This document shows, piece by piece, positions 1 to 34,473 of a DNA stretch of 34,473 nt. The DNA is taken from NCBI GenBank assembly GCA_010031285.1, contig RHAY01000001.1, positions 1-34,473 on the forward strand. Direction: 5' to 3'. The position numbers and the translations under genes are program-made. Positions within the stretch are counted from its first letter, which is position 1. Each line of letters opens with the position of its first letter. This DNA is from Methylophilaceae bacterium. GTDB taxonomy: Bacteria; Pseudomonadota; Gammaproteobacteria; Burkholderiales; Methylophilaceae. Below the pieces are notes generated by a model, which searched no databases, had not been told where the DNA came from, and worked only from the letters and a program-made list of their open reading frames with translations.

Positions 1-106
1 CATTGCAGTTACTTATGGGGCTCAGCCAAAAGATGTGTTGATAAGTTTTGAGCCTTTGGCATGTTTTGATTCATTTAAAGAAGTTGTAGATTTTTTGTTA
101 CCATGA
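1..106 (+). CDS. HAD-superfamily hydrolase (phosphoglycolate phosphatase-like), C-terminal fragment running in from the window edge
   Basis: Frame from position 2 reads IAVTYGAQPKDVLISFEPLACFDSFKEVVDFLLP* (TGA 104-106). The 'AVTYGA' tail is typical of HAD-IA hydrolases. ATGA overlap with the Rieske gene matches the betaproteobacterial rluC-HAD-Rieske-sppA order. Confidence 0.7.
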   Translation, partial: IAVTYGAQPKDVLISFEPLACFDSFKEVVDFLLP

Positions 107-450
107 GCACAAACACAAAAATTGAAATAGATAAAAAGGCCCTTCAAGGTGAGGGCTCAACGATCAAATTTGGATATCAAAAAGAAGCCACGATCAAATC
201 TGGCTTTGTAGTTTTTTTTGAGGGTAAGTACCACGCGTATATTAATCAATGTAAGCACTTGCCGATTGAACTTGATTACAAACCCAATGAATTTATGGAT
301 GATCAAAAGCAATGGATTATATGCTCTACACATGGTGCCATTTACCATCCAGCTTCTGGTGAATGTATTTCAGGGCCTTGTCGTGGTGAAATATTAGAAA
401 AATTAAATGTATTAGAATCAAACGATGTATTATGGGTTGAAATTTATTAA
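103..450 (+). CDS. Rieske [2Fe-2S] ferredoxin-domain protein
   Basis: CxH (CKH) and CxxH (CSTH) ligands, followed by the G.C..GPC motif. Confidence 0.9.
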   Translation: MSTNTKIEIDKKALQGEGSTIKFGYQKEATIKSGFVVFFEGKYHAYINQCKHLPIELDYKPNEFMDDQKQWIICSTHGAIYHPASGECISGPCRGEILEKLNVLESNDVLWVEIY

Positions 451-471
451 AGCATTCACGGAGCAAAAAAA

Positions 472-1446
472 ATGGCAGTAAGAAAAAAAATAGAAAAGAA
501 ATCCACTGAACATTGGGAAAGGGAAGCTCTAGAAAAAATTGCACTTTCGGCTTTAGGCGAGCAAAAAATTGCAAGGCGCTGGGGTATATTTTTCAAATCA
601 ATTACTTTTTTCTATCTCTTTGCGCTGTTATTTTTAGCATTTGGTGCAATGCATACTAAAGGTGGGTCGGGCAACCATACTGCGTTGATTGAAATTAATG
701 GCGTCATTGGCGAAAAAGATGAAGTTAATGCTAAAGACTTTTTTGAAAGTATACAAAGAGCTTATGACAGTCATGGAACAAGAGGTATTGTTTTAAAAAT
801 TAACAGTCCTGGCGGAAGTCCTGTTCAAGCTGGCATGATTAATGATGAAATTAAACGGCAAAAAAAATTACATCCACATATTCCGGTATATGCGGTTGTA
901 GAAGATATCTGTGCTTCGGGTGGCTATTATATTGCTGTCGCTGCCGATGAAATTTTTGTGGATAAAGCTAGTATCGTTGGTTCAATCGGCGTCTTAATGG
1001 ATGGATTCGGTTTTACAGATACAATGAAAAAAGTTGGTGTAGAAAGACGGCTTATGACAGCAGGATCAAATAAAGCCATGCTTGACCCTTTTTCACCGAT
1101 CAATGCTAAACAACAAGCCTTTGTTCAAGAGATGTTAAATGAAGTTCATCAACAATTTATTGCCGTCGTTAAAGAGGGTCGCGGAAATCGCCTCAAGGAA
1201 TCACCAGAAATGTTTAGTGGACTTTTTTGGAATGGTGAAGCGGCTGTTAAACTAGGTTTGGCTGATGGTTTTGGTAATTACGATTATGTTGCTCGCGAAA
1301 TTATTAAGGCTGAAGAGGTGATTGACTTTACGACTTACGAAAGCTTTGCTGATCGCTTTGCTCGTAAATTTGGAGCTAGTTTAGGATCTTCTTTGAACGA
1401 ATCTTTAAAGACTGCTATATTAAATCAAAAATTAATTATTAAGTAA
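472..1446 (+). CDS. sppA: Signal peptide peptidase, S49 family
   Basis: N-terminal TM segment; INSPGGSP, CASGGYYIA and GSIGV motifs; GGAG RBS at 460-463. Confidence 0.92.
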   Translation: MAVRKKIEKKSTEHWEREALEKIALSALGEQKIARRWGIFFKSITFFYLFALLFLAFGAMHTKGGSGNHTALIEINGVIGEKDEVNAKDFFESIQRAYDSHGTRGIVLKINSPGGSPVQAGMINDEIKRQKKLHPHIPVYAVVEDICASGGYYIAVAADEIFVDKASIVGSIGVLMDGFGFTDTMKKVGVERRLMTAGSNKAMLDPFSPINAKQQAFVQEMLNEVHQQFIAVVKEGRGNRLKESPEMFSGLFWNGEAAVKLGLADGFGNYDYVAREIIKAEEVIDFTTYESFADRFARKFGASLGSSLNESLKTAILNQKLIIK

Positions 1447-1471
1447 TATCAATAAGTTATTGATATTTTTT
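1445..1471. terminator. Probable bidirectional terminator hairpin between convergent sppA and pgi
   Basis: Perfect palindrome AATATCAATAA-G-TTATTGATATT (1445-1467) overlapping both stop codons, followed by a T run on the + strand. Confidence 0.55.
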
Positions 1472-3028
1472 AATGTAATTAATTAATCCATTTGTAGAGC
1501 TGTCAAAGTTATCTGTAGGTGTTTTTTCAGATAATTTAGGTAAAACTTGCTTTGCAATTTGTTTGCCGTATTCTACGCCCCATTGATCAAATGAATTGAT
1601 ATTCCAAATAATTCCTTGGGTAAAAATTTTATGTTCGTACATTGCAATAATTTGACCTAAAGTTTTTGGTGTTAACTTTTTGAAAAGTATGGAGGAAGTC
1701 GGTCGATTACCTTCAAATGTTTTTTGCGGAATAAAGCTTTCAATGTCTTCGCCTTCATAACCCTGTTTTTCAATCTCAGCGCGGGCTTCATGGTATGTTT
1801 TGCCTAGCATCAGCGATTGAGTTTGCGCGATAAAGTTTGAAAGTAAGATTTTATGATGTTCATTACCATCTTTACCTAATGTGTATTGAGATTCAATCGG
1901 CATGATAAAGTCAGCAGGCACAATTTCAGTGCCTTGATGAAGAAGTTGATAGAAGGCATGCTGACCATTTGTGCCAACTTCACCCCAAATAACAGGGCCT
2001 GTATGGTAATTAATGTGTTCGCCATCGCGATTGATAAATTTACCATTGCTTTCCATATCTGCTTGCTGGAGATAGGGTGCTAATTTAGATAAACCTTGGT
2101 CATATGCCAAGATTGCATGGGTTGAAAAATTAAAGAAATTAATATACCAGACGCCTAATAACCCCATCATCATCGGTATGTTTTGTTCTATAGGCGCTGT
2201 CTTGAAATGCTCATCCATTTCAAAACCACCTTTAAGTAAATCTTCGAAACCATCCATACCAATATAAAGGGCAATAGAAAGTCCTATTGCTGACCACAGA
2301 GAGTAGCGTCCACCTACCCAATCCCAAAACTCAAACATATTTTCCGTGTCAATGCCGAATTCCGACACTGCATGTTGATTTGTTGATAGAGCAACAAAGT
2401 GTTTTTTAATATGTTGATTGTCTTTTGCTGCTTGAAGGAACCAATCTCTTGCTGAAAAAGCATTGGTCATTGTTTCTTGTGTGGTGAATGTTTTAGAAGC
2501 GATTATAAACAGTGTTGTTTCTGGATTACATTTTTCCAAAACTTGAGAGAGATCAGCACCATCCACATTGGATACGAAATAAGGTGTTATTGTTTTTGAA
2601 CCGTAAGCTTTTAAAGCTTGGCAAACCATGGCAGGACCTAAATCAGAACCACCTATGCCGATGTTAATGACGCTTGTAATTGTTTTACCAGAAAAACCTC
2701 TCCATAGGCCTGATCTTACTTCCTCACTAAAACGACGCATTTTTTTGAGAACATTTTTAACTTTTGGCATAACGTCCTCACCATCAGAAATGATAGGTGA
2801 TGTGTTTTGGTTGCGAAGTGCAGTGTGGAGAACTGCGCGATGTTCAGTGGAGTTTATTTTTTCACCTCTAAACATGCGATTTCTCCAACCTTCTACATCA
2901 GCTTCTTTTGCAAGCTTTATCAAAAGGCTAATTGTTTCTCTGGAGATACGATGTTTTGAGTAGTCTAAAAGTAAGTCATTAAATTGAATGTGAAATTGAT
3001 TAAAACGATTGGGGTCTGATTTAAACAT
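1457..3028 (-). CDS. pgi: Glucose-6-phosphate isomerase (native N-terminus missing in this sequence)
   Basis: Motifs IGIGGSDLGP, SKTFTTQET, GGRYSLWSAIG, GTNGQHAFYQLLHQG and FDQWGVEYGK. The frame continues upstream without a start as (I)LNQHKKDIESISLRE to about 3076. Confidence 0.96.
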   Translation of the reverse strand: MFKSDPNRFNQFHIQFNDLLLDYSKHRISRETISLLIKLAKEADVEGWRNRMFRGEKINSTEHRAVLHTALRNQNTSPIISDGEDVMPKVKNVLKKMRRFSEEVRSGLWRGFSGKTITSVINIGIGGSDLGPAMVCQALKAYGSKTITPYFVSNVDGADLSQVLEKCNPETTLFIIASKTFTTQETMTNAFSARDWFLQAAKDNQHIKKHFVALSTNQHAVSEFGIDTENMFEFWDWVGGRYSLWSAIGLSIALYIGMDGFEDLLKGGFEMDEHFKTAPIEQNIPMMMGLLGVWYINFFNFSTHAILAYDQGLSKLAPYLQQADMESNGKFINRDGEHINYHTGPVIWGEVGTNGQHAFYQLLHQGTEIVPADFIMPIESQYTLGKDGNEHHKILLSNFIAQTQSLMLGKTYHEARAEIEKQGYEGEDIESFIPQKTFEGNRPTSSILFKKLTPKTLGQIIAMYEHKIFTQGIIWNINSFDQWGVEYGKQIAKQVLPKLSEKTPTDNFDSSTNGLINYIKKYQ

Positions 3029-3059
3029 CTCACGAAGTGAGATGGATTCGATATCTTTT

Positions 3060-4058
3060 TTATGTTGATTTAGAATTTACAATAATTTCTGATGTTTTAG
3101 CGTTACCGAGTCCAATTGAAATATTTCGCAACCATTGATCGTAACCGATACGAAGAATCGCACTACCTTCCATGCGTTTTAGGAACTCTGCTTCAGTCCA
3201 TAAAAAACATTCTACGAGCTCGATATCATCTAAGCCATGTCTTACTTTAAAGTCATCTTCCTTAGAGATTTGCCCAAACTTATTCCAGGGGCAATACAGC
3301 TGACAATCATCGCAGCCATACACACGATTGCCAATTTGCTTACGATATGCCAGGGGTATTGAGGATTTATGCTCAATAGTGAGATAAGAAATACATTTTC
3401 TTGCATCGAGTTTATAGGGTCCTATAATAGCTTTTGTTGGACATACTTCTAAACAGCTTGTACAAGTGCCACAATGATTTTCAACTTTTTTATCAATAGG
3501 CAAAGGCAAATTAATATAAATTTCACCTAGGAAAAACCAGGAGCCATGTTCCTTATTAATAAGCAAGGTATGCTTTCCTCTCCAGCCAAGCCCAGATTTT
3601 TCGGCAAGTTCTACTTCCATTACGGGAGCACTATCTGTAAATAATCTAAATTCAAATGCGTGATCTAAAGTTTTATTAGCTTCTTTTTGAATTTTTTCTG
3701 AAAGTCTTTTTAATTTAGAGCGCATGACTTTATGATAATCTCGGCCTAACGCGTACCGCGAAATAAAAGCTTTCTGATCATTTTGCAAAATAGCTTCTGA
3801 ATTCTGAGAATGCGGAAAATAGTTAAGTCTAGCTGTGATAACTCGGATGGTATGCGGCACAAGTTCATCTGGCTTATATCGCAGAGAACCATGTTTTACC
3901 ATATAATGCATTTCACCATGGAATCCTTGCTTAATCCACTCCAGATAATGATCTTTCGTATGATTGAGATTTATATCAGCAATACCAATTTGATCAAATC
4001 CAAGTTCTCGACCCCAGTCTTTGATTTGCAATGCTAATTGATCCCAAATTTCCGCCAT
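3060..4058 (-). CDS. queG: Epoxyqueuosine reductase (C-terminal tail apparently truncated)
   Basis: SRYALGRDYH, DSAPVME, GLGWRGK, CGTCTSCLEVCPT and GCDDCQLYCPWN motifs. Ends abruptly after 'WLRNISIGLGNA...IVNS'. Confidence 0.93.
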   Translation of the reverse strand: MAEIWDQLALQIKDWGRELGFDQIGIADINLNHTKDHYLEWIKQGFHGEMHYMVKHGSLRYKPDELVPHTIRVITARLNYFPHSQNSEAILQNDQKAFISRYALGRDYHKVMRSKLKRLSEKIQKEANKTLDHAFEFRLFTDSAPVMEVELAEKSGLGWRGKHTLLINKEHGSWFFLGEIYINLPLPIDKKVENHCGTCTSCLEVCPTKAIIGPYKLDARKCISYLTIEHKSSIPLAYRKQIGNRVYGCDDCQLYCPWNKFGQISKEDDFKVRHGLDDIELVECFLWTEAEFLKRMEGSAILRIGYDQWLRNISIGLGNAKTSEIIVNSKST

Positions 4059-4091
4059 GTTTAAATTATTTCTATTATTTAAAAAATATCT

Positions 4092-4482
4092 ATGATGTTT
4101 GATACTAATTATGACTTAAAAGATGAAGGTGAAACACTTCGTTTGGCAGAAAACATGGCAGGCTATTTATGCCCTGGTATGAATTTATATCTAAAGGGCG
4201 AATTAGGCGCTGGTAAAACTAGAGCCTTATAGTTTTGATAAATTTACCATTTATCACTTTGATCTTTATCGCTTTAAAGATGAAATTGAATGGGATGATG
4301 CCGGATTTAGAGAGTACTTTAATAATTCATCTATTTGCTTAGTTGAATGGCCTGAAAAAGCAGGGCATATTCTTCCTGATCCTGACATTTTAATTGAGCT
4401 TTCTCATGCATCTCATGGTCGACATCTTCATTTAGTTGGATACACATCAATAGGAGTTGAATGTTTAAAAACTATCATCTAA
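4092..4482 (+). pseudogene. tsaE: tRNA threonylcarbamoyladenosine biosynthesis ATPase, broken by an internal deletion/frameshift (possible assembly error)
   Basis: ATG 4092 reads ...LKGELGAGKT, then stop TAG 4230-4232. A second frame from 4222 reads EPYSFDKFTIYHFDLYRF...LVEWPEKAG...* (TAA 4480-4482). The conserved VKSPTYTLV segment is absent. Confidence 0.88.
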
Positions 4483-5700
4483 AAGTTTTTTTTGTTCTAA
4501 TTTGGGTACTTTTTCCTCATCACATTGTTGCAAAAAATTTGATTGAATCTGCCAGAGTTTGGCCTGCGAGAGAATATACGCGGATAACTCTTGAATCCCT
4601 TAAGCCTATTAGCAATGATCAAATGATTTTAAAAAATCCAGATCGCTTAGTAATTGATCTTCATGACATTGAAGTTAACGATGATTTAAAAAATTTAAGT
4701 ACAAAAATATTATCAAGCGATCCTAATATTAAGCAAATTCGTGTTGCTAAATTTAATAGCCAAGTATCAAGAGTTGTCATTGAGCTTAGAGCTGAATCTA
4801 AAATCAATATCTTTTCTCTAAAGCCTGCAGGAACTTATAAGCACCGATTAGTGATTGATGTATATCCCAGAATTGATGAATTGATGGCATTTGTTCAAGA
4901 TAAGGAAAGAAAAGATCTAACACCGTCTAAAAAAGATAATGTTTCGTCATCTCAGAAACTAATAAAGAAAAAGTAGTTCAGGAATTGTCAACATTACAAC
5001 CCAATAAAGGCCAAAGTAAGAAAATCGTGATTGCCATTGATGCAGGTCATGGCGGTGAAGATTCCGGAGCAAGAGGGGCATCTGGTAGTTTAGAAAAAAA
5101 TATTACTTTATCAATTGCTAAAAAACTTAAAAAAGAAATTGATAATGACGAACAACTTAGAGCGGTGCTAACACGGGATGATGACTATTTCGTGCCGCTG
5201 CATGGTCGTGTAGTAAAAGCAAGAAAATTAAAGGCGGATATTTTTGTTTCTATTCATGCTGATGCTTTTACCAATCCCGATGCTAAAGGTTCTTCTGTAT
5301 TTGCATTGTCTGAAAGCGGAGCGACTTCTGCTTCAGCCAGATATTTAGCTAATAAAGAAAATGAATAAGTTTGGATGATAAAGATCCAATGTTAGCAAAA
5401 ACTTTGCTTGATTTATCTCAATCAGCAACTATTAATGACAGTGTAAAACTTGGAAATTTTGTTTTGGATCAGCTAGGCGATATCAATGATCTACATAAAT
5501 CAAATGTCGAACAAGCTGGCTTTGCAGTTCTTAAATCTCCTGATATTCCATCTATTCTTGTTGAGACAGCTTTTATTAGCAACCCAAAAGAAGAGCAGAT
5601 TTTAAATAATGAAGAGCACCAAGAAATTTTAGCTAAAAATATTTTGATTGGTATAAAAAAATATTTATCTTCAAATCCCAATATTGCTAAGAATTTTTAA
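4461..5700 (+). pseudogene. amiC: N-acetylmuramoyl-L-alanine amidase AmiC (AMIN + Amidase_3), split into three frames (possible assembly error)
   Basis: 4461-4976: signal peptide + AMIN (RVWPAREYTR, NPDRLVID). 4985-5368: IDAGHGGED, EKNITL, FVSIHADA. 5371-5700: QAGFAVLKSPDIPSILVETAFISN. Two frame changes, near 4940-4975 and at 5366. Confidence 0.88.
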
Positions 5701-5710
5701 AAATTTAGTA

Positions 5711-6646
5711 ATGGATAAGCCAGCGATCTTCTTTTTGATTGGACCCACAGCATCTGGCAAGACAAAACTTGCTGTTGATCTTGTAAAAACTTTTGCATTT
5801 GAAATCATTAGTGTCGATTCAGCACAAATATATCAAGATATGAACATTGGTGTAGCTAAGCCATCTCAGGATATTCTAAATATTGCACCGCACCATCTCA
5901 TTAATATTATTAAACCAGATGAAACATATTCTGTAGCGCAATTTTTACAAGATACTTTGAGGCTTATCGATGAAATACTATTGAGAGAACGTATTCCACT
6001 CTTGGTAGGAGGCACAATGATGTATTTCAATGCCCTCGAAAAAGGCATTCATGAAATGCCGAAAACTAATTTTCAAATCCGAAGAGATATAGAAAAAGAA
6101 GCAGGCCAATTTGGATGGTCAAAACTCTACAAAAAACTCCAATCTGTTGATAAAGAAACAGCAAGAAAGCTAAATCCTAATGATGCTCAGCGCATCAGTC
6201 GGGCTCTAGAAGTTTTTTATTCTTCCGGAAAACCCTTATCTTATTTTCATAAAACAGAAAATAAAAATGAATTTCCTTTCACTATTTGTAAATTAGGATT
6301 AATACCCAGTAACAGAAATATTCTTCATCAGCGCATTGAATTTAGGGTGAATGAAATGATAGAAGCTGGCTTATTCAAGGAAGTAGAGCTTTTGTTTAAA
6401 AAATATCCGAAGCTTCAAAATCAAATGCCATCTATGAGATCAGTTGGCTATCGTCAAGTGCTTGATTACTTTAATGGTGATTTTCAAGAAAAAGAATGTA
6501 TCGATAGGATTGTCTTCGCAACTCGGCAGCTTGCAAAAAGACAAATGACTTGGATGAGGAGTATGGAAAATCTTAATGTATTTGATTGTCTAAATGATGA
6601 CCTAAATAAAGATGTCATAGCTTTTATAAAAAAAGTATTGTTATGA
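5711..6646 (+). CDS. miaA: tRNA dimethylallyltransferase
   Basis: GPTASGKT, SVDSAQIY, VGGTMMY, RISRALEV and TRQLAKRQMTW motifs. ATG 5711 preferred to the upstream start at 5684, which overlaps amiC. Confidence 0.95.
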   Translation: MDKPAIFFLIGPTASGKTKLAVDLVKTFAFEIISVDSAQIYQDMNIGVAKPSQDILNIAPHHLINIIKPDETYSVAQFLQDTLRLIDEILLRERIPLLVGGTMMYFNALEKGIHEMPKTNFQIRRDIEKEAGQFGWSKLYKKLQSVDKETARKLNPNDAQRISRALEVFYSSGKPLSYFHKTENKNEFPFTICKLGLIPSNRNILHQRIEFRVNEMIEAGLFKEVELLFKKYPKLQNQMPSMRSVGYRQVLDYFNGDFQEKECIDRIVFATRQLAKRQMTWMRSMENLNVFDCLNDDLNKDVIAFIKKVLL

Positions 6647-7503
6647 AGATAAAATCTTATCTCCCTATATTTTCTTTGCTTTTCGGAGCCTTTGTTTGGG
6701 GAATTATTTGGTATCCCTACCGATTGATGGCTCAAGCAGGAGTCTCGGGTATTTATTCAAGCTTTTACGTATTTATACTAACACTTGCTATCGCAGTCCC
6801 TTATTTTTTTATGACCAAAAAAAAGATCTCTATATGGTCAAAAGATTTCTGGATGCTTTCTTTTATAGCTGGCTATACCAATATTAGCTATGTATTGGCT
6901 GTCATTGATGGTGAGGTTGTTAGAGTTATGCTTCTATTTTATCTATCGCCAGTTTGGACTATTTTTTTATCGCACTTTATGCTTAATGAAAATACACAAA
7001 AAAAACATTACATTGCTGCCATGATTTCTTTTTTTGGTGCATTAATTATGTTATGGCAGCAAGATTATTTAATATATTTTGATTCAAAGAGTGATTGGTT
7101 AGCATTAAGCTCAGGCATAGGTTTTGCAACCACTAATGTAATGACACGAAAATATCAGCATATGACAATCAATCAGAAAGCTTTAGCAATTTGGTTAGGT
7201 GTCATCTTAGTAGCCACAATATGCATTATGTTTGATAAAGATACTATGCCTAAATTAGACTTTTTTAATCCTTTGGACGCTATGATTGCAATAGTAATTG
7301 CCTTATGTTTATTTTTTTCAACATTGTTTGTTCAATTTGGAGTTACAAAAATTAAAGCGGTTGAAGCGTCTAGTTTTTTTCTTTTTGAAATTGTGGTTGC
7401 TTCAATTTCATCATACTTACTTGCAGGTGAAACTATTAGCATCAATGAATGGCTTGGGGGCACCATGATTATTTTGGGCGTTATTCTTACCGCACAAAAT
7501 TAA
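6643..7503 (+). CDS. DMT/EamA-family inner-membrane transporter
   Basis: About 10 hydrophobic segments in 286 aa with EamA-like motifs (WG..W, LLFYLSPVW, GE.I...EWLGG.MI). ATGA overlap with miaA. Confidence 0.82.
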   Translation: MKIKSYLPIFSLLFGAFVWGIIWYPYRLMAQAGVSGIYSSFYVFILTLAIAVPYFFMTKKKISIWSKDFWMLSFIAGYTNISYVLAVIDGEVVRVMLLFYLSPVWTIFLSHFMLNENTQKKHYIAAMISFFGALIMLWQQDYLIYFDSKSDWLALSSGIGFATTNVMTRKYQHMTINQKALAIWLGVILVATICIMFDKDTMPKLDFFNPLDAMIAIVIALCLFFSTLFVQFGVTKIKAVEASSFFLFEIVVASISSYLLAGETISINEWLGGTMIILGVILTAQN

Positions 7504-9356
7504 ACTAGATTAAGATAAATACTTTCCAATGTGTTTACGAATAATTGTGGTTGAAATATGGGCGAAGATTTTTTAGCTTCATTCAATCGATAAATAATAT
7601 CTTGTCGGTATTTAAGATTCTCAGTGAGTCGACTAGCGCAATGAATATAATTTTCGATATTTTCAGTAATGAGCTCATCCAAATTTAAGCTATGAAGTAA
7701 ACTTCCCGCCACCCTTGAAGCGAAAGTATTTCCCTTGAGTGTTACGATAGGTAAATTCATTGATAAAGCATCACTTGCTGATGTATGTGCGTTATATGGT
7801 AAGGTATCTAAATAGAGATCTGCCAAAGCGTGGCGAGCTATATGTTCATCGTTTGGAGCACGGGATGCAAAAATGATTCTTTCTGGATTGATGCCACACT
7901 TATTTGCATAATCTTTCAAATTACGAGTTGACCATGCATTTGAATGAGTCAACCAAAGTATGCTTTTGGGATATTTTTCAAGAAGTGTAAGCCAAGCTTT
8001 AAATATGAGCTCAGTTATTTTAAAAGATTGGTTAAAGGCGCAGTACACAAAAGCATTTTCAGGAATACCATAATCTTCTCTATTTTTTTGATTTAAATGA
8101 GCACGATTTTCTATGTTGGGCTGATAAGCAAAAGGAAGCCTTAGAATAGTTTCTGCATAATAATTTTCATCATTTTCAGGGATAATGAAGTGATCAGCCA
8201 AGATGTAATCATATAGTGGTTTTTCTTGCGTTAAGCCCATCGTACCCGGATAGCCTAGCCAATTAATAGTGCTTGTATTTTTTAGCTGCGGTGCTATAAA
8301 AGCACGACTATTATTGGTGTACCCAGTTAAATCAATAAAAATATCAATTTCGTCATCATTAATAAGGCTTACAGCCTTTTCATCGTTGAGGCTTGAGATA
8401 TCTCGATAATAATCAAATAATTTGACAAGTGTTTTTCGTTCATTTGTATTTTCATGTGGGCTTGCGTCATAAGCATAAATTTCAAAAATATTGCGATTGT
8501 GATATTTGATGACATCACGAATTAAAAAATATAGTGGATGAAGTTTAAAGTCAGAAGATAAATATCCGATACGAACTTTATTTTTTCGCTTCCATTTTCC
8601 TTTTGTAAACACCCGGTCTTTAAAATGATTTTGCGTCCATTGAGTTGCACATGATAGTTGATCTTGAGGGGACGACAGAGGATTGGCAATAAAAGCAAAA
8701 GGTGAAATAAGTGCTTCCGCATTAGTTTGTACAATAGAACATATTTTTTGTAAATATTGATCAATTTCATACCAATCACACATGTGCTGTTTTTGATGGG
8801 TTAGGTGGACCAGTGCATGAAAAAGATCAGGTTTTATCTTTAGTGCATTCTGGTAGGATTTAACAGCTTTATCTAAATAGCCAAGTTTGCGCTCTGAATT
8901 GCCATTGTTATTCCAAAGATCAGCATCATTTGGATTTAATTTGATAGCTTTTTGATAGTTTTCATACGCCTTAGAGATTTTGTTAAGCTTATCTTGTGTG
9001 TTTGCTAAATTGTAGTAATAAACCCAATTATTTTTTTCATACTCCAGAACCTCTTCAAAGCATGCTTCTGATAATTGAAATTTGGATTTTAAATAATACT
9101 CATTACCTAATGATGTAAGAGAAAAGCAGAGTGCATTTTTAATATCTACATTGTCTTTAAATTGATACAAACTTCTTCTAAAGTAACCTGCAGCCTCCTC
9201 GAATTGTTTGTTTGATGCACAAAGATTTCCAAGTTCTATTTGGATAATGTAATTTTTAGGTTCTATTTGCAGAGCTTTCTTTAGTGAATGAATAGCTTTT
9301 GAAAGATCTCCCTCTCTTTCAAATTTTTCTGCTTCTTCAATAAATTTTTTTGACAT
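7500..9356 (-). CDS. TPR-containing SPINDLY/OGT-family protein glycosyltransferase (GT41)
   Basis: N-terminal TPRs; RIGYLSSDF..HP, DIFIDLTGYT, WLGYPGTMG, FNQSFKI and LDTLPYNAHTSASDAL...FASRV motifs. Confidence 0.9.
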   Translation of the reverse strand: MSKKFIEEAEKFEREGDLSKAIHSLKKALQIEPKNYIIQIELGNLCASNKQFEEAAGYFRRSLYQFKDNVDIKNALCFSLTSLGNEYYLKSKFQLSEACFEEVLEYEKNNWVYYYNLANTQDKLNKISKAYENYQKAIKLNPNDADLWNNNGNSERKLGYLDKAVKSYQNALKIKPDLFHALVHLTHQKQHMCDWYEIDQYLQKICSIVQTNAEALISPFAFIANPLSSPQDQLSCATQWTQNHFKDRVFTKGKWKRKNKVRIGYLSSDFKLHPLYFLIRDVIKYHNRNIFEIYAYDASPHENTNERKTLVKLFDYYRDISSLNDEKAVSLINDDEIDIFIDLTGYTNNSRAFIAPQLKNTSTINWLGYPGTMGLTQEKPLYDYILADHFIIPENDENYYAETILRLPFAYQPNIENRAHLNQKNREDYGIPENAFVYCAFNQSFKITELIFKAWLTLLEKYPKSILWLTHSNAWSTRNLKDYANKCGINPERIIFASRAPNDEHIARHALADLYLDTLPYNAHTSASDALSMNLPIVTLKGNTFASRVAGSLLHSLNLDELITENIENYIHCASRLTENLKYRQDIIYRLNEAKKSSPIFQPQLFVNTLESIYLNLV

Positions 9357-9365
9357 GATATAAAT

Positions 9366-10568
9366 TTATACCTTATATATCTGGCTCGCCACTTTTTTTA
9401 AGCTCATTTTTTTAAGTCGATATCTTTCTGGATTTGTGTAATTTAGTGTTTCTTTGTCTTCTTGAGATAAATTACCATTAATTAAATTTGCTAGAACAGA
9501 AGCGCAGTAGGGGGCGAACGTAAAGCCTCTAGAACCAAATCCACTAGCAATATATAAATTTTTAAGCCAAGGAAGTTGATCAGCTCGGGCTAATTCTCTA
9601 ACACGCATTTTTTTAAATAATTGATTATCGAATACTTGACCCACATATGGCTTTCTATCTTTTGTAGATGCTCGCCATGCAACTCTACCAGGAATTGATT
9701 TTTGTGTTTCACAGTAATTATAAAATTTTCTGTGTATACCTTTTATTGATGCAATATTCTTTTTCGTATCGCTTGTTCTCAAATCTTTAAAAAAGTCATT
9801 CATAGCGTATGTTGCGCCAAAAACATGCTTATCATGTATCAGTGGAGCCAAATAACCTTCATCGCACGTGACAATGGGTGGCATTGAAAATGATGTGGAA
9901 GTAATCCAATTCACTTGCCCTCTGAATGCATCTGTATATAAGTGTTGAGTAAGATCAAATTGATTCACAGAGTAAGCATTGCAAATGGCCACATGTGAAG
10001 AATTTAAAGTTTTTTTATCTTCTGTTTTAAGCGTCCATCCATCAATTAATTTTTCAATCGATTTGATTTTTTGATGAGTGATTATTTTGATATTAGAATG
10101 ATTTGTTAATTGCTTACATAAGGCTATGGGATTAATCCATCCACCTTGATGGAATAAAAAACCGCTTGAATTTCTCTCTATCGAATATTTACTTAAAATT
10201 GATTTGTTAATTAGGCTAAAAAAATCTTCCTTGCTTGTAATTTTTTTTGATAAATTAATCTCTAATTTTTTAGTGTATGTTTCTTCTAAAATTTCAATTG
10301 CCCCATCAAATCTAAAATCTTCTTTATTCAGTCCTAATTGACTTATCCAATCTGTTGTGAATCTAAAACTCCTCAACATAAAATCATTATAGGCTTCATC
10401 ATTCAACATAAATTTTGGATAAATTGCTGCAACCGGATTTCCTGAGCCTCCTTGGGCAATATTATCTTTGCTTTCTATTAAAGTGACATCCCAATCAGAA
10501 TTTGCTAAAAAATGGGCTAATGAACAACCTGCAATGCCAGCCCCAATGATTAATATATTTTTTTGCAT
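9366..10568 (-). CDS. mnmC: FAD-dependent cmnm5s2U34 oxidoreductase (stand-alone C-terminal half of MnmC)
   Basis: IIGAGIAG dinucleotide-binding motif, AQGGSGNP, GGWINP..LC, RGQV, GATY, R.STKDR.P and GFGSRG. No methyltransferase domain. Alternative TTG start at 10583. Confidence 0.8.
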   Translation of the reverse strand: MQKNILIIGAGIAGCSLAHFLANSDWDVTLIESKDNIAQGGSGNPVAAIYPKFMLNDEAYNDFMLRSFRFTTDWISQLGLNKEDFRFDGAIEILEETYTKKLEINLSKKITSKEDFFSLINKSILSKYSIERNSSGFLFHQGGWINPIALCKQLTNHSNIKIITHQKIKSIEKLIDGWTLKTEDKKTLNSSHVAICNAYSVNQFDLTQHLYTDAFRGQVNWITSTSFSMPPIVTCDEGYLAPLIHDKHVFGATYAMNDFFKDLRTSDTKKNIASIKGIHRKFYNYCETQKSIPGRVAWRASTKDRKPYVGQVFDNQLFKKMRVRELARADQLPWLKNLYIASGFGSRGFTFAPYCASVLANLINGNLSQEDKETLNYTNPERYRLKKMSLKKVASQIYKV

Positions 10569-10697
10569 ATCTAGATTTGTCAACTTTATACAGTATTAAA
10601 AAACAATGGCTTAAGATAAGATATTATTACTAGGCATTTTCCAAAAAGTGCTTTATTAATCTAAAAAACTCGAACGATCATTTTGAAAGGTTATTCG

Positions 10698-12530
10698 TTG
10701 AAATTTGTTAGAGCAGCGCTTTTAAGTTTATTGATTCTCATTATTACGGGCTGCGCTTCTATGGATTCTATATCACTAGATTCGCTCTCTTTAGACAAGT
10801 TATCGTTGCCTAAGCTTCCATCATTCAAATTTGGCTCAGATGAACAATGGGCTTCATATGGCAAAAATCTTACCAATCAACGTTTTTCAACTTTAACTCA
10901 AATTAATAAGGATAACGTAAATAATCTTGAGCTCGCATGGAAATTTAAATCAGGTGTTGCTGCTACATTTCAAGCATCTCCGTTGGTAATTAATAATGTA
11001 ATGTTCGTAAGTCTTCCTCATAACCATGTTGTTGCCTTAGATGCAAAAACAGGCAAAGAAATATGGCGTTATAGCCATAAAAAAAGGGATAACTGGAGAA
11101 TGTGTTGCGGACCTGCTAATCGAGGGTTAGCTTATTCGAGTAACAAAATTTTTATAGGTACTGTTGACGCAAGACTCATTGCTTTAGATGCAAAAACAGG
11201 AAAAAAAATCTGGGATATCGATGTTGCTGATAATGATAATAAATTTGAAAGTAGCAATTCACTAAGCCAGTCCGATAGCAAGAGCCAAAAAGACGTTTAT
11301 GGCCAAACGGGTGTGGGTATTGCTATGGCGCCAGTGACCTTTAAAGATATGGTTATTGTTGGTATTACGGGTGTTGGATACGGCCTTCATGTTGATACGC
11401 CCCGACCTGATGCGCCATTAGGTGCTGTGATTGGGGTTGATGGTCGGTTTGGCCGTCCAGGATTTTTAGCAGCATATAACATTCAAACGGGTAAGCGTAT
11501 TTGGCAATTCGATACAATTCCCTCAGAAGGCTGGGAAGGAAAATATAGAGAAACGATTGAAGACAATATTTCTTTAAATCGCAACATTGCTCAAGAAAAA
11601 GAAAACCTTAAAAACAATAAAGACGCTTGGAAATTTGGAGGTGGCTCTGCATGGAGCACTCCAGCCATCGATGAAGATGCAAATATTTTATATTTTGGCA
11701 CTGGTAATCCTTCACCACAAATGAATGACACATCAAGGCCTGGAGATAATTTATATACAGTTTCTCTCGTGGCTCTTGATGCAACGTCAGGAAAATTAAA
11801 ATGGTTTTACCAGCAAGTGCCCCATGATGTTTGGGGGTATGACGTAGCGAGTCCTCCCGTATTGTTTGATTATAAAAAAGAGGGGAAAACAATTCCGGCT
11901 ATAGGTCAGGCTAGTAAAACTGGTTGGTATTACATTCATAATCGCATTACTGGCGAACTTATTACAAAAACAGAACCATTTGTGCCACAAAAAAATCTTT
12001 TTGCAAAAGCGACAACTGAGGGGACAGTTATATATCCTGGAATATTAGGGGGAGCTAATTGGGGACCAACTTCACTAGACGAAAAAAATCAGATCGTATT
12101 TGTTTCAGCAATTCATGCACCTATCAAATATACATTGGTCGATGAACCAGCGCATGATGATTTGCCTGCAATCAGATATGCATCTTCTGAGCCAACACAA
12201 GATGAACGATGGGGCTTGCTTTCCGCAATTGATTTAAATACTAAGAAAATTAAGTGGCAGGTTAAAACACCGCAACCATTAACGGGAGGATTATTAGCCA
12301 CCGAAGGTAATCTTGTATTTATGGGTGAAGGAAATGGAAATTTTAATGCTTACGATACAAAAACAGGAAAGTTGCTCTGGACAAATAAAGTTGATGCCGG
12401 CGTTAATGCACCGCCTATCAGTTATGAAATTGAAGGTACACAATATATTGCGGTTGCTGCGGGCGGTAATTCTATTTTTGGATTTAAAGAGGGTGACAAC
12501 ATCCTAGTCTATAAACTTAAAAAAATATAA
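10698..12530 (+). CDS. PQQ-dependent alcohol/methanol dehydrogenase-family beta-propeller lipoprotein with an atypical active site
   Basis: Lipobox ITGC; QINKDNV..L..AW, CCGPANRG, Trp-docking repeats (ALDAKTGK.IW), GGGSAW, YFGTGNPSP, RPGDNLY, PHDVWGYD and QYIAVAAGG. TTG 10698 has AAAGG upstream at 10686-10690; alternative TTG start at 10683. Confidence 0.88.
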   Translation: MKFVRAALLSLLILIITGCASMDSISLDSLSLDKLSLPKLPSFKFGSDEQWASYGKNLTNQRFSTLTQINKDNVNNLELAWKFKSGVAATFQASPLVINNVMFVSLPHNHVVALDAKTGKEIWRYSHKKRDNWRMCCGPANRGLAYSSNKIFIGTVDARLIALDAKTGKKIWDIDVADNDNKFESSNSLSQSDSKSQKDVYGQTGVGIAMAPVTFKDMVIVGITGVGYGLHVDTPRPDAPLGAVIGVDGRFGRPGFLAAYNIQTGKRIWQFDTIPSEGWEGKYRETIEDNISLNRNIAQEKENLKNNKDAWKFGGGSAWSTPAIDEDANILYFGTGNPSPQMNDTSRPGDNLYTVSLVALDATSGKLKWFYQQVPHDVWGYDVASPPVLFDYKKEGKTIPAIGQASKTGWYYIHNRITGELITKTEPFVPQKNLFAKATTEGTVIYPGILGGANWGPTSLDEKNQIVFVSAIHAPIKYTLVDEPAHDDLPAIRYASSEPTQDERWGLLSAIDLNTKKIKWQVKTPQPLTGGLLATEGNLVFMGEGNGNFNAYDTKTGKLLWTNKVDAGVNAPPISYEIEGTQYIAVAAGGNSIFGFKEGDNILVYKLKKI

Positions 12531-12541
12531 AGACTATATAG

Positions 12542-13279
12542 ATGGAAGAGGCTGTACGCATTTCTAAAATATTATCTGAGCTAGGTCTTTGTTCACGAAG
12601 AGAAGCCGATGCTTATATCGAACAAGGTCTCGTGACGCTTGATGGTAAAGTTGTTACTGAACTAGGTACACGCGCTTATCGTTCGCAAAAGGTTGAATTA
12701 AAAAAACAAGCAGCTATTCAACAATCTTCCAAAGCCACTGTTATATTAAATAAGCCCGTTGGTTATATTTCGCATCTTGATGATGATAAAGCTTTTAGGC
12801 CTGCCGCAAGTCTTATTATTCAAGATAACTTTCAAGTTTCGAAACTGTATTCTTCTCGTAATCCAAGATTTAATACTGATGGATTAGCTCCAGCAGGAAG
12901 ACTAGATATTGACTCTTCCGGTTTATTAGTTCTCACTCAAGATGGCAGAATTGCTAAAACAATCATTGGCGAACAAAGTGTGATTGAAAAAGAGTATTTA
13001 GTTCGAGTTGAAGGAAAGTTGGTTAATAAAGGCTTGGAGCTATTAAGGCACGGTCTTTCACTTGACGGTTGTAAGTTAAAGCCAGCGATAGTTGAATGGC
13101 AGAATAATGATCAATTGCGTTTTATTTTAACCGAAGGGCGGAATAGACAGATCAGAAGAATGTGTGAGCTTGTTGGTCTCCATGTAATTGGGTTAAAGAG
13201 AGTTAGGATTGGTAATGTTTTATTAGGAGACCTTCCAACAGGAATGTGGCGATTTCTAGACCAGAGAGAAAAATTTTAA
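12542..13279 (+). CDS. rluF: RsuA/RluF-family pseudouridine synthase (S4 domain + catalytic domain)
   Basis: CSRREAD S4 motif, LNKPVG, GRLD catalytic Asp, EKEYLV and EGRNRQIRRM. Confidence 0.8.
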   Translation: MEEAVRISKILSELGLCSRREADAYIEQGLVTLDGKVVTELGTRAYRSQKVELKKQAAIQQSSKATVILNKPVGYISHLDDDKAFRPAASLIIQDNFQVSKLYSSRNPRFNTDGLAPAGRLDIDSSGLLVLTQDGRIAKTIIGEQSVIEKEYLVRVEGKLVNKGLELLRHGLSLDGCKLKPAIVEWQNNDQLRFILTEGRNRQIRRMCELVGLHVIGLKRVRIGNVLLGDLPTGMWRFLDQREKF

Positions 13280-13656
13280 TGGCTATTGCGTTAGAGTATT
13301 TTAACTTTATTGTTAGAAGATCAACGATTGAGGAAAAGTATCCTGGTGGATGGGACCAATGCCTAATTGATCATGCTTCTTCTCTTGGGACTCGAGTTTG
13401 GTATGATGAATATCTTTTTAGAGATGGTGCTATGAATCCTATTGATATGGAAAATTTAGTCAATGCGTGGAGGGATATTGGTTTTCAATCTGTTCTAATC
13501 AATGGCGAAAAGAAATGGTTGGATTGCTGTGTAATTGATGAAAGATTTGATACATTATCTTTGTCATGCGACTGGATCGAAATAGATGTCGCAGGGGAAT
13601 TTGCATATCTTAAAGATAAAGACCCAGCAGAAATTGTGGGCCATCATGGGTTTTAA
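13279..13656 (+). CDS. Hypothetical protein (125 aa)
   Basis: TAATG overlap with the rluF stop; protein-like composition (IEEKYPGGW, LFRDGAMNP). Confidence 0.7.
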   Translation: MAIALEYFNFIVRRSTIEEKYPGGWDQCLIDHASSLGTRVWYDEYLFRDGAMNPIDMENLVNAWRDIGFQSVLINGEKKWLDCCVIDERFDTLSLSCDWIEIDVAGEFAYLKDKDPAEIVGHHGF

Positions 13657-13659
13657 ATT

Positions 13660-14190
13660 TTAACTTTTTTTGTATCTTTCAATACCTTCAAGAATTTCTT
13701 TGTGCGCATCTTGGGGACCTTTCCAGCCTTTGATTTTAACCCATTTACCTTTTTCTAAATCTTTATAGTGTTCGAAAAAATGCTGAATTTGATTAAGTCG
13801 CAGAGGATTCATATCTTCGGGTTTTTGCCAATGTGAATAAATTGAAAGAATTCTATCTTCAGGAACTGCCAACACCTTTGCATCCTGACCTTGCTCATCT
13901 TCCATTTCCAATATCCCAACAGCTCGACAGCTCACAACCACGCCTGGAATTAAAGGTAATGGGGTAACAACAAGCACGTCTACTGGATCACCGTCACCTG
14001 CGATTGTCTTGGGTATGTAACCATAATTGGTAGGGTAATGCATAGCTGTGCCCATAAATCGATCCACAAAAATTGCTCCTGATTCTTTATCGACCTCATA
14101 TTTGATTGGATCAGCATTCATTGGGATTTCAATAATGACGTTGAAATGTATTGGAACATTTTTACCAGGAAGAACGTTATCTAAGCTCAT
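13660..14190 (-). CDS. ppa: Inorganic pyrophosphatase (family I)
   Basis: [22 protein letters not shown] and [10 protein letters not shown] motifs. Confidence 0.96.
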
Positions 14191-14221
14191 AGGTGTCTAG
14201 CGGGAAATTTTAAAAAAAGTG

Positions 14222-14230
14222 ATTCTAGCA
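14222..14230 (-). promoter_or_regulatory. Candidate extended -10 promoter for ppa
   Basis: Minus strand TGcTAGAAT, about 30 nt upstream of the ppa ATG. Confidence 0.4.
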
Positions 14231-14270
14231 TGTTTGAGCTATCACTGAATGACTAAACTAGCTTGATAAT

Positions 14271-14346
14271 TGGCGTCCCCAAGGGGAGTCGAACCCCTGT
14301 TCCCTCCGTGAAAGGGAGGTGTCCTAGGCCTCTAGACGATGGGGAC
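14271..14346 (-). tRNA. tRNA-Glu(TTC)
   Basis: GTCCCCATCGTCTAGAGGCCTAGGACACCTCCCTTTCACGGAGGGAACAGGGGTTCGACTCCCCTTGGGGACGCCA; 76 nt, anticodon TTC, CCA encoded. Confidence 0.97.
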
Positions 14347-14399
14347 CTAAGAAAAGAAGGTGCTATTCTACTATAGAACAGCGTTTGATATAAGTTATT

Positions 14400-14475
<76 letters not shown>

Positions 14476-14490
14476 AGGTATCTGATCAAA

Positions 14491-14526
14491 GGCGCACATC
14501 TTAAATTTTAGAAGTAAGCGCGTCAA
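14491..14526 (-). promoter_or_regulatory. Sigma70 stable-RNA promoter for the tRNA-Ala/Glu pair
   Basis: Minus strand TTGACG (14526-14521), 17-bp spacer, TAAGAT (14503-14498), then GC-rich discriminator GTGCGCC. Confidence 0.72.
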
Positions 14527-14531
14527 TCCTT

Positions 14532-14978
14532 TTAAGATCGGGTGTTTGTTTGTTTTGAAAATTGGCTTAAATCAACAATAGGTTCAGGTTTCCAACCTTT
14601 TTTCTTGTGTTCAACCACAACGTTTGTAAATACGCCACCGCGCACAAAAAATTCGGCACGAAGACGCATAAAACGTGGCTCTGTCGCCTTAACTAAATCG
14701 TCTAAAATGCGATTAGTTACAGCTTCATGGAAGCAACCCTCATCTCTAAAAGACCAGATATAAAGCTTCAGACTTTTGAGCTCTACACATTTTTTATTAG
14801 GAATGTAATCAAGATATAGAGTAGCAAAGTCTGGCTGCCCAGTCTTAGGGCATAAACAGGTAAATTCAGGTATTTGCATATGAATATGAAAGTCCCGAGA
14901 AGGGCATGGATTAGCGAAAGTTTCAAGCTTTTTAGTAGGTTTTGCGCTTGGTTTTTTTCCCAAAGAAAGTGCGTTCAT
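14532..14978 (-). CDS. queF: NADPH-dependent preQ0 reductase (short, unimodular QueF)
   Basis: [28 protein letters not shown] and RGG motifs. Confidence 0.94.
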
Positions 14979-15056
14979 AGATTAAAATAAGGAAGTAAAA
15001 AAAAGTTATTATACTGTTAATAGATAACACCTACTTCACTTCGATAAAAGAATATT

Positions 15057-18000
15057 GTGCGACTTATACAACTTAAATTAGCTGGTTTTAAATCATTTGT
15101 AGATCCCACCACTATACAACTTCAAGGCCAAAGAGTGGGTATAGTTGGTCCCAACGGATGCGGAAAATCCAATATTATGGAGTCCGTAAAATGGGTGCTT
15201 GGCGAATCTTCAGCTAAAGAAATGCGAAGTGAAAATATGGATTCGGTAATTTTTAACGGATCAGAAAATCGCAAACCAATTTCACGAGCGAGCGTCGAAC
15301 TTATCTTTGATAATTCTTTGGGTAAAGCACCTACAGAATGGTCACAATATGCAGAAATTTCAGTAAAGCGCGTTATCGAAAGAGAAAAGGGTTCAACTTA
15401 TTACATTAATAATTTAGCTGTCAGACGCAAAGATATTGCAGATCTCTTTTTAGGAACGGGTTTAGGTGGAAGAGGATATGCCATTATTGGCCAAAATACA
15501 ATTTCACAAATTATTGAAGCCAAGCCTGAGGAACTTAGAAGTTACCTTGAAGAAGCTGCAGGTGTTAGTAAGTATAAAGAACGTCGGCGCGAAACAGAAT
15601 TTAGACTCAGGGATACGCGAGAAAATTTAAGTCGTATTCAAGATGTCCTAAATGAAATTATCCAGCAAATCGCAAAGCTGGAATCTCAAGCAGTCATTGC
15701 AACAAAATATAATGAATTAACAGAAAAACATAAATTTCATCAAGCACAGGTTTGGGTATTAAAGAAACGTGATGCTAGTATTGTTTGGAAAAAAAATCAG
15801 TTTCAGGTTGAGAAACTTGTAAATGAATTGGAGCAACAAACTGCCGCTTTAAGAAAAATTGAAGCCGAGGTAGAAAATTTAAGGCAAGCTCATATTGATG
15901 CTTCCGATGAAATTAATAAGAATCAAGCAAGCTTCTATGAAATCAATGCTGAAGTTTCTAATATTGAAAATAACATTAGAAATCAAAATGAACTTTTAGA
16001 GCGCAGTAAAAAAGAATTAATTGAGATTGAAACAAATCTTGCTAAGAATGCGGACGATCAGCTTAAATTTGCAAAAGACATTGAAGAAGCAGAGATTGAA
16101 AAAGTAGCATTAAGTGAGCTTTATAAAACTAAGGAAGAAAATTTTAATTCACTTAAATCATCAATTCAATCAGTTGAAGCAACATATCTAGATTCAACAG
16201 AGCAATTTAATCAAATTGCAAATCAATTCCAATCGACGCAAGAAAAAATTAATCTTGAAAAGGCAACGATAGACTTCATTCATAAAACTGAAGAAGAAAT
16301 AAATACTCGCATTACATTTTTAAATAATGAGATTAATAATATTGATTTAACCGGGCAATCTTTACTTGAGGAAAAAGAAAGTGATTTAGCTGATAAGAGA
16401 CTACATGTAGAAAAAATCGAGGCTAAGATAGATGAAAACAAATCGCTTGCAACTGACCTTGAGGAGGAAATTGATGCTTTAAGACAGCATCAAATTGAAA
16501 TACAAAAAGAATTAAGTCAAATTGAAGGTGAAATTAAAACGCTGGCGCAAATTCAAGATGACACACAAGGCAATGAAAGTCTCAAAAGTTGGACTTCTCA
16601 ACATAATATCAACACGTCTAATCGCTTGTGGGAAAAACTTAAGATTAAAACAGATTGGGTAACAGCTATTGAATCTGCTCTTGGTGGAAAATTAAATGCA
16701 GTTCTAGCTCAATATGAAACTATCTCTCATAGGCCTCCCGCATCTATGGTGCTTGCTAATTTAAATGCATCTCATGCTTACAAACCAAAAAATAATAAAT
16801 TAAATTCTGCTCTGGATGTAATTGAAATTAGCGATCCGCTTCTAATGAATCTTTTGTCAGAATGGTTATCTAATTGTTATATTATTCCAAAAGGTGAAAG
16901 TTATAAAAATTTCATCGGTAATTTGGAACAAGGCGAATTTTTAGTTAATCAACAAGGCGATATCTTTACCAAAAATAGTGTGTCTTTTTATGGTAAAGAT
17001 GCCTCCCTTAATGGCATTCTTTTGCGCCAAGAAAGACTCAAAGCGCTACAAGAGAAATTTCCATCCATAGATAGAAACTCTAAAGATATATCGAATAAGC
17101 TTAGTGAAGCTGAACTTCAATTAAATGATTATGAAGAGCAAGCCGATTCGTATAGTGAGGAATTAAAGGAAGCTTTAAATGATTTCCATCAAACTGAGAT
17201 TGAAGTTGAAAAAACTCAACAAAGCATAGCCTACGCAAATGAGAAGCATAGCAGTATTACTAACGAGCAAAATGAACTCAAAACAAAATTAACGCAAATT
17301 CAAATTGATAAGACAACTAAATCAAGTCTTATTCATAATTTAGAGAATGATGCACATCGACTTTTAGAACAAAAAACTTTGTCTGAAGATATTAAAAAAA
17401 GACATGAATTAGAATATGAAAGCGCTAGGAAACATGTCAATGAAGCTGAGATTCAACTTCAAGAAAGCCATTTTAATTTAAAAATTATTGGTAATAAAAT
17501 CAATGAATTAAATAATAGAATTAATTTACTTACTGAAGATAATAATGCCCTTAATAACAAAAAAGATTTAGTTAAGACTTCAATTAATACTGAAAGTATT
17601 GAGGCTCTAAAATTGTCTCTGCGCGAAAAAATTACCGTTAAGGATGAAAGAGAGAAAATTCTAATCGCATCGCGAGATAATCTTGCGCAAAAAGAAACCG
17701 ACTTACGTGAAAGTGAACAAAAGAGACTGCAAACCGAGCAGGCAGTTCATCCAATTCGAGATAAACTTGAACAGTCACGCTTAAATGAGCGGGAATCAAA
17801 ATTATTATTTGAGCAATTTCAAAACGAAATTATTGAGTCTCAATTAGATGAGGGTGTTCTTTCAGAATCAATTACAGAAAAAACAACAGTTAAAGAAGTG
17901 CAAGAATTATGTAATAAACTTCAAGAAGAAATTAATTTATTGGGCCCAGTTAACTTAGCAGCCATTCATGAGCTCACATCCGAAAAAGAAAGAAAAGGGT

Positions 18001-18557
18001 ATCTTGATAGTCAAGTAGAGGATTTAACTTCTGCAAGTAATACCTTGGAAGACGCGATAAGACGAATCGATAAAGAAACTCGAGATCGATTGATTGCAAC
18101 GTTTAATGAAGTAAATAAGAATTTTACAGAGTTTTTTAAAGTGCTATTTAATGGCGGACAAGCTCAATTAGAACTTTTAGGCGAAGAGATTTTAGATACA
18201 GGCATTCAAGTTACAGCGCAGCCCCCGGGCAAAAAGAATACGACTATTAGTCAATTGTCAGGTGGGGAGAAAGCATTAACCGCAACCGCTCTTGTATTTG
18301 CTTTATTTAAATTAAATCCAGCTCCATTCTGTCTCATGGATGAAGTTGATGCACCACTTGATGATAGTAATACACTTCGTTTCACCAATATGGTGACTGA
18401 AATGTCTAAAAATACTCAATTTCTTTACGTATCACATAATAAAATTGCTATGGAAATGGCCCAACAACTCATTGGTGTAACGATGCAAGAATCTGGAGTA
18501 TCAAGAATTGTTGAAGTATCTTTAGAAGAAGTAGAGAAAATGGAGTTGGCAAATTAA
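15057..18557 (+). CDS. smc: Chromosome segregation protein SMC
   Basis: Walker A GPNGCGKSN, long coiled coils with a hinge, LSGGEKAL signature, Walker B MDEVDAPLD; GTG start. Confidence 0.97.
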   Translation: MRLIQLKLAGFKSFVDPTTIQLQGQRVGIVGPNGCGKSNIMESVKWVLGESSAKEMRSENMDSVIFNGSENRKPISRASVELIFDNSLGKAPTEWSQYAEISVKRVIEREKGSTYYINNLAVRRKDIADLFLGTGLGGRGYAIIGQNTISQIIEAKPEELRSYLEEAAGVSKYKERRRETEFRLRDTRENLSRIQDVLNEIIQQIAKLESQAVIATKYNELTEKHKFHQAQVWVLKKRDASIVWKKNQFQVEKLVNELEQQTAALRKIEAEVENLRQAHIDASDEINKNQASFYEINAEVSNIENNIRNQNELLERSKKELIEIETNLAKNADDQLKFAKDIEEAEIEKVALSELYKTKEENFNSLKSSIQSVEATYLDSTEQFNQIANQFQSTQEKINLEKATIDFIHKTEEEINTRITFLNNEINNIDLTGQSLLEEKESDLADKRLHVEKIEAKIDENKSLATDLEEEIDALRQHQIEIQKELSQIEGEIKTLAQIQDDTQGNESLKSWTSQHNINTSNRLWEKLKIKTDWVTAIESALGGKLNAVLAQYETISHRPPASMVLANLNASHAYKPKNNKLNSALDVIEISDPLLMNLLSEWLSNCYIIPKGESYKNFIGNLEQGEFLVNQQGDIFTKNSVSFYGKDASLNGILLRQERLKALQEKFPSIDRNSKDISNKLSEAELQLNDYEEQADSYSEELKEALNDFHQTEIEVEKTQQSIAYANEKHSSITNEQNELKTKLTQIQIDKTTKSSLIHNLENDAHRLLEQKTLSEDIKKRHELEYESARKHVNEAEIQLQESHFNLKIIGNKINELNNRINLLTEDNNALNNKKDLVKTSINTESIEALKLSLREKITVKDEREKILIASRDNLAQKETDLRESEQKRLQTEQAVHPIRDKLEQSRLNERESKLLFEQFQNEIIESQLDEGVLSESITEKTTVKEVQELCNKLQEEINLLGPVNLAAIHELTSEKERKGYLDSQVEDLTSASNTLEDAIRRIDKETRDRLIATFNEVNKNFTEFFKVLFNGGQAQLELLGEEILDTGIQVTAQPPGKKNTTISQLSGGEKALTATALVFALFKLNPAPFCLMDEVDAPLDDSNTLRFTNMVTEMSKNTQFLYVSHNKIAMEMAQQLIGVTMQESGVSRIVEVSLEEVEKMELAN

Positions 18558-18579
18558 GATAACAGGGCTTATTTCAAGC

Positions 18580-19602
18580 ATGTCTGACATTCAGTTTGCT
18601 TTGACGATTCTCGCTGTAATAATTATTCTTATCATGATCATTTTTAACTGGATTCGCCTTATCCAGTATCGAAAACAAAATCAGACTGAAAATTCTTTTT
18701 TATCCAAAGATGAAGATGGTTTAAGTCAAGAAGAAAAAAATCCTCACGATCAAGATTTAAGCATCTCTGAGAGATACTTACTTTCAAATTTACCCAAAGA
18801 TATCTACCGTAATATTGATGCTATTGCATTTATTAAACTTAACAAAGCAACTCATGCTATTTCAAAATTAAATCTCAGAGATTTCATTGAATTGCCTCAT
18901 ACGCATATATTTATTCGTAAAAACGAGGATGTATGGACTTCGACAGATGGTATAAGCGGTTCAGTCTCATTTGATCAAATACTTTTATCAGTGCAGTTGG
19001 TAGATCGTCAGGGTCCTTTATCATCAGCGCATACACAAACATTTAGAATGTTGGCAGAAAAAACTAAAAATGACTTGGATGGAAATCTTATTTGGCTGTC
19101 TCACTCAAATATCGAAGATGATGCAAAAGAGCTTAATCAATTTTGTGCTCTTGTAGACCATATAATGACATTAACCCTTATTCCAAAAAATAACGGTATG
19201 TTTGACAACAAAAAGCTTATTGATAAATTAAAAACAGATGGTTTTAAAGAGAATAAAGATGGTTATCATATATTCAAAGGTCGTGATAAACATCCTTTAT
19301 TTCGTATAACTTCATTAAATCAACAACCCTTAAGCTTCAACCTTGATCCTTATATTCAGGGTATTCTTTTCCAAATGGATTTACCGCTAACGTTAAGTTG
19401 CAAAGATTCTTTTGATGTAATGTTGGAATCAATTACTAATTTTCAAAAAGATCTTGATTGTATGCTTGTTGATTCCAATAAAAAAGAGTTGAACATTAAT
19501 CATATTGAAAGAATTCGGTATCAAGTCGAAAAAATTGAAAATCAAATGATCACTAGAAATATTCCCCCCGGAAGCTCTTGTGCACGAAGATTATTTTCTT
19601 AA
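18580..19602 (+). CDS. zipA: Cell division protein ZipA-like (N-terminal TM, C-terminal FtsZ-binding domain)
   Basis: N-terminal membrane anchor; QLVDRQGPL, LVDSN..L and PGS..ARRLFS C-terminal motifs; conserved smc-zipA-ligA order. Confidence 0.78.
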   Translation: MSDIQFALTILAVIIILIMIIFNWIRLIQYRKQNQTENSFLSKDEDGLSQEEKNPHDQDLSISERYLLSNLPKDIYRNIDAIAFIKLNKATHAISKLNLRDFIELPHTHIFIRKNEDVWTSTDGISGSVSFDQILLSVQLVDRQGPLSSAHTQTFRMLAEKTKNDLDGNLIWLSHSNIEDDAKELNQFCALVDHIMTLTLIPKNNGMFDNKKLIDKLKTDGFKENKDGYHIFKGRDKHPLFRITSLNQQPLSFNLDPYIQGILFQMDLPLTLSCKDSFDVMLESITNFQKDLDCMLVDSNKKELNINHIERIRYQVEKIENQMITRNIPPGSSCARRLFS

Positions 19603-21618
<2,016 letters not shown>

Positions 21619-21624
21619 AAACTT

Positions 21625-22485
21625 ATGAAATTTAAAATACAATTTTTATTAATACTATTTAGCGTATCTTTTTCAAACTGTATCTTTTCAAAGGAAATAA
21701 ATAAATCCTGTGATGAGTTACTAAGTGATAATCAATACGAAGAGGCCTTAAAAACAAAAAAAAGCGAATATAAGTCTGCTTTTTGCCACGGCCAAGCAAA
21801 TCTAAAGCTTCGTCATTACGACGATGCTTTTAACGACTTTAAATTAGCTGATAAATTATCAAAAAATGATATTGATCATTACATGGCTGATTTACTTGAA
21901 GGTATAACTTTAAAAGAAGCTAATAAATTAGATGAAGCCCTTTTACATTTAAAAAATGCTATTTCACGCACTCAAACAAACAAATCTTTCAAGCGTTTAT
22001 ATCTGATTGAAATTGGAGAGACTTTATTGCTTCTCACTAAATACGATGAAGCCGCAAACGCATTCACCGAAGCTTACGGATTAGCTGCAAATGATGATGA
22101 ACGGGCTACTAATTTGGATCGAATAGCTTATGCATATGCGTCAATGAAAAATTTTACAAAAGCTATAGAGTTCGAATTAAAGGCCAATTTGGCTTTTGAT
22201 CGGGCAGGCTTGCTAGGTGAATATGCAGAGTCTGGTATTAATCTAGCTTTGTATTACCTTGAGGTAAATGATTTATCATCCGCTGAAAAAACACTTTTAA
22301 AATTCGAAAAGCTAGCGCGTGACAATGGAGGAATGTATTACCTCGCTAAAGCTTTATATGCAGAGAGCAAATATTATAAAAAGAAATCTAATAATGAACT
22401 TAGTAAATCGAAGCTTGATGAGGCTAATAAGATTGCTCATGATATTGGAGCGGAGGACTTAAAGACGCTTTTTAATGGCAACTAA
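21625..22485 (+). CDS. Exported TPR-repeat protein
   Basis: N-terminal signal-like sequence and repeated TPR-like helices (YDEAANAF, FTKAIEFE). Confidence 0.72.
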   Translation: MKFKIQFLLILFSVSFSNCIFSKEINKSCDELLSDNQYEEALKTKKSEYKSAFCHGQANLKLRHYDDAFNDFKLADKLSKNDIDHYMADLLEGITLKEANKLDEALLHLKNAISRTQTNKSFKRLYLIEIGETLLLLTKYDEAANAFTEAYGLAANDDERATNLDRIAYAYASMKNFTKAIEFELKANLAFDRAGLLGEYAESGINLALYYLEVNDLSSAEKTLLKFEKLARDNGGMYYLAKALYAESKYYKKKSNNELSKSKLDEANKIAHDIGAEDLKTLFNGN

Positions 22486-22502
22486 TTTAAGATCTGTATT
22501 TA

Positions 22503-22530
22503 ATTTTACATAATATACATTATACGAAAT
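22503..22530 (-). other. dif site (XerC/XerD chromosome dimer resolution site)
   Basis: Minus strand ATTTCGTATAA-TGTATA-TTATGTAAAAT. The 11-6-11 architecture and spacer match E. coli dif, and the XerD arm is one mismatch from TTATGTTAAAT. Intergenic, between convergent gene blocks. Confidence 0.88.
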
Positions 22531-22545
22531 TAATAGTACATAGGA

Positions 22546-22770
22546 TTATCTTTGATAGTCTTTAAACTGCCTAGGTAATGTGTCTTCTTGGACAACAAAC
22601 TCCATCCCCGCCATAGAGCCTACAAAAACTCCAGATTTATATTGCATTCGAATTTTTACTGTATTTAAAGAAATTTCTAATTGGTCTTTGATCCTATAGT
22701 TCAGAATGTATCCAATTACTTTTTTTCCGTTGTCGGTGCAAATCACTTCAACGGCATCCTGATTGTGCAT
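22546..22770 (-). CDS. Hypothetical protein (74 aa, beta-rich)
   Basis: AGGAAGG RBS upstream; last gene of the minus-strand block. Confidence 0.72.
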   Translation of the reverse strand: MHNQDAVEVICTDNGKKVIGYILNYRIKDQLEISLNTVKIRMQYKSGVFVGSMAGMEFVVQEDTLPRQFKDYQR

Positions 22771-22779
22771 AAAACCTTC

Positions 22780-23028
22780 CTATAAGTTTTTTTGTATGAA
22801 GATAAGTTCTTGTATGGGGTCAACATAAGCTTCGTATGATTGTTGAGCCCTCTCATACCAATAACGGCTATTGAACTCATCACCTTCGATCTTATGGAGT
22901 ACAGCATGAATCCAATAAGCTTGGGTAGAATGGAGATCTTGAACGATTTTGTGAGAGGCATCCCACGCATCGTTAATTGCGAAAGCAATCGCTTGGTTAA
23001 GTAGCTCCTTATGTGTTGAGCCACTCAT
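22780..23028 (-). CDS. Conserved hypothetical protein (82 aa, HxxxHxxEGDxxNxxYWY type)
   Basis: WDASH..VQ and WIHAVLHKIEGDEFNSRYWY motif; tight operon spacing. Confidence 0.75.
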   Translation of the reverse strand: MSGSTHKELLNQAIAFAINDAWDASHKIVQDLHSTQAYWIHAVLHKIEGDEFNSRYWYERAQQSYEAYVDPIQELIFIQKNL

Positions 23029-23033
23029 AAAGC

Positions 23034-23405
23034 TTAGCGGCTATTAAAAAAACCTATGTTATAGACCCTACCATCCATAATTGTTAATTCAGTTTGCTTC
23101 CAGGTATTTTTCTCATCCGACTTAACAAGATTGTTGTAATACCACATTTCGATATTCACGCGCTTATTCGGATTTGCTCGGTCTTCAGTGGGTCTTCCAA
23201 TCACAGAACTTGCATTGGTTGGTTTAACAGACATTTCTTTCCTAGCTGGCTCACCTAAAATTTGAAGTACCTTTTCTTTTGATTTAGCACCAAAAGCATC
23301 TAAAAACTCATTTTCTGTATAAAGTTTTTTTCCTTCAGCTAATACATGAAAAGAAATTCCTAATGCTATGAATATAAATAATATTTTTTTAAGTAATGTT
23401 GACAT
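23034..23405 (-). CDS. Exported hypothetical protein with a BamE/SmpA-like motif
   Basis: Signal peptide ending VLA; SKEKVLQILGEP...EMWYY pattern; AAGG RBS. Confidence 0.68.
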   Translation of the reverse strand: MSTLLKKILFIFIALGISFHVLAEGKKLYTENEFLDAFGAKSKEKVLQILGEPARKEMSVKPTNASSVIGRPTEDRANPNKRVNIEMWYYNNLVKSDEKNTWKQTELTIMDGRVYNIGFFNSR

Positions 23406-23413
23406 ATTAACCT

Positions 23414-24187
23414 TTAATTAATGATGATTTTAAGCCCGTCATATCCAACATCGATATGATCAGGTAATTCTTTTTTTAATGCTTCATATTCTAAATCATG
23501 TGTCATATGAATCAAATATGTTTTAGTAGCTTTTATTCTATTCGCAAAGATCAAGCTTTGTTCAAGATTGATATGCGTGTGATGTTCTTTTAAACGCAAA
23601 CAATCAAGTAATAAGATATCTAAACCGTCTAAAAGTTTCAGAGAGCTCTCAGGAATATCGGATACGTCAGTAAGGTATGCCAAATTTCCTATGCGATAAC
23701 CATAGATTTCTGATTTTCCATGTAAAACAGGAATTGGAGTTACAAGTTCGCTAAAAAGTTGAAATGGATCTTGAATCGGCATTGCTTTTAATACGGGCAT
23801 CTCCCAAAACCCTTTTGGTTCATTTAATGCATATCCGAATTTTAATGCTATATGGTCAAGTGACTCTTTTTTTCCGTAAATAGGTATTTGCATCTTATGC
23901 AACTGACAAAAAGCTCTTAAATCATCTATACCATGGAGGTGATCTGCATGAGTATGCGTATACAATACAGCATCAACTCTCGAAATTGATTCTCTTAGAG
24001 ACTGAAAACGCAAATCAGGGCTGGTATCTATAAGAATATGCTCACCTGAATTTAATTTAATAAGAGATGAGCAACGTGTACGCTTATTTTTTGGGTTGAT
24101 AGATAAGCAAGTTTCACAATTGCATCCAACTACAGGGGTGCCAGCGCTCGATCCAACACCAAGAATAGTTAATTCGAAGGACGGCAT
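23414..24187 (-). CDS. MBL-fold metallo-hydrolase, PhnP-like phosphodiesterase
   Basis: LG.GSS.GTP..GCNCETC, THTHADHLHG and H...H motifs; follows tatD. Confidence 0.88.
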   Translation of the reverse strand: MPSFELTILGVGSSAGTPVVGCNCETCLSINPKNKRTRCSSLIKLNSGEHILIDTSPDLRFQSLRESISRVDAVLYTHTHADHLHGIDDLRAFCQLHKMQIPIYGKKESLDHIALKFGYALNEPKGFWEMPVLKAMPIQDPFQLFSELVTPIPVLHGKSEIYGYRIGNLAYLTDVSDIPESSLKLLDGLDILLLDCLRLKEHHTHINLEQSLIFANRIKATKTYLIHMTHDLEYEALKKELPDHIDVGYDGLKIIIN

Positions 24188-24951
24188 TTAGAAAAAAGCT
24201 TAAAGAAATTTTGTGTAGTGACTTGACCAACCTCTTCTACTGAAATATTTTTTAGTTTTGCTATTTCCTGGGCCACATGTATCACATTGGATGGATCATT
24301 TATTTTGCCTCGATAAGGCACGGGTGCCAGATATGGTGAGTCAGTCTCAATAAGCATGCGGTTAAGAGGAATGGCTTTCACAACCTCTTTTAGATCAGTT
24401 GCATTTTTAAATGTCACAATCCCTGAAAATGAAATATAGAAATTAAGTTCAATAGCTTCAAGCGCTACATCAAGAGATTCTGTAAAACAATGCATGACAC
24501 CACCTACTTGATTAGCTCCCTCTTCTCGCATAATTTTTAAAGTGTCTTCTGCAGCATTTCTTGTATGAATAATAAGTGGTAAATTTGATTGAATGGCAGC
24601 TTTAATATGCGTTCTAAAACGATTTCTCTGCCATGTAAGATCGCCTTGTACTCTGAAATAATCTAGTCCAGTTTCGCCAATAGCCACAACTTTATTCTCT
24701 TTAGCAAGACGACATAACTCCTCCAAAGAAGGCTCTGCAATATCTTCATAATCAGGGTGAACGCCAACGGAGGCAAAGATATGGGCGTAGGTATTGGTAA
24801 TCTTAAAGATGTCTGGCAATTTATCTAAAGTAACACTCACACATAAAGCATGGGTAACTTTATTGGATGACATCTTGGAAAGAATAGAATCTATATTTTG
24901 ATATAGCTCTGGAAAATTAATATGGCAATGAGAGTCTATAAATGATGTCAT
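24169..24951 (-). CDS. tatD: TatD-family DNase (YcfH-like)
   Basis: DSHCH, GVHP, IGETGLDY, IIHTR, HCF and ETDSPYL motifs. Confidence 0.92.
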   Translation of the reverse strand: MTSFIDSHCHINFPELYQNIDSILSKMSSNKVTHALCVSVTLDKLPDIFKITNTYAHIFASVGVHPDYEDIAEPSLEELCRLAKENKVVAIGETGLDYFRVQGDLTWQRNRFRTHIKAAIQSNLPLIIHTRNAAEDTLKIMREEGANQVGGVMHCFTESLDVALEAIELNFYISFSGIVTFKNATDLKEVVKAIPLNRMLIETDSPYLAPVPYRGKINDPSNVIHVAQEIAKLKNISVEEVGQVTTQNFFKLFSKCRPSN

Positions 24952-25940
24952 GATGGCTCAAAAATCTGTTTATATTTAATAAAAATATTTTGCAACTGAA
25001 GCTCTTGATTAATTGGATGCGATGCAATTTTTTTTAATTCATTTAATTCATTTGTAAACAAAAGCAAGTTATCAAGATTAATTTGTTTTGCTTGAGATTG
25101 AATACGCTTTTCTTCTTTTTTAAAATAATAATTTTGCTGTGCATGAAGGCTAAGTAGTAAATCAAAAACCCATTTTTGGATCACATTTAATGTCCAATCA
25201 AGCCCTTGAGTAAGTATTGCATAATTAACTTTAGTGATATCGATATTATGGCCTTGAGATAATAATTGAATAATCATCTCTCGCTCTGATTGATTTTCTA
25301 ACTCTTTGATTGCGATAAATGGTGAGCCGCCAGTATATGACAGTAAACTGTCCTCATGGATTATTTTTTGATCAATCAGAAATGTTTTGGCCTCATCTAA
25401 TGAAGGACCGCGAAGATCTAATAATTGGCATCGACTTCGGATGGTCGCAATGAGTTTTTGCGTTTGACTTGTTACAAGAATGAATAAAGTATTTTCAGGA
25501 GGCTCCTCTAAGATTTTAAGGAGTGCATTAGATGCTGCATGATTAAGTGAGTCTGCTGGCTCAATCAAAACAACACGCCTACCCTTCTCTTGATGGACTG
25601 ACAATTCTAAATATTCAGAGAGCTCTCGAATTTGATCAATTAAAATATTTTTTTTACGAACAGTTTTTCTTTTTGATAGCTCATCATCTTCATTTTCAAT
25701 TGGGGCAATATGTTTAAAATCAGGATGTACATCTGGAAACCATTCGCAACTTGAACATGCTTCACATGGCAAATGATTAGAAAGAGTTTTTTGACACAAG
25801 TAGGATTTTGCAAATTTAACTGCAAAATTATACTTTCCAATACCCTCCTTGCCTTTAAAAATTAAAGCATGAGGTAAGTTTTTATTTTCATGAATAGCGA
25901 TCCAAGCATCTTTAAACCAAGGATAAATAGAATCCATCAT
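24948..25940 (-). CDS. holB: DNA polymerase III subunit delta'
   Basis: YPW, PHAL, Zn-binding C...CEACSSC, HPD, ASNALLKILEEPP and TIRSRCQ motifs. Confidence 0.94.
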   Translation of the reverse strand: MMDSIYPWFKDAWIAIHENKNLPHALIFKGKEGIGKYNFAVKFAKSYLCQKTLSNHLPCEACSSCEWFPDVHPDFKHIAPIENEDDELSKRKTVRKKNILIDQIRELSEYLELSVHQEKGRRVVLIEPADSLNHAASNALLKILEEPPENTLFILVTSQTQKLIATIRSRCQLLDLRGPSLDEAKTFLIDQKIIHEDSLLSYTGGSPFIAIKELENQSEREMIIQLLSQGHNIDITKVNYAILTQGLDWTLNVIQKWVFDLLLSLHAQQNYYFKKEEKRIQSQAKQINLDNLLLFTNELNELKKIASHPINQELQLQNIFIKYKQIFEPS

Positions 25941-26551
25941 AAAATAGTTTTTATAGCCTCAATAACATCTCGAGATACGAATTCAATAGCTTGATTTGCA
26001 TTAATAATTTTATAACGATTAGGATGTTGTCTCGCGAGGTCTAAATATACATTTCTAAGACGGTTAAAAAAAGATTCACTTTCTTTTTCAAATTTGTCGG
26101 GGGTTCTATTTTTCTTTAAACGATCAATACTTACTTCGACAGGCAAATCAAATAACAAAGTAAGGTCGGCCTTAAGATCTGGATGAACCCATGATTCAAG
26201 TATTTCAATTTTAGAATATGCGACTTGTTTTCCACCATATTGATAAGCGTATGTCGCATCAGTAAAACGATCAGACACTACAAATATACCTTTATCAAGT
26301 GCTGGTTTGATAATTTCTGCAATATGTTGCTTTCTGGCTGCAAACATAAGAAGCGTTTCTGTTTCTGGATCCATTTCATCATGTAGAAGTAATTCTCTTA
26401 ACTTTTCCCCAAGTTTTGTTCCGCCAGGCTCTCTTGTTCTTACTACTGCGATTTTTTTTAATTCAAGGAAAGATATCACTTCGTCAATATGTGAACTTTT
26501 CCCTGCGCCATCAACACCTTCAAATGTAATAAATTTACCTTTAGTATTCAT
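25937..26551 (-). CDS. tmk: Thymidylate kinase
   Basis: FITFEGVDGAGKS, TREPGGT and SDRF..AT.AYQ motifs. Confidence 0.96.
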   Translation of the reverse strand: MNTKGKFITFEGVDGAGKSSHIDEVISFLELKKIAVVRTREPGGTKLGEKLRELLLHDEMDPETETLLMFAARKQHIAEIIKPALDKGIFVVSDRFTDATYAYQYGGKQVAYSKIEILESWVHPDLKADLTLLFDLPVEVSIDRLKKNRTPDKFEKESESFFNRLRNVYLDLARQHPNRYKIINANQAIEFVSRDVIEAIKTIL

Positions 26552-27528
26552 TTAATCTGATACTTTCTTACAGCATTATTATGTTCATTTAAATTTGTAG
26601 AAAAATAATGGGTTCCATCACCTTTACCCACAAAATAAAGTGCGTCTGTTTTTGTAGGGTGAAGTGCAGCGCGAATAGAAATTAAACTCGGCATAGTAAT
26701 AGGGCCTGGAGGCAATCCCTCTCTAGTATATGTATTATATGGCGTATCGCTAATCAAATCCTTTTTTGTAATATCGCCAGTAAATTTTTTACCAAGTCCG
26801 TATATCACTGTGGGATCGCTCTGAAGTTTCATATTAATACTTAATCGATGAATAAATACACCAGAAATAAGATTGGCCTCTATGGATTTACCCGTTTCTT
26901 TTTCAATGATAGATGCCATAGTGAGAGCCTCATAGCTATTTTTGTAAGGGACCTCTTCCGCTCTATTTGCCCATTCATAATTTAATTTTTTTTGCATCGC
27001 CTTATAAGCTCTTTTGAGAATCTCGATATCAGGTGTATTTCTACTAAAATAATAAGTATCAGGAAAAAATTGGCCTTCGGCTGATTCATATGGCATTCCT
27101 AGAGCTAAAGCAATGGCTTTTGAATCATAAGGCTTCATCGTTTTTTTAATACTATCGTTTGCTTTTATTTTTTCTAACATAGACTGAAGATCTTGCCCTT
27201 CAATGAAAGTAATTGAACCTTCAGTAGCTCGGCCTTCAACAAGAGATTTTAATAATTGATAGGGTGTAATATTTGGATTGAGATAATAGTTGCCAGGTCT
27301 TAATTTTCTGGATTGTCCCAACGCTTTACCAAGGATGATGAATCTCCAAGGTTCATTAAGAATTTTTTCATCGACGAGTTGAAAAGCAATAGTTTTGAGA
27401 CTACTGCCAGGTTCAATCTCTACAGCTAAATCTGCTTTATTTATGTGAAGTGGTGTAATAAGAAAGTGAATCACCCAAATTAAAAAGGGGATAAATATTA
27501 TCATTAACCGAATAAGCCATTTTTTCAT
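26548..27528 (-). CDS. mltG: Endolytic transglycosylase MltG (YceG)
   Basis: N-terminal TM; EG.FFPDTY, ASIIEKET, LQSDPTVIY, PYNTY...GLPPGPI and LYFV motifs. Confidence 0.94.
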   Translation of the reverse strand: MKKWLIRLMIIFIPFLIWVIHFLITPLHINKADLAVEIEPGSSLKTIAFQLVDEKILNEPWRFIILGKALGQSRKLRPGNYYLNPNITPYQLLKSLVEGRATEGSITFIEGQDLQSMLEKIKANDSIKKTMKPYDSKAIALALGMPYESAEGQFFPDTYYFSRNTPDIEILKRAYKAMQKKLNYEWANRAEEVPYKNSYEALTMASIIEKETGKSIEANLISGVFIHRLSINMKLQSDPTVIYGLGKKFTGDITKKDLISDTPYNTYTREGLPPGPITMPSLISIRAALHPTKTDALYFVGKGDGTHYFSTNLNEHNNAVRKYQIK

Positions 27529-28340
27529 ATATTCAAATGTTTGAGTGACTGGTTAAATAGTGATGCTAATTCTTGGCGCTGCCAAGACTTATTTTTAATT
27601 TTTTTAACTTGTAGAACACCAAATAAACTGTTTGTTATAAAGACTTCATCGCTCGCTAAAAGTTTATTTAAAGTAAATGTTGCTTCTTTGATTTTGAAAC
27701 CTAACCCTGCAGAGACTTTAAGAATTAATTCTCTTGTAACTCCTTTAATACCAACATGGGTTATCTTAGGTGTGTAAATAGTTTTTCCAATACGCATAAA
27801 AATATTGCTGGAGATACACTCAATCACATATCCATTCTGATTAAGAAGAATACCATCAGCGTATTGATCACCTTCCCATTCTTGTCTTGCCATAATGTTT
27901 TCTAATCGATTGAGATGTTTAACACCCGAAAGAATCGAAGGATTAAGTTTTTGTTTACATACGTAGAGATTAACGCCAATTTTAAAATATTCTTTTGGAT
28001 AACTTGGCATTTTAGTTTTAATTAAAAAACGATTATGTTTAATATCCTCGTTAAATTTATAGCCTCGCTCACTAGTACCTCTTGAAATAATAAATTTCCC
28101 GACTGATTTAGTCTTTGATTTAAATAAAGTACGTATATCAGACAACAAATCTTTTTCTTTAGGGGGGGTTATTTTCATTGCAAGACAATCGTCTACTATT
28201 TTTTTGTAGTGATGTTTCCAATGAACTGGTTTCTTATTTTCTACAACAAAAGTTCTAAAAATTCCATCGCCATATTGAAATGCACGATCAAAAGGACTGA
28301 TCTTTTGAAATGTACCATTTATGAGGAATTGTTTTGACAA
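27525..28340 (-). CDS. pabC: 4-amino-4-deoxychorismate lyase
   Basis: DRAFQYGDG.F.T, KHLNRLEN, E...SNIF and GVTR motifs; fabF-pabC-mltG-tmk-holB synteny; TTG start. Confidence 0.9.
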   Translation of the reverse strand: MSKQFLINGTFQKISPFDRAFQYGDGIFRTFVVENKKPVHWKHHYKKIVDDCLAMKITPPKEKDLLSDIRTLFKSKTKSVGKFIISRGTSERGYKFNEDIKHNRFLIKTKMPSYPKEYFKIGVNLYVCKQKLNPSILSGVKHLNRLENIMARQEWEGDQYADGILLNQNGYVIECISSNIFMRIGKTIYTPKITHVGIKGVTRELILKVSAGLGFKIKEATFTLNKLLASDEVFITNSLFGVLQVKKIKNKSWQRQELASLFNQSLKHLNI

Positions 28341-28403
28341 ATTAGACAGCCAATTCTGAAGTAAATAATGAGTTCATTTTAGATTAAACCCATTTGAAGA
28401 AAC

Positions 28404-29636
28404 CTATATTTTTTTAAATACAAGACTTCCGTTAGTGCCACCAAAACCAAAGTTATTTTTGAGCGCAACATTAATTTTCATTGATCTTGCTTCATTGGCA
28501 CAATAGTCAAGATCGCATTCCGGATCTTGATTAAAAATATTGATTGTAGGTGGAGAAATTTGATTATGAATGGCTAAAACAGTAAATACAGATTCAATGC
28601 CACCTGCTCCGCCTAATAAATGGCCCGTCATCGATTTTGTAGAATTCACAACGAGTTTTTTAGCAAGGTCTCCAAACGTAGCTTTGATTGCATTCGTTTC
28701 ATTAAGATCTCCAAGAGGTGTTGATGTGCCATGCGCATTAATATATTGCACATTATCTGTATTCACATTTGCATTTTTTAATGCATTCACAATAGAGCGT
28801 CTGGGTCCATCCATGTTAGGAGCAGTAATATGATAAGCATCCGCACTCATGCCATAGCCTGAAAGCTCCGCATAAATTTTGGCACCTCTTTGTTTTGCAT
28901 GTTCATATTCCTCAAGCACCATAACACCAGCACCTTCGCCAATCACAAAACCATCGCGGTCTTTATCCCATGGACGGCTTGCAGTTTTTGGATCGTCATT
29001 ACGTGATGAAAGCGCTTTTGCTGCAGAAAATCCAGCTACTGATAATTCAGTGATAGCAGCTTCTGAACCCCCTGCCAACATCACATCAGCATCCCCGTAT
29101 TCAATCATTCTCGCTGCATCACCAATTGAATGTGTTCCTGTTGTACACGCAGTCACAATAGAGACATTAGGGCCTTTCAAATTGAGCATAATAGAGAGAT
29201 TGCCGGAGATCATATTGATAATCGTCCCTGGAATAAAAAATGGCGATACTTTACGAACGCCGCCTTCATCAAAAACATCGCTTGTAGATTCGATTAAATT
29301 AATTCCACCGATACCTGATCCAACAGACACACCGATGCGCTCACTATTCTGCTCAGTCACTTCAATGCCAGAATCTTTAAATGCTTCAATACCCGCTGCG
29401 ATACCAAATTGAATGAAAGTATCCATCCGGCGAGCATCTTTAGGAGGAATGTATGCTAGCGGATCGAAATTTTTGACCTCGCCTGCGACTTGAGAAGGAA
29501 ATGTTGAGCAGTCAAATTTGGTAATTCTACCTATACCCGATTGACCGTTAATAATATTGGTCCAAGATTCTTTTACCCCTAAACCTACTGGAGTAATCAA
29601 GCCTAAACCGGTGACTACAACTCTTCTCTTAGACAT
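28404..29636 (-). CDS. fabF: Beta-ketoacyl-ACP synthase II
   Basis: RRVVVTGLG, TACTTG (Cys), NAHGTST, STKSMTGHLLG and NNFGFGGTN motifs. Confidence 0.97.
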   Translation of the reverse strand: MSKRRVVVTGLGLITPVGLGVKESWTNIINGQSGIGRITKFDCSTFPSQVAGEVKNFDPLAYIPPKDARRMDTFIQFGIAAGIEAFKDSGIEVTEQNSERIGVSVGSGIGGINLIESTSDVFDEGGVRKVSPFFIPGTIINMISGNLSIMLNLKGPNVSIVTACTTGTHSIGDAARMIEYGDADVMLAGGSEAAITELSVAGFSAAKALSSRNDDPKTASRPWDKDRDGFVIGEGAGVMVLEEYEHAKQRGAKIYAELSGYGMSADAYHITAPNMDGPRRSIVNALKNANVNTDNVQYINAHGTSTPLGDLNETNAIKATFGDLAKKLVVNSTKSMTGHLLGGAGGIESVFTVLAIHNQISPPTINIFNQDPECDLDYCANEARSMKINVALKNNFGFGGTNGSLVFKKI

Positions 29637-29643
29637 GGATTAA

Positions 29644-29677
29644 ACCCAACCCTTTCAATATTTAGAAAAGGTCAGGC
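29644..29677 (-). terminator. Hairpin between acpP and fabF (attenuator/stabiliser)
   Basis: mRNA GCCUGACCUUUUC-UAAAUAUU-GAAAGGGUUGGGU: a 13-bp stem with four G:U pairs, so it folds fully only on the sense strand. Confidence 0.55.
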
Positions 29678-29687
29678 AACATTTGAA

Positions 29688-29924
29688 TTATTTTAAATTT
29701 TTGTTGATGTAATCAACGGCTTGCTGAACTGTAGTAATCTTTTCAGCTTCTTCGTCAGGAATTTCACAATCAAACTCTTCTTCTAAAGCCATGACGAGTT
29801 CAACTGTATCAAGTGAATCGGCGCCTAAATCATCTACAAATGATGATGTATTTTTTACATCAGCTTCTTTGGTGCCAAGTTGTTCTGCAACAATTTTTTT
29901 TACACGTTGTTCGATGTCAGACAT
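29688..29924 (-). CDS. acpP: Acyl carrier protein
   Basis: [20 protein letters not shown] motif; AAGGGG RBS. Confidence 0.98.
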
Positions 29925-30018
29925 CTAAAATACCCCTTTTATTTAAGAAATGGCACTTAAGCCATGCGTTATTTTAACAAATCTTGTTAAGAATTTTGTA
30001 ATAAAGTTAAAAAATAAC

Positions 30019-30768
30019 TTAAATCATTAACATTCCACCATTGACATGAAGGGTCTCACCTGTGATATAAGACGCTTCTTTAGAAGCCAAAAAGCATACA
30101 GCAGCGCCAATATCCTCAGGGTTTCCTAAGCGGCCTAATGGAACGTGGTCTAGAAGTTGCTTTTTATGTTCTTCTGATAATCCTTTTGTCATGTCGGTAT
30201 CAATGAATCCGGGCGCCACGCAATTTACTGTAATTCCTCGACTACCAATTTCTTTCGCTAAAGATTTTGTGAACCCAGTCACACCTGCTTTTGCAGCGGC
30301 ATAATTTGTTTGGCCTCCATTACCCATATGACCTACTACAGAAGTAATATTAATAATTCGACCGTAGCGACTTTTCATCATGCTTCGAATAAGCGCCTGA
30401 CTCATACGAAAAATAGATTTTAAATTAGTTGAGATAACATCATCCCATTCCTCTTCTTTCATGCGCATAAGCAACATATCTTTAGTAATACCGGCATTAT
30501 TTACGAGTATTGAGATATCACCATGTTCTTTAATAATGGCATCTATGGTTTGAAGAATTGCCTCATTATCATTGACATCTAATTTAATTCCTTTACCTAA
30601 AATATTTTGCTCTTTTAGAAATGCTGAAATTTTTTCTGCCCCATCTTCTGTCGTTGCAGTACCAATCACAAAAGCTTTTTGTTTTCCCAAACTTAAAGCA
30701 ATGGATTGTCCTATACCTCGGCTAGCGCCCGTAACAAGTGCAATTTGATTTTCGAGATTAATAAACAT
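30019..30768 (-). CDS. fabG: 3-oxoacyl-ACP reductase
   Basis: TGASRGIG, NNAGIT and YAAAK motifs; AGGA RBS. Confidence 0.96.
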   Translation of the reverse strand: MFINLENQIALVTGASRGIGQSIALSLGKQKAFVIGTATTEDGAEKISAFLKEQNILGKGIKLDVNDNEAILQTIDAIIKEHGDISILVNNAGITKDMLLMRMKEEEWDDVISTNLKSIFRMSQALIRSMMKSRYGRIINITSVVGHMGNGGQTNYAAAKAGVTGFTKSLAKEIGSRGITVNCVAPGFIDTDMTKGLSEEHKKQLLDHVPLGRLGNPEDIGAAVCFLASKEASYITGETLHVNGGMLMI

Positions 30769-30786
30769 ATTTTTTCCTAAATAGTT

Positions 30787-31716
30787 TTATTGTGTAAGTG
30801 TTTTAAATTCATCTAAAGCATTTTCATTCACAAGAGCAGTACTTTGTAATTCAGCTGAGATACGCTTCGTGAGTCCTGTAAGCACTTTGCCTGGACCGCA
30901 TTCTGCTATATGAGTAATTTTATTTAATGCGATCTTTTCAATTGTTTCAACCCATCTCACCGGATGACAAAGTTGTTTGGAGAGAGCATCTTTAATTTTA
31001 TTTGTATCACTATGCTCTTCAACATCTACATTATGTATAACGGCAATAGCTGGTTTTTTAATTGTAATGTTGTTTAAATACTCCCTTAGCTCATTAGAAG
31101 CTTTTTGCATAAGAGAACAATGTGAGGGCACACTCACTGGTAAAAGAATCGCGCGCTTAGCACCTTTTGTTTTGGCTGCTTCAATCGCACGCTCAACTGC
31201 CAAAACATTACCTGCAATAACGACCTGCCCTGGTGAATTAAAGTTTACCGCTTCAACAACTTCATTTTCTTGAGCTTCTTTACATGCATTTAGGACTTCC
31301 TCATCACTCAATCCAAGGATAGCAGCCATAGCCCCTACACCTTCAGGAACAGCTCTTTGCATGACTTCTGCCCTAAATTTAACAAGCTTTAAAGCGTCTT
31401 TGAATTCGATGGCGTCTGATGCGACGAGCGCCGTATATTCACCGAGACTGTGTCCTGCGAGGTAATTTGGAGCTTTATCTGTTTTAGATTGCCAAAGACG
31501 CCATATTGCAATCCCTGCTGTTAAAAGAATAGGTTGCGTATGAATCGTTTGATTAATCTCTTCATTAGGTTCAGTTGCCATTTTCCAAAAATCAATACCG
31601 AGAACATCAGATGCCTCATCAAAAGTTGAGCGAATCAACGGATGATCATTAAAATCCGCCATCATGCCGACTGACTGCGAGCCTTGACCAGGAAAAATAA
31701 AAGAGAATTTATTCAT
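30787..31716 (-). CDS. fabD: Malonyl-CoA:ACP transacylase
   Basis: FPGQGSQ, GHSLGEY and VSVPSH motifs. Confidence 0.97.
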   Translation of the reverse strand: MNKFSFIFPGQGSQSVGMMADFNDHPLIRSTFDEASDVLGIDFWKMATEPNEEINQTIHTQPILLTAGIAIWRLWQSKTDKAPNYLAGHSLGEYTALVASDAIEFKDALKLVKFRAEVMQRAVPEGVGAMAAILGLSDEEVLNACKEAQENEVVEAVNFNSPGQVVIAGNVLAVERAIEAAKTKGAKRAILLPVSVPSHCSLMQKASNELREYLNNITIKKPAIAVIHNVDVEEHSDTNKIKDALSKQLCHPVRWVETIEKIALNKITHIAECGPGKVLTGLTKRISAELQSTALVNENALDEFKTLTQ

Positions 31717-31752
31717 AATTTACTTGATATTTTTATATTAATTATATGATTT

Positions 31753-32706
31753 TTAATACTTAATTAAAGCTGATCCCCATGTAAATCCACCACCAAAAGC
31801 TTCCATCAAAAGCGTTTCACCCCTTTTAATTTTATGTTCTCGAATGGCTGTATCTAGCGCTAGAGGAATTGAAGCTGCGGAAGTATTGCCATGTCTATCA
31901 ATGGTCACAATGACACGATCCATACTCATATTTAATTTTTTTGCGGTCGCTTCTAAGATTCGAATATTGGCCTGATGAGGCACAAGCCAATCAATATCTG
32001 ATTTGTCTAATTGATTCATTTCAAGCGTTTCATCAACAATAGAATCCAATGTATTCACAGCCATCTTAAACACTTGATTGCCTTGCATTTCAATGGTGGT
32101 CTTTCCCTTTTGGTGAGATACGCCACTAGGTACATGAAGTAATTTTTCATAAGCACCATCCGCATGGATATGCGTAGATAAGATACCGGGCTGATCTGAT
32201 GCTTCAAGAATAATAGCACCCCCACCATCACCCCAAAGAATAGCGTTACTTCGATCAGAATAATCTGTGATGCGTGACATAGTATCAGCACCAATGACTA
32301 ATACGCATTTTGCAGCGCCTGTTTTAATAAAATTATCTGCGACTGAAAGCGCGTAAACAAAACCACTACATACTGCCTGAATATCAAATGCTGGGCATAA
32401 CGATAAGCCAAGTTTTGTTTGAATAATACAAGCTGTGCTTGGAAATATTTTATCGGGTGTCGTCGTTGCTACAATGATAAGATCTATTTTATTTGCATGG
32501 ATACCAGAAGCCTCAATTGCCTTTTTAGATGCTTCTACCGCTAAATCGCTTGTGTATTGATGTGCTGATACAATATGTCTTTCTTTAATGCCCGTTCTTG
32601 TTGTAATCCACTCATCAGTCGTTTCAAACATTTTTTCAAGATCATGATTGTTAAGAATTTTTTCAGGGAGATAACTTCCTGTCCCTATAATTTTTGAATA
32701 AATCAT
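31753..32706 (-). CDS. fabH: Beta-ketoacyl-ACP synthase III
   Basis: AVCSGF (Cys), [17 protein letters not shown] and FGGGFTWG motifs. Confidence 0.97.
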
Positions 32707-33734
32707 ATCTGCTCTGTCTGTGAAATATCTAAAGGCATTTCTAATTCAAGTTGTTTTTGTATTTTTTCTAGTACATTATTTTTTGATTCTTCAATAGCGG
32801 TCTGAATTGCAAAAAAGAAAGAATAACTATCAGCCCCACCATGACTTTTAACTACAATACCTTTGAGACCTAAAAAGCTAGCCCCGTTATACCTTCTAGG
32901 GTCGAGTCTTTTTTTGAATCGATTAAGAACTAACAAAGATACAAATGCCATTAGCTTTGTAATCCAATTACGCTTAAATTCTTGTGTTAAAAATCGACCC
33001 ATGAGTTGAGCAATGCCTTCTGCTGTTTTTAGTGCCACATTTCCTACAAATCCATCGCATACAACGACATCCGTTGTACCCTTAAAAATATCATTGCCTT
33101 CAACATTACCATAAAAGTTCAGATGGCTTCGACGAAGTAACTCACCAGCCTCTTTAACAATTTCATTGCCTTTGATGTCTTCTGCGCCAATATTTAAGAG
33201 CCCTACAGAAGGCTTAGGATTACCCGTCACTGAGCTGACGAGCATAGCACCCATGACTGCGAATTGTAATAAATGCTCCGCCGTGCAGTCTGTATTAGCC
33301 CCAAGATCTAACATATAGGTTGTGCCTTTTTGGCTAGGCAAACTTGATGCAATAGCAGGCCTATCAATACCTGGTAACATTTTTAATACATAGCGTGCGG
33401 TTGCCATAAGTGCGCCAGTATTACCAGCGCTTACGCAAGCCTGGGCTTTTTCTTCCTTTATTAAATTAATAGCAACACGCATGGAAGAATCTTTTTTATT
33501 TTTTAAAGCACTCTGGGGCGATTCATCCATTTCAACCACTTCAGTTGCATGTTGAATCGTTAAGCGTGTATTGGTGTATTTATTTTTTTGAAGTTCTTTT
33601 TGAATAAGCTCTTTATCGCCAACTAAAATAATGTGAAGTTGGTCATATTTTGATAACGCATTGATGGAGGCTGGAATGGTGACTTTAGGGCCATGATCCC
33701 CGCCCATTGCGTCAACTGCTAGGGTGATTGTCAT
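32703..33734 (-). CDS. plsX: Phosphate acyltransferase
   Basis: [34 protein letters not shown] and KSHG motifs. Confidence 0.96.
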
Positions 33735-33767
33735 TTATTCTCTTAATGCTTTAAGAGCAATGAAAGA

Positions 33768-33808
33768 AATAAATCAGAATAATTGAAAAAGAATTATTCT
33801 GATTTATT
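33768..33808 (-). terminator. Perfect 17-bp stem-loop at the 3' end of rpmF
   Basis: AATAAATCAGAATAATT-(7 nt)-AATTATTCTGATTTATT overlapping the rpmF stop, followed by UCUUUC on the mRNA. Confidence 0.62.
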
Positions 33809-33973
33809 CTGAATAACTTTTTTGCCTCGATAATAGCCTGTTGGGCTTACGTGATGACGCAAATGAACTTCGCCAGTAGTTGGTTCTACAGCAAGAGGTG
33901 GATTGGATAAAAAATCGTGAGAACGATGCATTCCACGTTTTGATGGTGATTTTTTATTTTGCTGAACAGCCAT
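33794..33973 (-). CDS. rpmF: 50S ribosomal protein L32 (59 aa, missed by the ORF track)
   Basis: [59 protein letters not shown]; AGGAG RBS. Confidence 0.97.
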
Positions 33974-33987
33974 AGCAACTCCTAAAT

Positions 33988-34473
33988 TTAATTTTTATAT
34001 AATTTTTGTTTTAAATCAGCAAACGGATGAATGCGATTTAACATTTCATCAGTTTTTTTGTAGTGACAATTATCATTTTCATGTTTTGGCGCTACCGGTA
34101 AAGAAAGTATGATTTCATCCTCAATAAGACTTAATACATCCATCTTTACACTGCTTTCAATTAAATCGTAATCCGCATGATCATCAACCTGAAAATCTGT
34201 GAGTTGCGTTTCTTCTTTAATTAAAAATACTGATTTTAAAAAAATCGTATGCTCTAATTTTTCTGAACATCTTTGGCAAATTAAATCTAATCTACCTTCG
34301 ATGAAAAGCTCTAAACAAGGCTCTCTATGTTTGTTTTCGAAGCCTCTTAAAACAAAAGCAACTGAATCTTCGAGATTTAAGCATAAATCTTGCAATCGCT
34401 TAAAATCAGAGAGGCGAATTATATCACGAATTTCTCTCGATTTTCTTGAAAAATCAATATTGTCTATATGCTG
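33988..34473 (-). CDS. yceD: YceD/DUF177 23S rRNA accumulation protein (5' end beyond the window)
   Basis: CQRC and [13 protein letters not shown] motifs, HPFA.LK tail. The frame stays open to the window edge ([15 protein letters not shown]...). Upstream of rpmF. Confidence 0.9.

Follow-up and report, generated by a model that had tools for sequence, protein, structure and literature searches.

Streamlined pelagic Methylophilaceae are described in the literature with a single quinoprotein, XoxF4-1 (PMC6028718; PMC6794327). In related enzymes, the catalytic aspartate is D303 in MxaF, and La3+ in XoxF1 is held by Glu192, Asn276, Asp318, and Asp320 (10.1101/2020.02.25.964783). A D-x-D motif is given as diagnostic of lanthanide dehydrogenases (PMC11996626). 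We analyzed a stretch of 34,473 nucleotides from a Methylophilaceae bacterium (hereafter the window), which encodes another protein with this fold, referred to below as the W-G-x-D protein and belonging to a clade of the same name.

The best solved matches of this protein are PedH/ExaF (6zcv, 6zcw) and ExaA (1flg), with a sequence E value of 3e-73. A Foldseek search with the predicted model matched PedH, XoxF, QH-ADH, and MxaF, the best E value being 1e-40 (PedH/ExaF/ExaA; TM 0.69, 28% identity). The protein has in common with PedH a Gln at the Glu55 position, the vicinal Cys-Cys, the Trp, the Asn, and the Asp two residues after the catalytic position (Asp+2), but differs from PedH, ExaF, and ExaA in that the metal Glu and the catalytic Asp are absent, two lid insertions are present, the protein is a predicted lipoprotein, and no pedF gene is adjacent. 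The type II quinohaemoprotein ADHs (1kb0, 1kv9, 1yiq) share the propeller domain and a Lys at the Arg331 position, whereas the W-G-x-D protein has no haem c domain or CxxCH motif and lacks the catalytic acids. XoxF4, XoxF5, and MxaF share the fold and the PQQ-site residues; compared with XoxF4, the W-G-x-D protein shows ~30% identity, misses two of the four La ligands, and has no xoxJG linkage. This identity lies just below the 31% cut-off used in PMC6028718.

The relatives with an intact active site form a sister group (L030-L032, L049, L051, L127-L156), which scores over the TIGR03075 cut-off in the case of L049. At 36-43% identity, it resembles the clade in its short propeller, Cys-Cys pair, Lys at the Arg331 position, and Asp+2; unlike the clade, it keeps the Glu and the D-x-D motif, has no insertions, has a cytochrome c or sulfocyanin gene adjacent, and occurs in some pqqC-negative genomes. 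Another orphan quinoprotein of a methylotroph, likened here by description only, is MexAM1_META1p4973, reported as the fifth putative PQQ-ADH of M. extorquens AM1 and as having no methanol phenotype (PMC7391723); no Methylorubrum name stands among the 120 matches listed in our homologue search. A search by title and abstract opening, covering papers outside subscription, found no publication on the W-G-x-D clade, whose members may appear as minor or unknown groups in Figure 5 of PMC8561711 (Methylobacterium quinoprotein active sites) and in the supplementary trees of PMC11996626.

The gene, its product, and its host

The features of the gene are as follows (positions in the window; all on the forward strand).

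10698-12530, forward: open reading frame of the W-G-x-D protein (610 aa; W-G-x-D clade), a beta-propeller of the PQQ-dehydrogenase type with eight blades
10698-10754, forward: signal peptide of a lipoprotein, predicted from the sequence, ending in Cys19
11103-11108, forward: vicinal Cys136-Cys137, kept
11121, forward: Arg142, the PQQ-binding Arg, kept
11241-11309, forward: insertion 1, ~23 aa (residues 182-204), with conserved Glu184 and Asp193
11373-11456, forward: insertion 2, predicted to form a beta-hairpin (23 aa in the span of residues 226-253)
11376-11378, forward: Gly227, codon GGA, aligned by MAFFT with the metal-ligand Glu
11652-11654, forward: Trp319, at the PQQ-stacking position, kept
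11706-11708, forward: Asn337, metal-ligand Asn, kept
11835-11837, forward: Gly380, codon GGG, in place of the catalytic Asp
11841-11843, forward: Asp382, at the Asp+2 position, invariant in the clade

The reading frame is unbroken and starts with TTG at 10698, an alternative in-frame TTG start lying at 10683. It is flanked by a divergent mnmC-like gene on one side and by a pseudouridine synthase gene downstream. A promoter scan returned 4 sites, where 11 are expected by chance, and none ahead of the gene on its strand. Fifteen runs recorded as RNA contain the gene; four of them are contigs that cover the neighbours and the intergenic DNA equally and so do not show expression.

The protein belongs to the PQQ-dependent alcohol/methanol dehydrogenase superfamily by fold, as indicated by its PF01011 match (E 3e-102), by the solved quinoproteins, and by the predicted model. 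Its scores for narrower families are below the curated cut-offs, at 430 bits for TIGR03075 (methanol/ethanol family; cut-off 480) and 339 bits for TIGR04528 (acido-empty quinoprotein; cut-off 650). The latter family is defined by hosts without PQQ synthesis, and the hosts of the W-G-x-D gene have pqqC. The AlphaFold model (mean pLDDT 80.6) is informative on the fold only, its active-site loops being at pLDDT 49-70, and a search of the ESM Atlas returned generic PQQ clusters and nothing more specific. Entries of this type are mislabelled in databases as glucose, alcohol, or quinohaemoprotein dehydrogenase. The linker after Cys19 (residues 18-56) has a pLDDT below 50, and a loose lipobox pattern occurs in 94 of 120 close homologues; we take the Ala at +2 of the predicted lipoprotein to suggest outer-membrane sorting under the E. 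coli rule.

The original prediction of a streamlined methylotrophic host was borne out: the genome is Ca. Methylopumilus-like, and records titled Ca. Methylopumilus universalis contain genes 92-93% identical to the W-G-x-D gene. The assembly, 68% complete, further contains fragments of a XoxF4-like gene and genes resembling xoxJ and xoxG (names assigned by reading the sequences), together with pqqC. Two complete genomes of the host genus have exactly two PF01011 genes each, namely XoxF4 and the W-G-x-D gene.

Active-site residues and the W-G-x-D clade

The Cys-Cys pair, Arg, Trp, and Asn were all found where they had been predicted, in agreement with this part of the type I PQQ-ADH/MDH definition; Trp319 is at the position that stacks on PQQ. 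The catalytic Asp303, another part of that definition, is replaced by Gly380 in every alignment, unambiguously and as expected. The type I metal ligand Glu177 is also missing. It had been read as Gly, but the register is ambiguous because a 23-residue insertion sits in that loop, and the residue is Gly227 by MAFFT and Arg250 by hhalign and by phmmer against PedH. Among the main-clade sequences, 58 of 59 have Gly at position 227, and residue 250 is free to vary (Q, R, N, or S, with E in 4 of 59); therefore, no conserved acid occupies the metal-Glu position in either register. The loss of the acid thus stands, whereas the residue in its place depends on the register.

A sequencing error, already discounted in the original prediction, is ruled out by an independent contig from a river run, which spans the gene with 6 differences, none in either Gly codon, and by an alignment in which both positions are Gly in 24 of 24 genes with synonymously varying codons. 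Two other proposals did not hold. The Gln at the Glu55 position (Gln92), listed with the remodelling, is ordinary, as it equals the Gln of PedH, an active enzyme of solved structure (6zcv alignment). The kept Asp+2 had been regarded as a lanthanide mark; taken by itself, this second Asp is present as Asp382 (37 of 37 clade rows of the tree described below and 78 of 78 aligned sequences), but two of the four La ligands are missing and the D-x-D motif of the lanthanide enzymes XoxF, ExaF, and PedH reads G-Y-D.

We calculated a tree from 73 selected rows and 559 columns filled in at least 60% of the rows, leaving out the insertions and keeping the two trait columns, by a quick search with LG+G4 and SH-aLRT support only. 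One branch with a support of 98 holds the W-G-x-D protein and comprises 37 of the 73 rows. Both insertions are present in all 37, and the expected conservation of the two Gly residues was found at the catalytic position (Gly in 34 of 37, Asp in none) and in part at the metal-Glu position (Gly in 31, Glu in 3 of 37). Outside the clade, the catalytic Asp is present in 34 of 36 rows, the metal position is occupied by Glu or Asp in 34 of 36, and the insertions are absent from all 36; two outside rows lost the catalytic Asp independently. In a 169-row alignment that includes some duplicate genes, the 12 motif variants listed account for every row, 163 rows reading W-G-Y-D and 6 (sister or XoxF rows) having Asp.

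Both insertions, which the original prediction did not mention, are absent from intact relatives, and the clade has newly fixed polar residues, i.e. Glu184 (57 of 59), His231 (59 of 59) and Asp/Glu233 (58 of 59) in insertion 2, Gln341 (56 of 59), and Tyr494. Glu184, His231, and Asp/Glu233 are possible replacement residues, and Glu184, Asp193, and Asp233 are candidate acids for the lost positions. Five sequences of a paralogous subgroup without His231 all have His140, two residues ahead of the PQQ-binding Arg. The vicinal disulfide functions in electron transfer to the cytochrome; it is kept in 29 of 37 clade rows and missing from a Methylobacterium subfamily (101 of 101), the largest such group. 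Lys209 is carried by 14 of 14 disulfide-less members, and the His140 and Lys209 subgroups show compensations.

The gene was matched in 175 of 200 Methylophilaceae genomes, a count of matches at E up to 1e-85 and not of motifs read genome by genome. The clade extends to 14 other families of the order, with 38 carrier genomes, 37 of which were confirmed by reading the sequence, and a phylum-wide sample of 400 genomes contained 7 carriers. All 14 within-genus pairs have dN/dS values of 0.027-0.063; together with the conserved Gly residues in the 24 genes, these values rule out strain-specific decay. The gene is kept in genomes of 1.2-1.3 Mb, and two divergent paralogues are kept in several genomes (G284, G458, G521, G835). 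It was not found in four complete genomes (G057, G082, G097, G118) or in 7 of 9 genomes of genus g32, and its frame is split at three loci (L050, L052, L087); therefore, it is dispensable in places. The distinct subfamily originally proposed is thus supported by the tree, by purifying selection, and by its spread in the family. The W-G-x-D clade is a real, conserved variant of the PQQ quinoprotein family that, judged by their defining features, falls outside the alcohol, methanol, and lanthanide dehydrogenases.

Gene neighbourhood and co-occurrence with PQQ synthesis

Of 32 intact sister loci, 31 have a sister-type cytochrome c gene no more than 1.2 kb away, and the flank of the single exception extends for only 156 bp; in 2 further sister loci, a sulfocyanin gene takes the place of the cytochrome gene. 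In contrast, such a cytochrome gene was found in none of the 71 clade loci, the downstream flank being shorter than 1 kb in 4 of them. This extends to the clade the lack of a cytochrome c partner noted for the window, and sets it apart from type I PQQ-ADH/MDH, which have a dedicated linked cytochrome c gene. Another CxxCHG reading frame lies within 1.2 kb in 2 of the 71 loci, by a pattern that would miss other haem motifs. The fused haem c of type II quinohaemoproteins was not seen either, as no CxxCH motif occurs in the 37 clade rows. Most clade loci are orphans among unrelated genes, and 40 of them, searched with a rough gene caller and 95 neighbours scanned in Pfam, revealed no recurring catabolic neighbour and thus no conserved operon indicating a substrate. 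At one locus (G775), the gene belongs to a complete quinoprotein operon, which also encodes an intact dehydrogenase, an MxaJ-cytochrome c fusion, a TIGR03866 propeller, and a SoxYZ-like carrier; this is one of the two loci with a CxxCHG frame. A histidine kinase and response regulator pair adjoins the clade gene at three loci (L047, L055, L071).

At L047, L055, L066, and L091, a solute-binding protein gene lies directly upstream of the clade gene. Its homologues follow pedF in annotated plasmids, which is the place reported for PedG (PMC12997753). Among 22 PedG-like copies in 71 genomes, 19 adjoin a pedF-type cytochrome gene, and the remaining 3 lie directly upstream of a clade gene, each as a second copy in its genome; the tree requires two origins of this pairing, in separate lineages. 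A PedG/MxaJ-type chaperone gene was thus recruited next to the clade gene, without its cytochrome, at least twice. At L071, a different MxaJ-like gene stands between two clade paralogues, and the Methylophilaceae members have no such chaperone neighbour (PedG match in 0 of 6). MxaJ is reported to load PQQ into MxaF (PMC12276312), and by analogy we infer that the clade protein would be loaded with PQQ while having no acceptor of its own. A complex prediction for the L047 clade protein and the upstream PedG-like protein scored 0.00, which speaks neither for nor against an interaction.

Of 400 genomes sampled from the order, 107 have pqqC and 45 have the W-G-x-D gene. All 45 carriers have pqqC (split over two contigs in one of them), as do the 7 carriers of the phylum sample, i.e. 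52 of 52 carriers tested, whereas the gene was found in 0 of 293 pqqC-negative genomes. As a control, 80 of these 293 genomes were searched, and 6 gave a TIGR03075 match and 3 an intact sister enzyme. This association is a pattern and not a statistical test, given that related genomes are not independent. Outside the Methylophilaceae, a XoxF-like match at E up to 1e-120, a threshold that may miss some, was obtained for 22 of 38 carriers and 20 of 58 non-carriers; therefore, the gene is not bound to XoxF, and within that threshold the counts lend no support to a dedicated XoxF accessory. A binding protein of the TIGR03863 family, used here as a proxy for PqqT, was present in six alphaproteobacterial carriers.

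Possible functions of the clade

The function of the W-G-x-D protein is inferred. The two roles originally suggested, a different chemistry or non-catalytic PQQ binding, both stay in consideration. We regard it as likely that PQQ is bound and that the protein no longer serves ordinary alcohol respiration. It is also probable that the clade represents a pseudoenzyme or re-purposed quinoprotein family, the first such, in which an own chaperone loads PQQ and the cytochrome chain has been cut, the outcome being either PQQ banking at the outer membrane or a new His-based chemistry, possibly the missing methylamine step of Methylopumilus/OM43.

Because two catalytic acids are lost and no electron-carrier gene is adjacent, the protein would be likely to hold PQQ outside the respiratory chain. 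Our preferred reading, put forward tentatively and with slightly less than even confidence, is that this exported protein is a PQQ-loaded periplasmic holder that no longer takes part in alcohol respiration. PQQ would still be bound through the kept positions Gln92, Arg142, Thr224, Ser317, Trp319, and Lys407, and a cation may still bridge it to Asn337 and Asp382; competition with XoxF for lanthanides would be weak because half of the lanthanide ligands are gone. The two insertions would form a lid over the cofactor, sparing bound PQQ from leakage through the outer membrane and from reaction with amines, and the PQQ held in this way could serve as a reserve or redox buffer. PqqT has a solute-binding-protein fold and not that of a propeller. 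Its proposed job in M. extorquens, holding PQQ in the periplasm of a producer, would be shared by functional analogy only; the same source reports that PQQ is lost by diffusion and that producers keep this binder (PMC12124388). Consistent with a holder are the catalytic Asp, absent from all clade rows and present in nearly all others; the cytochrome linkage of the sister loci, which has no counterpart in the clade; the disulfide-less Methylobacterium subfamily; the confinement to pqqC-positive genomes within the samples searched, when intact sisters and TIGR03075 matches also occur in pqqC-negative ones; the three second PedG-like copies in two lineages; and the predicted lipoprotein anchor with its long linker.

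Several of these points can be read differently. The sister linkage is one inherited operon in related, non-independent genomes, cytochromes can act in trans, and the G775 gene does lie within a full quinoprotein operon. Loading by a chaperone and a lidded site suit an enzyme at least equally, since a store must release its PQQ, and six alphaproteobacterial carriers already possess a TIGR03863 protein, a candidate PqqT. Furthermore, His231, the acid at 233, Glu184, and Gln341 are fixed as in a catalytic site, Asn337 and Asp382 are invariant, the invariant Gly at both lost positions suggests space for a specific ligand and not drift, and divergent paralogue pairs are expected of enzymes that differ in substrate.

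These observations lead to the strongest rival, a rebuilt active quinoprotein using a new His-x-acid motif, which we consider possible but doubtful. In such an enzyme, the metal-PQQ site would be of the Ca type, with Asp382 in the role of the lost Glu as its only carboxylate ligand. A large pocket beneath the lid would be opened by the two Gly residues, and the new base would be His231 paired with the acid at 233 (or Glu184). The substrate would not be a small alcohol, candidates being an amine (methylamine), a thiol, a hydrated aldehyde, or a bulky polyol, and the electrons would be passed to a cytochrome whose gene lies elsewhere, or to a different acceptor. The base is a His in soluble glucose dehydrogenase, and the invariant residues, the disulfide kept in most clade rows, the presence of His140 in every member without His231 and of Lys209 in every member without the disulfide, the paralogue pairs, the dedicated PedG copies, and the G775 operon all agree with catalysis. 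Pelagic Methylophilaceae are described as using methylamine without known pathways (PMC6794327), a gap in the literature that is the sole source of the amine link. Against a rebuilt enzyme, nearly all loci are without a linked or fused acceptor, the 40 loci searched have no recurring catabolic neighbour, one whole subfamily has lost the disulfide, and the roles of His231, Asp233, and Glu184 in the site are putative.

Two further proposals compete with a PQQ holder. As a periplasmic sensor, modelled on the proposal for apo-XoxF, the protein would undergo a shift of the lid upon binding PQQ (or PQQ with a metal or an alcohol) and signal to a membrane histidine kinase regulating quinoprotein genes. 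The adjoining kinase/regulator pairs fit this role, as does the report that catalytically inactive XoxF1 keeps a regulatory effect (10.1101/2020.02.25.964783); nevertheless, the pair occurs in only 3 of about 45 wide loci and in neither the window nor the Methylophilaceae loci read, and such pairs commonly control just the adjoining operon, making a sensor unlikely. Even less probable is a lanthanide store or delivery protein for XoxF. The invariant Asp+2 and Asn, the reported recruitment of La by Asp320 in XoxF1 (10.1101/2020.02.25.964783), and the company of XoxF4 in the complete Methylopumilus-like genomes checked favour it, while two of the four La ligands are missing and the XoxF-like counts in carriers and non-carriers, limited by their threshold, do not tie the gene to XoxF. 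Finally, a decaying or neutral relic, suggested by the absent and split genes, is scarcely credible given the spread in the family and the retention in the smallest genomes, and is refuted for this lineage by dN/dS.

In summary, streamlined Methylophilaceae hold a second quinoprotein under strong selection, with an identity slightly too low for the cut-off of one survey. As a PQQ holder, this protein would show how abundant oligotrophs retain a costly, leaky cofactor, and it would add a pseudoenzyme to a family for which the literature searched describes none. As an enzyme, it would represent a new chemistry, PQQ catalysis in the absence of the universal Asp base, and would be a candidate for the unexplained methylamine use of these bacteria. 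In either case, the Asp+2 rule for lanthanide enzymes would miscount members of this clade. Cultured relatives in Methylotenera, Methylobacillus, and Methylobacterium make these proposals directly testable, and the clade points to an undescribed job that is kept even in the smallest methanol-eating bacteria.

Residue variation inside and outside the clade

Loss of the catalytic Asp is not confined to the clade, the relatives of the predicted PQQ-dehydrogenase-fold lipoprotein that carry two lid insertions: in the quinoproteins P0135 and P0157, which lie outside the clade and have no insertions, Gly has arisen independently at this position. Within the clade, the vicinal disulfide (Cys136-Cys137 in the window protein) is absent from the Methylobacterium subfamily (L123-L125, P0272-P0371), where Lys occupies the Thr159 position. 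Four deep members (P0127, P0132, P0144, and L092) are missing both the disulfide and the catalytic Asp; three of them retain the metal-position Glu, and P0144 has a Cys-Cys pair in the metal-Glu loop in its place.

Quinoprotein loci and the intact sister operon

Two loci place clade genes among other quinoprotein genes. A 13 kb region of genome G284 (L071:4609-17745) holds four PQQ-propeller genes. Two are clade paralogues; a third is XoxF-like, retaining the catalytic Asp but carrying Gly at both the metal Glu and Asp+2 positions; the fourth is missing the disulfide. In genome G775 (L157:4294-12969), the clade gene lies within a complete quinoprotein operon that includes an MxaJ-cytochrome c fusion. 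Across many Burkholderiales, the intact sister enzyme (L127-L156), which keeps the metal Glu and catalytic Asp, is encoded between ankyrin and cytochrome c genes as part of a conserved operon, and its hosts include genomes negative for pqqC, the PQQ synthesis marker.

Other features of the window

The amiC gene (window 4461-5700) is split into three pieces, and sequence comparison with L037 revealed two deletions, of 1 base and 19 bases; the split reflects either an assembly error or a pseudogene. Depth was very high, in runs on record as RNA, over the following region:

14271-14475, minus strand, tRNA-Glu and tRNA-Ala

Neighbours of the clade gene in Methylophilaceae

The clade gene adjoins msrB at a single locus (L160) and a ferritin-like gene at another (L086). 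In several Methylophilaceae genera (L159, L162, L163, L165, and L022), it is transcribed divergently to a regulator gene of the ECF sigma/anti-sigma or CarH-like type, and cyclopropane synthase and lipocalin genes come next at four of these five loci. Such a gene set is associated with light or singlet-oxygen stress. The regulator-side arrangement at the Methylophilaceae clade loci may be plain synteny.
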